Assembly: GCA_045628045.1 (NCBI GenBank)
Contig: JAZQOV010000001.1
Span: forward strand, 88,151 to 152,150
DNA length: 64,000 nt
Reading direction: 5' to 3'
Source of the DNA: Bacilli bacterium
GTDB lineage: Bacteria; Bacillota_I; Bacilli_A; RFN20; CAG-826
The notes under the pieces were generated by a model, which saw only the letters and a program-made list of their open reading frames with translations, did no database searches and was not told the DNA's origin. This document shows, one piece after another, positions 1 through 64,000 of the stretch. Every line of letters begins with the position of its first letter. Position 1 is the stretch's first letter. Position numbers and translations under genes: made by a program.

Positions 1-1
1 T

Positions 2-136
2 GGTGGAGAAGCAAAGATGTTCCTTGCTCAAAACGAGGTTCTGATAGACGGAACACCTGACAATCGTAGAGGAAGAAAACTTAGAGGTGGAGAAGTTATT
101 GAAATTCTTGGTCAAAAATACGAGATTAAAAAATGA
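2..136 (+). CDS. yaaA: S4-domain RNA-binding protein YaaA (5'-truncated by window edge)
   Basis: Frame 2 reads [44 protein letters not shown]. The GGEAK...RRGRKL motif and position upstream of recF (ATGA overlap) fit YaaA. Confidence 0.9.
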   Translation, partial: GGEAKMFLAQNEVLIDGTPDNRRGRKLRGGEVIEILGQKYEIKK

Positions 137-1212
137 TTGTTAAAAATCTGGTCCTTAGGAATTTCCGAAACTACGATTTTGCAAAAGTTGAATTTGACCC
201 TAAGTTAAATATCATCGTAGGCAAAAATGCAGCAGGGAAGACAAACATAGTTGAAGCGATTTACTTTTTGTCCCTTGCGAGGTCGTTTCGAACTTCTGAA
301 TATGGCGAATTAATCAAAAATAAGCGCCAATATAGCGAAATTGAGGCACGAGTTGAGCAAGATACCATAAACAAAGATATCGTTGCTCTAATGACCTCTT
401 CCAGCAAGAAGTTCACATGTAACGACAAACCAGTTAAGAAATTATCCGATCTTTCTCAACTTATAAATGTAATAGTCTTTGAGCCTAAAGATACGCTTAT
501 GTTTAGCGATTCTCCTTTAGTGAGAAGAAACTATCTAGACATTAATCTTTCAAAGAAGTCACCAATTTATTTAGAAAATTTGATGGTCTTTGAGAAATTA
601 TTAAAGGAACGTAACGCAATTCTTAAAAGCGACGAGGTGGATAAGTTACAACTTGATGTAGTTACTGAGCAAATGATTGCCGTTGAGGAAACCATTTGTA
701 GATACCGCGCCGCCTACATTAGTGAAATTAATAACATTCTTTCTAGATTAATAACAAAGTTAAAAGGCAAAGAAGAGAAAGCAGAATTAGTTTACTTGCC
801 GTTTATTAAATTAGACGACAAGTTTAAAAATTCGTGCGCGCGTGCCTATGCGCATAATGTGGAGAGTGATATTAAACATAAGGCAACGCAATTAGGAATT
901 CATCGTGAAGATATGAAGATGATTCTAAACGGAAAAGACATCGCTCTTCAGGGCTCGCAAGGAGAAAACAGAATTGCGGTTATCGCATTAAAACTTGCTC
1001 CTTACTTCCTAATCGAAGAAAAAGAGAAAAAGCCAATCATTATTCTAGACGATGTTATGTCAGAGCTTGATGAAGAGCACAAACAAAGATTACTTACATT
1101 TGTAAAAGGATTAGAACAGGTATTTATTACCGCAACAAAAACAAACATTACTGACGCTGCAATATTCGAAGTGTCAGAGCATATCATTACAAGGAGGAAT
1201 GCTAAATGGTAG
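133..1212 (+). CDS. recF: DNA replication/repair protein RecF
   Basis: NFRNY, Walker [25 protein letters not shown]; yaaA-recF-gyrB synteny. Confidence 0.97.
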
Positions 1213-3209
1213 AACAAGATGAAAAAGTCGAATTAAACGTCGATGCATCAAACGAAGACAAACCAGATGCTGATTACTCAGCTAAGGATCTTCAAGTTCT
1301 CGAAGGCCTTGAGGCGGTTCGTAAACGTCCAGGTATGTACATTGGTACAACCGCAGCAGCAGGTCTTCATCACCTTGTTTGGGAAATCGTTGATAACTCA
1401 ATCGACGAAGCCCTTGCAGGTTTCTGTGACAAAATCGTAGTCACAATCAACAAAGGCGACACAATCACTGTCGAAGATAACGGCCGTGGTATTCCAGTCG
1501 ACATTGTTGCTAAATCAGGCTTATCAGGTGTTGAAACAGTCTTTACTATTCTTCACGCTGGCGGTAAGTTTGGTGAAACAGGAGGATACAAAGTATCCGG
1601 CGGTTTACATGGTGTTGGTGCATCAGTCGTTAACGCCCTTTCTGAATGGTTAGAAGTTGTTGTTAAGAAAAACGGCAAAGTTCACACCATGAAATTCGGA
1701 CGTGGCGGAAAACCAGTTGATCACTTACACGTTATTGGCGATTGCCCAGAAAACGAATCTGGAACAATTGTTACATTTAAACCAGATGACACAATCTTTA
1801 CTGAAACAACAGTTTATGATTATGACATTATCTGTGATCACCTTAAACAAATGGCTTATCTTAACAAAGGAGTCAGAATTGTAGTAAAAGATGATCGTGT
1901 TTCACCAGCAAAAGAAGAAACTTATTGCTACGAAGGTGGTATTAAAGAATACGTTTCAGCAATTAACTTTAATAAAACACCAATCATGCAAGATGTTATC
2001 TATTGCGAAGGCCGTGGAAAATACATGGTTGGAGATGAAGAAAAAGGTCATATCTATTGTGAAGTTGCAATGCAATATAACGAAAGCTATAACCCAACAA
2101 TCTTCTCATTCTGTAATAACATTCATACTCATGAAGGTGGAACCCACGAAGAAGGTTTCCGTCTTGCAATGAGACGTGTCATGAATGATTACGCAAGAAA
2201 AGTAAAAATTCTTAAAGATGATCAAGACGATCTTGAAACAAGTGATATTTTGGAAGGCTTAACAGCAATTATCTCAATTAAGCACCCAAACCCACAATAT
2301 GAAGGACAAACAAAGACCAAACTCGGTAACTCCGAAGTTCGTAAAATTGTTTCTCAAGTTGTTGGTGATTCACTTGAAAGATTCTTGCTTGAAAATCCAA
2401 AAGTTGCAGAAGAAATTATTCAAAAACTTAGAATGGCCGCAACTGCTCGTATGGCAGCACGTGCCGCTCAAGAATCTGTCCGTAGAAAAACTGGACTTGA
2501 AGTCACTACACTTCCTGGAAAATTAGCTGACTGTTCAAGTAAAGAACCAGAAAAATGCGAACTCTACATCGTTGAGGGTAACTCAGCTGGAGGCTCTGCT
2601 AAAAACGGACGTGATAGAGAAACTCAAGCTATCTTACCACTTCGTGGTAAAATCTTGAACGTTGAAAAAGCAACTCAAGAAAAAGCATTCGAAAATGCTG
2701 AAATTGGTAACATGATTGTTGCTATCGGAGCTGGTATTGATCCAGAATTCCATATCGAAAAAGCACGTTATCATAAAATTGTTATCATGACCGATGCTGA
2801 TGTCGACGGTTCACACATCAGAATCCTTCTTTTAACATTCTTCTTCAGATTTATGAAGGAATTAATTGAAGCAGGTTATATTTACATTGCTCAACCACCA
2901 CTATTCAAAGTTGATTATCATGGCAAATCATACTATGCCTATAACGAAGACCAACTTGAAATTATCAAAAAACAACTTGATCTTAAACCAGGCTATCCAT
3001 TCCAACGCTATAAAGGTCTTGGTGAAATGGATGCTGAACAACTTTGGGAAACCACAATGGATCCAAATAATCGTAAGATGCTTAAGGTTACAATGAATGA
3101 TGCTATTGAAGCAGACAAAGTCTTTACGGACTTAATGGGCGATGAAGTTCTCCCAAGAAAAGACTTTATTGCTAAATATGCTAAGTTCGTTAAGAACCTT
3201 GATATTTAA
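1206..3209 (+). CDS. gyrB: DNA gyrase subunit B
   Basis: [44 protein letters not shown]. Confidence 0.98.
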
Positions 3210-3227
3210 TGAAAGGAGAAAGAAAAA

Positions 3228-5747
3228 ATGGCAGACGAAATCAAAAAAACTGTTGAAGCAGGTATTGCTTCCGGTACAGAAGACACAGATCTTTCTCAAT
3301 TAGTCAAAGACTCATTCCTTGACTACGCAATGTCAGTTATCGTTGCTCGTGCTATTCCAGATGTTCGTGATGGTTGTAAACCAGTTCACCGTAGAGTCAT
3401 CTATGGCATGCATGTAACAGGCATGTTCCCAGGAACTCCTTTCAAAAAGAGTGCCCGTATTGTTGGTGACGTTATGGGTAAATATCACCCACACGGCGAC
3501 GCTGCAATTTACTCAACTTTAGTTAGACTTGCTCAACCATTCGCAATGCGTTATACACTCGTCGATGGACATGGTAACTTCGGTTCTATGGACGGCGATG
3601 AGCCAGCTGCTATGCGTTATACAGAAGCAAGAATGACAAAACTTGCCACCGAAATGGTCAGAGACCTTAACTGTAATACAGTTAACATGGTTGATAACTA
3701 CGACGGTACTGAACAAGAACCAGAAGTTTTACCATCTAGATTCCCAAATATCCTTGTTAATGGATCTAATGGTATTGCTGTTGGTATGGCAACTTATATT
3801 CCAACACATAACTTAGGCGAAACAATCGACGCAGTTATTGCTGTTGCAAAAAATCCTGAAATTACTCCAATTGAGATTATGCAAGATTACCTCCATGGTC
3901 CTGACTTCCCAACTGGCGCAACAATTTTAGGAAGAACCGGAATCAAAGATTATTTTGAAACTGGTACAGGTTCAATCGTTATTAGATCAAAAGCTGAAAT
4001 TAAAGAAAACGAAAGAACTGGTAAAAAACAAATTATTGTTACAGAAATTCCATATCAAGTTAACAAAGCAACAATGATTGAGTCAATTGCTCATCTTGTT
4101 AGAGATAAAGTTATTGATGGAATTACTGATATTCGTGATGAATCTTCAAAAGGTGATGTCCGTATCGTTATCGATGTAAGACATGATGCCATTCCAGAAG
4201 TTATCTTAAATCAACTTTATAAGATGACTCAACTTCAAACAAGTATGGGTATTATTATGCTCTGCCTTGTTGATGGCGCACCAAAAGTTCTTCCAGTTAC
4301 AGAAATTTTAAAACATTACCTTGATTTCCAAGTTGATGTTGTCGAAAGAAGAACAAAGTTCTTACTTGCAAAAGACGAAGCTCGTGATCATATCGTTGTT
4401 GGCTTACTTAAAGCTATTGGCGATATCGACGCAATCGTTGAAACAATTAAGAAGAGTGCGACTCCAGAAGATGCTACAAAAGCATTAATGGATAAGTTTG
4501 GATTCTCTGAAGAACAAACAGCTGCTATTCTCGCTATGACTCTCCGTAGACTTACTGGTCTTGAAGAAGGAAAACTCGAAGAAGAAAGAGCTCAACTTGA
4601 AGCAAATATTGCTAACTATCATCACATTCTTGAAAGTAGAGCAAACGTTACTGAAGTTGTTGTTAATGAACTTCTTGAAATTAAAGAAAAATATAGCGAT
4701 GATCGCCGTACTGAAATTTCTGATGAAGCAGCAACAATCGAAGATGAAGCTTTAATTCCACAAAAGGAAATTGTCATCACATTATCCAAGAATAACTATG
4801 TTAAGAGAATGGAAGCAGATACATTCCGTACTCAAAACCGTGGTGGTCGCGGAGTCCGTGGTGCAGCCTTAAATGATGAAGATGAAGTTTCAATTATGCT
4901 TCACACAAGAACACATATTGACATTATGTTCTTCTCTAATCTCGGACGCGTTTATAGATTAAGAGGTTACATGATTCCAGAAGGATCAAGAATTTCAAAA
5001 GGAATTCCAATGCAACAATTACTTAATCTTGAAAAAGGTGAGAAGATTATGTCTATCATACCAATTGAAGACTACTCAGAAGGCAACTTCTTATTCTTCG
5101 CAACTAAAGATGGTATTGTTAAACGTACATCAGTTGCTGAATTCGAATCAGTCAGAAAGAATGGTAAGATCGCTATTACTTTACGTGAAGGCGACGCATT
5201 ACTTGATGTTAAATACACAACGGGCGATGTCACTGTTTGCTTAGCAAGTAGCAAAGGTAAACTTGTTAAGTTTAATGAAACTCAAGCAAGACCTCTTGGA
5301 AGAACTGCTTCCGGTGTTAAAGGTATCGAACTTGATGAAGGCGCAGTTGTTGTTGGCATGACCACATCACTTGAGGGAAATTACATTCTTGTCATTACTT
5401 CACACGGTTTCGGTAAGATGTCTGAAATCGGCGAATACCGTGAAACAAAACGTGGCGCAAAAGGTGTTACTACACTTAACGCAACAGTTAAGGCTGGTAA
5501 GCTTGTTGCAATGAGAGCAGTCAATGGTGATGAAGACTTAATGATGGTTACTAATGGCGGGACAGTTATTAGAATCCCACTTGAACAAGTCAAGGTTGCA
5601 CACCGTGTAACTCAAGGCGTCAAAGTTATTAGACTTGAAGACGATAAACAAAGAGTTTCATCTATTACTGTTGTTCCACATGAAGAAGCTTCAGAGGGTG
5701 AAGAAGCAGTAGAAGAAGCTCCAGTAGCCGAAGAAGCTGCAAACTAA
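3228..5747 (+). CDS. gyrA: DNA gyrase subunit A
   Basis: YHPHGD, AAMRYTE catalytic Tyr, GyrA-box QNRGGRG, C-terminal pinwheel repeats; SD AAGGAG. Confidence 0.98.
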   Translation: MADEIKKTVEAGIASGTEDTDLSQLVKDSFLDYAMSVIVARAIPDVRDGCKPVHRRVIYGMHVTGMFPGTPFKKSARIVGDVMGKYHPHGDAAIYSTLVRLAQPFAMRYTLVDGHGNFGSMDGDEPAAMRYTEARMTKLATEMVRDLNCNTVNMVDNYDGTEQEPEVLPSRFPNILVNGSNGIAVGMATYIPTHNLGETIDAVIAVAKNPEITPIEIMQDYLHGPDFPTGATILGRTGIKDYFETGTGSIVIRSKAEIKENERTGKKQIIVTEIPYQVNKATMIESIAHLVRDKVIDGITDIRDESSKGDVRIVIDVRHDAIPEVILNQLYKMTQLQTSMGIIMLCLVDGAPKVLPVTEILKHYLDFQVDVVERRTKFLLAKDEARDHIVVGLLKAIGDIDAIVETIKKSATPEDATKALMDKFGFSEEQTAAILAMTLRRLTGLEEGKLEEERAQLEANIANYHHILESRANVTEVVVNELLEIKEKYSDDRRTEISDEAATIEDEALIPQKEIVITLSKNNYVKRMEADTFRTQNRGGRGVRGAALNDEDEVSIMLHTRTHIDIMFFSNLGRVYRLRGYMIPEGSRISKGIPMQQLLNLEKGEKIMSIIPIEDYSEGNFLFFATKDGIVKRTSVAEFESVRKNGKIAITLREGDALLDVKYTTGDVTVCLASSKGKLVKFNETQARPLGRTASGVKGIELDEGAVVVGMTTSLEGNYILVITSHGFGKMSEIGEYRETKRGAKGVTTLNATVKAGKLVAMRAVNGDEDLMMVTNGGTVIRIPLEQVKVAHRVTQGVKVIRLEDDKQRVSSITVVPHEEASEGEEAVEEAPVAEEAAN

Positions 5748-5778
5748 AAATATCCGCAAAAAAGTGTAGATTTTGAAA

Positions 5779-5816
5779 AGTTATGTGCGAATTTCCTATG
5801 ATTTTCGCACATAACT
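5779..5816. repeat. Perfect 13-bp inverted repeat between gyrA and serS
   Basis: AGTTATGTGCGAA-12 nt-TTCGCACATAACT; no following U-tract. Confidence 0.85.
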
Positions 5817-5839
5817 AATTAAAGAAAGAAGGATTGAAT

Positions 5840-7120
5840 ATGATTGATATTAAATTAATTCTTGATGATCCTAAAGCTATTGAAGCAAAGTTAGCCAAGA
5901 AAGGATGCAAAGTTGATTTTGCACCTCTTGTTGAACTTTCTAAAAAACGTAAGGAACTTCTTTTAAGTGTTGAGAATGCAAAAGCAGAAAGAAATAAACT
6001 TTCCGCAAGTGTTCCGCAAGTTAAAAAAGAAGGCGGAGATGTTAATGCAATTTTTGCAAAGGTCAAAGAGATTGCTGCAAAGAGTGCAAAAGACGAAGAA
6101 GAACTTAATAGAGTTGAGGAAGAAATTAAAAACTTTATTCTTCCACTTCCAAATTTACCAGATGATGATTTACTTGCTGGCGGAAAAGAGAATAACAAAG
6201 TTATTCATGAATATGGAAAACCAATTAAGTTTGATTTTGAAGCAAAAAATCACGTTGATTTATGTGAATCACTTGGCTTAATTGATTATGAACGTGGCGC
6301 AAAAATGAGCGGACACGGATGTTGGGTTTACACAGGCCTTGGCGCTCAACTTGAATGGGCACTTCTTAATTTCTTCATTAGTGAACATCTTAAAGATGGA
6401 TACACAATGATTCTTCCTCCACATATGCTTAATGAAGAATCTGGTTATGTTGCAGGTCAATTCCCAAAATTTAAAGAAGATGTTTTCTGGCTTAGCAATG
6501 CTGAACCAAAGAAATTCATTCTTCCTACAGCAGAAACAGCCTTAGTTAATATGCATAGAGATGAAATTCTCTCCGAAGATGAACTTCCAAAGAAATATTT
6601 CGCTTACACTCCATGCTATCGTAGAGAAGCAGGCACATATCGAACCGAAGAACGCGGTATGATTAGAGGTTATCAATTTAATAAAATTGAAATGTTCCAA
6701 TACACCACAGAAGAAGGCGATCAACCTGCATTTGAAGAACTTGTAAAAAAAGCAATTTCGCTCCTTGATAAGTTAGGTCTTACATTCCGTGTTTCTAAAC
6801 TTGCAGCAGAAGATATTACTGCATCAATGGCTAGAACATATGATATTGAAATATATATTCCATCAATTGGAATTTACAAAGAAGTAAGTTCTGTTTCAAC
6901 AGCACATGATTATCAAGCAAGACGTGGAATGATTAGATATCGTGATAAAGCAACAGGCAAAACCAAATATGCTCATACATTAAATGGTTCTGGCTTAGCA
7001 ACTTCGCGTGTATTTCCAGCTTTAGTGGAACAATTCCAACAAAAAGATGGATCAATTAAAATTCCAGAAGTGCTTAGACCATGGATGGGCGGACTTGAAT
7101 ATATCAAGCCAAAGAAATAA
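5840..7120 (+). CDS. serS: Serine--tRNA ligase
   Basis: N-terminal coiled arm, LPTAET, YRREAG, HTLNGSGLA. ATG at 5840 follows AAGGA. Confidence 0.97.
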   Translation: MIDIKLILDDPKAIEAKLAKKGCKVDFAPLVELSKKRKELLLSVENAKAERNKLSASVPQVKKEGGDVNAIFAKVKEIAAKSAKDEEELNRVEEEIKNFILPLPNLPDDDLLAGGKENNKVIHEYGKPIKFDFEAKNHVDLCESLGLIDYERGAKMSGHGCWVYTGLGAQLEWALLNFFISEHLKDGYTMILPPHMLNEESGYVAGQFPKFKEDVFWLSNAEPKKFILPTAETALVNMHRDEILSEDELPKKYFAYTPCYRREAGTYRTEERGMIRGYQFNKIEMFQYTTEEGDQPAFEELVKKAISLLDKLGLTFRVSKLAAEDITASMARTYDIEIYIPSIGIYKEVSSVSTAHDYQARRGMIRYRDKATGKTKYAHTLNGSGLATSRVFPALVEQFQQKDGSIKIPEVLRPWMGGLEYIKPKK

Positions 7121-7132
7121 TTCCTAAAAAAG

Positions 7133-7160
7133 AAAGGTCTCAATTATGAGACCTTTTTTA
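7133..7160. terminator. Bidirectional intrinsic terminator between convergent serS and the membrane acyltransferase gene
   Basis: AAAGGTCTCA-ATTA-TGAGACCTTT with flanking A and T tracts. Confidence 0.75.
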
Positions 7161-8298
7161 CTGCCAATTTCTGTTTTCTTTTTATTTTTAAATTTCTCCA
7201 CAGAAGTCCAAGATAAGTTGAAAGAGGGAACACAATAATAAACGAAACTAAATAAGGCCAAAATATTACTGGCTCATCTCCTAAAAGCGGAGTAAGAATC
7301 TGAGCGGACACATTTAAAATAATTATCCAGGAAATAATATAGATTTCGTTAATTGCACTGCTGAATTTAAAGATTGCTTTGTTAAGAAACTTAGGAGTAA
7401 TCTTGCAGATGAAATGGAATAATGCAAATTCCACAAAAACAACGCCTATTGCCGCAAGAGCATAAATAAGTGAGCCAACATATTCAGGATCGGTTTCAGC
7501 ATAGGTTATAAAATAACCTTCAAGACCTAAATGGTAATCTAAAAGTAAAACTGTTGTAGTAAGTACTGCTCCAGCAACTCCAAGAATTATATAAAATCTA
7601 TTTAAGTTCTTAAGTTTTTTAATTGTTACACCTAGAGTGTTTCCGACCGCTACAAAAATAAACCATGAGCAGAATGAGAAAACAGTTACTGGGTCAGTTA
7701 AGTCTTCGCTAACAAAGTTAACTGGAATAAAAGATCCAAGAAGAAGTGATTCTGTAAAGCTGCTTGGTTCTTTCACTTTAAATATTTCTGAAATAATTAA
7801 TAAGATAATAGCAACAATTAAGATAATAAGATCATTATGTTTTTTAATTAATTTTAATAAACCAAATGCTATTAACGCTAAACCAGCGAATAAGAGAATG
7901 TCTCCACCAAAAATACAATATAGAGCCATTTGAGTTGGGTTTGCGGCGTTTGGAACAATTGTGAAAAATCCAACAGCAGAACGAAGAATATTAAGCACAT
8001 AATGCATAAGAATTAATCTTAAGCCTCTCCAAATTGTCTTTTTGGGATCAGTCTCATTTTTATATGAAAGCCCTATGCCCATTGCAGTCATAAAGACTGG
8101 TGCAGCCATAAAGCCTCCAAGAATGTAACCAATAAAATAACCAAATGGTTTTGTGCTAAAGCATCCATAATATGGATAAATCATAATATGTACTAGAACC
8201 ATGCCAAATATTGCAACAGCTTTTGCATAATCAATATTTGCTTGTCGTCCAATGTTTATATCTTCTCTTTGAAAGAAGGATTTAATTTTAGAAAACAT
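7144..8298 (-). CDS. Multi-pass membrane protein, acyltransferase-3 / HGSNAT (DUF1624)-like
   Basis: IDYAKAVAIFGMVLVH and AAPVFMTAMG motifs; about 10 hydrophobic segments. Confidence 0.7.
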   Translation of the reverse strand: MFSKIKSFFQREDINIGRQANIDYAKAVAIFGMVLVHIMIYPYYGCFSTKPFGYFIGYILGGFMAAPVFMTAMGIGLSYKNETDPKKTIWRGLRLILMHYVLNILRSAVGFFTIVPNAANPTQMALYCIFGGDILLFAGLALIAFGLLKLIKKHNDLIILIVAIILLIISEIFKVKEPSSFTESLLLGSFIPVNFVSEDLTDPVTVFSFCSWFIFVAVGNTLGVTIKKLKNLNRFYIILGVAGAVLTTTVLLLDYHLGLEGYFITYAETDPEYVGSLIYALAAIGVVFVEFALFHFICKITPKFLNKAIFKFSSAINEIYIISWIIILNVSAQILTPLLGDEPVIFWPYLVSFIIVFPLSTYLGLLWRNLKIKRKQKLAVKKVS

Positions 8299-8345
8299 AT
8301 GCGCCCCCCTTTTTGTTATTTAACATTATAGACAACACAATTCAT

Positions 8346-8374
8346 TTTACAAATTATTAATTAGCAATTAAAAT
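8346..8374 (+). promoter_or_regulatory. Sigma-A promoter of the SRP RNA
   Basis: TTTACA-17-TAAAAT, ending 6 nt before the RNA 5' end. Confidence 0.7.
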
Positions 8375-8380
8375 TATTAC

Positions 8381-8459
8381 GCCATCGCAATGGTCTACTA
8401 CGAACCAGGTCAGGACAGGAATGTAGCAGCCTTAAGGAGATCAGGTCATGTGCGGTGGT
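8381..8459 (+). ncRNA. ffs: Small signal recognition particle RNA (4.5S type)
   Basis: Helix-8 signature GAACCAGGTCAGG-ACA-GGAA-TGT-AGCAGC; terminal stem GCCATCGCA/TGCGGTGGT; adjacent to tadA as in Bacillus. Confidence 0.9.
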
Positions 8460-8468
8460 TTTATTTCT

Positions 8469-8921
8469 ATGTACACAATTGACGAAAAATTTATGATAGA
8501 AGCATTAAAAGAAGCGGAAAAATCCGCGAATTTTGATGAAGTTCCCGTTGGAGCTGTTATTGTAAAAGACGGAAAAATTATTGCAAGAGGTCATAATCTT
8601 AGAGAAAGAAATAATGATCCAACAGCTCATGCTGAAATTATTGCGATTAGAAAAGCGTGCAAGAAATTAAATTCTTGGAGATTAGAGAATTGCACAATTT
8701 ACGTAACAATCGAACCATGTTCAATGTGCGCTGGTACTTTGCTTTGGACAAGAATTAAGAAAATTGTTTATGGTGCAAAAGATCCAAAAGGTGGAGCAAT
8801 CTGTAGCTCGCTTTCGTTATTTGAATCAAGAAACATAAATCATCATCCTGAAATTCTTGGAGGAATATTAGATGAAAAATGTTCCTCTATTATGAAAGAT
8901 TTCTTTAGAAACAAAAGATAA
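8469..8921 (+). CDS. tadA: tRNA adenosine(34) deaminase
   Basis: EVPVGA, HAE, EPCSMC zinc motifs. Start moved to ATG 8469 because 8448 lies inside the SRP RNA. Confidence 0.93.
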   Translation: MYTIDEKFMIEALKEAEKSANFDEVPVGAVIVKDGKIIARGHNLRERNNDPTAHAEIIAIRKACKKLNSWRLENCTIYVTIEPCSMCAGTLLWTRIKKIVYGAKDPKGGAICSSLSLFESRNINHHPEILGGILDEKCSSIMKDFFRNKR

Positions 8922-8997
8922 AATAGTTTGTACACTGTATAAGGTTTGATATACTTTATGTTAGAAAAGTTGTTCAAACTTTTTTCTTATTAAGTAT

Positions 8998-11442
8998 ATG
9001 TCGAAGAAAAAAAGAAGAAATAAAGATAAAAATAATGCAGAGCATTATGATTTAGACATTGAATTTGGTTTAAGCTCAGCACAAGTAAGAGAGCGAGTTA
9101 AAAATAAACTTACAAACAAAACAAAAAAATATGTTTCTAAATCATACTTCAGAATTATTTACGAAAATTTAATTAACTTTTTTAACTTACTTTTAATCGC
9201 TATTTCCGTAGCAATGGTTATTGCTCGTCTTGAAATTGGCAAGTTTGTATTTTTGGGAATTCTTATTTTAAATATTGCAATTGGTTTATACCAAGACTTT
9301 AGAGCAAGAAAATTAATTGATAAGTTAAAAGTTGTTTCTTCTATAAATGTTAATGTTTTAAGAGATGGCACTTTTCAATATGTCAAATCTCCAAATGTTG
9401 TTTTGTCAGACATTATTGAGATTAAACAAGGCAGTCAACTTGTTTGTGACGGAACAATTGTTGATGGTTTCGTCGAATTAAATGAATCACTTTTGACTGG
9501 AGAATCTGCCAATATTTCCAAGAAAACTGGCGATAATGTTTATTCAGGTTCCTTTGTTACATCTGGAAGAGCTCTATATAGAGTCGATCATATCGGTAAA
9601 GATAATTATTCAGAAAAGTTGATGAATAATGCCAAAAAGTTCAAACGTGTTAAATCAGAAATTTTAAGTTCAATAAAAGCAATTTTTAAAATTATTACCG
9701 TGTTCGTTATCATTTTGGGAGCCGCTCAAATTGCAATTCACTGGAATGATTTACAAGACATAAATAGCCAAGGATTTTCTGATGCGGTTGCAAGTATATC
9801 AGGATCTTTAGTTGCAATGATTCCTATTGGAATGTATTTATTGACTTCTATCACATTAGCTGTCGGTGTTATTCGCTTAGCAAATAAGAAAATGCTTACT
9901 CAAGACATGTATTGCATTGAGACATTAGCTCGAGTAGACACTTTGTGTCTTGATAAAACCGGAACTCTAACAGATGGAAATTTATCAGTCCATAAAGTTG
10001 TTTCTACTTCTGAAATAAGCGAAAGAGATTTAGCAAAAATTGCCGTTACTTTAGTAGATGCTACGAGAGATGATAATTCCACAGCGACAGCAATACGTAA
10101 TGAATTTCATACTTTGAATAAATTTGATTCTTATTTTGCTGTTCCATTTAATTCACAAAGAAAATATTCGGCTGTTATGCTTGAAGATGGTCGTTCTATT
10201 GTTATGGGCGCTCGCGAATTTATTCCGCACACAAACAAGGAAGTAGATCCTTTGTGTAGAGAATACGAAAAACTTGGTATGCGTGTTCTCGTTTTAGCAC
10301 AATATAATCACGTTATTTCAATTGATGAAAAACTTGGCCCGTCTTCTATTTTGGGGTTCATTGTTTTACAAGATCATATTAGAGATGATGCTCCAGAAAA
10401 TATTAAATGGTTTAAAGAAAACGGCGTAAATATCCGCATAATTACCGGAGATAATCCAGAATCTGCGGCAGAAATTGCTCGTCGTGCAGGTATTGAAGGA
10501 GCCGATAAATATATTTCTCTTGAAGGTATGAGTCTTGAAGAAGTGCGTCATATTGCAAGAGAATATACAATCTTTGGTCGTGTTAGCCCTGAACAAAAAG
10601 CACAAATTATTGAAGCTTTGAAAGATGATGGTCACACTGTAGCAATGACCGGTGATGGAGTTAATGACATTCTTGCACTTAGGGTTGCAGATTGTTCAAT
10701 TGCCATGGCTTCAGGCTCTGATGCTGCAAAGAATGTTTCGCATCTTGTTTCCTTAGATTCGAATTTCTCGTCTCTTCCTGATGTTGTTAAGGAAGGGCGA
10801 AGAGTTATTAATAACTTACAGCGTTCTGTCGCTGTCTTCTTGATTAAAACAGTGTTTGCAATGTTAGTTACTGCTTTATTCTTGCTAAAAGCATTTAAGA
10901 TTGCAGATGTTTATCCATTTGAGACAAACAACATGTATATCTGGGAAATCATAAGTATTGGCATTGGTTCATTGTTCTTATCGCTGCAGCCAAATGAAGA
11001 AAAAATTAAGTCAAAATTCTTGATGAATATTGGATTTAGAGTCCTTCCTGCCGCGATAATTCAAACACTCTTTGTAGTGTTCTTCTTCCTCTATGAAAAG
11101 GATGTTGAAGTAGCCACAAGTTTATCTGTGCTTTCTTTCTCAATATTTAGTTTTGTTATTTTGATTCGTATTTGCTTACCGTTTGATATTTATCGTTTCT
11201 TCCTTGTTGTCGGACTCGTATTTATAAGTTCGATTGTGATGGTCGCAGACTACTTTGCAAATAGCGCCCATTTTAATCTAGGAATTAATTATTCAGTTTT
11301 ATTAAATAAAGAACATGCTTTGACGTTAATAGTTGTTATGATTGTGTCCCTTATTCTTTATATTGCACTTTCATACGGCGTTCACGTTTTGCATAACTAT
11401 ATAGATAAGAAGATGGAGGAAAAGAAATATGATCGTTTCTAA
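8998..11442 (+). CDS. P-type ATPase (CtpE-like, substrate unknown)
   Basis: TGES, DKTGT, TGD, GDGVND motifs; about 10 TM segments; atypical M4 motif MIPIGM. Confidence 0.93.
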   Translation: MSKKKRRNKDKNNAEHYDLDIEFGLSSAQVRERVKNKLTNKTKKYVSKSYFRIIYENLINFFNLLLIAISVAMVIARLEIGKFVFLGILILNIAIGLYQDFRARKLIDKLKVVSSINVNVLRDGTFQYVKSPNVVLSDIIEIKQGSQLVCDGTIVDGFVELNESLLTGESANISKKTGDNVYSGSFVTSGRALYRVDHIGKDNYSEKLMNNAKKFKRVKSEILSSIKAIFKIITVFVIILGAAQIAIHWNDLQDINSQGFSDAVASISGSLVAMIPIGMYLLTSITLAVGVIRLANKKMLTQDMYCIETLARVDTLCLDKTGTLTDGNLSVHKVVSTSEISERDLAKIAVTLVDATRDDNSTATAIRNEFHTLNKFDSYFAVPFNSQRKYSAVMLEDGRSIVMGAREFIPHTNKEVDPLCREYEKLGMRVLVLAQYNHVISIDEKLGPSSILGFIVLQDHIRDDAPENIKWFKENGVNIRIITGDNPESAAEIARRAGIEGADKYISLEGMSLEEVRHIAREYTIFGRVSPEQKAQIIEALKDDGHTVAMTGDGVNDILALRVADCSIAMASGSDAAKNVSHLVSLDSNFSSLPDVVKEGRRVINNLQRSVAVFLIKTVFAMLVTALFLLKAFKIADVYPFETNNMYIWEIISIGIGSLFLSLQPNEEKIKSKFLMNIGFRVLPAAIIQTLFVVFFFLYEKDVEVATSLSVLSFSIFSFVILIRICLPFDIYRFFLVVGLVFISSIVMVADYFANSAHFNLGINYSVLLNKEHALTLIVVMIVSLILYIALSYGVHVLHNYIDKKMEEKKYDRF

Positions 11443-12328
11443 AGAAGTTAAACAAGCTTTAAAAAAGCATCAACCAGTAGTTGCTCTTGAATCAACAATC
11501 ATTTCGCATGGCATGCCATATCCTAAAAATGTTCAAACAGCTTATGCTGTCGAAGAAGAAATTAGAAAAAATGGGGCAATTCCTGCAACAATTGGAATTA
11601 TTGACGGCGAACCAGTTATTGGAATGAGCCATGAACAAATTGAAGAATTTGGGAAAAGAAAAGGTGTTAAAAAAGCATCAAGAAGAGATCTTCCAATTAT
11701 TTTTGCTAATAAAGAATGGGGCGCAACAACTGTTGCTGCGACAATGATTTTAGCAAACATGGCTGGTATTGAAGTTTTCGTTACTGGCGGAGTTGGCGGA
11801 GCTCATAGAGGAGCAGAAAATAATTTTGATATTTCTGCGGATCTTGAAGAACTCGGGAAAACAAACGTTACTGTTGTTTCAGCAGGCGTTAAAGCAATTT
11901 TGGATTTAAACTTAACATTAGAAATTTTGGAAACAAAAGGCGTTCCTGTTTTATCTTATGGAACGGATGAATTTGCTGATTTCTATACAAGACATTCTGG
12001 AATTAAAATGGAAAACGTTGTTAATTCTCCATTAGAAGTAGCAAAAATTATTAAAGCAAAAAGAGATAATAAACTTAATGGTGGAATTTTAGTTGCAAAC
12101 CCAATTCCTGAGGAATTTGCTATGGATTCTAAGGTAATTAATGCCGCAATTGAAAAAGCACTAAAGATGGCGGATGATGCACATGTTAAAGGTAAAGACA
12201 TTACACCATTCTTATTAAAAACAATTGTTGAACTTACAGGCGGAGATTCACTTGAATCGAATATTAAGCTTGTCTTAAACAATGCAAAATTAGGAGCAAA
12301 AATTGCTAAAGAATATTGCAACCTATGA
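11429..12328 (+). CDS. psuG: Pseudouridine-5'-phosphate glycosidase
   Basis: VALESTIISHGMPYP, ATTVAATM, FDISADL, GKDITPFLL. Confidence 0.93.
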   Translation: MIVSKEVKQALKKHQPVVALESTIISHGMPYPKNVQTAYAVEEEIRKNGAIPATIGIIDGEPVIGMSHEQIEEFGKRKGVKKASRRDLPIIFANKEWGATTVAATMILANMAGIEVFVTGGVGGAHRGAENNFDISADLEELGKTNVTVVSAGVKAILDLNLTLEILETKGVPVLSYGTDEFADFYTRHSGIKMENVVNSPLEVAKIIKAKRDNKLNGGILVANPIPEEFAMDSKVINAAIEKALKMADDAHVKGKDITPFLLKTIVELTGGDSLESNIKLVLNNAKLGAKIAKEYCNL

Positions 12329-12849
12329 AAATTGAGCAAGTATTCCAAGATGGCTTAAGAACATTGCTTAAGGAAAAACCTCTTGAAGAAATTAATGTAA
12401 TTATGTTGTGCGATTTTGTTAAATCAAATCGTCAAACTTTTTACTATCATTTTAGAGATATTTCTGATGTTGTTGATGCAACATTTTTAAAGGCAAAAGT
12501 TGGTTACAACAGAAAGTTCTTGGATTACGAACCAATATTAAAAGAAATGATTTCTTATATTAGTGAAAATTATCAATACGTATCAGCAGTTAACAAATCA
12601 TATGCATCTGATAAATTGTATTCATTTTTCTTCTCTTATTTTTATTTAAGAGTTGGAAATCTATTGAAAAACCACGGTATTTCTGGAACAGATATAACAA
12701 GATACATATCAGTTTTATCTGCTCAAGAGCTAATATTCTGGATTTCAAATAGAAGATCAGAAAAGAACATTTCATTAATAAAAAGGCTAAATACAGTTTG
12801 GCATTATTTAGTTTCACAATATCAATCAGATTTAAAACGTTCATATTAG
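12325..12849 (+). CDS. TetR/AcrR-family transcriptional regulator
   Basis: N-terminal HTH ending NRQTFYYHFRDI; ATGA overlap with the psuG stop. Confidence 0.85.
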   Translation: MKIEQVFQDGLRTLLKEKPLEEINVIMLCDFVKSNRQTFYYHFRDISDVVDATFLKAKVGYNRKFLDYEPILKEMISYISENYQYVSAVNKSYASDKLYSFFFSYFYLRVGNLLKNHGISGTDITRYISVLSAQELIFWISNRRSEKNISLIKRLNTVWHYLVSQYQSDLKRSY

Positions 12850-12859
12850 GAGAAAGATT

Positions 12860-13975
12860 ATGAGAAAAGAAGAAATTAGAGGTTTAATAATTTACACAAT
12901 TCTTATTGCAGTAGCTTTAATTGTTGGAATGACCGCAATTAAAGATGCATTTCAAGAATATTACAGCATTAAAATGAATCAATTTTTGTTTGTTATTCTT
13001 TGTTTGGCAATTGCATACTTAGTAAACGCTATTGGCCATGAATTGCTTCATATGTTTGGGGCCGCACTTGGCGGATATAAAGTTGTTTCGGTAAATATTT
13101 TATATTTCTGTTTTGAACATAATGGCTTCCACTTTAGAGAATTTGATGGATTCACTGGCGAAACAAAAATCGCTCCAGGTAAGAAAGCTAAGAAAAACAT
13201 TAATTTATTTATGTGGCTTCCTATTTTTGGTTGGGCAGCAGAAATTGCAACATGTATTGTTATTATGTCTTCAACCAAATCAAATGCAATAGCTGATGCC
13301 TCATGGTTAGTTGTTGCATCAATATTCTTTATTCTTGTATCTTCAATGATGGCATTCTATGAATTAATTCCAATTCGTTTAGATTGCAAAACTGATGGTT
13401 ATAGAATGAGATTATTCTCAAACCCAATTAATGTAAAAGCATATAACGAAATGCTCGATATTCAAGATAAACAAAGACGTGGCGAAAAAGTTGAAAATGT
13501 TCCGGTTTTTGAAGAAATTACTGAATACACCGCAGAACTTAACACAATCGCTATGTATCACTTCCTAGGTAAGGAAAATTACAAAAAGAGTGGAGAAATC
13601 ATTGATATTTTGTTAGCGAATGAGAAAAAACTTAACACAAATGATATTTATAGATTAATTTCTCAAAAGCTTTATATAGAGATTCTTACTAAACCACTTG
13701 AAGATGCTAAAAAGTTATATGATAAGATTGCACCAATTGAGGTTAGAAGATTTATTGCAAATGATATTTCAATGGAATCAATTAGATCTTATATTTTGAT
13801 AGCAGGAATGATTGAAGGATCAGAGGGTGAAGTTAAATATGCTTTATCAAAAGTTGAAAAAGCAAAGAAACGTGCGCTAGCCTCACAAAGAGACGTTGAA
13901 GAAAAACTCCTTATGAAGGCAGTTGATTATGTTTATAAAAATCATCCAAAATGGCAAAAAGAAATCGCCGCGTAA
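12860..13975 (+). CDS. Site-2 protease (M50)-like membrane metalloprotease with helical C-terminal domain
   Basis: HELLH in a TM helix, downstream PIRLDCKTDG (xDG third ligand), four TM segments. Confidence 0.65.
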   Translation: MRKEEIRGLIIYTILIAVALIVGMTAIKDAFQEYYSIKMNQFLFVILCLAIAYLVNAIGHELLHMFGAALGGYKVVSVNILYFCFEHNGFHFREFDGFTGETKIAPGKKAKKNINLFMWLPIFGWAAEIATCIVIMSSTKSNAIADASWLVVASIFFILVSSMMAFYELIPIRLDCKTDGYRMRLFSNPINVKAYNEMLDIQDKQRRGEKVENVPVFEEITEYTAELNTIAMYHFLGKENYKKSGEIIDILLANEKKLNTNDIYRLISQKLYIEILTKPLEDAKKLYDKIAPIEVRRFIANDISMESIRSYILIAGMIEGSEGEVKYALSKVEKAKKRALASQRDVEEKLLMKAVDYVYKNHPKWQKEIAA

Positions 13976-13992
13976 TGCGACGATTTTCTTTT
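13958..13992. terminator. Probable bidirectional terminator between convergent genes
   Basis: AAGAAATCGCCGC-GTAAT-GCGACGATTTTCTTTT imperfect stem with A/T tails. Confidence 0.55.
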
Positions 13993-14308
13993 AGTCTTTT
14001 TCCTCGTATCTAGAATTATCTTCTCTGGCAAAATCTTCGTAGATGATATTTGCTTTATCTTCTCTAACAATTGTTGCACAGAGATGTTCGCCTTTTTTAG
14101 GTTCAGCTAGTGTAGACTCATCACACAAGAAATCTTTAGGATCTAAATTATAATCTTTGCAGATTCCTTCAATATCTTTTATTTCAGGTTTTTCGCCGTT
14201 TTTCCAGGCTTTTAAACTATTTAATTTTATATGATATTTAGCTGCGAACTTTTTATCGTTTAGTTTAAGAGATTCTTGTAAGAATAATATTTTCTCTCGG
14301 AATTTCAT
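13991..14308 (-). CDS. XRE/Cro-family helix-turn-helix protein
   Basis: KFAAKYHIKLNSLKAWKNGEKP...ICKDYNLDPKDFL fits the HTH_3 pattern. Confidence 0.65.
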   Translation of the reverse strand: MKFREKILFLQESLKLNDKKFAAKYHIKLNSLKAWKNGEKPEIKDIEGICKDYNLDPKDFLCDESTLAEPKKGEHLCATIVREDKANIIYEDFAREDNSRYEEKD

Positions 14309-14309
14309 A

Positions 14310-14834
14310 TTATTTTTTCTTTAAAAGATCTCTAATTTCAGTTAATAATTCTTCTGTGGTTGGAGCTGGTGCTTCAGGAGCAACTGGAGTTGGTCTTTCT
14401 TCAGGATGCTTTTGATAGTATTTTTCTCTTTCAGCAGCATCAAGTTTTTCTTTTGCTTCTTTTGCTTTGTTCATACCTTTAACAATAAGGAATAAAACCA
14501 TAGCAATAATGAAGAAATTAATAATTGCAGAAATAAATGCTCCCCAATCAATATAAATTGATGAAGCCCAATCAACAACTTTGGTGCCTTCTTCGTTAAC
14601 TGCATAAACTGGTGAAAGCATTGTACGTGCTGATGCTAAAGCATCACCACCACCTATTAATGAAATAATCCAGTTGATGAGTGGTGTAAAAATATGGCTT
14701 GTTAAAGCGGTAACGATAGCGGTAAATGCACCACCAATGATAACGCCAACAGCTAAATCAACAACACTGCCTTTTGATATAAATTTTTTGAATTCAGCAA
14801 AGAAACCAGTACCTTTTTCACGATGTTTTCTCAT
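14310..14834 (-). CDS. mscL: Large-conductance mechanosensitive channel
   Basis: EFKKFISKGSVVDLAVGVIIGGAF; FISAIINFFII; LLTEIRDLLKK. Confidence 0.96.
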   Translation of the reverse strand: MRKHREKGTGFFAEFKKFISKGSVVDLAVGVIIGGAFTAIVTALTSHIFTPLINWIISLIGGGDALASARTMLSPVYAVNEEGTKVVDWASSIYIDWGAFISAIINFFIIAMVLFLIVKGMNKAKEAKEKLDAAEREKYYQKHPEERPTPVAPEAPAPTTEELLTEIRDLLKKK

Positions 14835-14923
14835 AACAAAATTCCTCCTATTAATATTGATTATAAAACACTTTTATTTGTTATAAAAGTCAAATTGATA
14901 TAATATAGACGCGGAGAATTCAT

Positions 14924-15775
14924 ATGAACAAAGTAAAAATTCTAGTAGATTCTTGCTCAGATTTATCAAAAGAAATTTATGAGCAAAATAAAATGGATGT
15001 TTTAGCCCAAAATGTCTCTTTTGGCGAAAAAAATTATAAAGACGGAATTGATATTACGTTAGAAGAACTATTCGCAAATGTTGAAAAATTTGGAGAACTT
15101 CCACATACTGCAGGTCTTTCGCCAGCAGTTTTTGATGAATATTTTTCAAAAAATATAAAAGAAGGTTATGACATAGTTTATGTTGGACTTGGTTCAAAAC
15201 TTTCTACAACATTTCAAAATGCATTTATTGCAAAGCAAAATTATCCAGAAGACAGAATCTTCCTTGTAGATTCAAATACTCTTTCTTCAGGAATTGGTCT
15301 TTTGGCTCTAAAAGCATGCAAATTTAGAGATGAAGGATTAAGTGCTGCAGAAATAGCAGAGAAGTGTAGAGCAATCGTACCAAACATTACTGCGCAATTT
15401 GCTGTTGAAACACTTGATTATCTTCATAAAGGCGGAAGGTGTAACGGAGCTAAAGCTCTTATTGGTCATTTATTACATGTTCACCCATACATTAAAGTAG
15501 TTGATGGATCACTTATTGTTTACAAGAATCCAAGAGGGCCAATGAGAATTGCAATTAATGAACAAATCAACGAACTTAAGGCAGTATTATCAAAGTTAGA
15601 TCCGGATCATGTGATCATTACGCACGCGGGCGCTACTAAAGAAATAGAAGATTACGCGAAAAACGAATTATCTAAGATAGTTCCAAAAGAAAAGATTTGT
15701 ATAACAAGAGCAGGAAGCGTTATTGCTTCCCATTGTGGATCTGGAGCGATAGGCATTTTGTATATAACAAAATAG
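14924..15775 (+). CDS. DegV-family fatty-acid-binding protein
   Basis: ILVDSCSDL, SKLSTT, LDYLHKGGR, IASHCGSG. Confidence 0.93.
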   Translation: MNKVKILVDSCSDLSKEIYEQNKMDVLAQNVSFGEKNYKDGIDITLEELFANVEKFGELPHTAGLSPAVFDEYFSKNIKEGYDIVYVGLGSKLSTTFQNAFIAKQNYPEDRIFLVDSNTLSSGIGLLALKACKFRDEGLSAAEIAEKCRAIVPNITAQFAVETLDYLHKGGRCNGAKALIGHLLHVHPYIKVVDGSLIVYKNPRGPMRIAINEQINELKAVLSKLDPDHVIITHAGATKEIEDYAKNELSKIVPKEKICITRAGSVIASHCGSGAIGILYITK

Positions 15776-15782
15776 GAAAAAT

Positions 15783-15808
15783 AAAAACTGGCGCGAACGC
15801 CAGTTTTT
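15783..15808. terminator. Bidirectional intrinsic terminator
   Basis: AAAAACTGGCG-CGAA-CGCCAGTTTTT between convergent genes. Confidence 0.9.
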
Positions 15809-15820
15809 CTTTAGGTTAAT

Positions 15821-17647
15821 TTATTTGTTTCTTACTCCAGGATATTCCTCATCTGAAGGTTCGTTTTCATCTTCGAGATATGGAGTATATGGTGGATAAG
15901 CGATGTATGAAGGTGAATTGTATATAATTTGAGTTTGTGTTTGATACATACGTGCTGCCTTCTTGTCATGCTTTTCAATACGTTTAACCATCTTATTGTT
16001 GACTTTAAGTCTATGTGCAATGATTGCGTAGATAATTCCAAGCACGATCATTTCAAGATAAACATATGATGCAACAAAGCAGTTTGTTTTAACAGTAACT
16101 GTTGAGTCTTTTATAACGTTTGCGTATGTTTGATATTTTGAAGACAATCTACCTGCAACTGTATCTACAAGTTTTGGCATCATCTTGCTAAAAGCAACAG
16201 TTAAGACAACACCGAGTAAAAGTTCAATGAATGCAAAGACATAAACAACCCATAATTTGGTCCAGCATTTTTCCTTCTTGAATAAACGAATGAAGGTAAT
16301 TAATCCAAATAACACCCACGGGAATGCTAATAATGCAAAGTAGGCTGTGAAGATAAGTGGAGTTACTTTTCTAACAGATTTTTGTGTAATTCTATTGATT
16401 GTTCCCATTGGAAGTAAACCTTTGATCTTTTCTTGTACAGTCAAGATTAATTTACTTTCTTCTGCTGCTGATGTTTCTCTATCAACGACTTCGTCTCTTT
16501 TTATTGATTTAGTGACTGGAGTTTTGAAGTAGTAATCCATCAAACCAATTAAAGCAGCATCAATATTAAGGATAATAATTTCATAATATTCGGTATTTGG
16601 ATCAAATGATTGTCCTTCAGCACCGACTACTTTTTGGTATTCATTGCCGACTTTAACATAGAAGTTTTGTGTAGCTTCGCTAATCAAACCAGTTGGTTGT
16701 GGTTCTGCTACTCTATAGTCTGTAAGGCCAGGCATTGTTTGAAGAGCTTGAACCATCTTATTTTCAATGTCGGTTGTGTCAACATCTTCATAGTCAATGG
16801 TTTCAAATCCTGGGACTTCTTTTTCTTGCATATCTTGAAGAACACCGAAGACACCAGCGCCGTATTTTACTTCGTAATAAGTTGTACCTGGATCGAATGA
16901 ATTTCCGGTGAATTTCACATATTCTTCGCCATTTTTTACAAAGTAAGAATGTGAAGCATGAACAGCATCTGTTGGTTGTGGATCTGCAACAACATAGTCA
17001 CTTGTACCAGCTAATACCTTTGATAATTCGGCAACAGATGTTGTTTCTTGAGAATCGAAGAGGTCATAGGCATTTTGAACAATTTGATTAACTGTGTCTG
17101 CATCAGCAATTGGTTCTTCTTGACCGGAGCTACTATCAAAGTAATTGTGAATTTGGTTTTGCATTTGGTCAGTAATGACTTCAGCAGCAACTTCCATAGC
17201 AACAGCTTTAATAACAACTTTAAGTCTTGGTGTAACGACTTGTGCTAATGTGTAAGAAATATTATCGATATTCCTATCGACGAATTCTTTAAATACAGCT
17301 TCATTTCTTGGGTGGAAACAAGAACCAACCTCTAATTCGATTGTGAATTTTTGGTTTTTGACTGCTCCAACACCAGGAGTTGTATCTGTACCATAAACAA
17401 TTCTTTCAGCGCTTAACTTATTTAAGATGTCGATTTCTTCATCTTCTGTTAAACGGTAAATAGCTTTTTCTTCTTTGGTACGATTTGTTGGGATACCATT
17501 GTCGACAAGCATTTGATAAAGATTACCTTCACTAAAATTAAGGTTAAGATCAACCTTCATTAATGGAAAAAGCCCTAAGCTGATTGCAGCAAAAACGGCA
17601 CATCCAAGGAAGATAACGTTGAATATACGAACTAACATTTTTCTCAT
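15821..17647 (-). CDS. Hypothetical membrane protein with large extracytoplasmic domain containing two ~45-aa repeats
   Basis: One N-terminal and three C-terminal hydrophobic helices; repeated DYxVAxPQPT...SFDPxTxYYE. Confidence 0.8.
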   Translation of the reverse strand: MRKMLVRIFNVIFLGCAVFAAISLGLFPLMKVDLNLNFSEGNLYQMLVDNGIPTNRTKEEKAIYRLTEDEEIDILNKLSAERIVYGTDTTPGVGAVKNQKFTIELEVGSCFHPRNEAVFKEFVDRNIDNISYTLAQVVTPRLKVVIKAVAMEVAAEVITDQMQNQIHNYFDSSSGQEEPIADADTVNQIVQNAYDLFDSQETTSVAELSKVLAGTSDYVVADPQPTDAVHASHSYFVKNGEEYVKFTGNSFDPGTTYYEVKYGAGVFGVLQDMQEKEVPGFETIDYEDVDTTDIENKMVQALQTMPGLTDYRVAEPQPTGLISEATQNFYVKVGNEYQKVVGAEGQSFDPNTEYYEIIILNIDAALIGLMDYYFKTPVTKSIKRDEVVDRETSAAEESKLILTVQEKIKGLLPMGTINRITQKSVRKVTPLIFTAYFALLAFPWVLFGLITFIRLFKKEKCWTKLWVVYVFAFIELLLGVVLTVAFSKMMPKLVDTVAGRLSSKYQTYANVIKDSTVTVKTNCFVASYVYLEMIVLGIIYAIIAHRLKVNNKMVKRIEKHDKKAARMYQTQTQIIYNSPSYIAYPPYTPYLEDENEPSDEEYPGVRNK

Positions 17648-17701
17648 ATTTTTACCCTCTTCTCAAATAATATTGTAGTAATAATATACATTATTGTTTC
17701 T

Positions 17702-19030
17702 TTATTGTCCACTAATTGCCATTTTTTTGATTAAAATTGATGGGCAAGACATTTGGTTACCAATAACCAATTTAGAGTTATTAGCAACAACTTTAATGTT
17801 ATTAAAAACATTTATTAGGTTATCAGCGACAGTAATAAGTGACAATGGTTCTGCCTTTTTTCCATTTCTAATCATAAAACCGCTACATTGAAGTGAAAAA
17901 TTTCCTGAACTTGCATTCATGCCTGAATGAAGACCTGCCAATTCTGTTAAATAAACGCCTTCTTCAATTTCAGAAAGCATTTCCTCTTCGGTTTTACGCC
18001 CTGGTTTTACAATAACATAACCAACATCAGCACTTGCCTTTCCTTTGCCATAACCGTTACCGGTTGGCTCAACTTTATCTTTAATTGCAGTTTGCAATGT
18101 GTACAAGTATGTTGAAATAACACCTTTATTGATTAAATATTTTTTGTTAGTGGCGACTCCTTCGTCATCAAAATATCTAAAGAAAATATTTTTCTCTAAT
18201 GGATTTTCGATAACAGTAAGTTTTTTTGATAAAACTTGTTGATTTAATTTTCCCTCGAATAAGGAAGTGTGTTTTTGTATTTCTTCTGCATCTAATGAAC
18301 TTATTAAAAAGCTAAGTAATGTTGAAGCTGCATCAGGATTTAAAACAACAGGGTATTTTTTGGATTTACATTGGACTGATCCAAGTTTTGATAAAGCTTC
18401 ATTTGCAACTTTTTTAACAAATTCGTCAATGTCAAATTCTTCAGGATCTGTTGACACAAAAGCGTCATAGCCTGTACGAATCTCACCATTTTCTTTTGCA
18501 GTAACTTCAGCAAAATATGAATAATTAGCAACCTTTTGTGAAAGTTTTAAACCATAAGAATTTGACTTCTTCATACAGGTATATGATTGTTCATATCCGA
18601 CAGAAACAACCTCATTTATTCTGCTATCAAATTTGAGTAATTTTTCCTCAATTTTGAGCAAAATATCCACCTTTTCACGGGTATTTTCATCTAAAACAGC
18701 TTTATTAAAAATTGATTTTTTGTGATATTTTTCACTACCTTTAAAAATGGAAACTGGATCATTATTTTCAATTAAAGAAGCTGTTCTTTTTATTGTGTTT
18801 ATTAGAAATTCAGGAGCCTCTTTACTTAGAGATTCTGTAGATGCCATTCCTAATTTTCCATTTATAATTCCGCGTGCAACAAGATTAAAAGATTGACTAG
18901 AGGTGAATGAATCTATTTCCTTATGGAAAACAGAAATGGATAATGTAGAACTTTCGGTCGATGTTACATCAGCCGATTCAAATTTATTCTCTTTTGCAAG
19001 TTCAAAGAATCTTTTTTCATTAAATCTCAT
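17702..19030 (-). CDS. pmbA: TldE/PmbA family protein
   Basis: FDDEGV, GLHSGMN..SGNFS; lacks HExxGH; overlaps tldD. Confidence 0.88.
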   Translation of the reverse strand: MRFNEKRFFELAKENKFESADVTSTESSTLSISVFHKEIDSFTSSQSFNLVARGIINGKLGMASTESLSKEAPEFLINTIKRTASLIENNDPVSIFKGSEKYHKKSIFNKAVLDENTREKVDILLKIEEKLLKFDSRINEVVSVGYEQSYTCMKKSNSYGLKLSQKVANYSYFAEVTAKENGEIRTGYDAFVSTDPEEFDIDEFVKKVANEALSKLGSVQCKSKKYPVVLNPDAASTLLSFLISSLDAEEIQKHTSLFEGKLNQQVLSKKLTVIENPLEKNIFFRYFDDEGVATNKKYLINKGVISTYLYTLQTAIKDKVEPTGNGYGKGKASADVGYVIVKPGRKTEEEMLSEIEEGVYLTELAGLHSGMNASSGNFSLQCSGFMIRNGKKAEPLSLITVADNLINVFNNIKVVANNSKLVIGNQMSCPSILIKKMAISGQ

Positions 19031-20424
19031 TTTATTTGTCCTCCATTTCCGCCTACCGTCATTTCACTAACTCTGATTGTTGGTTGCCCGCAATCCACTG
19101 GAACGTACCCTGAAGCAGCACCACACATTCCTTGTGCCCTTTCAAGGTCGTTACCAATCATGTCTATTTTCATCAAAATATCTTGGCCGGTGCCTATTAC
19201 TGATGCTCCTCTAACTGGTTCGCAAATTTTACCATCGCGAATTAAATAAGCTTCACTACAACCAAAGTTAAATTCACCTGTTACTGGGTTAACTTGGCCA
19301 CCTGCGAGTGACTTGGCGTAAAGTCCAAATTTGGTTGCTTTTATAATTTCTTCAGGTGTAGATTTGCCGGCACAAATGTAAGTATTTGACATTCTTGATG
19401 TTGGTTCAAATTTATAAGATTGGCGTCTGCATGCGCCATTGCCTTGGCGCCCCATACGACGTCCGTTAAAATCGTCAATTAAAAAGTTTTTAAGAATGCC
19501 GTTTTCGATGAGAAGAGTCTTTTCTGTTTTGTTTCCTTCGTCATCAATATTATTGCTTCCCCAAGCATTTGGGATGGTTCCATCATCAATAGCAGAAAGT
19601 ATTGGAGATGCGATTTGTTTTCCTAATTTATCCGCGAAAACTGACAAATTTTTCGAAACTGCCGATGCTTCTAGCGGATGTCCGCATGCTTCATGGAAAA
19701 GAGTTCCGCCAAATCCGTTTCCAATTACAACAGGCATTTTTCCACTTGGGCATTCTTTAGCTTCGAGCATCATAATTGTTTTTTCAGCAACAGATTTTGC
19801 AATCTTTTTAATGTCAACCTTAGATTCAAAAAACTCAAAACCAGCGCTTGCTCCTGGACCTTCAAAACCTGTTTCGATTTTGCTTTGATCTACAGCTTTG
19901 CATGAAATTCCAACCCTTCCTCTTTCTTTCTTATCGAGGTGGTTAAAACCTTTTGAATTAATTATTTGAATATTTGAAATTTTATAGTTGAATGATACGT
20001 TTGATCTAACTATGCGTTTGTCGTAATTCATCAAAACATCACAACCACTTTTTAGATAATTGATTATTGTTTTGTCATCAATTTCTTCAAATGGTTTTGT
20101 ACAAACTGAAAGATCTTTTGCTCGTTTCGTTTTTAATTCTTTGACTTCTAGAATTTGCTTATCCTTAAACGAACAAGCGAGTGATTCGATTAATTTTGTT
20201 AGTGATTTTTCGCTTAAATCATTTGTGTAGCCATAAACACTTTGAAGTTTGTTTAATAATCTAATTCCGGCGCCGGATGCACGTATGACTGCTGAATTTT
20301 CGACTTTACCATTTTCAACACTTACGGTGAAAGTTTCTATATTTTCAATATAGATTTCAGCATAATCAGCGCCCGTGCACAAACCTTTATTTAAGATTCT
20401 AATACCTTGATTTTTACTTAGCAT
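19027..20424 (-). CDS. tldD: TldD metalloprotease
   Basis: FHEACGHPLE, DDEG, GACRRQSY..PTSRMSNT, GMCG..SG.VPV..GQP. Confidence 0.93.
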   Translation of the reverse strand: MLSKNQGIRILNKGLCTGADYAEIYIENIETFTVSVENGKVENSAVIRASGAGIRLLNKLQSVYGYTNDLSEKSLTKLIESLACSFKDKQILEVKELKTKRAKDLSVCTKPFEEIDDKTIINYLKSGCDVLMNYDKRIVRSNVSFNYKISNIQIINSKGFNHLDKKERGRVGISCKAVDQSKIETGFEGPGASAGFEFFESKVDIKKIAKSVAEKTIMMLEAKECPSGKMPVVIGNGFGGTLFHEACGHPLEASAVSKNLSVFADKLGKQIASPILSAIDDGTIPNAWGSNNIDDEGNKTEKTLLIENGILKNFLIDDFNGRRMGRQGNGACRRQSYKFEPTSRMSNTYICAGKSTPEEIIKATKFGLYAKSLAGGQVNPVTGEFNFGCSEAYLIRDGKICEPVRGASVIGTGQDILMKIDMIGNDLERAQGMCGAASGYVPVDCGQPTIRVSEMTVGGNGGQIK

Positions 20425-20435
20425 AGGCTTTCTCC

Positions 20436-21974
20436 TTATTTATAAAATTTATATTTATATCTTTTTGTTATTTTAAAATTTAATCTTTGCGAATGAAGAA
20501 TTCTTTGAATTGCAAATTTGCCCGAAAGCATAGCGATTGGAATTCCGCCTGGAGTGATTCCCCATTGACTTGCAACGAAAAGATTTTTGATTTTACCAAT
20601 TTTTCCGTTGTGATTTAGCATCTTTCCCTTCGCAGTGAGCATGAAAGGTTGGAAACTTCCGTGATAGCTTCTTGTGTATCTTTCAAACGTTTTGTGAGTG
20701 CAGACATCAAGTGTTTCAATTTTGTCTTTTAAAATAGGGAATTTTCTCTCAATTTCTGCTTTAATTTCGTTTGCGATTTGTAACTTCGCATTATTGTATT
20801 CATTTTTGTTTGAAAAACTATTCCAAAAATCATAGTCAGAATCAGTTTGAGAAATCATCACTTGGACAACAGATTTTCCGTCGTTAATAAATGTTTTGTC
20901 ATAAGAATAATCACGAATCCTAATTGAGTTTTTATATTTATTTCCAACAAGAAATGGACGAGATTGAAATTCGTATGTTGAGGTTAAATTTAAAGAATCT
21001 AAAGATTCTTTATCAATTGCATAATGAACTAGAATGCATGATGGAATTGGGTAAGCTTTTTCATCATCGATATGTTTATAAAAAATCTTAATTCTTTCTT
21101 GTGTATCAAGCAATGAAACTGAGTTAAATGGATCACTTGCTGATACAACAAAATCAGCATAAATTTTCTCACCGTTTTGTAGTTCAATTCCAATGGCTTT
21201 ATTTTCCTTAATTAAAATACGTTTTACATCAGAATTATAATGAATAAAACCACTATTATTTTCGTATGAACTAACAAGGTTTTTTATTAAGGTATTTGAG
21301 CCGCCTTCGAGAACACCGCCATTACCAGATGCAACGGTTCCGTAAGCATAAAGTGTTGAATAAAGATTAGTGTTATCTGGAATAATGTGTTTGAAGGATT
21401 CTCTTATTACTGAAGATTTAAATTTGTTTGCATAATCAGAAGCCATGATTTTGTTGCACTTAATGTATTGAGGTAAATATTTTAAGGTATCAGTAGCAAC
21501 CCTAAGTAAGTCACCATAACCCATAAGTGAAAGTGGAACCTCAATTGGGAGGTGCATGTTTTGGAATAATTTAATGTATTTAATTGTTTTGTGAATTTGG
21601 CGAGAATCTTTTGGAGAAATTTCAATTAATTCTTTCTCCAATTTTTCTAAATCTGCCCAAAAAGTGACGGTTTTTCCGGCGAATTCGTATGTTCCGAAGT
21701 TATCGGTTGATATGATTTGATCATCCTCAAAAGCTTCAAGTTCATCCCAAAGTCTTCTGATTGGAGAATCGGGTTTTACACCAGTTAACCAATGGATGCA
21801 ACCATCAATGTTGAAGCCTTTTCTATTCCAACATCTACAAAGGCCACCTGCCACGGGGTTCTTTTCAAAGATTTCAGTTGTGTAACCATTTTTCTGACCA
21901 AAAATTCCAGTCGAAAGACCAGAGATTCCTGCTCCGATAATGATAATTTTCTTCTGATTTTTTTCTGAAAACAT
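20436..21974 (-). CDS. FAD-dependent oxidoreductase, phytoene desaturase (CrtI)-like family
   Basis: IIIGAGISGL Rossmann motif, GGLC..W.RKG..IDGCIHWL, C-terminal PGGIP.AMLSG. Confidence 0.82.
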   Translation of the reverse strand: MFSEKNQKKIIIIGAGISGLSTGIFGQKNGYTTEIFEKNPVAGGLCRCWNRKGFNIDGCIHWLTGVKPDSPIRRLWDELEAFEDDQIISTDNFGTYEFAGKTVTFWADLEKLEKELIEISPKDSRQIHKTIKYIKLFQNMHLPIEVPLSLMGYGDLLRVATDTLKYLPQYIKCNKIMASDYANKFKSSVIRESFKHIIPDNTNLYSTLYAYGTVASGNGGVLEGGSNTLIKNLVSSYENNSGFIHYNSDVKRILIKENKAIGIELQNGEKIYADFVVSASDPFNSVSLLDTQERIKIFYKHIDDEKAYPIPSCILVHYAIDKESLDSLNLTSTYEFQSRPFLVGNKYKNSIRIRDYSYDKTFINDGKSVVQVMISQTDSDYDFWNSFSNKNEYNNAKLQIANEIKAEIERKFPILKDKIETLDVCTHKTFERYTRSYHGSFQPFMLTAKGKMLNHNGKIGKIKNLFVASQWGITPGGIPIAMLSGKFAIQRILHSQRLNFKITKRYKYKFYK

Positions 21975-22030
21975 ACGGTTGTTATTATACTCTTAGGCCG
22001 AGTTAATATAAATATTTATTATATTTTTTC

Positions 22031-22058
22031 TTGCTTTTGGCGGTTTATATGATACGAT
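22031..22058 (+). promoter_or_regulatory. Probable sigma-A promoter of rpmE
   Basis: TTGCTT-16-TACGAT with extended TG. Confidence 0.5.
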
Positions 22059-22059
22059 A

Positions 22060-22106
22060 TTAGGGCACTTTCTTTAGGAGCCACTAGAGCCCTAAGGCGG
22101 AAGGAG
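22060..22106 (+). promoter_or_regulatory. L31 leader-like RNA hairpin upstream of rpmE
   Basis: CTTTAGG...CCTAAGG stem directly followed by CGGAAGGAG, resembling Firmicute rpmE leaders as I recall them. Confidence 0.6.
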
Positions 22107-22112
22107 TTAATT

Positions 22113-22316
22113 ATGAAAAAAGATATTCATCCAGAAGTTTACGAAGTTGAAGTTACTTGTGTCTCCTGTGGAGCAAAGTTCAAAACTCACTCAACAAGCA
22201 AGGAAATCCACGTCGATACTTGCTCAAATTGCCACCCATTCTATACTGGCAAACAAAGATTCGTTTCATCTGACGGACGTGTTGATCGTTTCAATAAGAA
22301 ATACGGAATCAAATAA
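22113..22316 (+). CDS. rpmE: 50S ribosomal protein L31 (zinc-binding type)
   Basis: [34 protein letters not shown]. Confidence 0.98.
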
Positions 22317-22333
22317 GTTAAAAAAACAATTAG

Positions 22334-22367
22334 AAACTCGCGAGAAAATCGCGAGTTTTTATTTTTT
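22334..22367 (+). terminator. rpmE terminator
   Basis: AAACTCGCGA-GAAAA-TCGCGAGTTT followed by a T tract. Confidence 0.88.
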
Positions 22368-22426
22368 ACATAAGATTTCTTATATACAACTTTATTTTTA
22401 AATAAATGCGACTATAATATATGTAT

Positions 22427-23905
22427 ATGAAATCGTGTCGTTTAATTCTCATAGCTAGCGTATCAGCCTTACTTTTAGGCGGCTGTGACTTTTCGTCATT
22501 ACCTGCAATTGGAGAAGAATTACAAATTTCTAATCCACCTTCAAAAACAGTTTATGTTGTCGGAGAGTCCTTTGATCCAGAAGGAATGGAGGTTGTGCTG
22601 AGCAGTCTTTTAAAAAGTGAAGTTGTTACAGACTATACATATGAGCCAACCACTCCATTAACCTTAGAAGATGAATATATCACTGTTTTATATGATAAAT
22701 ATTCTGTGCAAACCCCAATTGAAATTAAGGAAGCTGCTGAAAAAGTTTTAGTAAGCATTGAAATATCAACTCCGCCTTCAAAATTAACTTATATAGAAGG
22801 TGAATCATTTGAAACTTCAGGAATGGTTGTTAAAGCTGTTTATTCAACAGGCGAAAAAGAAACAATTAGCAATTATTCAGTATCATTAACTGGTGCTTTG
22901 ACTACTTCAGATAATGAAGTTTCAATTACTTACGAAGGAAAAACCGCCAGAATTTCTATTGTTGTTCAACCAAAATCCGGTGCGGTTCTTCAAAGTATTT
23001 ATGTAAAAACTCAACCAAGTCAAACCACATACACCGAAGGTGATTACTTTAATCCAAACGGCATGGTTGTTATGGGCCGATACTCTGATGGAAGTGAATC
23101 TCAAATTACTTCTTATACATGCTCACCAACGAGTGCTTTAACTACTTCAAATAAAACCATTACAGTAAGTTGTGGTAGTTTTACAGCCACAGTAAATATT
23201 ACTGTTAACCCAAAACAAGGTGGTTATACTGGTTATTATGAAGAAATTAACCCAAACAGTACGAATTTACTTAGCGATTTGCGCTCTTTAAATGGCAAAA
23301 AGCGAAAATCAACAGTTGGTTATAAACCAATGCTTAATGATCCTCAACATGGTTTCTATTTAACAGACCCAGGAAATGGGCAAAACACTATTACTTCCTT
23401 TTATTCAGGCAAAAGTATTAACGGAACTGGTGGTTTAAATAGAGAACATGTTTGGCCAGATTCTAGAGGCGGCAATTATGTTGACAACGATATTCATATG
23501 ACTCGTCCAACACTTACAGCTGAAAACGGAAATAGAGGAAATTCCTTCTATGTTGAAGGCAAATGCAGCTCTAGTGGTGGATGGGATCCAGCAGCGACAT
23601 CATTTGGCTTAGAATCCTATCGTGGCGATGCCGCTCGTATTATCTTCTATTGCGTTGTTGCATCCAATCAATTGTCGTTAGTCGATACGAACGATGATGA
23701 TAAAAATAATAAAACAATGGGCAAATTATCTGATTTAATTAAATGGAATTTAAAATACCCAGTTCTCGAGCGCGAAATGACACGAAATAACGCAGCTGAA
23801 AAGCTTCAAGGCAATAGAAATCCATTTATCGATCATCCAGAATTAGTTTGCAAAATCTGGGGAAACTACAATTCGACTACAAAATCAATATGCGGAGGAT
23901 ATTAA
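22427..23905 (+). CDS. Lipoprotein with three bacterial Ig-like repeats and a C-terminal endonuclease I (Bsn-like) domain
   Basis: Lipobox LGGC; three PxKxxYxxGExFxxxGMVV repeats; REHVWP, RGDAARIIFY, QGNRNPFIDHPE. Confidence 0.88.
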   Translation: MKSCRLILIASVSALLLGGCDFSSLPAIGEELQISNPPSKTVYVVGESFDPEGMEVVLSSLLKSEVVTDYTYEPTTPLTLEDEYITVLYDKYSVQTPIEIKEAAEKVLVSIEISTPPSKLTYIEGESFETSGMVVKAVYSTGEKETISNYSVSLTGALTTSDNEVSITYEGKTARISIVVQPKSGAVLQSIYVKTQPSQTTYTEGDYFNPNGMVVMGRYSDGSESQITSYTCSPTSALTTSNKTITVSCGSFTATVNITVNPKQGGYTGYYEEINPNSTNLLSDLRSLNGKKRKSTVGYKPMLNDPQHGFYLTDPGNGQNTITSFYSGKSINGTGGLNREHVWPDSRGGNYVDNDIHMTRPTLTAENGNRGNSFYVEGKCSSSGGWDPAATSFGLESYRGDAARIIFYCVVASNQLSLVDTNDDDKNNKTMGKLSDLIKWNLKYPVLEREMTRNNAAEKLQGNRNPFIDHPELVCKIWGNYNSTTKSICGGY

Positions 23906-23906
23906 A

Positions 23907-24836
23907 ATGAAATTTGGAAAAATCGCACTTCTAACATTAGTTACCTTGGGTAGTGTTACATTAAGTAGCTGCTACATTGATTTAGGTTTTATTAAAATTG
24001 GAACAAAAACCGAAAATGGTGGAGGCGGTGGTAGCACCGTTATTGATGATAAAACTCAAAATAATTTAATTTCAAAATATTATTCAGGTCTAAATGATAA
24101 TCAAAAAGGCACCTCGCTTTTGAACGCACTTTATACATTAAACCTTTCTAAAAGAAAAACATTAACTGGATATTCAGCAATGGGTTCAACCTCTGGTGGA
24201 AAATTCAAGTTTACAGATTTTGACCCAAATTCAACAATTAAAACTGTAAAAGCCACAATTGATGGAATTAGTGTCGATGTTCCATATGGCTCAAAAGTTT
24301 TAAGTTTCTACAGCGGAAAATCCACTGCAACATTCAATAAAGAACACGTTTGGCCTGCTTCAAGACTCACTGGAGGAAGGGGCAATAATGATTTAGAGGA
24401 TGATATCCTCATGCCACGCCCAACCATTTCAGAAGAAAACTCTGATCGTGGAAACTCAGTTTACGTTACAGGAATGTCCACCAGTAATGCTGGTTGGGAT
24501 CCAGTAACAGCATTTAAGAACACCATAGGTGTTGCTCAAAATATTCGTGGTGAATGCGCAAGAATTATTTTCTATTGCATGACTGGTGATAATTCATTAG
24601 TTCTTAATGACAACACAAATAATAGCGGCAACAATATGGGAAAGATATCTGATCTTGTTGAATGGGCCTGTGAAAACCCTGTCAATGACAGAGAAAAACG
24701 CAGAAATTTAGGAGCCCAATATCTCCAAGGCAACAGAAATGCCTTCGTTGATCACCCTGAATACGTTTGTAAGATTTGGGGATCAACAAACTCAAGAACA
24801 AAATCAGCTTGTCAAAAAGCAAATTACGCATATTAA
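23907..24836 (+). CDS. Endonuclease I (Bsn-like) lipoprotein, paralog of the upstream gene
   Basis: Lipobox LSSC; KEHVWP, RGECARIIFY, QGNRNAFVDHPE. Confidence 0.88.
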   Translation: MKFGKIALLTLVTLGSVTLSSCYIDLGFIKIGTKTENGGGGGSTVIDDKTQNNLISKYYSGLNDNQKGTSLLNALYTLNLSKRKTLTGYSAMGSTSGGKFKFTDFDPNSTIKTVKATIDGISVDVPYGSKVLSFYSGKSTATFNKEHVWPASRLTGGRGNNDLEDDILMPRPTISEENSDRGNSVYVTGMSTSNAGWDPVTAFKNTIGVAQNIRGECARIIFYCMTGDNSLVLNDNTNNSGNNMGKISDLVEWACENPVNDREKRRNLGAQYLQGNRNAFVDHPEYVCKIWGSTNSRTKSACQKANYAY

Positions 24837-24870
24837 TTTTTAATTAATTCGAGAACAAGGAGTACCTCAT

Positions 24871-26448
24871 ATGAAAAACAAGTTCTACATTACTACGCCT
24901 ATATATTATCCAAGCGCTGAAGCGCATATTGGGCACGCTTATTGCACTACAATGTGCGATATTCTTGCACGTTCAAAGCGCATGCGTGGTTTTGAGACAT
25001 ATTTTCTAACAGGCACCGATGAACACGGCGAAAAAATCCAAAAGAAAGCTGCTGAAAAAGGTGTTACTCCTCAACAATACGTCGATGAAATTGCTGGCAA
25101 ATTCAAAGAATTATGGAAGGCAATGTGTATTTCAAATGATGACTTTATAAGAACAACCGAAGAACGTCATACTAAGGTCGTTCAATCAATATTTTCTAAA
25201 ATGCTCAAAAATGATGATATTTACCTTGGTAAATATAAAGGTTGGTATTGTACTCCTTGTGAATCATTTTGGACTGACACTCAAGTAGGTGAAGAGCATC
25301 TTTGCCCAGATTGCCATAGACCAGTTCATGAAGCAGAAGAAGAATGCTATTTTTTCAAAACCTCAAAATACATTGATGTTGTAACAAAGCATTATGAAGC
25401 AAATCCAAAATTCATTACTCCTGTTGCTCGTAAAAACGAGATGATGAATACGTTTATTAATAAAGGACTTGATGATTTGTGTGTATCAAGAACAACATTT
25501 GACTGGGGAATTCCAGTTATTGAAAATAACAAACACGTTATGTACGTTTGGTTAGATGCGCTTTGCAATTACATTACTGCTCTTGGTTATGGTTCAGATA
25601 ATCCAGAACTTTTCGAAAAATTCTGGAATGATCCAAATTGTGAGATTGTGCACGTTGTAGGCGCTGATATTACGCGCTTCCACGTTATTTATTGGCCGAT
25701 GTTTTTAACATCACTTGGATTAAGACTTCCAGATAGAGTTTTCGTCCATGGTCTTTTAGATTTAAATGGGGAAAAGATGTCAAAATCACGTGGAAACGTA
25801 GTTTCACCATTCCCATTAATTGAAAGATATGGTGTTGATACAGTTCGTTGGTTCCTCGCTAAAGAATTTGCCTTCGGCAGTGATGGAAGATTTACTCCTG
25901 AATCTTTCGCAGAACGTATTAATGTCGATTTAGCAAACAACTACGGAAATCTTGTTAGCAGAACAATTTCAATGATTGCTAAATATTTTGATGGAGTTAT
26001 TCCAACACTCTCAAATCCTGGAGAAAAAGAAAAATCAATTCGTGACTTAACAGAAAAAACAGTTAAAGCTTACGAAAATTTAATGGATGATTTAAAGATT
26101 TCTGAAGCACTTAGTGAAGTTGTAAATTTACTTAATGTCGCAAACAAATATATTGAAGAATCCGCACCATGGGTTTTAGCTAAAGAAGGTAAGCAAGAAG
26201 AACTCGGAAACGTAATGGCAGTTTTATCAAATTCAATTATCGTTTGTTCGAAACTTTTATCACCAGTTTTAGTTGAATCCACTGAAAAAGTTTTTGAAAT
26301 GTTTAACTTAACAGAAACCCAAAAATCCTATGAATTTAACGGGAATTTCTGCGGATTTTCCGGAAATAAAGTTACAAAGGGTGAACCATTATTCCCAAGA
26401 CTTGATCTTCAAGTTGAGACAGAATTTATTAGTTCGTTATCAAAATAA
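24871..26448 (+). CDS. metG: Methionine--tRNA ligase (short form, no C-terminal OB domain)
   Basis: YITTPIYY, HIGH, TGTDEHG, CxxC...CxxC knuckle, YVWLDAL, KMSKS. Confidence 0.97.
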   Translation: MKNKFYITTPIYYPSAEAHIGHAYCTTMCDILARSKRMRGFETYFLTGTDEHGEKIQKKAAEKGVTPQQYVDEIAGKFKELWKAMCISNDDFIRTTEERHTKVVQSIFSKMLKNDDIYLGKYKGWYCTPCESFWTDTQVGEEHLCPDCHRPVHEAEEECYFFKTSKYIDVVTKHYEANPKFITPVARKNEMMNTFINKGLDDLCVSRTTFDWGIPVIENNKHVMYVWLDALCNYITALGYGSDNPELFEKFWNDPNCEIVHVVGADITRFHVIYWPMFLTSLGLRLPDRVFVHGLLDLNGEKMSKSRGNVVSPFPLIERYGVDTVRWFLAKEFAFGSDGRFTPESFAERINVDLANNYGNLVSRTISMIAKYFDGVIPTLSNPGEKEKSIRDLTEKTVKAYENLMDDLKISEALSEVVNLLNVANKYIEESAPWVLAKEGKQEELGNVMAVLSNSIIVCSKLLSPVLVESTEKVFEMFNLTETQKSYEFNGNFCGFSGNKVTKGEPLFPRLDLQVETEFISSLSK

Positions 26449-26450
26449 TT

Positions 26451-29078
26451 ATGGCAAAGTTAGATCAGAATAGAACCCCATATTTAGATGCCTTAAAAAC
26501 CTACATTTCAAGGAGCACTTCTCAACTAGATGTTCCTGGTCATCAACAAGGCAATGTCGAAAATAAATTAAAGGACTTTATTGGTTCTCAAGTTTTTAAA
26601 TGCGACGTTAACGCTCCAATTGGGATGGATAACCTCGCAAACCCACATGCTTGCTTGGCAGAAGCCGAAGAACTTATGGCCGATTATGCAAACGCGGATC
26701 ATTCGTTTTTCTTAATTAACGGAACATCAAGTGGAATCATTGCGATGATTATGTCGGCATGTCATGCAAATGACAAAATCATTCTTCCAAGAAACGTTCA
26801 TAAATCAATTGTTTCAGCACTTATTCTTTCAGGTGCTCAACCAATTTACATAATGCCTCGTATTGACGCCGATCTTGAAATTGCAAACCAACCAACTGTA
26901 GATGAATACATAAATGCTATGCATCGTTATCCATCTGCAAAGGCAATATTTGTAATAAATCCAACATATTTTGGTGCAGTTAACGACTTAAAACGCCTCG
27001 TTGAAGAAGCTCATAAACGTGGCGTTACCGTTTTAGTAGATGAAGCACATGGTGCTCATTACTACTTCGATAAAAAAGGGCCAGTTTCTGCTATGGATGC
27101 AGGTGCAGATATGGCTTCTGTTTCATTTCATAAAACAGCAGGATCTTTAACTCAATCCTCAGTTTTACTTTTAAAATCAGAGATTATCGATAAAATTACT
27201 GTTCAAAAAACACTTAATATTTTAAATACAACTTCTCCATCCACAATTCTTATGGCATCTATTGATGCTGCAAGATATTTTGTTGCAACTCAAGGACAAG
27301 AAGCAATCGATAAAACTCACGAAATAAGCAAATATGCAAGAGAACAAATCTCTAAAATTAAAGGTTTTGTCCCTTGTGGAAAAGATCATTTCTTAAAACG
27401 TGGTTGTTATGATTACGATGAAACAAAACTAGTCATTAAACTAGAACATTTAGATATTAACGGCTTTGATGTTTATCAGATGCTTCAAAAAGACTATAAA
27501 ATTCAGATTGAATTGGCTGAAACCTACGCAATTATGGCTATTTTGGCCATTGGTACAGGCAAAAAGCAAATTGATAAGCTTATTAGCGCTCTTAAAGATA
27601 TTTCTAAGAAACATTACAAAAAAACTTACGAATATAAACGTCATGCCTTTGGCATTGAGTTCCCATTCCAAGTTGTAAGACCAAGAAGTGCATATCACGC
27701 TGCAGGAAAACGTGTTCCTTTAGCAGAAGCTGTTAATCAAATTTCAAAAGAATCAATTATGATTTATCCTCCAGGAATTCCTTTAATTGTTCCAGGAGAA
27801 ATATTTACTTCCGATCTTGTTAAGAGAATTCAAGAATACAAAAAAGCTGGAATTACAATTCTTTCCGATTATGGCGCTGACGTTGTAAACGTCATTGACA
27901 CCGAAAAATGGAGAGCATTTAAATCCTATCAAAATAAAGTTAATGATTATTTAACAAAAAAACTTACAACTCCAAGAGCTGATGATTTTTCAATGCCTTT
28001 TGAAGGTGACAAACATAGTGGAACAATTATGTTACTTCCATTTAGAAAAGACACTTGGAGAAAAAATGCTGAGCCAGCATTAGAAAACTATAAAAAAGTA
28101 GCTCTTGCTATTGCAAAATATGAACCAGTTTATTTAGGAATTGCTCCTAAGTTATATAACCGTGTAATCAAAGATTACGAAGGAATTAAAAATATTCATC
28201 CAATTAAAGTTGCATATAACGACGCTTGGGCTCGTGATAACTCACCAATTTTTGTCACAAATGGTGAAAGAATGAGGGTTGTTGACTTTAGATTTAACGC
28301 CTGGGGCGGAGAAGTTGATGGGCTTTATTCAAATTACAAAAATGATGATGCTTTAACAAAGAATTTAGCCAAGAAATTTTCACAAGAAGTTTATAGACTT
28401 GAAGAATTTATTCTTGAAGGTGGTTCAATTCATGTTGATGGCGAAGGAACATGTTTAGTTACAAAAGCATGTCTACTTTCTGAAGGAAGAAATCCCGAAC
28501 TTAACCAATTAGAAATTGAAGAAACTTTAAAGATTTATCTTGGTGTTAACAAAGTTATTTGGCTTGATAACGGAATTTATCAAGACGAAACAAATGAACA
28601 CGTTGATAATATGGCGTGTTTCATAAAACCTGGTGTAGTTGCCTTAGCCTGGACTAATGATAAAAAGGATCCTCAATACAAAAATTCTTCTCAAGCATTC
28701 AAGACTTTAAGTAATGAAACAGACGCTAAAGGAAGACATTTTGAAATTATTAAAATTAAGGTTCCAAAACCAATTTATATGACTAAAAAGGAGAGTAAAG
28801 GCATTACTGCTGGAACTCATAATGCTAAAGTAAGAAATGAAGGAGACCGTTTAGCAGCTTCCTACATCAATTTCTATCAAGGTGAAAAATTTGTTATCTT
28901 GCCAGCCTTTGGCGTTCCTGAAGATAAACTTGCAAAAGAACAACTTCAAAAGCTTTATCCAAACAAGGAAATCATTCAAATTAATACAAAAGAAATTTTA
29001 TTGGGCGGTGGAAATGTTCACTGCATTACAATGCAAATTCCATACAACAAGGAGTTTATAAAGAAAAATGAAAATTAA
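26451..29078 (+). CDS. speA-aguA: Fusion protein: PLP-dependent arginine (Lys/Orn/Arg family) decarboxylase plus agmatine deiminase
   Basis: N half: DVPGH, NGTS, DEAHG, SFHKT, YPPGIP. C half: WARD, FNAWGG, LEGGSIHVDGEGT, HVDN, SYINFY, GGGNVHCITMQ. Confidence 0.9.
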   Translation: MAKLDQNRTPYLDALKTYISRSTSQLDVPGHQQGNVENKLKDFIGSQVFKCDVNAPIGMDNLANPHACLAEAEELMADYANADHSFFLINGTSSGIIAMIMSACHANDKIILPRNVHKSIVSALILSGAQPIYIMPRIDADLEIANQPTVDEYINAMHRYPSAKAIFVINPTYFGAVNDLKRLVEEAHKRGVTVLVDEAHGAHYYFDKKGPVSAMDAGADMASVSFHKTAGSLTQSSVLLLKSEIIDKITVQKTLNILNTTSPSTILMASIDAARYFVATQGQEAIDKTHEISKYAREQISKIKGFVPCGKDHFLKRGCYDYDETKLVIKLEHLDINGFDVYQMLQKDYKIQIELAETYAIMAILAIGTGKKQIDKLISALKDISKKHYKKTYEYKRHAFGIEFPFQVVRPRSAYHAAGKRVPLAEAVNQISKESIMIYPPGIPLIVPGEIFTSDLVKRIQEYKKAGITILSDYGADVVNVIDTEKWRAFKSYQNKVNDYLTKKLTTPRADDFSMPFEGDKHSGTIMLLPFRKDTWRKNAEPALENYKKVALAIAKYEPVYLGIAPKLYNRVIKDYEGIKNIHPIKVAYNDAWARDNSPIFVTNGERMRVVDFRFNAWGGEVDGLYSNYKNDDALTKNLAKKFSQEVYRLEEFILEGGSIHVDGEGTCLVTKACLLSEGRNPELNQLEIEETLKIYLGVNKVIWLDNGIYQDETNEHVDNMACFIKPGVVALAWTNDKKDPQYKNSSQAFKTLSNETDAKGRHFEIIKIKVPKPIYMTKKESKGITAGTHNAKVRNEGDRLAASYINFYQGEKFVILPAFGVPEDKLAKEQLQKLYPNKEIIQINTKEILLGGGNVHCITMQIPYNKEFIKKNEN

Positions 29079-29937
29079 AGTCGCAATTACTCAAATGAGT
29101 TGTTCAAACAACTATGAAGAAAACATTAAGAAAGCTGAAGCAATGGTAAAAAAATGTGCAGAAGCCGGAGCACAAATTGTTCTTCTTCAAGAACTTTTCT
29201 CAAACTTATATTTTTGCCAAGTTGAGGACTATGATAAGTTCGATTTAGCTGAAATTCGCGAGAAATCCCCGTTAATTTCACATTTTAAGGAAGTCGCTAA
29301 GAAATATAATGTTGTTCTTCCGATTTCATTTTTTGAGAAGTCTGGAAGCAATTATTTTAATTCGTTAGTAATGATTGACGCTGACGGTAAAGATCTTGGA
29401 TTATACCGCAAGACCCACATTCCTACCGGTGAATGTTATGAAGAAAAATTCTATTTCTCACCAGGCGACACTGGGTTCAAAGTTTTTAAAACAAAGTATG
29501 GAAGAGTAGGTGTTGCTATTTGTTGGGATCAATGGTTCCCAGAGACTGCGAGAATTTTAACTTTAAAAGATGCTGAAATTTTACTTTATCCAACAGCAAT
29601 TGGAAGTGAACCAGTTTTAGTTCGTGATTCAATGCCTCACTGGAGAAATACAATGTGTGGACATGCAGCTGCAAATATTATTCCTGTTTGCGCATCAAAT
29701 AGAGTTGGAACTGAAAAGGCCGGAAAATCTAGCATGAATTTCCAAGGATTCTCATTTATTGCTGATCAACATGGATGTGTTGTCGAAGAAATGAATAGAG
29801 AAGAAGAAGGTTTTAGAATCCACGAATTTGATCTAAAAGAAATCGATAAAGAGAGAGTGTCATGGGGAATCTTCAGAGATAGACGCCCAGAAGTTTATAA
29901 AGAACTTATTGGCTACTCAAAAGAAATAGATGAATAA
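29068..29937 (+). CDS. aguB: N-carbamoylputrescine amidase
   Basis: Nitrilase triad QELF / YRKTHIP / ICWDQWFPE; YEEKFYFSPGD; YPTAIGSEP. Confidence 0.93.
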   Translation: MKIKVAITQMSCSNNYEENIKKAEAMVKKCAEAGAQIVLLQELFSNLYFCQVEDYDKFDLAEIREKSPLISHFKEVAKKYNVVLPISFFEKSGSNYFNSLVMIDADGKDLGLYRKTHIPTGECYEEKFYFSPGDTGFKVFKTKYGRVGVAICWDQWFPETARILTLKDAEILLYPTAIGSEPVLVRDSMPHWRNTMCGHAAANIIPVCASNRVGTEKAGKSSMNFQGFSFIADQHGCVVEEMNREEEGFRIHEFDLKEIDKERVSWGIFRDRRPEVYKELIGYSKEIDE

Positions 29938-30844
29938 AAACAATAAGAAAAGAAATTTACATAAAGGAAAAGTAAATCCTAACTCGATAAAAGAATTTAA
30001 GGTTCACGAGGAATGCGAATTGCTTTCCTTTTTGTTTACGAAATTTCCTAATCTTTCAAGAAACTCTGTTAAATCCATACTTAGTGGTCACTATGTTTCA
30101 GTAAATGGTGCACCAGTTTCTCAATTTAATTTAAAACTATCAAAGGATGACGTTGTAATCGTATCAAAACAACGAATAACAAAGAAAAATAGGCAAGATT
30201 TACCGATTATTTTTGAAAATGATGAATTTATTGTCATTAATAAACCAAGCGGTCTTTTAACAATCCCAAGTGATAATGAAAAAGGAAGAACTGCCTACCG
30301 AATGGTTAACGATTACGTCCAACAAAAAGACAAACATAACCGTATATTTGTAGTGCATAGATTAGACGAAGATACATCAGGCGTTTTGATGTTTGCAAAG
30401 AACCCAAAAATAAAAGATATTTTGCAAAAAAATTGGAGCGAAATTGTTCTTGAAAGATGTTATTATGCGGTTGTCGAAGGGAAGATGCAAAAAGAGGAAG
30501 AAACTCTTGTGAATTACCTCAAGGAAAATTCATTAAATTTAATGTATGTTTCTAACGATAAAACTAATGGTAAAAAGTGTATTACTCATTACAAAGTAAT
30601 GAAATCAAATAAGCTTTATTCACTTTTAGATGTGAATATTGATACAGGAAGAAAGAACCAAATTCGTGTTCAATTAGGGCATATTGGTCATCACGTTCTT
30701 GGTGATGATAAATATGGTGAACCTTTAGACCCATTGAAGAGGCTCGCTCTTCACGCTTATAAATTAAAATTTGTTCACCCTGTGACAAAGAAAATTTTTG
30801 AATTTAAAGCGGATATTCCTGGAGAATTTTTAAAACTTTTCTAA
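29930..30844 (+). CDS. RluA-family pseudouridine synthase
   Basis: INKPSGLL, VHRLDEDTSG, TGRKNQIRV, LALHA. Confidence 0.93.
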   Translation: MNKNNKKRNLHKGKVNPNSIKEFKVHEECELLSFLFTKFPNLSRNSVKSILSGHYVSVNGAPVSQFNLKLSKDDVVIVSKQRITKKNRQDLPIIFENDEFIVINKPSGLLTIPSDNEKGRTAYRMVNDYVQQKDKHNRIFVVHRLDEDTSGVLMFAKNPKIKDILQKNWSEIVLERCYYAVVEGKMQKEEETLVNYLKENSLNLMYVSNDKTNGKKCITHYKVMKSNKLYSLLDVNIDTGRKNQIRVQLGHIGHHVLGDDKYGEPLDPLKRLALHAYKLKFVHPVTKKIFEFKADIPGEFLKLF

Positions 30845-30862
30845 AACTATTAGTTATTGATC

Positions 30863-30897
30863 AAAAAGTGCGTAAATCATTGCGCGCTTTTTATTTT
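30863..30897 (+). terminator. Terminator after the RluA-family gene
   Basis: AAAAAGTGCGTAA-ATCA-TTGCGCGCTTTTT stem with T tract. Confidence 0.65.
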
Positions 30898-30913
30898 CGG
30901 TTATAATATGCGT

Positions 30914-32455
30914 ATGGTCGATGCACTTAAGAAGTTAAAAAATTCATTTTTATTAGTCTTACCTGTTGCTTTGGTTGTTTATGCTCTTGCTTTAGCAAAA
31001 GTTGTAGAATTCGAGCAAAGTGAGCTAATTATTTTCGGCATTAGCTGTGCTCTTGTTGTTTTGGGAATGTATCTATTTAATATTGGCGCAGAATCCTCAA
31101 TGCAAAAAATGGGCGAACTTGTTGGCTCAACTGTTACTAAGAAAAAGAATATTGTGTTTTTGATTATCATCTTTTTCTTGTTTGGTTTATTAATTACTGT
31201 TGCCGAACCTGATTTGTCTGTGTTAGCCGAGCAGGCTTCTAGCGACCCTGCTACTAGATTGTTTTTGATTATATCAATCGGTGTAGGTGTCGGTATTTTC
31301 CTTGTTATTGGTGCATTAAGAATTTTATTTCAAAAGTCACTTAAAATTTGGCTACTCTGTTTTTATGGATTAATGTTTGCTTTATGCTGCTTAGTAGATA
31401 AAGCTAGAATTCCAGTTTCACTCGATAGTGGCGGAGTTACAACTGGCCCAATTACAGTTCCATTTATTTTGTCAGTCGGTGTTGGTATTGCTACCAGTAA
31501 AGCCGGAAATAAATCAGACGCAGATTCATTCGGCCTTGTCGCATTCTCATCTATTGGCCCAATTTTGGTTGTTTTAATTACCTCAATTTTAATGAGAAAT
31601 ATTTCAACAGCTTATGATGTTTCTGTATTAGAATACAGCTCGACTGCAACATCTTATTTTGACGTTTTTGCCGGAAAATTACTGGGATTTGACGGTGTTT
31701 TAATAAAAGTAGCTCTCTCAACATTACCAATAGTCGTTGTTTTTACTTTGTATGAAATCATCTTCATTAGATTATCATTCAGAAAACTTTTCGGCATGTA
31801 TATCGGTGTCATATTTGTATACATTGGTTTGGTTTTCTTTTTAACTGCAGTTGAAACCGGGTTCTTACCAATGGGTCAAAAATTAGGAATTTCTCTTGCC
31901 GGAAAAGATCCAAAATTATTTATTCTTATTGGCGCTGCACTTGGCTTAGCTGCAGCATTAGCAGAGCCTGCTGTTCACGTTCTTACTCAACAAGTTGAAC
32001 TTGTTTCTGACGGCTCTGTTAGCAAAGCTACAGTTTTAATTACTATTGCTTTAGGCAATGCACTTGCTATTGGGCTTTCAATGTTCCGTGTTGAATTGGG
32101 ATTTGATTTGCTATGGATTATTGTTCCTGGTTATATCTTAGCATTTGCTCTTTCACTTATTGTTCCAGATATTTATTCTGCAATCGCGTTTGACGCAGGC
32201 GGAGTCGTATCTGGTCCAATGAACTCAACATTCATTTTGCCATTCGCTATTGGCGCTTGCTATGCAATTAATGGCGAACAAGCCAGCGAAGCAATTATGA
32301 CAGATGCATTTGGAACTATTGGTGTGGTTGCCTTGATGCCACTTTTAATGATTCAAATTGTTGGTTTATCTGGAACACTTCGTATTGTTACCGAACGCAG
32401 AATTGCTCGTAGAAGAACAACATCTGAAAACGACAATCAAATTATTCATTTTTAG
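30914..32455 (+). CDS. DUF1538-family membrane protein (two DUF1538 halves in one chain)
   Basis: Duplicated motifs AEPDL/AEPAV and DSGGVTTGP/DAGGVVSGP. ATG 30914 lies 6 nt after TATAAT. Confidence 0.85.
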   Translation: MVDALKKLKNSFLLVLPVALVVYALALAKVVEFEQSELIIFGISCALVVLGMYLFNIGAESSMQKMGELVGSTVTKKKNIVFLIIIFFLFGLLITVAEPDLSVLAEQASSDPATRLFLIISIGVGVGIFLVIGALRILFQKSLKIWLLCFYGLMFALCCLVDKARIPVSLDSGGVTTGPITVPFILSVGVGIATSKAGNKSDADSFGLVAFSSIGPILVVLITSILMRNISTAYDVSVLEYSSTATSYFDVFAGKLLGFDGVLIKVALSTLPIVVVFTLYEIIFIRLSFRKLFGMYIGVIFVYIGLVFFLTAVETGFLPMGQKLGISLAGKDPKLFILIGAALGLAAALAEPAVHVLTQQVELVSDGSVSKATVLITIALGNALAIGLSMFRVELGFDLLWIIVPGYILAFALSLIVPDIYSAIAFDAGGVVSGPMNSTFILPFAIGACYAINGEQASEAIMTDAFGTIGVVALMPLLMIQIVGLSGTLRIVTERRIARRRTTSENDNQIIHF

Positions 32456-32464
32456 GAGGGACTT

Positions 32465-32899
32465 ATGGCTTTAAAAAATAAAAAATTATTTAAAAAGAAC
32501 GATGACAAAGAAAGCTTTGTGCCTTTTGAAAAAGAAAATGAAGTTAAACCATTAAAACTTTTTATTACTGTTGTTCCTTTTGGCCAAGCAAATGCCATTG
32601 TCAAATTAATAGAACAATTTAGATCAACTTATAGTTATGTTACAACGGGTGAAGGCACCGGAAGGAATTTTATGCCTGGTCTTTTATCTGTTTCCGATTC
32701 TAAAAAGCAAATTGTGTTTTCTTTTGTTAGAGAAGATAGAGCAAAAGAAGTTGCTGATGCGTTAGCAGAAAGATTTTCGACTTCAAAAGCCGCGAATGGC
32801 GTTTCTATGTCAGTCAAATTAACTTCCATTGCTGGAGTTTCTGTTTATAGATTTTTAACAAATATCAGAAAGGTTAAAAAGGTATCGAAATATGAATAA
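32465..32899 (+). CDS. P-II-like protein
   Basis: P-II-like pattern with GEGTG and KQIVFSFV; context next to DUF1538. Confidence 0.7.
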   Translation: MALKNKKLFKKNDDKESFVPFEKENEVKPLKLFITVVPFGQANAIVKLIEQFRSTYSYVTTGEGTGRNFMPGLLSVSDSKKQIVFSFVREDRAKEVADALAERFSTSKAANGVSMSVKLTSIAGVSVYRFLTNIRKVKKVSKYE

Positions 32900-33215
32900 T
32901 TCAAACAAAGAACTCATTTGTTGTGTTATCAACAATGGTTATTCAGATTTAGTAATGTCTGCCGCAAAAAAGAAAGGCGCAAGAGGCGGAACCATTTTCC
33001 ATGGTAAAGGCACAGGCGCAGAAGATGCAGAAAAATTCTTTGGAATTAAAATTTCTCCAGAGAAAGAAATTGTACTAATTGTTGTTGAAGCTGAACAAAA
33101 GGATGATATAGTTTCTGCCATTTATGAAGAGGCAGGTCTTGACACAAAAGGACAAGGCATTATTTTTACCTTACCAGTTGATGATTTTATAACAAGCAAA
33201 ATTGAAAATAAATAA
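32892..33215 (+). CDS. P-II family regulator
   Basis: AAKKKGARGGTIFHGKGTG, PEKEIVLIV, GQGIIFTLPV. Confidence 0.88.
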   Translation: MNNSNKELICCVINNGYSDLVMSAAKKKGARGGTIFHGKGTGAEDAEKFFGIKISPEKEIVLIVVEAEQKDDIVSAIYEEAGLDTKGQGIIFTLPVDDFITSKIENK

Positions 33216-33218
33216 TAA

Positions 33219-33267
33219 AAAAAACACGGTTTTTCCTGGGAATTTCCGGATAAATGCCGTGTTTTTT
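33219..33267. terminator. Bidirectional terminator between the P-II gene and rsmI
   Basis: AAAAAACACGG...CCGTGTTTTTT inverted repeat. Confidence 0.75.
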
Positions 33268-33277
33268 CTTTGCCTTT

Positions 33278-34126
33278 TTAATTTATGTGGAATATTTTGT
33301 AGACTGTATTTTTATTAATCTTAGTAATTTCTGAAACCTTCTTAATTGCGTCTTTCGTGGACATTCCTGATTCCACTAAAGATTTAACCATTTTAATTAA
33401 TTCAGCATCACCAACGATTGGTTTTTCTTCACCGTTTGAACCTTCGATAATAATAACCATTTCGCCAATTAATGTTTCAGGATCAATTTTACAAAGTTCC
33501 TCTAAATTGCCTCTAATGAACTCCTCGTGTTTTTTTGTTAGTTCCCTAGCAATGCAAGCTTTTCTATTTCCTAAAACTTCATACATAACTTCAAGAGTTT
33601 TTTGAATACGATGTGGAGCCTCATAGAAGATTAATGTTTCTTTTCTTTGTGCTAATGATTTTAATTCATCAATTTTTACGCTGTCTTTTGCAGCAAGGAA
33701 TCCATGGAAATAAAAATGATCTTCGCATAATCCAGAAGCGACAAGAGCATTTAATGCAGCATTAGGCCCTGAAATAGGAGCAACATTAATGCCATTTTCT
33801 AAACAAATTTTAACAAGTTTTGAACCAGGATCAGAAATGCATGGATAACCAGCGTCTGACATGTAAGCGACTTTAGTACCTTCAAGAATTTTCTTTACAA
33901 TATTTTGTGATTCAGAAACTTCATTATGTTCGCGAAGCGAAACAAGTTCTTTTTTAAACCCGAGAATTGATAATAATTTTCCAGTTACTCTTGTATCTTC
34001 ACATGCGATTAAATCGACACTAGAAAGAACCTCAAGCATTCTTGGAGAGACTTCTTGCATATTGCCAATTGGTGTTGGTACTAAATAAAGAAGTGGTTTA
34101 TCTAACTCGTAGTTTAAAGATCTCAT
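33278..34126 (-). CDS. rsmI: 16S rRNA (cytidine1402-2'-O)-methyltransferase
   Basis: LYLVPTPIGN, ACEDTR, SDAGYPCISDPG, FYEAPHR, ARELTKKHEE. Confidence 0.96.
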   Translation of the reverse strand: MRSLNYELDKPLLYLVPTPIGNMQEVSPRMLEVLSSVDLIACEDTRVTGKLLSILGFKKELVSLREHNEVSESQNIVKKILEGTKVAYMSDAGYPCISDPGSKLVKICLENGINVAPISGPNAALNALVASGLCEDHFYFHGFLAAKDSVKIDELKSLAQRKETLIFYEAPHRIQKTLEVMYEVLGNRKACIARELTKKHEEFIRGNLEELCKIDPETLIGEMVIIIEGSNGEEKPIVGDAELIKMVKSLVESGMSTKDAIKKVSEITKINKNTVYKIFHIN

Positions 34127-34944
34127 TATCTTTTTACCTTCTTGAATTTTAATGCGATATCAAGTGGAACGAATTCAAAATCGTTTTCGCAAGTAAGTTT
34201 AACGTGTCTTGAAAAGACGTTATATGATGTAACTTTCCAAAGTTTTCCGTCTTCTCTTTCATAAACAGTGCCTAGAGGTGGGAAATCTTTCTTTAAATCT
34301 GTATAAGCATCATCTTCATAAAGAAGACAACAAATAAGTTTGCCACAATGGCCACTTAATTTTGGAATATTTAATGAAAGCATTTGGTTTTTTGCTCTAT
34401 TTATAGAGACGCCTTCCATGTTGGCTGAAAATTGTTTGCAGCAAAGAGGAAGACCGCAAAGGCCAATTCCACCAACCATTTTTGCTTTATCTCTAGGGCC
34501 AACTTGTCTAAGTTCGATTCTACAATGGAATTTTGATGCAAGAACTTTTAATAATTCTCTGAAATCAACTCTTTCTTCAGCAACATATGTGATTGTGACT
34601 TTAGAACCATCGAGTGCAAATTCAGCATCTATTGGATTCATTTCGAGTCCAAGCTTTTCAATTTCCACACATGTCTCTTTGAGAGCTTGTTTTTTACGTT
34701 TTTGGTTTGCTTCAAAAAGTAATTTATCATCTTCTGTAGCAATTCTTGTAATTGGTTTTAATTCAAGCGAGCTTTTATAAGCACTTATATCAAAAACTGG
34801 TGTTGCGACTTCACCTAATTGAAGGCCTCTAACAGATTCTGCAACTATAAGTTGCCCCATTTTTAAATCGGCAATGTCGGTGCCAAAGAAATATGCCTTA
34901 CCTGAGTTGGAAAATTTAATACCTACATAATATCTAACACCCAT
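34126..34944 (-). CDS. ricT: RicT/YaaT (PSP1-domain) protein
   Basis: RVDFRELLK, RIELRQVGPRD, GLCGLPLCC, KLSGHCGKLICCL. Confidence 0.93.
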   Translation of the reverse strand: MGVRYYVGIKFSNSGKAYFFGTDIADLKMGQLIVAESVRGLQLGEVATPVFDISAYKSSLELKPITRIATEDDKLLFEANQKRKKQALKETCVEIEKLGLEMNPIDAEFALDGSKVTITYVAEERVDFRELLKVLASKFHCRIELRQVGPRDKAKMVGGIGLCGLPLCCKQFSANMEGVSINRAKNQMLSLNIPKLSGHCGKLICCLLYEDDAYTDLKKDFPPLGTVYEREDGKLWKVTSYNVFSRHVKLTCENDFEFVPLDIALKFKKVKR

Positions 34945-34945
34945 C

Positions 34946-35929
34946 TTATTTTCCTCCTTTTGTAATCGAATATATGATGTGGTCTAACAAGAGACCAATA
35001 TTTACGTTGTAGTCGAACTTTTTAAGTGATGACATAAGAACAATAATTGACTTGTCTATGTTAGTCACATGATTTAAGAGTTCATGTAATATATTATCAT
35101 AACTTTTCAATGTTATGGATTTGTTTACTTGTATATTAAGCAATTCTTTAAAAATTTCAGTGAGCATTTTGATGTAGAGTTTTGCGACACTTGCTTGTTT
35201 CATTTCTGGAATGATTAATCGTTGGCAAGTAAACACTGCATTCTCAGGTGAAATAAGCAATGAATTAATTTGATCATCAAGTGCTTGTTTTGCAACTTGG
35301 TAATCTTTGCTTTCTGCAATTGCTTTTAGTGAATCTGCATCATTGCAAAAACCACTTAAAATTTCAGCTTCTTCCGGTAAAACCCCGTTATTTTCCGCTT
35401 CTTTTATAATTTTGTCTCTGTCAATTTCTTTGAACCTAAGTACTTGAGTTCTAGAGATAATTGTTGGCAAAATCTTTGTTTCGTTTTCGGTTGTTAGGAA
35501 TGCAAAAATGTTCTTTCCTGGTTCTTCCAAAAACTTCAATAATGAGTTAACAGCAATCGGAGTCATTGTCTCTACAAGATGAAGGACATAAATCATAATT
35601 CCTTTTTCTTCGAGAGCGGTTTTATCAAAACTTGAAATAATTCTTTCGATATCACCTTTTTTAATCTTTGCATCTCCATCACCAAAAACCAATAAATCTG
35701 GGTAGTGATTTTCATCCACTCTGCAACAAGTAATACAACTGTTACAAGCAAGCGGATTTGGATTATCGCAGAGTATTGACTTTGCAAGATAAATTGCTGT
35801 TTCTTTTAGAGGCATTCCAACAGAACCGCTTAATAAATAAGCGTGTGAAAGTTTCTTTGTTTGGAGTGCATTAACAAAGGTTTTATAAATTATCGGTTGG
35901 TATTCTTCTAAATATTTATCTATTTGCAT
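34946..35929 (-). CDS. holB: DNA polymerase III delta' subunit
   Basis: SHAYLL, Cys cluster, HYPDL, NSLLKFLEEP, LPTIISR; tmk-holB-ricT synteny. Confidence 0.92.
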   Translation of the reverse strand: MQIDKYLEEYQPIIYKTFVNALQTKKLSHAYLLSGSVGMPLKETAIYLAKSILCDNPNPLACNSCITCCRVDENHYPDLLVFGDGDAKIKKGDIERIISSFDKTALEEKGIMIYVLHLVETMTPIAVNSLLKFLEEPGKNIFAFLTTENETKILPTIISRTQVLRFKEIDRDKIIKEAENNGVLPEEAEILSGFCNDADSLKAIAESKDYQVAKQALDDQINSLLISPENAVFTCQRLIIPEMKQASVAKLYIKMLTEIFKELLNIQVNKSITLKSYDNILHELLNHVTNIDKSIIVLMSSLKKFDYNVNIGLLLDHIIYSITKGGK

Positions 35930-36546
35930 TTCGCTATTCTACTTTTGATAGCGTTATAGGCATCTTTTACGACTTCATCAAATGGTTTTGAAGCATCTAA
36001 AACCACATATCTATCGCTAAATCTTTTGGCAAGATCTAAAAATGTCCTTCTAACACTGTCATGAAATTCAATTTTCTCTAAATCTAAACGATTTACTTCT
36101 CTATTATTATTTGCTGCTATTCTAGCAAGGCCAATGCGTGGATCAATGTCAAATAACAAAGTTAAATCAGGATAAAATCCATCAGTTGCATATTGATTAA
36201 GTGATAAAACTTTATCAATTCCAATTCCTCTAGCTCCACCTTGGTAGGCTAAAGAGGAATCTAAAAATCTATCAGAAATAACAATTTTGCCTTCTTTAGA
36301 AAGAGGCCAGACCTTTTCAACTAAATGTTGCCTTCTACTTGCAGCATAAAGCAAAGCCTCTGTTACTGGATCCATTGCAGTATTCTTTTTATCTAAGATA
36401 ACATTACGAATTTCTTCTGCGATTGGAGTTCCTCCAGGTTCGCGAGTTAAAACGATGGAGTAGCCTTCTTGTTCTAGAAGTTTGGTTACTTCTTTAGTAA
36501 CGGATGATTTACCACTTCCTTCTGGTCCTTCTATAGTTACAAACAT
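35920..36546 (-). CDS. tmk: Thymidylate kinase
   Basis: EGPEGSGKS, TREPGG, DRFLDSSLAYQG. ATG 36546 has SD AAGGAG. Confidence 0.96.
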   Translation of the reverse strand: MFVTIEGPEGSGKSSVTKEVTKLLEQEGYSIVLTREPGGTPIAEEIRNVILDKKNTAMDPVTEALLYAASRRQHLVEKVWPLSKEGKIVISDRFLDSSLAYQGGARGIGIDKVLSLNQYATDGFYPDLTLLFDIDPRIGLARIAANNNREVNRLDLEKIEFHDSVRRTFLDLAKRFSDRYVVLDASKPFDEVVKDAYNAIKSRIAKCK

Positions 36547-36556
36547 AGTTTTCTCC

Positions 36557-37153
36557 TTAAATCTTATTTCTTCCTTCAAGTGCTTTGGTCAACGTTAATG
36601 CATCTGCGTACTCAAGATGGCCGCCTAAAGGGAGCCCGTACGCGAGACGTGTAATTTTAACACCAGTACTTGCGAGTATATGCGCCAAATATAGAGCGGT
36701 TGTTTCGCCTTCAGTATTTGGATTTGTTGCAATAATAATTTCTTCAGCATTTTGAGATTTGATTCTATCGAATAATGAGGAAATATTAAGTTTATCGATT
36801 GTAATTCCGTTCACGGAACTTAGTGCTCCACCTAGCACATGATAAACACCATCGTAAACGCCAATTTTTTCAAATGAAATTATGTCTTTTGCGTATGAAA
36901 CAACCATGATTTTTTTAAAATCTCTTGTTTTTGAACTACAAATTTCACAAAGTTCGTCTTCTGTGTATGCGCCACAAACTGGGCAATGGTGAATATTTGT
37001 TTTTACTTCGTTTAAAGCATTTGAAAACTCTTCAACAGTTTCTGGTTTCATATCTAAAACCTGGTAAGCCATTTTTTCGGCAGTTTTATGGCCGATTCCT
37101 GGTAAACGTTGAAATGAGTTAACTAATTTTGAAATGCTGCGAAGTTCTTTCAT
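36557..37153 (-). CDS. recR: Recombination protein RecR
   Basis: LPGIGHKTA, C4 zinc finger, YHVLGG, EGETTA, TRLAYGLP. Confidence 0.97.
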   Translation of the reverse strand: MKELRSISKLVNSFQRLPGIGHKTAEKMAYQVLDMKPETVEEFSNALNEVKTNIHHCPVCGAYTEDELCEICSSKTRDFKKIMVVSYAKDIISFEKIGVYDGVYHVLGGALSSVNGITIDKLNISSLFDRIKSQNAEEIIIATNPNTEGETTALYLAHILASTGVKITRLAYGLPLGGHLEYADALTLTKALEGRNKI

Positions 37154-37449
37154 TAAAATAATTTTCCCGGGGCTGTCATTTTGGAATTAATAGCTTCTTC
37201 TTCAGCCCTAATTTGTTCAATAGCTTCATTGATTGCTAAAGCAATTAATTCCTCAACCATTTCTTTATTGTCAGCATCAAAAGCATCTTTATCAATATTA
37301 ATTGATTTTACGGTTTTATCACCTTTCACAACTACTGTAACGGCGCCGCTTTTGCTAACTGTAAATTCTTTTTGCTCGAGTTCTGCCATTTGTTTTTGCA
37401 TTTCTCTTTGCAATTTCTGCGCTTGGATTAGCATTTGTTGCATGTTCAT
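37153..37449 (-). CDS. ebfC: YbaB/EbfC nucleoid-associated protein
   Basis: MNMQQMLIQAQKLQ; dnaX-ebfC-recR synteny. Confidence 0.93.
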   Translation of the reverse strand: MNMQQMLIQAQKLQREMQKQMAELEQKEFTVSKSGAVTVVVKGDKTVKSINIDKDAFDADNKEMVEELIALAINEAIEQIRAEEEAINSKMTAPGKLF

Positions 37450-39200
37450 TTTCTAAAATCCTCCAAACTAAGTTTTATATCTTTTGCCAATGGCAAATGA
37501 GAGATTTGTCTTAAATTTTGATATGCTTTTAATAATCTAACTGATTCACTTCGTGAGATTGCATAGACAAACATATCCTTCCCTAACATCATTTTAATGA
37601 TTTCTGAAATCTTGTTTGAATTTTCCTTTACGTTAAATTTCGTAGCAAGTTTTTCAAAGTCATATTGTAAAACAAGAACATTTTTAGCAGCGACAAAAGG
37701 AACTCCGTCTTTAAGAAGGGCAACTAAATCACCGAAACTTGGGTGGCCTAAATATGCATTTAATTCATCCCATCTAGCTGTAATGTCTCTCCTGAAATCT
37801 TTGTCGCCGAGAACCATAATCTTAATAATGGTGTCATCGTCAAGTTCATATTTTTCGCCATCAAGAACAACTTCTTTTTTGTTTGGATCATCATCAATCA
37901 ACCAATCTGGAGCCTTTGTATCGTCTTCAACGTTTTCAATGGCTTCCTCTTTAATTGGAACGACGGTTTCCACTGGTTTTTCTATGACAGGTTCTGCAAC
38001 AGGCTCAACAGTTGGAGCTTGTGGTTTTTCCTCAAAAACTACCGGTTTTTCCGGAGATTCTACAGGTTTTTCTATCTTTTCTTCAACTTTGATAACAGGT
38101 TTTACTGGAGTTTCTGCTTCTTGATCATCAAACGATAAAAGTTTCAAAAGAGAAACCTCAAAAAGTGTTTTTATGTTGCTTGCATTTTTAAAATCTAATT
38201 GAAGTTTCAAGAACGTTGCAATCATTTCGTTAAGCTTTTTAAGTTGCATTACAGCAGCGAGTGCTTCCGCATCCGCTTCGTTAAGAACACTGAGCTCGGA
38301 AGCTTCATTTGTTTTCTTGTAAATTAAAACATCTTTTAAGATTTCTAAAACATCCTCAGAAAGTCGTTTTAAGTCTACGCCTCCTTCGGAAAATGATTTA
38401 ACTCTATCAAGAGTTCTGGAAACGTCACCTTTATTAATATCTTCAATTAAACTTAATTTTTCTTTTGTTGAAATAAGACCAAAGATAGCGTAAACATCTT
38501 CAACACATAGTGTGTTATTCGAATAGGCCAAAATTTGATCCAATATTGATAAAGCATCACGCATTCCACCGTCTGCTAATGAAATAATTGCTCTAACAGC
38601 GTTTTTCTCATATTGAACGCCTTCTTTTTCAAGAATTGTCATCATTCTTTCTTCAATATCTGCATCACTTACTTTGGTAAAGTCATATCTTTGACATCTA
38701 GAAAGGATCGTCGGAATAATATTATGAGGTTCTGTTGTAGCAAGAATAAAAATTACGTGTGCAGGAGGTTCCTCAAGTGTTTTAAGCAAAGCGTTAAACG
38801 CATTTGCGGTCATCATATGAACTTCGTCAATAATATAAACCTTGTATCTACCTTTAATTGGAAGATAATTGACTTTGTCAATGAGGTCTCTGACTTGTTC
38901 AACCCCGTTATTGGAGGCAGCATCGATTTCAATAACATCAGGATGTGAACCTTCGGTTACTTCGACACAATTTGAACATTTATTACATTGCGAACCAATT
39001 CCTTCTTCGCAGTTAAGTGCTTTAGCAAATAATTTTGCCATTGTTGTTTTTCCGGTGCCTCTAGGGCCACAGAAAAGATAAGCATGTGCAATTTTGTTGT
39101 TTGCCAATGCGTTCTTTAAAGTACGAATAATGTGCTTTTGACCTGCAACTTCTTCAAATGTTTGAGGTCTATATGTTCTGTATAATGCTTTATATGCCAT
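37446..39200 (-). CDS. dnaX: DNA polymerase III subunit gamma/tau
   Basis: MAYKALYRTYRP, GPRGTGKT, EIDAASN, IIDEVHM, SRC. Start at 39200. Confidence 0.97.
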   Translation of the reverse strand: MAYKALYRTYRPQTFEEVAGQKHIIRTLKNALANNKIAHAYLFCGPRGTGKTTMAKLFAKALNCEEGIGSQCNKCSNCVEVTEGSHPDVIEIDAASNNGVEQVRDLIDKVNYLPIKGRYKVYIIDEVHMMTANAFNALLKTLEEPPAHVIFILATTEPHNIIPTILSRCQRYDFTKVSDADIEERMMTILEKEGVQYEKNAVRAIISLADGGMRDALSILDQILAYSNNTLCVEDVYAIFGLISTKEKLSLIEDINKGDVSRTLDRVKSFSEGGVDLKRLSEDVLEILKDVLIYKKTNEASELSVLNEADAEALAAVMQLKKLNEMIATFLKLQLDFKNASNIKTLFEVSLLKLLSFDDQEAETPVKPVIKVEEKIEKPVESPEKPVVFEEKPQAPTVEPVAEPVIEKPVETVVPIKEEAIENVEDDTKAPDWLIDDDPNKKEVVLDGEKYELDDDTIIKIMVLGDKDFRRDITARWDELNAYLGHPSFGDLVALLKDGVPFVAAKNVLVLQYDFEKLATKFNVKENSNKISEIIKMMLGKDMFVYAISRSESVRLLKAYQNLRQISHLPLAKDIKLSLEDFRK

Positions 39201-39334
39201 AAAATTTACCGCTATTGATTTTATATCAATTATTAAATAAAGAAAAGTAAAAAGAGACAAAATTAATATAAATATTAAAAAATACATGTTTCGCTTTATC
39301 AAAACTTAAGTTTATGGTATAATTCTTGGCACTT

Positions 39335-40417
39335 ATGGAACAAAGCATGTTAAAACGTCTTGAAGCTTCTGAAATAAGACTAGCTGAAGTAGACAAAGAA
39401 TTATTAGATGAAAACGTGATGAAAGATATAAAACGTTTTCGCGACCTTTCTAAAGAAAGATCTAACCTTGAACCAGTAGTTGAAGGTTATCATAAATATC
39501 TAAGAATTGCCTCTGACATTAAAGATGCCGAAGCAATGATAAATGATAAAGACCCAGAAATTGTTGAATTGGGTCATTCAGAACATAAACGTCTTCTCGA
39601 AGAGGAAGCTGTTTTATGCGATCAATTAAGAATCGAACTTCTTCCAAAAGATCCAAATGATGACAAAAACATCATTGTTGAGATTAGAGGAGCCGTTGGT
39701 GGAGATGAGGGAAACATTTTCGCAGGCGATTTATTTAGAATGTATGTGAGATATGCTGAAACACAAGGCTGGAAGATTCAAATGATTGATGAAAGCCCAA
39801 GTGAAGCAGGTGGCTATTCTCTTGTATCATTTATGATAAAAGGAGATAGTGTTTATTCACGTCTTAAATTCGAATCTGGCGCACACCGTGTTCAAAGAGT
39901 ACCAAAGACTGAAGCTTCTGGACGTATTCATACTTCAACGGCAACAGTTTTAGTTATGCCTGAAGTTGAAGAAATCGATTACGAAATCAAAATGGAAGAT
40001 ATTCAAGTTGATACTTATCGTTCACAAGGCGCCGGAGGTCAAAATGTTAACAAAACAGAATCTGCTGTTCGTATGACTCATATTCCTACTGGTGTAGTCG
40101 CATCATGTCAGATAGAAAAATCTCAAATCCAAAACAGAGCTCTTTGTATGCAAATGTTAAGAGCTAAGATTTTTGCAAAATTGCAAGAAGAACAAGATGC
40201 AAAAGTTGGTAATGAACGCAAACTAAAAGTTGGTACTGGTGAAAGATCCGAAAAGATTAGAACGTACAACTATCCACAAAACAGAGTCACCGATCACAGA
40301 ATCAGCTTTACTGTGCAAAAACTTGATCGAGTTATGGAAGGCGATTTAGATGAAATTTTAGATGCTCTTCAACACTATGATCAAGAGATGAAAATGCTTG
40401 GCGAACAAGAAAAATAA
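39335..40417 (+). CDS. prfA: Peptide chain release factor 1
   Basis: HRVQRVPKTE (PxT), GAGGQ, RTYNYPQNR. Confidence 0.97.
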   Translation: MEQSMLKRLEASEIRLAEVDKELLDENVMKDIKRFRDLSKERSNLEPVVEGYHKYLRIASDIKDAEAMINDKDPEIVELGHSEHKRLLEEEAVLCDQLRIELLPKDPNDDKNIIVEIRGAVGGDEGNIFAGDLFRMYVRYAETQGWKIQMIDESPSEAGGYSLVSFMIKGDSVYSRLKFESGAHRVQRVPKTEASGRIHTSTATVLVMPEVEEIDYEIKMEDIQVDTYRSQGAGGQNVNKTESAVRMTHIPTGVVASCQIEKSQIQNRALCMQMLRAKIFAKLQEEQDAKVGNERKLKVGTGERSEKIRTYNYPQNRVTDHRISFTVQKLDRVMEGDLDEILDALQHYDQEMKMLGEQEK

Positions 40418-41256
40418 TGACTTTATTTGAAGCGTATCAAGACGCAGTTAAAAAACTAAAAAATCCAGCCGTTGATGAAATCTCAGTGCGCATACTTTTG
40501 TGTCACAATAACGGGATCAAATCGATGTCTGGTTTTTATATTCACAAAAACGAAAATATCAGGGATTTTCCGTTATTTTCCGCACAATTTCAGCGTTTTT
40601 TAGATGGAGAACCAATTCAATATATTTTAAATGAAACCGAATTTTTAGGGCGCGAATTTTATGTCGATAATCGTGTCTTAATACCACGTCAAGAAACTGA
40701 AGAAGTTGTTACTCAAGCGCTCATAAGAGCAATGAAAGTTTATGGTGATCATGTCATCAATGTTGCAGACATTTGTTGTGGCTCTGGAGTAATGGGAATT
40801 TCTATTGCTAAAAACTTAAAAGTTAGATATCTTTTTATGTCTGATATTTCTGCTGATGCAGTTGAGGTCGCAAAGAAAAATGCAGTTAAAAATGATGTCA
40901 TTGCGAATTTCTTTGTAGGCAATGCTTGCGATGAACTTGTAAAAGCTGGAGCAAAAGTTGATTTACTTGTTGCAAACCCGCCTTATATTTTAAAAAAAGA
41001 AGATGTTGATAAGTCAGTCCTTGATAATGAACCGCATATTGCTTTATTTGCAGATGCTGAATTAAGTGTTTATAGAGACATTTTTAAGGCTCTACCAAAG
41101 ATTAAAAACAAGACAATGCTTTGCGTTTTTGAAATAGGTTATGACTTAAAAGAAAAACTCATAAAATTAATGAGCGAAACATTAAAAAATGTTACTTTTG
41201 GGTTCGCAAAAGACATAAATGGTAAGGAAAGAATACTTATTCTTCAAATATGGTAG
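40417..41256 (+). CDS. prmC: Release factor glutamine methyltransferase
   Basis: EPIQYI, VLIPRQETE, DICCGSG, NPPY; follows prfA. Confidence 0.93.
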   Translation: MTLFEAYQDAVKKLKNPAVDEISVRILLCHNNGIKSMSGFYIHKNENIRDFPLFSAQFQRFLDGEPIQYILNETEFLGREFYVDNRVLIPRQETEEVVTQALIRAMKVYGDHVINVADICCGSGVMGISIAKNLKVRYLFMSDISADAVEVAKKNAVKNDVIANFFVGNACDELVKAGAKVDLLVANPPYILKKEDVDKSVLDNEPHIALFADAELSVYRDIFKALPKIKNKTMLCVFEIGYDLKEKLIKLMSETLKNVTFGFAKDINGKERILILQIW

Positions 41257-41268
41257 TAAAATAGAATT

Positions 41269-41886
41269 ATGAAAATGTTAAAACAATCACAGCTAGGTGA
41301 AGCTGCAAAAATACTTAAAAATAGTGGAATAATTGCTTTCCCAACTGAAACCGTATATGGGTTAGGTGTTGTCTATGACAACAAAGAAGCATATGATAAG
41401 CTTGTTGCGGTCAAAAGAAGACCTCCAGAGAAACCATTCACTTTAATGCTTGCGGACACTAAAGATATTGAAAAGTACGCAAAGTTAAATTCAACATCAA
41501 AAGCCTTAATTGAGGCATTTATGCCTGGTCAATTTACAATGATTACTGACGCACAACCTGGTTTACCAGCTTGGTGTGTTTCAGAAGTCGGAAGAGTCGG
41601 GATTAGAATTGCAGATTTTGATGTAATCCGCGAATTAATTCGCAAAACAGGAAAACCACTTCTTGTTCCAAGTGCAAATAGATCTGGTGAACACCCTGCA
41701 ACAAGTTCTGGAGAAGTTGAAGCAGTATTTGGTGATGAATTAGATGCAATTGTTGAAGGAAAAAGCATAAGCAACACACCGTCAACTGTCGTTTTAGTAG
41801 AAGAAAAATATACTCACGTCTTCAGAGAAGGCGTTGTAACTTTAGATCAAATTAAGAAAGTTGTCTCAAAGGAGAATGTAAAATGA
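41269..41886 (+). CDS. tsaC: Threonylcarbamoyl-AMP synthase (TsaC/YrdC short form)
   Basis: FPTETVYGL, KRRP..KP, PSANRSG. Confidence 0.93.
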   Translation: MKMLKQSQLGEAAKILKNSGIIAFPTETVYGLGVVYDNKEAYDKLVAVKRRPPEKPFTLMLADTKDIEKYAKLNSTSKALIEAFMPGQFTMITDAQPGLPAWCVSEVGRVGIRIADFDVIRELIRKTGKPLLVPSANRSGEHPATSSGEVEAVFGDELDAIVEGKSISNTPSTVVLVEEKYTHVFREGVVTLDQIKKVVSKENVK

Positions 41887-42308
41887 AAATAGCATTAGCA
41901 AGCGACCACGCAGGTTATAAATATAAAGAAGAAATTAAAAAATATCTTTCAAAGAAAGGCCATGAAATCGTAGATTGTGGTACGAATTCAGAAGAATCAT
42001 GCGATTATCCAATTTTTGCACACGCCGCAGCTAAAAAAGTTGCAGAAAAAGAAGCAAACTTTGGAGTTCTTGTTTGCTCTTCGGGTGAAGGCATAATGAT
42101 TGCCGCAAATAAGATTAAAGGAATTAGAGCAGGAATGGGTTATAACGACGATGTCGCACGCTTGATGAGACAACACAATAACGCAAACATGATTGCTTTT
42201 GGCGCTAACTTTATGGCACTAGAAGATGTTGAGAGAAGAATTGATATTTTCTTAGCCACAGAATTTGAGGGCGGACGCCACGAACGAAGAGTTAACGAAA
42301 TAGAATAA
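41883..42308 (+). CDS. rpiB: Ribose-5-phosphate isomerase B family
   Basis: SDHAG, CDYP, CSSGEG, HNNAN, FEGGRHERR. Confidence 0.92.
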   Translation: MKIALASDHAGYKYKEEIKKYLSKKGHEIVDCGTNSEESCDYPIFAHAAAKKVAEKEANFGVLVCSSGEGIMIAANKIKGIRAGMGYNDDVARLMRQHNNANMIAFGANFMALEDVERRIDIFLATEFEGGRHERRVNEIE

Positions 42309-42382
42309 CAAAAAAAGTTTCAATATAATTGAAAAAATGCCTCAAATGACATTTTTTCTTTTTTTTCTCTAATTAGTATACG

Positions 42383-43549
42383 ATGGCACATGAATTTGAA
42401 TGCCCTAGATGTGGCAACAAAAATCCGCGTTATATTGGCTACCTAAATGGGAAGCCTTATTGTCGTTTTTGTATTTCAATGAACGGCAAAAGCGCTAAAC
42501 CTCCAAAGAAGAAAAATGGCGCGGTTATCTTAAAGCTTGATTATGCACTCTCAGAGGAACAAGAAAGGATTTCAGAAAAAGTCGTAGCTAATTATAAACA
42601 AAACAAAGATACATTAATCAATGCTGTTTGTGGTGCAGGTAAAACAGAACTTGTCTATAAGCTAATTTCATATTGTTTATCGCAGCACAAAACAGTTGCA
42701 TTTGCTGTTCCAAGAAGAGATGTTGTAATCGAATTATGCATGAGAATTAGAGATGCTTTTCCATCAAATTATGTGACATCAGTATACGGAGGGCATGCGG
42801 ATCATCTTGAAGGTGATATTGTTGTTTTAACGACACACCAATTTTATAGATATGAGAAGTATTTTGATTTAATAATTCTTGATGAAATCGATGCCTTCCC
42901 GTTTAAAGATAATAAACTTTTAAACCTTATGTTTTTTCGCGCAGCAAGAGGAAATATTGTAATGCTTTCTGCAACCCCTTCAGATGACATAATTCAGTAT
43001 TTTACCGAGGAAAACCGGGAGATTTTGTACTTAAATACTAGATTTCATCGACATCCTTTGCCTGTGCCGGAGGTTGTTATAAAAATTGGTTATCTTAAAT
43101 TTTTCTATCTAATTTCAAAAGTAAAAAAGTTTATTGAGGAAGAGAAAAAAGTTTTTATTTTTGCACCAACAATTGACAGGTGTGAATTTGTTTTTAAAGT
43201 AGTGTCAAAAGTTTTGTCGAATGGAAGATTTGTTCATTCTAAATGTAAAGATCGGTCACAGATTATTTCCGATTTTAAAAAAGGAAAGTACGATTATTTA
43301 GTTTCGACAGCAGTTTTAGAAAGAGGCGTTACTTTTAAAAATCTCCAAGTAATTATTTTTGATGCTGACAGCGAGATTTATGATTCAGCATCTTTAGTAC
43401 AAATTTCAGGTAGAGTAGGGAGGAAATTCGATGCTCCAGAAGGCGAAGTCATTTTTCTTGTCAATAGGACAACAACTGAAATCGAAAATGCCATCAGCAC
43501 AATTAAACACAAAAACGAGTCTTTGCAAAATATGCTTCAAACCAATTAA
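42383..43549 (+). CDS. comFA: Competence DEAD-box ATPase ComFA
   Basis: CPRC...CRFC zinc motif, AVCGAGKTE, PRRDV, DEIDAFP, LERGVT, QISGRVGR. Confidence 0.9.
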   Translation: MAHEFECPRCGNKNPRYIGYLNGKPYCRFCISMNGKSAKPPKKKNGAVILKLDYALSEEQERISEKVVANYKQNKDTLINAVCGAGKTELVYKLISYCLSQHKTVAFAVPRRDVVIELCMRIRDAFPSNYVTSVYGGHADHLEGDIVVLTTHQFYRYEKYFDLIILDEIDAFPFKDNKLLNLMFFRAARGNIVMLSATPSDDIIQYFTEENREILYLNTRFHRHPLPVPEVVIKIGYLKFFYLISKVKKFIEEEKKVFIFAPTIDRCEFVFKVVSKVLSNGRFVHSKCKDRSQIISDFKKGKYDYLVSTAVLERGVTFKNLQVIIFDADSEIYDSASLVQISGRVGRKFDAPEGEVIFLVNRTTTEIENAISTIKHKNESLQNMLQTN

Positions 43550-44129
43550 TGAAGTCAATTTTCACACAATTTTCAATAAAGATACGGCAATTTGTCATGA
43601 TTGTTTATTGGCATTACAACCCAAATTTAACGAATTCATTTTTGAGGGAATAAAATGTATGAATATTTACTATTATAACGAGAAAATTCAAGAGATTTTA
43701 TACCAATTCAAAGGTTGTAAAGATTATGAACTAAAGAATATATTTTTTGATTATTATAAAAATTATTTAAATTTAAAATTTCGAGGATATGTAAAAATTC
43801 CTGCGCCATCCTCTAAGGAAGGAGATGAAGAAAGAGGGTTTAATCATGTCGTGGAGATGTTTAGTTTTTTAAAATGTAGGGATCTAAGGTGTATCCATAA
43901 AACAAAACAGGTTAAGCAGGCCGATTTAACAACAAAAGAAAGGGAACAAATTTCAAATTTCTTAGTTATTGATGATGTTGATTTGAGCAATAAAAAAATA
44001 TTGCTCGTTGATGATGTTTTCACAACAGGCTCCACAATGAGGGCAATGATTAATCTTGTCAAAGACAAGGGAGCGAAGGAAATAAAGATATTGACAATGT
44101 CAAAAACTATTGATTTGGATTTAAGATAA
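43488..44129 (+). CDS. comFC: ComFC-family phosphoribosyltransferase-like protein
   Basis: CKIC...CHDC, RGFNH, LLVDDVFTTGST; follows comFA. Start codon uncertain. Confidence 0.88.
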   Translation: MPSAQLNTKTSLCKICFKPINEVNFHTIFNKDTAICHDCLLALQPKFNEFIFEGIKCMNIYYYNEKIQEILYQFKGCKDYELKNIFFDYYKNYLNLKFRGYVKIPAPSSKEGDEERGFNHVVEMFSFLKCRDLRCIHKTKQVKQADLTTKEREQISNFLVIDDVDLSNKKILLVDDVFTTGSTMRAMINLVKDKGAKEIKILTMSKTIDLDLR

Positions 44130-44241
44130 TTATTCACGAAAAAGAAAAAACCAATCCATTTATCCCATTAAGAATATAATTGGGTTGCGATACCATTTAT
44201 ATATGGTAAAATACTAAATTGTCCGATTAAGGAGCATTACT

Positions 44242-46665
44242 ATGGCAAATTTTATTGAAAAAATGTTTAGAGTTGACGAACGTGTCCTCAAAAAATATGA
44301 AAAAATGGCAAACAATGTCCTTGCTTATGAAGAAACAATGGCAAAGTTGTCAGATGAAGAATTACAGGCAAAAACGCCTTATTTTAAAGATCTTTTAGCA
44401 AAAGGCGCAACACTTGAAGATATAAAGTACGAAGCAATGGCTGTTGCTCGTGAAGCTGCAAGAAGAACTCTTGGTCAGTTCCCTTATAAAGTTCAAGTTA
44501 TTGGTGCTTTAGTTATGCACGATGGCGATGTTGCTGAAATGAGAACAGGTGAAGGTAAAACCTTAACCGCTACCATGGCAATTTACTTAAATGCTCTTGA
44601 AGGAAAAGGCGCTTACGTAGTAACTGTTAATGAATACCTTGCTCAACGTGACGCTGAGTGGATGGGACAAATCTATAGATTTTTAGGTTTAACTGTTGGT
44701 TGCAATATTCATGATTTATCAATTCAAGAAAAACAACAACAACACTTATGCGATATTTGTTATTCAACAAACTCAGAACTCGGTTTTGACTACTTAAGAG
44801 ATAATATGGCCAATAAGAGAGAGCGCAGAGTTCTCCGTGGCTTACATTACGCAGTTGTCGATGAAGCTGACTCAATTTTAATTGATGAATCAAGAACACC
44901 ACTTATTATTTCTGGTCAAGCAAGAACATCTGCTTCAAGCTATAAAACATACGATTTATTTGCAAAATCTCTTAAAAGAGATGTTGATTTTGAAATCGAT
45001 ATTAAAGATAAAACCTGTTCATTAACAGACGCAGGTAATAAGCGTGCATCACAACTTTTTGGTGTTGAAAATTTATATGATGCTGATCACCAAGAAGATT
45101 TGCATAGAATTCAACAAGCTTTAAAAGCTAACTATATCATGAATCGTGATGTTGAATATATGGTTGACGCCGAAGGCGAAATTCAACTTATTGACCAATC
45201 AACCGGTCGTATTCTTAAAGGACGTGAATACTCTGATGGTTTACAACAAGCTATTCAAGCTAAAGAAAACGTCAAAATTAAAGAAGAAACTGTCACAATG
45301 GCAACAATTACATATCAAAACTTCTTCCGTCTTTTTAAGAAGATGTCTGGTATGACTGGTACTGCAAAGACCGAAGAAGAAGAATTCCAAAAGATTTACA
45401 ACATGAGAGTTGTTGTCATTCCAACTAATAGACCAATTCAAAGAATTGATGCTATCGATTACATCTATGCTCATAAGAGTGAAAAATTAGCAGAACTTGT
45501 TAAAGAAGTTAAAGAAAGACATGAAAAAGGACAACCAATTTTAATTGGTACTGTTTCAGTCGAATCTTCTGAAGAAGTATCTGCTCTTCTTGATAGAGAA
45601 GGACTTCACCACGAAACATTGAATGCTAAAAACCACGCTCGTGAAGCTGAAATTATCGCTCACGCTGGTGAAAAAGGCGCAATCACAGTCGCTACAAACA
45701 TGGCTGGCCGTGGTACCGATATAAAGATTAATGACGAAGTCAAGGCATTAGGTGGTTTATGTGTTTTTGGTACAGAAAGACACGAGTCACGTCGTATTGA
45801 TAACCAATTACGTGGTCGTTCCGGACGTCAAGGAGACCCAGGTTTCTCAAGATTCTATGTTTCTTTCGATGATGATCTTTTAAAGAGATTTGCTGCAGAA
45901 TCAGTTCAATCTCGTATTGAATCATTTGGCCCAGGACCACTTGAATCTAAAATGTTCTCTGCAGTTATTACAAACGCACAAAAACAAATTGAAGGTCAAA
46001 ACTTCGATGTTCGTAAGAACCTTCTTGATTACGATGATGTTATTTCAAGACAACGTAAGGCTATTTACGAAAAACGTGACGCAATTATTTATGCTGAAGA
46101 TATTACTGGTATGATTGAAGAATTCTTTAGTGTTGCAGGTTTTTGCTTGGCAAAGAAAGCAATTCCAGAGGGCTCTAATGATGATTTGCTCAGTGGAGAA
46201 TTACTCAAAAAAGTTCTTGAACCAAAATTCATTCCAGAAGGTGCATTCAATGGTGATTTATATGATGAAGCTCCATTTGAAGAAGCCGGAAAAGATCTTG
46301 GCGAATATCTCTTAGAGAACTACTACGTCCGTCGTAAACAATGGGGTGAAGAAATTGCAAGACAAGTTGAACGCGATCTTTGCTTACAAACAATTGATCA
46401 AAACTGGACAAAACAAATCGATACAATGGCAAGACTTCGTGAAGGTATTCACTTAAGAAGCTATGCAAATACAAACCCACTTCAAGATTACGTTAATGAA
46501 GGACAATCTTTATTTAGAGAGTGTTTAGAGAACATTTCTCAAGAAGTTGTTTTCAAATTTTTAAACGTTATTGTTCAACTCAAAAAACCAGTAGAAGAGC
46601 AAAAAGAAGCGGAAAAACCCGCAGAAAATGACGTTATAGACGTTGATTCAAAAGAAAAGGAATAG
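44242..46665 (+). CDS. secA: Preprotein translocase ATPase SecA
   Basis: MRTGEGKT, VDEADSILIDE, ATNMAGRGTD, QLRGRSGRQGDPG. Confidence 0.98.
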   Translation: MANFIEKMFRVDERVLKKYEKMANNVLAYEETMAKLSDEELQAKTPYFKDLLAKGATLEDIKYEAMAVAREAARRTLGQFPYKVQVIGALVMHDGDVAEMRTGEGKTLTATMAIYLNALEGKGAYVVTVNEYLAQRDAEWMGQIYRFLGLTVGCNIHDLSIQEKQQQHLCDICYSTNSELGFDYLRDNMANKRERRVLRGLHYAVVDEADSILIDESRTPLIISGQARTSASSYKTYDLFAKSLKRDVDFEIDIKDKTCSLTDAGNKRASQLFGVENLYDADHQEDLHRIQQALKANYIMNRDVEYMVDAEGEIQLIDQSTGRILKGREYSDGLQQAIQAKENVKIKEETVTMATITYQNFFRLFKKMSGMTGTAKTEEEEFQKIYNMRVVVIPTNRPIQRIDAIDYIYAHKSEKLAELVKEVKERHEKGQPILIGTVSVESSEEVSALLDREGLHHETLNAKNHAREAEIIAHAGEKGAITVATNMAGRGTDIKINDEVKALGGLCVFGTERHESRRIDNQLRGRSGRQGDPGFSRFYVSFDDDLLKRFAAESVQSRIESFGPGPLESKMFSAVITNAQKQIEGQNFDVRKNLLDYDDVISRQRKAIYEKRDAIIYAEDITGMIEEFFSVAGFCLAKKAIPEGSNDDLLSGELLKKVLEPKFIPEGAFNGDLYDEAPFEEAGKDLGEYLLENYYVRRKQWGEEIARQVERDLCLQTIDQNWTKQIDTMARLREGIHLRSYANTNPLQDYVNEGQSLFRECLENISQEVVFKFLNVIVQLKKPVEEQKEAEKPAENDVIDVDSKEKE

Positions 46666-46667
46666 TC

Positions 46668-47784
46668 ATGAAAGAGCTTCAAGAATTACGCTTAGAACTT
46701 TCAAAAGTTACTGAGATGGTAAATAGGCTCGGTGACTCTCTTTGACCTTGCTTTCTTAGATAACAAAGTAAAAGAATTAGAAGCTGCACAAAATGTGGAC
46801 GGCTTTTGGGACAACCAAAAAGCAGCGTTAAAAATCATCGATGAATTTAACGATGCTAAGGAAAAACGTGACACATATTTAAAAATACAAAAAAATCATA
46901 AAGAGATTTCTGATTTGCTTTTTGCAACTTCAGATTCCGATGAAGACATGAGAGCACTACTAGAAGAAATGATTTCTGATCTAGAAAAAGAAACAAAAGT
47001 TTTTAGACAAAAATTATTATTTGTTGGTCAGTTTGACAAAAATGATGTTACTTTAGAAATTCATTCTGGAGCAGGTGGCACAGAGGCACAAGATTGGGCC
47101 GACATGCTCTCAAGAATGTACGTGCGTTGGTGTGAGAAACACCATATGAAATTTTCAGTTGTGGATCAACAACCAGGTGAAGAAGCCGGCATAAAATCGA
47201 TTGTTTTTAACATAAGTGGCAAAAATGCTTATGGACTTTTAAAATCAGAAAAAGGTGTTCATAGATTAGTAAGAATTTCACCTTTTGATGCTAATAAAAG
47301 AAGACACACTTCATTTGCATCAGTTAACGTAATTCCTCTTTTTGACGATGATGTTGACATTGTTATTGATGATAAAGATTTAAGGGTTGATACGTATAGA
47401 TCTGGTGGAGCTGGTGGTCAAAATGTTAACAAGGTTGAAACAGCTGTTCGCATTACTCATATTCCAACTGGAATTGTTGTAAGTTGTCAAATTGAAAGAT
47501 CACAACTTTTAAATAAAGAAACTGCAATGAAAATGTTAAAAAGCCGCCTCTATCAATTAGAGATTGAAAAGAAAGAAGCTGCGCTTAAAAACATTGTTGG
47601 AGAACAGAAAGATATTGAATGGGGGTCACAAATACGTTCATACGTCTTCTGCCCGTACACTCTAGTAAAAGATAATCGTACAAACTATTCAGAAGGTGAT
47701 GTAGACCTTGTTATGGATGGCGAGTTAGATGGTTTTATTTATGCTTACCTTGAGGATTTGGCTAGACATGCCGAATTAAAATAA
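46668..47784 (+). CDS. prfB: Peptide chain release factor 2, expressed by programmed +1 frameshift
   Basis: ATG 46668 frame reaches CTT TGA C at 46740-46746; the +1 frame continues DLAFLD... with SPF and GGQ motifs. Confidence 0.95.
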
Positions 47785-49760
47785 TGGAACAAAGAAAGTT
47801 TGAATTAGTTTCTAACTATAAACCAACTGGTGACCAACCAACAGCTATCAAGAAACTTGTTGAAGGTATTAACGCCGGAAAGAAGATTCAGGTGTTGTTA
47901 GGTGCAACAGGAACCGGTAAAACTTTTACTGTTGGGAATGTTATTCAACAAGTGCAAAAACCTACCCTAGTTTTAGTACACAATAAAACGTTAGCAGCTC
48001 AATTATATGCGGAATTTCGCGAGCTTTTCCCGAATAATCGTGTCGAATACTTCGTTTCTAACTTCGATTTTTATCAACCAGAAGCCTATCTTCCAAAGAG
48101 CGATACTTACATCGATAAAAATGCTGTTATGAATGAAGAAATTGAAATGCTTAGAACCTCTGCAATCAATTCTGTTTTAGAAAGAAGTGACACTATTGTT
48201 GTTGGCTCTGTTGCATCGATCTATGGATTAACTGACCCAGATGAATATCGTCGTTTATTATTTGACGTTAGAGTAGGAGAAGTCCTTGATAGAAAAGCTT
48301 TTATCAACAAGCTAATTGATGCTCAATATCAACGTAATAATTTGGATATCAAACCTGGATATTTTAGAGTGCGTGGAGACATCATTGAGATTTGCCCTCC
48401 TATCTCTGATAACTTTGTTATAAGAATAGATACTTTTGGCGATGAAGTTGAAAGCATAAATAAAGTAGACATGCTTACTGGCGAAGTGAAGGAAAGTTAC
48501 AAAACTTATCCTATTTTTCCAGCATATGATCACGCCTCTACAAGAACAAGAATTGCAGACGCTGTTAAAACTATATCTGTTGAGTTAGAAGAGCGTTTGA
48601 AATTCTTTAAAGAGAACGGAAAATTGCTTGAAGCAGAACGCTTAGAAATGAGAACAAAACAAGACATGGAAAGTATGCTTGAATTTGGAATGTGCCCAGG
48701 AATTGAAAACTATTCAAGACACATTGATAAACGTGCTGCTGGTCAAAAACCATTCTCATTAATTGACTATTTTCCTAGGGATTTCCTAATGATAATTGAT
48801 GAATCTCACGTTTCTTTGCCTCAAGTTAGAGGAATGTATAATGGTGATAGATCAAGAAAAGAAACACTTGTTGAATATGGTTTCAGGCTTCCATCATCTC
48901 TTGATAATAGACCTTTAAATTTTGAAGAATTTGAATCACTCATGCCGCGAGTCATTTGTACATCAGCAACTCCTGGTGATTACGAAATGGAAAGATGCGG
49001 CGGAGAAGTTGTTGAACAAATTATTCGTCCTACAGGGCTTCTTGATCCAGAGATTGAAGTAAGAAAAACTTTAGGTCAAATTGATGACTTAATTTATGAA
49101 CTTAAAGAAAGAATCAAACGTGGCGAAAGAGCAATGGTTGTTACGCTAACAATAAAGATGGCGGAAGACCTTACCGATTTCTTAAAAGAAAGAGGAATTA
49201 AAGTTGCTTATTTGCATAACGAAACAAAGACTTTAGAAAGAACTGAAATCATTTACCAATTACGTAAAGGAAAATATGATGTTCTTGTTGGCATTAACTT
49301 GTTACGTGAAGGTCTTGATATTCCAGAAGTTTCATTGATTACAATTTTGGATGCTGATAAAGAAGGTTTCTTAAGATCCACTAGATCATTAATTCAAGTT
49401 ATTGGGCGAGCAGCAAGAAACGCAAATGGTAAAGTCATTATGTATGCTGACCATATGACGGATTCAATGAAGGCTGCAATCGAAGAAACAAATCGTAGAA
49501 GGACAATTCAAAAACGTTATAATGACGAGAACGGAATTATTCCAACAACAATTATAAAAGAGATTCGTTCACCTCTTGGAAATATCGAAAATAGCCAGGA
49601 AATCGCCAGTAAAATTAACAAACATTCGACAAAAAGTGAAATTGAACGAGAGATTAAAAAACTTGAATCTGATATGCGCGCTGCAGCAAAAGCTTATGAC
49701 TTTGAAAGGGCAGCCGAAATACGTGATATCGTATTTGAATTAAAAGCAAGTATCGAATAA
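47784..49760 (+). CDS. uvrB: Excinuclease ABC subunit B
   Basis: [30 protein letters not shown]-terminal UVR domain. Confidence 0.98.
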
Positions 49761-49818
49761 AGCATTTGCTTTATAAATACTATTGTGATAACTTATTAAA
49801 GCAACAAAGGAGAAAATT

Positions 49819-50046
49819 ATGAAAGCATTAGCAATTATCTTCACTGTCGTTGGACTCTTACTTATTATCTTATCCTTGCTTCAAGGTGGCAAATCAGAGG
49901 GTGCTTCTGGCGCTATTACAGGTGGTGGCATGAACGTCTTCGTTAAAACTAAAGAAAGAGGATCTGAAAAGATTATTTCAATCTTAACATTTATCTTCGT
50001 TATCATCTTTATGTTCTTAGCCGTTTTGGCAAGTGTATTAGCATAA
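49819..50046 (+). CDS. secG: Preprotein translocase subunit SecG
   Basis: Two TM helices flanking LLQGGKSEGASGAITGG...KERG. Confidence 0.92.
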   Translation: MKALAIIFTVVGLLLIILSLLQGGKSEGASGAITGGGMNVFVKTKERGSEKIISILTFIFVIIFMFLAVLASVLA

Positions 50047-50060
50047 CTAAATAATTAATA

Positions 50061-50090
50061 AAGTATGCCTTTATGGGCATATTTTTATTT
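50061..50090 (+). terminator. Terminator after secG
   Basis: AAGTATGCCT-TTAT-GGGCATATTT followed by a T-rich tract. Confidence 0.65.
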
Positions 50091-50109
50091 ATAAAAAGGA
50101 GCAGACTAG

Positions 50110-51342
50110 ATGAAAAAATCAGTTTTAAAGAAATATGCAATGTTAATTGCAAAAGTTGGTGCGAATGTTCAAAAAGGACAATACGTTGAACTTACTGTAG
50201 ACGTAAACCAAGAAGAACTCGCAAATTTTATTGTTGAAGCATGCTATAAACTTGGTGCAAAACACGTAAAAGTTAGATGGACATCTGATAAAGTTGAAAA
50301 AACAACTTATAAGAAAGCATCACTTAAAGCACTCTGTGAATTTCCAAATTATGAAATTGAAAGACAAAAGTATTTAAATGATAAACTTCCATGCATGATT
50401 TATATTGAATCAAGTGACCCAGATGCATTAAATGGTGTGAATCAAGCAAAGTATACTGCGGTAAGACGTAGCAATATGCAAATTATTAAACCATTTAGAA
50501 ATATTAGAGAAAATAAATATCAATGGGTTATTGCTGGTGCCGCATCTCCAGCATGGGCAAAGAAGGTTTTCCCAGGAGTTCCTACTAAAAAAGCAGTTAA
50601 TATGCTTTGGGAAGCTATTTTAAAAACATCAAGATGCGCTGAAGGTCAAGATGGCATTGAAGAATGGAATAAACACAATGCCGATTTAAAGAAAAGATAC
50701 GAATATCTTAATAGCTTAAAATTAGATTATCTTCACTACAAATCAAAGAATGGAACAAACTTTAAAGTTTGGTTAAACCCACTTTGTAATTGGCAAGGTG
50801 GTGGAGAATATGGACAAGAATCAAGAATTTACTTTAATCCAAATATTCCATCTGAAGAAGTATTTACTTCTCCTTTAGCAGGCAAGGCAGAAGGTGTTGT
50901 TTTCTCAACAAAACCACTTTCATTCCAAGGTCAATTAATTGAGAAATTCTCAATTACATTTAAAGATGGCAAAGTTGTTAAGGTAAAAGCTGAAAAAGGC
51001 CAAGAATCCCTTGAAGAAATGGTAAATCTTGATGAAGGTGCAAAAAGACTCGGCGAAGTCGCACTTGTTCCATTTGAATCACCAATTAATGAAACAGGAT
51101 TACTTTTCTGCAATACATTATATGATGAAAATGCTGTTTGCCATTTAGCATTAGGACATGGTTTTACAAACCTTATTAAAGGTTACGAAAAATATACCCA
51201 AGAAGAATTATTCAAAATGGGTGTTAATGACTCTAATCTCCACGTTGATTTCATGATTGGATCAAGAGATTTATCAATCACAGGTTATACAAAAGAAGGG
51301 AAAAAGGTGCAAATCTTTAAAAACGGCACCTGGGCGTTCTAA
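50110..51342 (+). CDS. Aminopeptidase, M29 (AmpS/PepS) family
   Basis: PNIPSEEVFT, LGEVALV, TLYDENAVCHLALG, HVDFMIG. Confidence 0.93.
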   Translation: MKKSVLKKYAMLIAKVGANVQKGQYVELTVDVNQEELANFIVEACYKLGAKHVKVRWTSDKVEKTTYKKASLKALCEFPNYEIERQKYLNDKLPCMIYIESSDPDALNGVNQAKYTAVRRSNMQIIKPFRNIRENKYQWVIAGAASPAWAKKVFPGVPTKKAVNMLWEAILKTSRCAEGQDGIEEWNKHNADLKKRYEYLNSLKLDYLHYKSKNGTNFKVWLNPLCNWQGGGEYGQESRIYFNPNIPSEEVFTSPLAGKAEGVVFSTKPLSFQGQLIEKFSITFKDGKVVKVKAEKGQESLEEMVNLDEGAKRLGEVALVPFESPINETGLLFCNTLYDENAVCHLALGHGFTNLIKGYEKYTQEELFKMGVNDSNLHVDFMIGSRDLSITGYTKEGKKVQIFKNGTWAF

Positions 51343-52187
51343 TGAAACTCTTAGAAATCCTACAACATCGATTTGCTGAAACGCCACAACCTTATGGCTG
51401 GTTTCATATTCTCTTTTTGGTAATTATTTTCGCTGGAGTTGTTTTATTTACCATTTTCTTTAGAAATGCTGATGATAAGAAATTCAGAAAATTAATTTTT
51501 ATAATTTGGTTAATTTTAATTATTCTTGAGCTTTATAAGGAACTCACATTTAGACACGATTGGGTTTTTGATGAAAACGGAAAGGTATTAGAAGTAACTT
51601 ATAATTGGTATGCATTCCCATATCAATTCTGTTCTACTCCATTTTATATCTTGCCATTTATTGTTTTCTTACCTGATGGAAAAGTTAGAAACGCAATGAT
51701 GTCTTATGTTTCAACCTTTGTCATGATTGCAGGTTTATTAGTTACATTCTTCCCAGTTGATGTGTTTGTTAGGCAAATAGGAATCTGCATTCAAACAATG
51801 GTTCAACACGGATTCCAAATCGTTCTTGGAGTGTTAATAACCGTGAGGAATCGCGAAAAACTACGTGATTTCCGCAGTATTTTAAAGTATTTGTATCCGG
51901 GAATTATTGTATTTGCTTGTATGGCAAGCATTGCAATTGGGCTTAATGAACTTGTCTATCACACTGGTATTGCTAATGGTGAAACATTCAATATGTTCTT
52001 CATCTCGAAACATTATCCTTGCACATTAGTAATTTTAAGTAGTATTTACAAGATGGTTCCGTATGCAGCATTCCTACCAATTTATTTATTAGGGTTCTCA
52101 CTTGCAGCGTTTGTAATTATAATGGCGCAGGCTGGTGTAATGAAACTTGTAGAAATCATTAATATTAAAAAATCCCAACGCTCATAA
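51342..52187 (+). CDS. YwaF/TMEM164-like integral membrane protein
   Basis: YGWFH, PYQFCS, H-containing helix, NMFFI; about 7 TM segments. Confidence 0.65.
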   Translation: MKLLEILQHRFAETPQPYGWFHILFLVIIFAGVVLFTIFFRNADDKKFRKLIFIIWLILIILELYKELTFRHDWVFDENGKVLEVTYNWYAFPYQFCSTPFYILPFIVFLPDGKVRNAMMSYVSTFVMIAGLLVTFFPVDVFVRQIGICIQTMVQHGFQIVLGVLITVRNREKLRDFRSILKYLYPGIIVFACMASIAIGLNELVYHTGIANGETFNMFFISKHYPCTLVILSSIYKMVPYAAFLPIYLLGFSLAAFVIIMAQAGVMKLVEIINIKKSQRS

Positions 52188-52499
52188 GTTGGGATTTTCT
52201 ATATCAATTATTTGATTAAATTTAAGTTTTCCATCTTCTAAGATTACTTGTCTATTATCTATATCAATTCTTTTAAGTGCGGACTCTACTATGTAGAAGT
52301 AACCATCATAATAAAATTTAATTTTAAGAATCTGCCCTCTTTTTGTGTTTGTTAATATGTAATTAATCTTTCCAATTTGGTCATCTTCGAGAATTGGTTT
52401 ATCAACTTTATTTCTTTTATATCTCATTTCTTCCAAACAGGTAGCTTGTTCAATCAGAGATGCATAAGGAGCCCATTTTTTCATTCCACGATCGCTCAT
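52182..52499 (-). CDS. YolD-like protein
   Basis: DRGMKKWAPY.SL signature; directly downstream of a Y-family polymerase. Confidence 0.88.
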   Translation of the reverse strand: MSDRGMKKWAPYASLIEQATCLEEMRYKRNKVDKPILEDDQIGKINYILTNTKRGQILKIKFYYDGYFYIVESALKRIDIDNRQVILEDGKLKFNQIIDIENPNL

Positions 52500-53740
52500 C
52501 TATGATGCCCTCCTATTTGATTATGCCTTTCCTTAGCAGTGCTTTCTTCTAATAAAGATGACGCGCGTAAGATAGAGTTTTTCCCATACTTTCTTTTAAG
52601 ATTATCGATTGCCTTTGTCATGTCACGTTTAGTTAAATCTTCTTTTCCGATTTCAAATAAATTAAGTTGTTCGTATCCGCCTGACTCTAGTTGAGAAAAT
52701 GTTATATAAAGTCGGCGAATCTTGTGATTTCCCACGTATTTCTCGTATATTTTCAAGATATCTTCGTATAATTTGTCAGTATCATCAATTGGATAATCAA
52801 GAGTAACTTGGTGGGAAAAACCTCCGCCTTCTGAAACAGTGTAACCACAAGCGACACCAATTCTTCTTGTCATTTTTCCGTGTTCTCTAAGTCTCATTGA
52901 AAGGTCATCATTCATTTCTTTTAAAATGAGTTTAGCTTCTTCTTTGTTATAGTCTCTATAAAGAACTTGGCCAAGAGAAAGTGAAGTATCTTGAGGAATG
53001 TATTTATCTCTAATGTTTGTGTTATCGATTCCGTTTGCGTGTTCCCAGAGTTGTTCGCCCATAACACCAAACTTCTGTTTTAACAAATTTTTATCAGCGT
53101 TTGCGAGTTGACCAACAGTTTCAATTCCCATCGCATTAAGTTTAGCCTCATATCCAAAGGATATTCCCCACATTTTTGTAAGTGGTGTAATCTTCCAAAG
53201 TTTATTCTTAACGTCACTTTTACCCCATTGAGCAACATAAGGAGCTCTTTTCTTGGCATCTGTGTCTAATGCAACTTTTGCCATTAGCATATTGTAGGAA
53301 ATCCCAGCAGTTGTAATTAAACCTGTTTTTGCAGTAATTGCCTTTTGAATTTTCCTAACAAGTTGATATGGCGTACATTCGTATGCTTTTAGGTAAGGGC
53401 CTAAATTTACAAAAAATTCATCTATTGAATAGATGTGAATGTCATCTTCGGCGATATAATTGAGAACAATTGATATAATTTCTGCACTTTTTTGGACATA
53501 AAGTGCCATTCTTGGTTGGGCAAGTATTAGACCTTCGATTTTTGGAAGATCTCTTCTTCTACATCTTGAAGGAACACCTTGATCTTTTAAAAACGGTGAA
53601 ACAGATAAAACAATAGTGCCATCCCCGCGAGTTGGGTCGCACACTACAAGTGGAGTGGTGAAAGGATTAAGATTTCTTTCTACGCATTCTATGAATGCAT
53701 AAAAAGCTTTCATGTCTATTACCGCTATATGCTTTTCCAT
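52496..53740 (-). CDS. Y-family DNA polymerase (UmuC/YqjW-like)
   Basis: IDMKAFYA, YSIDE, MAKVALD, MWGI, C-terminal IGGH. Confidence 0.92.
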   Translation of the reverse strand: MEKHIAVIDMKAFYAFIECVERNLNPFTTPLVVCDPTRGDGTIVLSVSPFLKDQGVPSRCRRRDLPKIEGLILAQPRMALYVQKSAEIISIVLNYIAEDDIHIYSIDEFFVNLGPYLKAYECTPYQLVRKIQKAITAKTGLITTAGISYNMLMAKVALDTDAKKRAPYVAQWGKSDVKNKLWKITPLTKMWGISFGYEAKLNAMGIETVGQLANADKNLLKQKFGVMGEQLWEHANGIDNTNIRDKYIPQDTSLSLGQVLYRDYNKEEAKLILKEMNDDLSMRLREHGKMTRRIGVACGYTVSEGGGFSHQVTLDYPIDDTDKLYEDILKIYEKYVGNHKIRRLYITFSQLESGGYEQLNLFEIGKEDLTKRDMTKAIDNLKRKYGKNSILRASSLLEESTAKERHNQIGGHHR

Positions 53741-53861
53741 ACAATTATTCTACCTTGTTTCGTGTGAATTATTAATTAATTTTATTTACTTTTGATTTTT
53801 TGAATTACTAATACAAAAAACTTATGGAAATAGTTATAATAAATAAAAGCGAGGTGTTTTT

Positions 53862-55076
53862 ATGGAAATTGCAATCATTATTTTATTATCGGTTTTATTA
53901 GTCTTAGGTGTAGTACTCCTAGTACTTCTTTTAACTAAAAAGAGTTCTGGTGGTGTAAATACTCAAGATATGAGCGATGTTAAAGCTCAAATCGGCACAG
54001 TTGATAAGCTTGTTGAGGCCAAAATGGAAAAAGTCATGAGCGAATCAATGAGAAAATTAACAAAAGACTTCGCTGAAAATACCACAAAATCATCTCAAAA
54101 CTTAAATCATTTCCAAGGTGAAATCACCGAAGCTTTCACAAAAAGAATGGAAGCTTTAAATAAACAACTTGAGGAAAAAATGGCAGCACTTGATAAGAAA
54201 GTTGATGACAAACTTAAGGAAGGCTTTAAAGGCACCTCTGAAACCATGTCTCAAGTTAGGGAAAGACTTCAAGCCATTAATGAAGCTCAAAAACAAATGG
54301 AAGGCCTTGGAAAAGAGGTTGTTTCCTTAAAAGGAATCCTCGAAGGCAACCAAACGAGAGGCCAATATGGCGAATATCAACTCCGTATGGTCTTAAATAA
54401 CGTTTTTGGAGATACAATTGGCTGTTATGAAGAGCAATATACATTAAAGAAAGCCAAAGATGGCGATGATGTTCGCGCAGACGCAGTTGTTTTCATGCCT
54501 GAGCCAAATAAAATGATCGCTATTGACTCAAAATTCCCATTCCAAGATTATAAACGCATCTTTGATGCGACTAGTGATGAAGAAAAAGAAGAATTGAAGA
54601 AATCTTTTGCTGCAGCTGTTAAAAAACACATTACCGTTATTAAAGAAAAATACATTATTGAGGGCAAAACTGCTCCAGAAGCATTAATGTTTATTCCAAA
54701 TGATGGTGTTTTTGCCTATATTCATCATGAATTACAAGATGTGGTGGACTACGCAAGAGAAAAGAAGGTTATTTTAACTTCTCCTTCAACTTTATCTCCA
54801 ATTCTTGTAACCATTAATATGGTTAGAATCGAAGCAGAGAGATCAAAGAATGCTCAAGAAATTACAAAGCACTTAAATATGCTTGGAAAACAATTCGAAC
54901 TCTTTGGAAGAGAATGGGATTCGTTATCAACTCAACTCGAAAGAGCTTCAAAGGCTAAAGATAAACTTGATACAAGAGTTACAAGAATTAGTTCTAGATT
55001 TTCATCAATTTCTGGCAGCGATGTTCAACAAATTGAAGAAATGCCAGACGAAATTGTCGAGACAAACGAAGATTAA
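53862..55076 (+). CDS. rmuC: DNA recombination protein RmuC
   Basis: N-terminal TM, coiled coil, RGQYGE, IDSKFP, MFIPND, SPSTL. Confidence 0.92.
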   Translation: MEIAIIILLSVLLVLGVVLLVLLLTKKSSGGVNTQDMSDVKAQIGTVDKLVEAKMEKVMSESMRKLTKDFAENTTKSSQNLNHFQGEITEAFTKRMEALNKQLEEKMAALDKKVDDKLKEGFKGTSETMSQVRERLQAINEAQKQMEGLGKEVVSLKGILEGNQTRGQYGEYQLRMVLNNVFGDTIGCYEEQYTLKKAKDGDDVRADAVVFMPEPNKMIAIDSKFPFQDYKRIFDATSDEEKEELKKSFAAAVKKHITVIKEKYIIEGKTAPEALMFIPNDGVFAYIHHELQDVVDYAREKKVILTSPSTLSPILVTINMVRIEAERSKNAQEITKHLNMLGKQFELFGREWDSLSTQLERASKAKDKLDTRVTRISSRFSSISGSDVQQIEEMPDEIVETNED

Positions 55077-55117
55077 TTATTGAATTAATGGCCAATATAA
55101 TTAAAATATTGGCTTAT

Positions 55118-55193
55118 GGGCCTGTAGCTCAGCTGGGAGAGCGCCTCGTTCGCAACGAGGAGGTCACCGGTTCAAACCCGGCCAGGTCCACCA
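55118..55193 (+). tRNA. tRNA-Ala(CGC)
   Basis: 76-nt cloverleaf; acceptor GGGCCTG/CAGGTCC with G3:U70; anticodon arm CCTCG-TTCGCAA-CGAGG; GTTCAA T-loop; encoded CCA. Confidence 0.96.
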
Positions 55194-55204
55194 TTTATTT
55201 ATTT

Positions 55205-55229
55205 GTGTGCACCCATTGCACACTTTTTT
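55205..55229 (+). terminator. tRNA terminator
   Basis: GTGTGCA-CCCAT-TGCACAC followed by a T tract. Confidence 0.85.
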
Positions 55230-55267
55230 AATTTTACACGTACTTTTAAATGTTATATATTAAAAAT

Positions 55268-55681
55268 ATGAGAAAACCATTTCTATTAATTCCTTTATTT
55301 TCTTGTTTGACTTTTTCTTCATGTAAATACTCTCCATCATGGATTAAATATAGAAATAAGTATTCTGCAACATCATTTGTAGTAAATTCTTCTAAAAATA
55401 ATGGATCAATAAAATTTAAAACCTTTGATGGGAGATATGTTCTTAACCTAAAGAAAATAAGCAAAGGCGAAGCTGATATTTCATATACCGCTAAGTTAGA
55501 AAGTGGCAGTTTGAAAGTTATGTACGTCTATGTTGGTGTTGAATGCCCTTTATTTACTATTAATGGTGGTGAGGAACTAAACGATAAGAATGGATATCTT
55601 GATGGGAATGCCACTTATTACTTTATAATAGATTCATTAGAACCTTGTAAGAATGGGGAAATAACAATAACGATAAATTAA
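55268..55681 (+). CDS. Hypothetical beta-rich lipoprotein
   Basis: Signal MRKPFLLIPLFSCLTFSSC (lipobox); TTTACA-17-TATATT-6-ATG promoter. Confidence 0.7.
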   Translation: MRKPFLLIPLFSCLTFSSCKYSPSWIKYRNKYSATSFVVNSSKNNGSIKFKTFDGRYVLNLKKISKGEADISYTAKLESGSLKVMYVYVGVECPLFTINGGEELNDKNGYLDGNATYYFIIDSLEPCKNGEITITIN

Positions 55682-55683
55682 AA

Positions 55684-55712
55684 GCCGACCATTGCTGATC
55701 GGCCTTCTTTTT
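55684..55712. terminator. Probable terminator between convergent genes
   Basis: GCCGA...TCGGC stem followed by CTTCTTTTT. Confidence 0.55.
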
Positions 55713-55723
55713 AGTCAATTAGA

Positions 55724-57421
55724 TTATTTAAGATCTTTAACGTGGTTGTGTTCAACAACTTCGCCTTGGACTAAACCATCTTTCTTTGCACAATCGCCAA
55801 TTAAGACTTTTGCTCTACGAACAGAAAGTGGTGATTTAACTTTGAAGACAAATGGTGTTTCTTTATGAGCAACCATCTTTGATGCGTCATCAAATGGGAA
55901 TGTAGAATCTTTATAATCTTTTGGATTTAATGCTAAGTAGAGTTTTAATCCTTTACCAGCAATAACCATCTTTACATATTCTTTAGTATGAAGTCTGAAT
56001 GTATCACCTGTGCCTGAGACACGTGATTTAATACCATAAGAGAGAACTTCACTCTTTAATTCGTTGTAAGCAGCTTTAATTTCTTTATCTGCTTTGTTCA
56101 TTCTAACTCCGAATGGAACGAATTCAGCTTTTTCTTTTGGTTTTGCAGCAACAACTGGTTCAGGTTTAACTTCAACAACTGGAGCTGGTTTTACAACTGG
56201 AGCTGGTTTTACAACTGGTTTCTTCTCTGCAACTGGTTCTGCTACAGGTTCTTTAACTGGTTCAACAACTTTGAAGAGTTCTTCTTGTTTTGGTTCTTCC
56301 TCTTCTTTTGGTTGACCTGGTTCACGTCTTGTAGCAAGTCTGTATGTAAATAAGATAAGAATGTAAATGAAGATATTTGCAAAGCAAATGATTGTGCCGA
56401 GTGGGAAGAAACTCTTAACAGCGACAGAAATGATAACAACAAGAACACAGATAAGGATCAATATAATTGTTGAGATAATATTGAAGCTATTTGATTTTGC
56501 ATATGTTTTCTTTTCGTTTTCTTCAGCAAGTTCGTTTTCTTTTAAGATTGCTTTTGCTTCTGCAATCTTATTTGCTTCACGTTCTGCATGTCTTCTTTCA
56601 GCTTCAGCTTTACGTTTTCCTTTATTTTCTTGACGCATATCTTTGCCATCACGAACACAAAGAAGGGTAACGCCTTCAATTTTCTTAACTTTAACTACGT
56701 CACCTGCTTTAAGTTTTTCATATGGAAAGAATGCTTTAACTTGCCAATCAACATCGCCAATTTGACCTCTAGCTGGGCGATCACCAATAGCATCTTGAAT
56801 AATTTTAATCTTTTGGCCAATAATTGGATCAGTATTGGTGAGATGTTTTCTCTCATTCTTTCTGTGTCTAAATTGAATTTTTGGGACAATGATACCAAAA
56901 AGAGGTCCGATTATAATAAATACAACAAGAGGAATAATTGTTGTCTTGAGTGCAGTTAAAAGAACTTGAGAATTATTAGTATCTACAATTTCTTGTGTAA
57001 TTTCTGCGCCTTTTTCGACACCAAGAGTAACGCCATCATACGAGAAAATTGAAACATATGATTTGTCAATGTATACCTTAATTGATTCAAGTAATCCGTT
57101 GCTAAAGATTGGAGCTAAAATAAGGCCGATTATAGATGCAATAAGCCACCAAGCTGCCCCTCTTTTATTGAAATAAAGATTTAAAATACCTGAAACAATT
57201 CCAATAGCTGAGAATAAAATCCATAATCCTCCTAGGACCCAGTAACCTTCAACAATAGCAACAATTCCTAAAGCAATGTCTATAGCAATGCTGAATAGTG
57301 CTAATGGGCGACTGCGGAGCAAAATGAATAATAAGCACGCAAGAATTCCTGCTGCCACGCCAAAATTAAGTAAGGCAAAGGCCGGTGTGCTTTCGAATAC
57401 TCCAAATGTTAATAAAGACAT
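55724..57421 (-). CDS. NfeD-domain multidomain membrane protein with Pro-rich linker and unknown C-terminal domain
   Basis: About five N-terminal TM helices; NfeD-like OB domain (IIGQK...GDVDWQV...GDVVKVKKIEGVTLLC); two further TM helices; KPAPVV repeats. Confidence 0.75.
   Translation of the reverse strand: MSLLTFGVFESTPAFALLNFGVAAGILACLLFILLRSRPLALFSIAIDIALGIVAIVEGYWVLGGLWILFSAIGIVSGILNLYFNKRGAAWWLIASIIGLILAPIFSNGLLESIKVYIDKSYVSIFSYDGVTLGVEKGAEITQEIVDTNNSQVLLTALKTTIIPLVVFIIIGPLFGIIVPKIQFRHRKNERKHLTNTDPIIGQKIKIIQDAIGDRPARGQIGDVDWQVKAFFPYEKLKAGDVVKVKKIEGVTLLCVRDGKDMRQENKGKRKAEAERRHAEREANKIAEAKAILKENELAEENEKKTYAKSNSFNIISTIILILICVLVVIISVAVKSFFPLGTIICFANIFIYILILFTYRLATRREPGQPKEEEEPKQEELFKVVEPVKEPVAEPVAEKKPVVKPAPVVKPAPVVEVKPEPVVAAKPKEKAEFVPFGVRMNKADKEIKAAYNELKSEVLSYGIKSRVSGTGDTFRLHTKEYVKMVIAGKGLKLYLALNPKDYKDSTFPFDDASKMVAHKETPFVFKVKSPLSVRRAKVLIGDCAKKDGLVQGEVVEHNHVKDLK
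56175..56218. repeat. 18-bp in-frame tandem repeat (about 2.4 copies) encoding KPAPVV
   Basis: ACAACTGGAGCTGGTTTT twice, then ACAACTGG. Confidence 0.85.
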
Positions 57422-57437
57422 AATAATTCCTCCTTTA

Positions 57438-58421
57438 TTAGTGTCTGATTATTTTTTTACTAAACCACGTAAATGGTTTTAGTAATGGAATTACAACCAA
57501 TGCTGTACAAATGTTGAATGTCAAGTGGAATAATGCAACTTTAAATTCAACATTAATACGTAATCCTTCAGCGAAACTATATAAATAGTTTGCTAATGGT
57601 GTATAAACAACCGCAAAGTAAATTGCAGCGCCTATAACGTTGAACATAGTATGGAAACATGCAACACGTCTTGCATTTCTTGAGCTTCCTGAAGAAGCAA
57701 TGATTGACGTAATACATGTACCAATGTTCGCTCCTGCGACAAGAGCAAACGCGCTAGGTAATGGGAGCATAGCTCCTGATACCAAGAAGACAACCATCGA
57801 AGTAACAACTGATGATGATTGCACCACAGCAGTTAATAGTGCTGCGATTGATGCTAGGATGAGCGGATTTGATGTTGAATTAAATACTTTGTTAACAAAG
57901 TCATGGAAGAATGGGTCATTCATACTGGATTCCAAGAGTTGGATACCAATGAAGAGAATACCGAATCCTGCGATGATTTCGCCGAATATCTTCACTTCTT
58001 TCTTTTTAGAAAGCATCGGGATAGCACCAAGGAATGCAAAGAATGCAAATATTGATGTTAAGTCAAAAGAAGACAAAGAGACGATGAATGTTGTTAACGT
58101 TGTACCGATATTAGCACCGATAATACAGGCACAAGCTTGGAACAATGTAATTGTCCCAACATCCGCTAGACGTACAAGTGTAACGCTTGTAACATCCGAT
58201 GACTGCACAAGTGCAGTGTAAGTGAGGCCTGCGCCCACACCTTCGAATCTATTTCGACAACAGAATGAACGTGTGAAGAACAAATTTGATTTAATTGTTG
58301 CTGCGGCAGTTCCTCTAGACATTAAGTTAACACCGACCAAAAAGCATCCGCACGCTGTTAAGACAAGCGCGATAGATTTAATGGTTTCCCAAAAGGTGCT
58401 AATTGATGCGGCAAAAACCAT
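57438..58421 (-). CDS. Na+/phosphate cotransporter family protein lacking the C-terminal PhoU domain
   Basis: Duplicated QSS(D/S) and GANIGT motifs, GFGILFIG, FHTMFN/FHLTFN. Confidence 0.85.
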   Translation of the reverse strand: MVFAASISTFWETIKSIALVLTACGCFLVGVNLMSRGTAAATIKSNLFFTRSFCCRNRFEGVGAGLTYTALVQSSDVTSVTLVRLADVGTITLFQACACIIGANIGTTLTTFIVSLSSFDLTSIFAFFAFLGAIPMLSKKKEVKIFGEIIAGFGILFIGIQLLESSMNDPFFHDFVNKVFNSTSNPLILASIAALLTAVVQSSSVVTSMVVFLVSGAMLPLPSAFALVAGANIGTCITSIIASSGSSRNARRVACFHTMFNVIGAAIYFAVVYTPLANYLYSFAEGLRINVEFKVALFHLTFNICTALVVIPLLKPFTWFSKKIIRH

Positions 58422-58426
58422 AATCC

Positions 58427-59923
58427 TTATTTTTTATCAACTGGTTTAACGTCTTTGATGACTTTAGCTTCTTTTTTTGCTTCGCCAAAAGCATCAGCAA
58501 CGACATGTGCGCCAGTAATAAAATCGCCTAAATCGTTTGGAATGAAGACTTTGTTTGCAGAGCCTTTTGAAACTTCTTGAAGGGTTTCGAAACCTTTGAG
58601 TTTCATGTGTTCTTCCATAACACCTTCGTCTTTCATCTTCTTGTATGCTTGAGCTCTTAAGATGTTTGCTCTCTTTTCGCGTTCTGCGATGAGAACATCA
58701 TCCATAGCTTCTTGCATTTCTGAAGCAAGTTCAAAGTCTTTAATTTCAACACGGTTTGCCTTAATACCCCAGTTATTTGTGGCAATATCAAGTTCTTGAC
58801 GGATTTGTTTATTAATATCGCGACGTGCATTTAAAGCATCTTCAAGTGTTAAACTTGAAACGATATTACGTAATGTGGTAATAGCAAGAAGAGTTAATGA
58901 TTCTTCTGGCTGATCAACGCCGTAGTAATAAAGGAATGGATCTGTAATTGAGAAGAAAATAACAATATTTGCACCGATTGATGCATTGTCTTTTGTAATT
59001 AAATTGATTGAATCAAAATTGTGTAAGTCACGTCCGCCAGTGATATATATTGGTTCCTCGTCAAAACGTTTTAAGATAACATCACGGACTCTTGGATTTG
59101 ATGTATCAATGTGTCTTTCACGAAGATCAACATAATCAAGAATCTGATTTTCAGCCATTGGGTAAAAACCTGCTCTAACACTATGTGGGTCTTGGTGTCT
59201 AGGATAATATTTAACGCTGGCTGCTAAAGCATCCTTATCACGGACTGCTCTAACTAAATCTTCGTCAGCTTTGTATGGATTGATTCCAAGTGATTTGTAT
59301 GCACTTGTTAATGCGTCCATACTGTTCTTGGCCATGGTGACGTCGTCAATTAATTGATTTAAATTTTTACCACTTCTACTCTTGCAAATTGAGTTATAGT
59401 CAAGGCCGTCGCCATATGCAGCGGAAACATTTTCGCCTCTATCAATGAAATCTTCTCTGACCAAAAGACGAATATCTTTATTTAATTTTTTTGCAATATA
59501 ATGAACTAAGCGATCATTTTGTCTTGCGAGTCTTGCTGCATCTGTTTCATTAAGACCTTTTCTGCTTTTTGAATCATTATAAAAATGAATAACTTTTGAG
59601 TTGCGATTTCTTTCGTATGCATCTCTTTCTGAAATTGATAAAACATTCCATGGAACTGGAGCAATCTTATCAAATGGCCTGAAGATAATGTGAAGACCTT
59701 CTTTAAGAGTTCTGTTGTAAGAGCCAAATCTTTCAACAATTTTTCTTGTACCTTGTTTGACGATAATGATACAAGAGCTTAGATAGATAAATAAAATTAA
59801 AACCATTACAACACCAGCGATGGCTGCTGCGATGATTGCAATTCTGTTGTTCGCGAGCTTTTCAGCTTCTTCTGCAGCTAATTGAGCTTCATCCACGAAC
59901 GATTTCATAATTGAAATATCCAT
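58427..59923 (-). CDS. SPFH/Band-7 (stomatin-like) protein with large internal insertions
   Basis: TM then IVERFGSY.RTL.EGLH..PFD, VDLRE, ITKDN, LRNIV, WGIKANRVEIKD, AEREKRA. Confidence 0.88.
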   Translation of the reverse strand: MDISIMKSFVDEAQLAAEEAEKLANNRIAIIAAAIAGVVMVLILFIYLSSCIIIVKQGTRKIVERFGSYNRTLKEGLHIIFRPFDKIAPVPWNVLSISERDAYERNRNSKVIHFYNDSKSRKGLNETDAARLARQNDRLVHYIAKKLNKDIRLLVREDFIDRGENVSAAYGDGLDYNSICKSRSGKNLNQLIDDVTMAKNSMDALTSAYKSLGINPYKADEDLVRAVRDKDALAASVKYYPRHQDPHSVRAGFYPMAENQILDYVDLRERHIDTSNPRVRDVILKRFDEEPIYITGGRDLHNFDSINLITKDNASIGANIVIFFSITDPFLYYYGVDQPEESLTLLAITTLRNIVSSLTLEDALNARRDINKQIRQELDIATNNWGIKANRVEIKDFELASEMQEAMDDVLIAEREKRANILRAQAYKKMKDEGVMEEHMKLKGFETLQEVSKGSANKVFIPNDLGDFITGAHVVADAFGEAKKEAKVIKDVKPVDKK

Positions 59924-59948
59924 AAGTTTTCTCCTCTATTTGCTTTTT

Positions 59949-59977
59949 ATTATATAAAAGGAAAATGCCTGTTTCAA
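59949..59977 (-). promoter_or_regulatory. Sigma-A promoter of the SPFH operon
   Basis: Minus strand TTGAAA-17-TATAAT, then SD GAGGAG. Confidence 0.75.
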
Positions 59978-60041
59978 TAAAATATTATTATTTTAAGCAA
60001 AATTACGATGAAATATTGAGAAAAACTGTCATTTTCCGCAG

Positions 60042-60070
60042 TTGAGAACTGCCCTCACAAGGGTTAAAAT
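60042..60070 (+). promoter_or_regulatory. Sigma-A promoter of the small ORF-Dabb-EamA operon
   Basis: TTGAGA-17-TAAAAT. Confidence 0.65.
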
Positions 60071-60103
60071 ATCAACGAATTATTTGAAAAAACCGGTAAA
60101 TTT

Positions 60104-60244
60104 ATGGGAAAAAAGCAAAAAATCCAAAAAGAAAAGCAAATTATTTCGAAAGCTGACAAAGAAATGATTGATGAGCTCGACTATGAGTATAAAAAAACTC
60201 ACAAACCATACGATAAGTGGGAAAGACACTGGGACGAAGCCTAA
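60104..60244 (+). CDS. Small 46-aa hypothetical protein (below the ORF track length cutoff)
   Basis: MGKKQKIQKEKQIISKADKEMIDELDYEYKKTHKPYDKWERHWDEA*; TAATG overlap with the next gene; downstream of a promoter. Confidence 0.55.
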   Translation: MGKKQKIQKEKQIISKADKEMIDELDYEYKKTHKPYDKWERHWDEA

Positions 60245-60531
60245 TGAAACACTACATTATTGTCAAATGGAATAATTTAATGACAGATAAGCACGAAAAA
60301 GTTGCCGAAATCCGCCATATTTTCGAAAAAACCTTAGAAATTCCGGGAATAAATAAAATAGAAATAAAAGAAAATGTTGTTGATCGCGAAAACCGATTTG
60401 ATTTAATGATTTGCATCGAAATGGATAAAAAATCACTAGAAAAATATGATGAATCAGAACCTCATCATGAGTGGAAAGAAAGGTTCGGAAAATACATCGA
60501 AAAGAAGACAATTTTCGATGCGGAAAATTAG
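60244..60531 (+). CDS. Dabb (stress-responsive A/B barrel) family protein
   Basis: MKHYIIVKW...IPGI...FDL...LEKY..SEPH...FD pattern. Confidence 0.8.
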   Translation: MKHYIIVKWNNLMTDKHEKVAEIRHIFEKTLEIPGINKIEIKENVVDRENRFDLMICIEMDKKSLEKYDESEPHHEWKERFGKYIEKKTIFDAEN

Positions 60532-60537
60532 CTAAAA

Positions 60538-61443
60538 ATGAATTATATTTTGTTTGCAATTTTTGCTTTAATATCTAGCGTAGGAAATACGATTTTTAAT
60601 CGTATTTCATCAAACAAGATAGGAAGCGTCCTTTCTGCGACAATTAAGTCATTAATGATGACACTCGCGTGTTTCCTTATTTGTTTAGCGTTCGGGCACG
60701 TGAAAGAAATCTATGTTTTGAATGCGGAAGAATGGATGTGGGTTGTCATTCTAGGTTTGATTACGGTTGTTGATTGGTTATTTTACTTTTTAGCACTCAA
60801 GCGTTCTCATCTCGAGGCGTTTGCTCCATTTGAAGCATCTGCTATTTTGTTTTCTTCAAATTTACTTTTTTCAATCTTTATGACTGATTCCGCAACTGTC
60901 GGCGGATCAACAAGAAATATAATTTTGGTTTCGCTCGGTCTCGTTTTCATTTTCGCTTCGATGCTTTACTCAGCATTTAACAAGAAGATAAATCCTAAGG
61001 GAAAACTACTTTGGGTTTTGTTCTCAATCATCTCTGCAACTGCCCTTGCATTTACATTAGTTGTCGCAACAAAAATAAAGCAAACTGGTGTTGAATCTGA
61101 TGTTGTTGCATTTCATCAAATGTCAGTCGTTTTTGTGGTTTGTTTAGTTATGCTTTTCTTCAGCAAAGACAGGAAAGAAATTAAGGCAGTTAACGCAAAA
61201 ATGTACGTGAATTTCCTAATATCTGCCGTTTTTAACGCACTTATGATGGTGTTTAGATATCTTGCTCTTGGGCAGCAAAATTCAAATCAATCAGTTGTAA
61301 ATATTATTGTTGGTTTGGACTTCGTTTTCGTCTCAATAGCTACAGTTTTATTCTTTAAAGCAGACAACAAAAAGCAATTATTGATTTTGATACTTTTAGT
61401 TGTGGCAGGAATGATTTTCAATGCTCTGCCAGCTTTATTATAG
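60538..61443 (+). CDS. EamA/DMT-family transporter
   Basis: About 10 TM segments in two repeats; WLFYFLALK. Confidence 0.75.
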   Translation: MNYILFAIFALISSVGNTIFNRISSNKIGSVLSATIKSLMMTLACFLICLAFGHVKEIYVLNAEEWMWVVILGLITVVDWLFYFLALKRSHLEAFAPFEASAILFSSNLLFSIFMTDSATVGGSTRNIILVSLGLVFIFASMLYSAFNKKINPKGKLLWVLFSIISATALAFTLVVATKIKQTGVESDVVAFHQMSVVFVVCLVMLFFSKDRKEIKAVNAKMYVNFLISAVFNALMMVFRYLALGQQNSNQSVVNIIVGLDFVFVSIATVLFFKADNKKQLLILILLVVAGMIFNALPALL

Positions 61444-61462
61444 AAAACAATTAAATTTAATG

Positions 61463-61486
61463 AACCGCTGCTGAAAGCGGTTTTTT
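61463..61486 (+). terminator. Terminator after the EamA gene
   Basis: AACCGCT-GCTGAA-AGCGGTT followed by a T tract. Confidence 0.8.
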
Positions 61487-61559
61487 GTATTTTTGTTTAA
61501 TATTTAATAAAAAAGAAGTAAAATATTTACGCTTTTTAATTAAAGAAAGAAGGAAAAAT

Positions 61560-62534
61560 ATGCCATTAGTTAATACTAAAGAAATGTTTGCTAAAGCTTA
61601 TAATGGCGGATACGCAATTGGTGCATTTAACTGCAACAATATGGAAATTGTCCAAGCTATTACTGAAGCCGCAAAAGAATGCAATTCACCAGTTATTCTT
61701 CAAGTTTCTGCTGGTGCAAGAAAGTATGCAAAACCAGTTTATTTAAGAAAAATGGTTGAAGCTGCTGTTGAAGATACAGGACTTCCAATTGTTTTACACT
61801 TAGATCACGGTGCAGACTTTGAAATGTGTAAAGATTGTATCGATGGTGGATTTACATCAGTTATGATTGATGCATCAAGCAAACCATTCGAAGAAAACAT
61901 TGAAATTACTCGTAAGGTTGTTGAATATGCTCACGCTCATAAACCATACGTTACAGTTGAAGCTGAACTTGGAACTTTAGCAGGCATCGAAGATGATGTT
62001 AAAGTTGAACACGGAAATGAAAGTTATACAAAGCCAGAAGATGTCGAAGAATTCGTTCGCAGAACTGGTTGTGATAGTTTAGCTATCGCAATTGGTACAT
62101 CACATGGTGCTTATAAGTTCAAACCAGAACAATGTACACGTGATCCAAAGACCGGTGTTCTCTGCCCACCTCCACTAAGATTTGATATCTTACATGAAGT
62201 TGAAAAGAGACTCCCAGGATTCCCAATTGTTTTACACGGTTCAAGCTCTGTTAACCAAGAATACGTTAAAATCATTAACGAAAATGGTGGAAAACTTGCT
62301 GATGCAGTCGGCATTCCAGAAGAACAATTAAGAGAAGCTGCAAAATCTGCAGTTTGTAAAATCAACATTGATAGCGACTTAAGACTTGCTATGACAGCAG
62401 GCATTCGTGAACACATGAATGCAAGCCCAGATCATTTCGATCCACGTCAATATGTTGGTGATGGTCGTAAATATGTCAAAGAAGTTGTCAAACACAAGAT
62501 CATGACAGTTCTTGGCTCAAATGATAAAATCTAA
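61560..62534 (+). CDS. fba: Fructose-bisphosphate aldolase class II
   Basis: AIGAFN, HLDHG, VEAELG, IGTSHGAYK, VLHGSS, KINIDSD. Confidence 0.97.
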   Translation: MPLVNTKEMFAKAYNGGYAIGAFNCNNMEIVQAITEAAKECNSPVILQVSAGARKYAKPVYLRKMVEAAVEDTGLPIVLHLDHGADFEMCKDCIDGGFTSVMIDASSKPFEENIEITRKVVEYAHAHKPYVTVEAELGTLAGIEDDVKVEHGNESYTKPEDVEEFVRRTGCDSLAIAIGTSHGAYKFKPEQCTRDPKTGVLCPPPLRFDILHEVEKRLPGFPIVLHGSSSVNQEYVKIINENGGKLADAVGIPEEQLREAAKSAVCKINIDSDLRLAMTAGIREHMNASPDHFDPRQYVGDGRKYVKEVVKHKIMTVLGSNDKI

Positions 62535-62551
62535 AAATAAATCAAAGATTT

Positions 62552-62578
62552 AAAGCACGATTTGGATCGTGCTTTTTT
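62552..62578 (+). terminator. fba terminator
   Basis: AAAGCACGAT-TTGG-ATCGTGCTTTTTT. Confidence 0.88.
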
Positions 62579-62587
62579 AATAAATGT

Positions 62588-62616
62588 TTGACAAAATTTT
62601 ATCATAATGATAAAAT
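62588..62616 (+). promoter_or_regulatory. Consensus sigma-A promoter of rarA (leaderless geometry)
   Basis: TTGACA-17-TAAAAT with extended TG; ATG 6 nt downstream; no SD. Confidence 0.82.
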
Positions 62617-62622
62617 TTTAAT

Positions 62623-63855
62623 ATGGAACCATTGGCAGAAACACTTAGACCTAAAACCCTTGATGATGTAATTGGTCAGCATCATCTTTTAGACAAAGGA
62701 AAGCTCATGAGGAAGGTGATCGAATCCGGTCGCATTTCAAACATGATTTTTTATGGTCCTCCAGGAGTTGGTAAAACAACAATTGCGAACATCATCGCAG
62801 AGAACACAAAAATGTCTCTTCATAAATTAAATGGTACAACTGCAAATATTGACGATATCAAACGTATTATTGCAGAAGCAAAGTCTGTTTTTGGCCAAAA
62901 TGGAATTTTACTTTATTTGGATGAAATCCAATACCTTAATAAAAAACAACAACAATCATTACTCGATTTTGTTGAACGCGGCGATATTACCTTAATCGCT
63001 TCAACAACAGAAAATCCATATTTTTATGTTTATCCAGCCTTAATTTCTAGATGCACTGTTTTTGAGTTTAAATCAATTTTAATTGATGATATTAAAGAAG
63101 GACTTAAAAAAGCTGCAAAGAAAATAGGCGTAAAAATTAACCCAGATGCTTTAGAAAAATTAGCAATGGGCGCTAACGGCGACATGCGTAAAGCTCTAAA
63201 CAATTTAGAATTTTTAGTAAATGGATTAGATGAAAAGAAAACAATTAATATAAGCGCTGTCGATGAGCTCATTAGCAAAGCTAATATTTCATATGATAGA
63301 GATCAAGATTCTCATTATGACAATCTCTCGGCATTAATGAAATCATTAAGAGGTTCTGATCCTGATGCAGCAGTTTTCTATTTAGCAAAAATGCTTGAAG
63401 CTGGCGATATTATCGCTGCAAGTAGAAGACTTCTTTGCTCCGCAAATGAAGATGTAGGATTAGCCTATCCTCAAATAATTCCAATTGTTAAGGCTGCAGT
63501 CGATACAGCATTGCAGCTTGGGATGCCTGAAGCTTATTTACCTTTAACAAATGCTGCTATACTAATAGCAACCGCTCCAAAATCTAATTCTGGATGTCTT
63601 GCATATATGGCAGCAGTCCAAGATATAAAACTCGGAAAAGGGATTGGAGTTCCGAGACAACTTCAAAATACACATTTCGATGGTGAAGATGCAAAAGTGA
63701 AAGGGCAAAATTATAAATACCCGCACGATTACGCTCATCATTGGGTAAAGCAACAATACTTACCAGACGATGTTAAAAACCAACATTACTATAAACCTGG
63801 CGACAATAAAGTTGAACAAGCCACTAAAGAGTATTGGGAAAAAATAAAAAGATAG
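62623..63855 (+). CDS. rarA: Replication-associated recombination protein A (MgsA/RarA)
   Basis: PLAETLRP, GPPGVGKT, STTENP, KSLRGSDPDA, EDVGLA, YKYPHD. Confidence 0.96.
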   Translation: MEPLAETLRPKTLDDVIGQHHLLDKGKLMRKVIESGRISNMIFYGPPGVGKTTIANIIAENTKMSLHKLNGTTANIDDIKRIIAEAKSVFGQNGILLYLDEIQYLNKKQQQSLLDFVERGDITLIASTTENPYFYVYPALISRCTVFEFKSILIDDIKEGLKKAAKKIGVKINPDALEKLAMGANGDMRKALNNLEFLVNGLDEKKTINISAVDELISKANISYDRDQDSHYDNLSALMKSLRGSDPDAAVFYLAKMLEAGDIIAASRRLLCSANEDVGLAYPQIIPIVKAAVDTALQLGMPEAYLPLTNAAILIATAPKSNSGCLAYMAAVQDIKLGKGIGVPRQLQNTHFDGEDAKVKGQNYKYPHDYAHHWVKQQYLPDDVKNQHYYKPGDNKVEQATKEYWEKIKR

Positions 63856-63859
63856 CATA

Positions 63860-64000
63860 TGAACTGAACCCCAAATAGTTCACAAGAAAATAAAAAGACC
63901 TCTTGCTATATAATAAAAGCAGGAGGTTTTTTTATGGCATTAAAAGGGCAGAAATTTGCAAAGCATGATGCTAATTTAAAACAAGAAATACTCAAAGAGT
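63860..64000 (+). mobile_element. Left end of an IS3-family (IS150-group-like) insertion sequence, truncated by the window
   Basis: Begins TGAACTGAACCCCAAA, a typical IS150/IS861-type IRL; RBS-occluding hairpin; ORF starting at 63934. Confidence 0.75.
63934..63999 (+). CDS. Transposase OrfA N-terminus (partial)
   Basis: AGGAGG SD, then MALKGQKFAKHDANLKQEILKE, open to the window end. Confidence 0.65.
   Translation, partial: MALKGQKFAKHDANLKQEILKE

Follow-up and report, generated by a model that had tools for sequence, protein, structure and literature searches.

A single-chain fusion of a likely arginine decarboxylase and an agmatine deiminase in uncultured gut Bacilli

In S. pneumoniae and gut Firmicutes the enzymes of arginine-derived polyamine synthesis are encoded as separate genes in the order decarboxylase-speE-CASDH-CASDC-aguA-aguB. 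A locus of an uncultured gut bacterium, with a genome of 1.07 Mb that is 96% complete, raises the question of what a decarboxylase and a deiminase do in a single reading frame, and how they came to share it. The window, i.e. the whole stretch of DNA that was analysed, comprises 64,000 nucleotides of contig JAZQOV010000001.1 (positions 88,151 to 152,150; assembly GCA_045628045.1), and all coordinates refer to it. The features discussed are as follows:

24871..26448, + strand: metG, ending 2 nt ahead of the fusion start
26451..29078, + strand: fusion gene, 875 aa, ATG to TAA; ancestral-form AAT-fold decarboxylase (likely SpeA/ADC), linker helix and AguA
26451..27911, + strand: decarboxylase domain, residues 1-487, without the N-terminal wing (REC); PF01276, PF03711, motif and tree
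27132..27134, + strand: Lys228, predicted PLP lysine in SFHKT, invariant in 44/44 fusions and aligned with the SxHK of characterised enzymes
27912..27959, + strand: linker helix, residues 488-503, predicted (AlphaFold2), with conserved W487, Y493, D499 and Y500
27960..29078, + strand: agmatine deiminase domain, residues 504-875; TIGR03380, structure alignments and fold match
29068..29937, + strand: aguB, N-carbamoylputrescine amidase, 289 aa; TIGR03381 score 422.1 against a cut-off of 410.25
29930..30844, + strand: RluA-family pseudouridine synthase, overlapping aguB by 8 nt and a frequent downstream neighbour in the family
30863..30892, + strand: terminator-like hairpin (13 pairs) with U-tail, after rluA

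The single uninterrupted ORF of 875 codons described by the first-pass annotation is indeed open from 26451 to 29078 on the forward strand, and the motifs it named are all in place (SFHK228T, W593ARD596, H717VD719 and HC858IT). The Pfam domains are OKR_DC_1 (residues 9-326, E 9e-68), OKR_DC_1_C (377-455) and PAD_porph (515-864, E 3e-108), and the AlphaFold2 model of the whole chain reaches a mean pLDDT of 89.8 and a pTM of 0.85. An open fused frame is present in 49 of the 221 genomes of the order. Within the same genus the whole frame is open in 18 of 24 genomes and is cut by contig ends in two more, and the four genomes in which the fusion was not found are 58-87% complete. A 23,030-nt contig from run X1 covers all of this locus and differs from it by 109 substitutions, without any gap, and pieces from X2, X3 and X4 bridge the junction equally gap-free. 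An assembly artefact is ruled out, since the frame recurs across the order and assembled contigs from four studies in total cross the junction. All 21 active-site and motif positions checked are kept in the 44 aligned fusions (20 invariant, one W/Y), and dN/dS over eight pairs amounts to 0.03-0.10 for the decarboxylase, 0.03-0.08 for the deiminase and 0.03-0.42 for the linker. Both halves are under purifying selection, with a broken deiminase frame in one of 80 metagenome loci (L195), and the fusion is real and conserved across a clade.

Several other readings were discarded. An internal restart yielding a separate AguA was rejected, as none of 51 fusions has a start with a Shine-Dalgarno match of at least 5 nt in the 32 codons before PFEG; a 4-nt match occurs there in five of the 51, and none in the 875-aa gene. 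Changes of AGG to Met and CGG to Trp codons occur in the order RFN20 (PMC8629427), yet an alternative genetic code has no effect here, since the fusion gene is free of CGG and CGA and AGG609 corresponds to Arg in 42 of 43 homologues. As for independent fusions elsewhere, just three of the 150 top representatives reach across the junction, all of them belonging to the fusion clade or being a fragment. Records titled E. coli, Bacteroides, Alistipes or Faecalibacterium have the gene order and tree position of the Bacilli family and were treated as mislabels. Two frames of about 800 aa that had been considered as decarboxylase-agmatinase fusions turned out to be two genes (G091) and an upstream frame extension (G154).

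The decarboxylase half resembles the ancestral-form ADCs of S. pneumoniae (SP_0916), B. subtilis (SpeA), C. difficile, H. thermocellum and M. blatticola, which are about 480-490 aa long and with which it shares the lack of a REC domain, the PLP-lysine motif and the D-x-N clade motif (PMC8503589; PMC7531197). Unlike these stand-alone enzymes, the domain runs through a helix into a deiminase. PF01276 starts at residue 9 and models of the extended-form decarboxylases score far below cut-off, while the PLP-lysine motif and the PLP-binding residues (K228, H227, D197, H200, H117, N115) are invariant in 44 of 44 fusions. The clade motif reads DVPGH...D52-x-N54; compared by eye with the printed alignment, the D-V-P-G-H and D-x-N motifs and a one-residue gap are those of the all-ADC block in Fig. 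S4 of PMC8503589, whose six characterised members (S. pneumoniae, Selenomonas, H. thermocellum, Psychrilyobacter, C. difficile, M. blatticola) are all ADCs, whereas ornithine enzymes read D-V-T at that motif (PMC8503589). In a 138-row tree, which like our other trees contains no sequence of a characterised ADC, the fusion falls among the 46 rows of a D-x-N clade (support 98), and the Fusobacterium ODC-type fusions lie elsewhere. All family members show some activity on Arg, Orn and Lys (PMC8503589), and for SP_0916 the preference for Arg is about 24-fold relative to Lys and 83-fold relative to Orn (PMC8503589; PMC7531197).

The fusion gene is the only PF01276 match in its genome and does not lie upstream of tmk. 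Among the order-level stand-alone relatives first examined, a ureohydrolase adjoins the decarboxylase in four of six, and the one such neighbour that was scored passed as agmatinase (286 against a cut-off of 174.3) and failed as arginase. In the nearest stand-alone relatives the ureohydrolase is encoded elsewhere (5/5 genomes), and the three of these that were scored came closest to agmatinase, at 156-173.7 just under the same cut-off. Since all six characterised members of its clade are ADCs, the decarboxylase likely has L-arginine as substrate, and this assignment of the first-pass annotation is further favoured by the tree and the agmatinase-like partners of the relatives.

A preference for ornithine or lysine, with the two domains as parallel diamine entries (ornithine to putrescine; imported agmatine to N-carbamoylputrescine) instead of consecutive steps, is very unlikely. 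Specificity does switch easily among ancestral-form enzymes, and neighbours mislead, as in C. botulinum, which encodes AIH and NCPAH and yet has an ODC; in F. nucleatum an ODC is fused to a ureohydrolase-like domain (PMC8503589). The N-terminus of our fusion is similar to that of the Fusobacterium fusion, but the ODC identity this suggested was not upheld by the motifs, which fit the all-ADC block, or by the 138-row tree. Moreover, the Fusobacterium-type fusion P0130 belongs to another clade and is only 40% identical, the partner proteins of the relatives are agmatinase-like and not arginase-like, and arginase was not found in the genome.

The deiminase half scores 451.3 with the agmatine deiminase model TIGR03380 (cut-off 381.8) and 462.1 with PRK13551, below that model's 483. 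It was aligned to 2EWO, 2JER, 6NIB and 1VKP, and its fold match has a TM of 0.93-0.95 by target and an rmsd of about 1.6 Å. The active-site set is complete, with C858, H717 and D719 as catalytic residues, D596 binding the guanidino group, and W593 and W618 as the tunnel Trp pair; W593, D596, E713, H717, D719 and C858 are invariant in 44/44, and W618 is W/Y. The domain thus has the pentein fold, the Cys-His-Asp set and the Trp-lined tunnel residues of AguA from S. mutans (2EWO), E. faecalis (2JER) and plants (1VKP and 6NIB), and differs from known AguA in being the C-terminal domain of a fusion and in the clade-specific PFEG and LLPFR, which replace PGEF/PAEW and WP. AIH homologues can prefer longer guanidino-polyamines (PMC13625781); the makers of such compounds (SpeE, CASDH, SpeY) were not found in the genome.

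As in other AguA and AguB systems, an amidase-type AguB follows. Its start overlaps the fusion stop by 11 nt, in agreement with the earlier claim of an overlap, and its E42/K115/C152 match the nitrilase-family triad. Across 91 fetched fusion loci, which include some genomes fetched twice, aguB comes next in 89, and the other two end at contig edges. Domains, cut-offs, conserved active sites and linkage together support the proposal of the first-pass annotation that a bifunctional decarboxylase-deiminase is followed by AguB: the decarboxylase domain would likely convert L-arginine to agmatine, the deiminase domain would likely convert agmatine to N-carbamoylputrescine, and the overlapping AguB would release putrescine from it. 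AAT-fold enzymes are generally PLP-dependent homodimers, and the fusion may be such a homodimer carrying two pentein domains. Agmatine would most likely move between the sites by short-range diffusion, and what a 1.07-Mb genome probably gains from the fusion is a constant 1:1 co-expression, not a tunnel. We regard this explanation as a whole, including its origin as a single cassette-derived fusion (see below), as quite probable.

An HMM search of the 96%-complete genome gave no match for speE, CASDC (nspC), speD, DHS/SpeY or arginase/agmatinase, only sub-threshold family matches for CASDH, and nothing over cut-off for PotA. The spermidine genes whose loss the first-pass annotation had supposed are thus missing from the matches over threshold. 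Likewise, a sample of 35 genomes from seven genera with the fusion yielded no nspC, and speE exceeds its cut-off in none of 121 family genomes; weak PF01564 matches in 24 of 41 relatives cover part of the model only and were dismissed. Because no speE, CASDH, CASDC, speD, SpeY or agmatinase was found in the genome, putrescine is likely the end product of the pathway.

The fusion probably belongs to one transcription unit with metG, the likely end of which is the hairpin after rluA, although the hairpin alone is weak, as the 10 terminator-like sites compare with an expectation of 7.5 ± 2.5. The number of promoter-like sites does not exceed chance, and there is no Rfam match in 15000-40000. Expression together with metG and rluA would be of a housekeeping kind. 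In many relatives a DUF1538 membrane protein with P-II-like partners is encoded downstream.

The chemistry from arginine to putrescine consumes one proton and frees two ammonia. Together with the DUF1538 genes of the relatives, this would suit a mainly catabolic route, serving acid resistance or ammonia release with export of putrescine, but such a role is improbable, given that the decarboxylase has no wing domain, no antiporter is nearby, the sole APC permease found belongs to a polysaccharide cluster of a different contig, and the fusion and aguB are embedded between metG and rluA. Unlike the ATP-yielding AgDI systems, the locus is without putrescine transcarbamylase, carbamate kinase and antiporter, and no ATP-yielding agmatine deiminase route is evident, because AguB is an amidase-type enzyme and the only carbamoyltransferase scores 236 with TIGR04384, the putrescine-type model, whose cut-off is 500.

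How the two domains are joined bears on whether they merely share a chain. The first-pass annotation placed the linker correctly (residues 482-505), but it is no loose spacer: 44 aligned homologues show no gap column in it, it is predicted to form a helix, and W487, Y493, D499, Y500, P508 and D511 are conserved at 89-100%. In split cassettes its counterpart is the decarboxylase tail bearing the aguA ribosome-binding site. One sub-clade retains a fused, full-length deiminase domain that has lost every catalytic residue and is still pentein-folded (TM 0.83). These properties, as well as the dN/dS of the linker, its confident helix in the predicted whole-chain fold, and product inhibition, to which both enzyme types are subject or nearly so, would fit a docked machine, in which the fixed helix holds the pentein domain on the decarboxylase and agmatine is channelled from one site to the other, or is sensed so that the pentein domain regulates the decarboxylase, relieving product inhibition. 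We nevertheless consider both docking and such a hand-over or sensing of agmatine unlikely. In most bacteria agmatine, a stable compound, diffuses from one separate enzyme to the next, and three orders or families use the sister cassette with its separate genes for the same job. For the dead-domain protein the Atlas model reaches a pTM of only 0.62, and the faster evolution of the dead domain (46-67% identity where the medians of live pairs are 67-83%) also fits slow decay. The genomic context of the dead-domain proteins was not found in 401 genomes of the order (E<=1e-250) or in two metagenome scans. If docking were true, it would explain why a whole folded domain was kept after loss of all catalytic residues, and the split, fused and dead-domain cassettes would form a natural series for testing fusion, channelling and the birth of pseudo-enzymes.

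With respect to origin, the sister group of the fusion is a compact split speA/aguA/aguB cassette of three overlapping genes. In the decarboxylase tree the fused clade (100/99) joins the split clade (99/97) with 98/97, followed by stand-alone enzymes of the same family (100/100), and fused versus split takes one change of state. The stand-alone decarboxylases of the order adjoin agmatinase and metK. The resident decarboxylase of the order, ancestrally paired with agmatinase, would have combined with an aguA-aguB pair into a cassette of three overlapping genes, a small indel where decarboxylase gene and aguA overlap would have put both into one frame, once, and the fused cassette would then have spread vertically in one family and occasionally sideways. 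The direction from split to fused rests on parsimony.

The reverse, a split cassette arising by secondary fission of an older fusion, is rather unlikely. In genus g13 the split decarboxylases possess the linker helix in full, a count by hand gives 97 nt for the split junction of G068, a single base more than the 96 nt of the fused one, and in the deiminase tree, where the fused clade has a bootstrap of only 86-89 and G733 is unplaced, a single group of split plus fused forms is not rejected (p-AU 0.156). However, no split form is nested inside the fused clade, at least two different overlap geometries occur among the split forms, each with its own GGAGG and ATG, the AguA of the split forms groups with free-standing aguA-aguB pairs, and two changes are needed rather than one.

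The history favoured by the first-pass annotation, in which the three middle genes of an ADC-speE-CASDH-CASDC-aguA-aguB operon of the S. pneumoniae type were lost and fusion joined the genes on either side, was not supported and is highly improbable. Such an operon is common in Lachnospiraceae loci of the same habitats, CASDC is carried by a few genera of the fusion family, and the best single deiminase matches outside the order come from Lachnospiraceae (up to 50%). Yet the decarboxylase is closer to the split-cassette enzymes (53-58% identity) and other order-level enzymes (44-52%) than to those of spermidine operons (37-41%), an AU test on 28 rows, only three of them operon sequences, rejects a group of the fused and the Lachnospiraceae operon decarboxylases (p-AU 0.005), and the deiminase groups with order-level stand-alone AguA (100/100). 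An older operon loss, predating diversification of the order, may have occurred. The Lachnospiraceae operon uses the same three enzyme families for arginine to putrescine, but has separate genes and spermidine as product, and it is not the source of the fusion's decarboxylase.

Two known fusions invite comparison. In F. nucleatum an ancestral ODC is fused to an arginase/agmatinase-like domain (783 aa), the partner being judged inactive (PMC8503589). The decarboxylase family and a C-terminal guanidino-hydrolase are shared, and the inactive partner recalls the dead-deiminase sub-clade; however, the F. nucleatum protein belongs to an ornithine-specific clade (40% identity) and has a ureohydrolase fold, while the pentein partner here is intact. 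SpeD-SpeDC likewise combines two polyamine enzymes per chain in minimal pathways, with some second domains degraded, but involves other folds and reactions, and parallel instead of consecutive steps (PMC10407285). A published description of a decarboxylase-deiminase fusion was not found in the literature searched, in keeping with the first-pass annotation, which knew of no characterised case, so that this architecture of a textbook pathway appears to be undescribed. It is a new packaging of known chemistry, with no new chemistry.

Through the fusion, a widespread family of gut Bacilli, uncultured and with reduced genomes, can be recognised as likely producers of putrescine, and a single-chain enzyme from arginine to carbamoylputrescine may interest putrescine engineering. 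Near-identical split cassettes, live fusions and dead-domain fusions coexist as a natural experiment, so that the benefit of fusing consecutive enzymes could be tested with three constructs. Databases name the fusion only "agmatine deiminase" or "arginine decarboxylase", and with one name only, pathway surveys would miss one of the two steps.

The fusion of two known enzymes encoded in the window is genuine, clade-wide and apparently undescribed:

26451-29078, + strand: fusion gene (875 aa) for a decarboxylase, a linker helix and an agmatine deiminase, flanked by metG and aguB, the latter followed by an RluA-family gene

According to Pfam, Orn/Lys/Arg decarboxylase domains occupy residues 9-455 and the agmatine deiminase family match residues 515-864, and both the deiminase and AguB pass their NCBIfam cut-offs. 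The motifs and coordinates named in the first-pass annotation are correct. The fusion is real and not an artefact: at the level of contigs, assemblies from four runs of four studies cross the junction gap-free, one of them covering all 3.7 kb, and the whole frame is kept in 18 of 24 genomes of the same genus. Full-length fusions made up 120 of 120 among the matches listed in the first protein search (72-100% identity), and close homologues in named records come from uncultured Bacilli of the animal gut, e.g. Candidatus Fiminaster equi (79%). Among 221 genomes drawn evenly from the order (RFN20 in GTDB), a frame covering both halves is open in 49 and cut by contig ends in 2 more, all carriers belonging to the same family except G027; at class level the fusion is present in 19 of 399 scored genomes, one of these from another order. 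Stops were listed within the match in some rows, and in the two that were opened (G082 and G232) the genes are intact. The dN/dS ratio is 0.03-0.10, alike in both halves (8 pairs, with dS mostly near or above 1), and at 89 of the 91 loci retrieved aguB comes directly after the fusion. G733, from a different order of the class, carries an intact fusion plus aguB (L262:5766-9249) with the usual neighbours all missing, likely a horizontal transfer of the two-gene unit.

No description of a decarboxylase-deiminase fusion was found in the literature searched, which left most subscription papers and bioRxiv supplements outside, and a search of PMC13683441 for the terms "fusion" and "fused" gave no match. 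Source databases label the protein solely "agmatine deiminase" or "arginine decarboxylase". Nothing in the chemistry is out of the ordinary; what gives the fusion its value is this annotation gap, together with a natural series that runs from split through fused to dead-domain forms.

The active site of each half is complete. K228 and the PLP-site residues of the decarboxylase, as well as W593, D596, E713, H717, D719 and C858 of the deiminase, are unchanged in 44 of 44 aligned fusions, and the deiminase-half residues match, by alignment, those at the catalytic site and in the tunnel of agmatine deiminases with solved structures, with roles taken from PMC6447857. The best AlphaFold2 model has a mean pLDDT of 89.8 (five models, 80.8-89.8) and a pTM of 0.85, and places a helix at residues 488-503 between the halves. 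With Foldseek each half matches its own family, and no single chain matched both. The fixed linker length, the conserved aromatic and acidic linker residues and the high pTM of the model are in favour of a docked arrangement of the two domains. What speaks against a need for channelling is the stability of agmatine and the fact that the sister cassette functions as separate genes. A docked or channelling arrangement is considered quite unlikely.

Ancestral-form decarboxylases may act on arginine, ornithine or lysine, and neighbouring genes can mislead (PMC8503589). Compared by eye with the alignment in that survey, the fusion motifs (D-V-P-G-H, a one-residue gap, D-V-N-A-P-I-G-M-D and S-x-H-K-T) fit a block with six characterised members, all ADCs, and not the ODC block with D-V-T. 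A FastTree analysis (123 representatives plus 15 local rows) places the fusion decarboxylase within the D-x-N clade, separate from the Fusobacterium ODC-type fusions. Stand-alone decarboxylases of relatives have an agmatinase-like partner gene, adjoining or elsewhere in the genome, while no agmatinase gene was found in the window's own genome (1.07 Mb, 96% complete). Arginine is therefore predicted, with high confidence, to be the substrate.

The first-pass annotation had derived the fusion from a spermidine operon that collapsed around its lost genes. This origin is not supported by the decarboxylase half, which is 53-58% identical to enzymes of split cassettes, 44-52% to other enzymes of the order and 37-41% to Lachnospiraceae operon enzymes; grouping fused with operon enzymes was rejected (p-AU 0.005). 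In the split cassettes of G087, G068 and G129, speA, aguA and aguB are three adjacent genes with no gene in between, and aguA overlaps speA:

L139:5741-9219: split cassette of G087
L140:5598-9101: split cassette of G068
L156, L241, L244, L246-L258, L263 and L264: further split-cassette loci

The split speA/aguA arrangement occurs in 15 of 80 metagenome loci, with aguB visible in 13 of them, and also in G705 and G555, two genomes of another order. Within the decarboxylase tail of the split cassettes lie a GGAGG and an ATG that belong to aguA, in at least two overlap geometries. In IQ-TREE trees (LG+G4 without a mixture model; of about 100 available rows, 30 and 28 were used, chosen to span groups), the fused decarboxylases form one clade (100/99) with the split cassettes as sister (99/97; both joined 98/97), the stand-alone enzymes of the family branch next, and a single change suffices for the fused state. 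The deiminase half joins the AguA proteins of the order (100/100) with weaker inner branches; for split plus fused as one deiminase group, the AU test gave p 0.156. The split decarboxylase tail WDLYEKHKKDLEEYY, which contains the GGAGG of aguA, aligns with the fused linker WRAFKSYQNKVNDY, and the distance to the clade-specific PFEG motif is 97 nt in the G068 split cassette versus 96 nt in the fusion (hand count). The simplest reading of these sequences is a single fusion event, in which an overlapping speA/aguA cassette would have become one frame. That the split cassette is instead the fission product of an older fusion seems unlikely.

Five clusters (P0123, P0304, P0305, P0306 and P0307) combine an intact decarboxylase with a deiminase that has lost all catalytic residues, the equivalents of W593, D596, H717, D719 and C858 being replaced or non-catalytic. 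These proteins have 851-866 aa (P0307 is partial), their decarboxylase is 60-62% identical to that of the window's fusion (four whole proteins), and they nest inside the fused clade (IQ-TREE). The dead domain keeps its full length and the pentein fold, with 46-67% identity among members of the group; it is possibly a pseudo-enzyme, and could have a structural or sensing role or be in slow decay. Their genomic context was not found in 401 genomes of the order (E<=1e-250) or in two metagenome scans. The sub-clade resembles the F. nucleatum ODC, whose arginase domain is inactive (PMC8503589). A Fusobacterium decarboxylase-arginase fusion of 782 aa (P0130, P0286) reads DAHGD and DVD in its arginase domain and keeps the metal-binding aspartates that F. 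nucleatum is reported to have lost (PMC8503589), and may be an active Arg-Orn-putrescine fusion. Further rare fusions (P0148, P0224 and P0165) join an NNMT/PNMT-type methyltransferase to an ancestral decarboxylase (734 aa, 2 members), an alanine-racemase-fold decarboxylase to agmatine deiminase (1051 aa, 1 member on 2 contigs) and 5-FTHF cyclo-ligase to agmatine deiminase (556 aa, 1 member).

In the window's own genome, at 96% completeness, speE, CASDC, speD and SpeY, like agmatinase, gave no match, and CASDH-family matches were sub-threshold only. Lachnospiraceae-type HMMs (26-35 sequences per family) found nothing there except one speE match (E 0.0015). CASDC exceeds the cut-off in 7 of 121 family genomes and in none of the fusion-bearing genera sampled. 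Putrescine is the likely end product, judging from gene content, and since the gene lies between metG and rluA, without an antiporter and with an AguB of amidase type, the evidence points to housekeeping synthesis and not to acid resistance or ATP gain. Genus g22 of the same family (G145, G163, G216) has CASDC and a single match to protein P0001, which is deiminase-only in the two checked genomes (G060 and G163); such genomes possibly make spermidine from imported agmatine. The metagenome locus L243 shows this decarboxylase lineage in a third pathway layout: a stand-alone decarboxylase (45% identical) with genes resembling speE and agmatinase after it.

Two neighbouring groups of genes flank the locus:

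22421-24836, + strand: a pair of neighbouring genes for lipoprotein-like Endonuclease I proteins (PF04231), upstream of metG
30857-33215, + strand: tandem DUF1538 membrane protein, then two small genes (one with a Pfam P-II match)

The first Endonuclease I gene carries two Big_3 Ig-like repeats, and the copy number varies among relatives. The DUF1538 group comes after the fusion locus in many relatives, in G027 directly after aguB; its true start is probably further downstream than 30857, since the listed TTG overlaps a terminator-like hairpin. The own genome hardly ever uses CGG (0.06 per 1000 codons), and tRNA-Arg(CCG) was not found among its 44 tRNAs; CGG reassignment is reported for relatives in the order RFN20 (PMC8629427). 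At locus L259 (G000:C11:94000-106000), genes for xanthine-dehydrogenase-like subunits are clustered with those for two PLP enzymes, for a YgeY-family hydrolase and for an unclassified carbamoyltransferase scoring below all cut-offs tried; the cluster resembles a purine-degradation locus.
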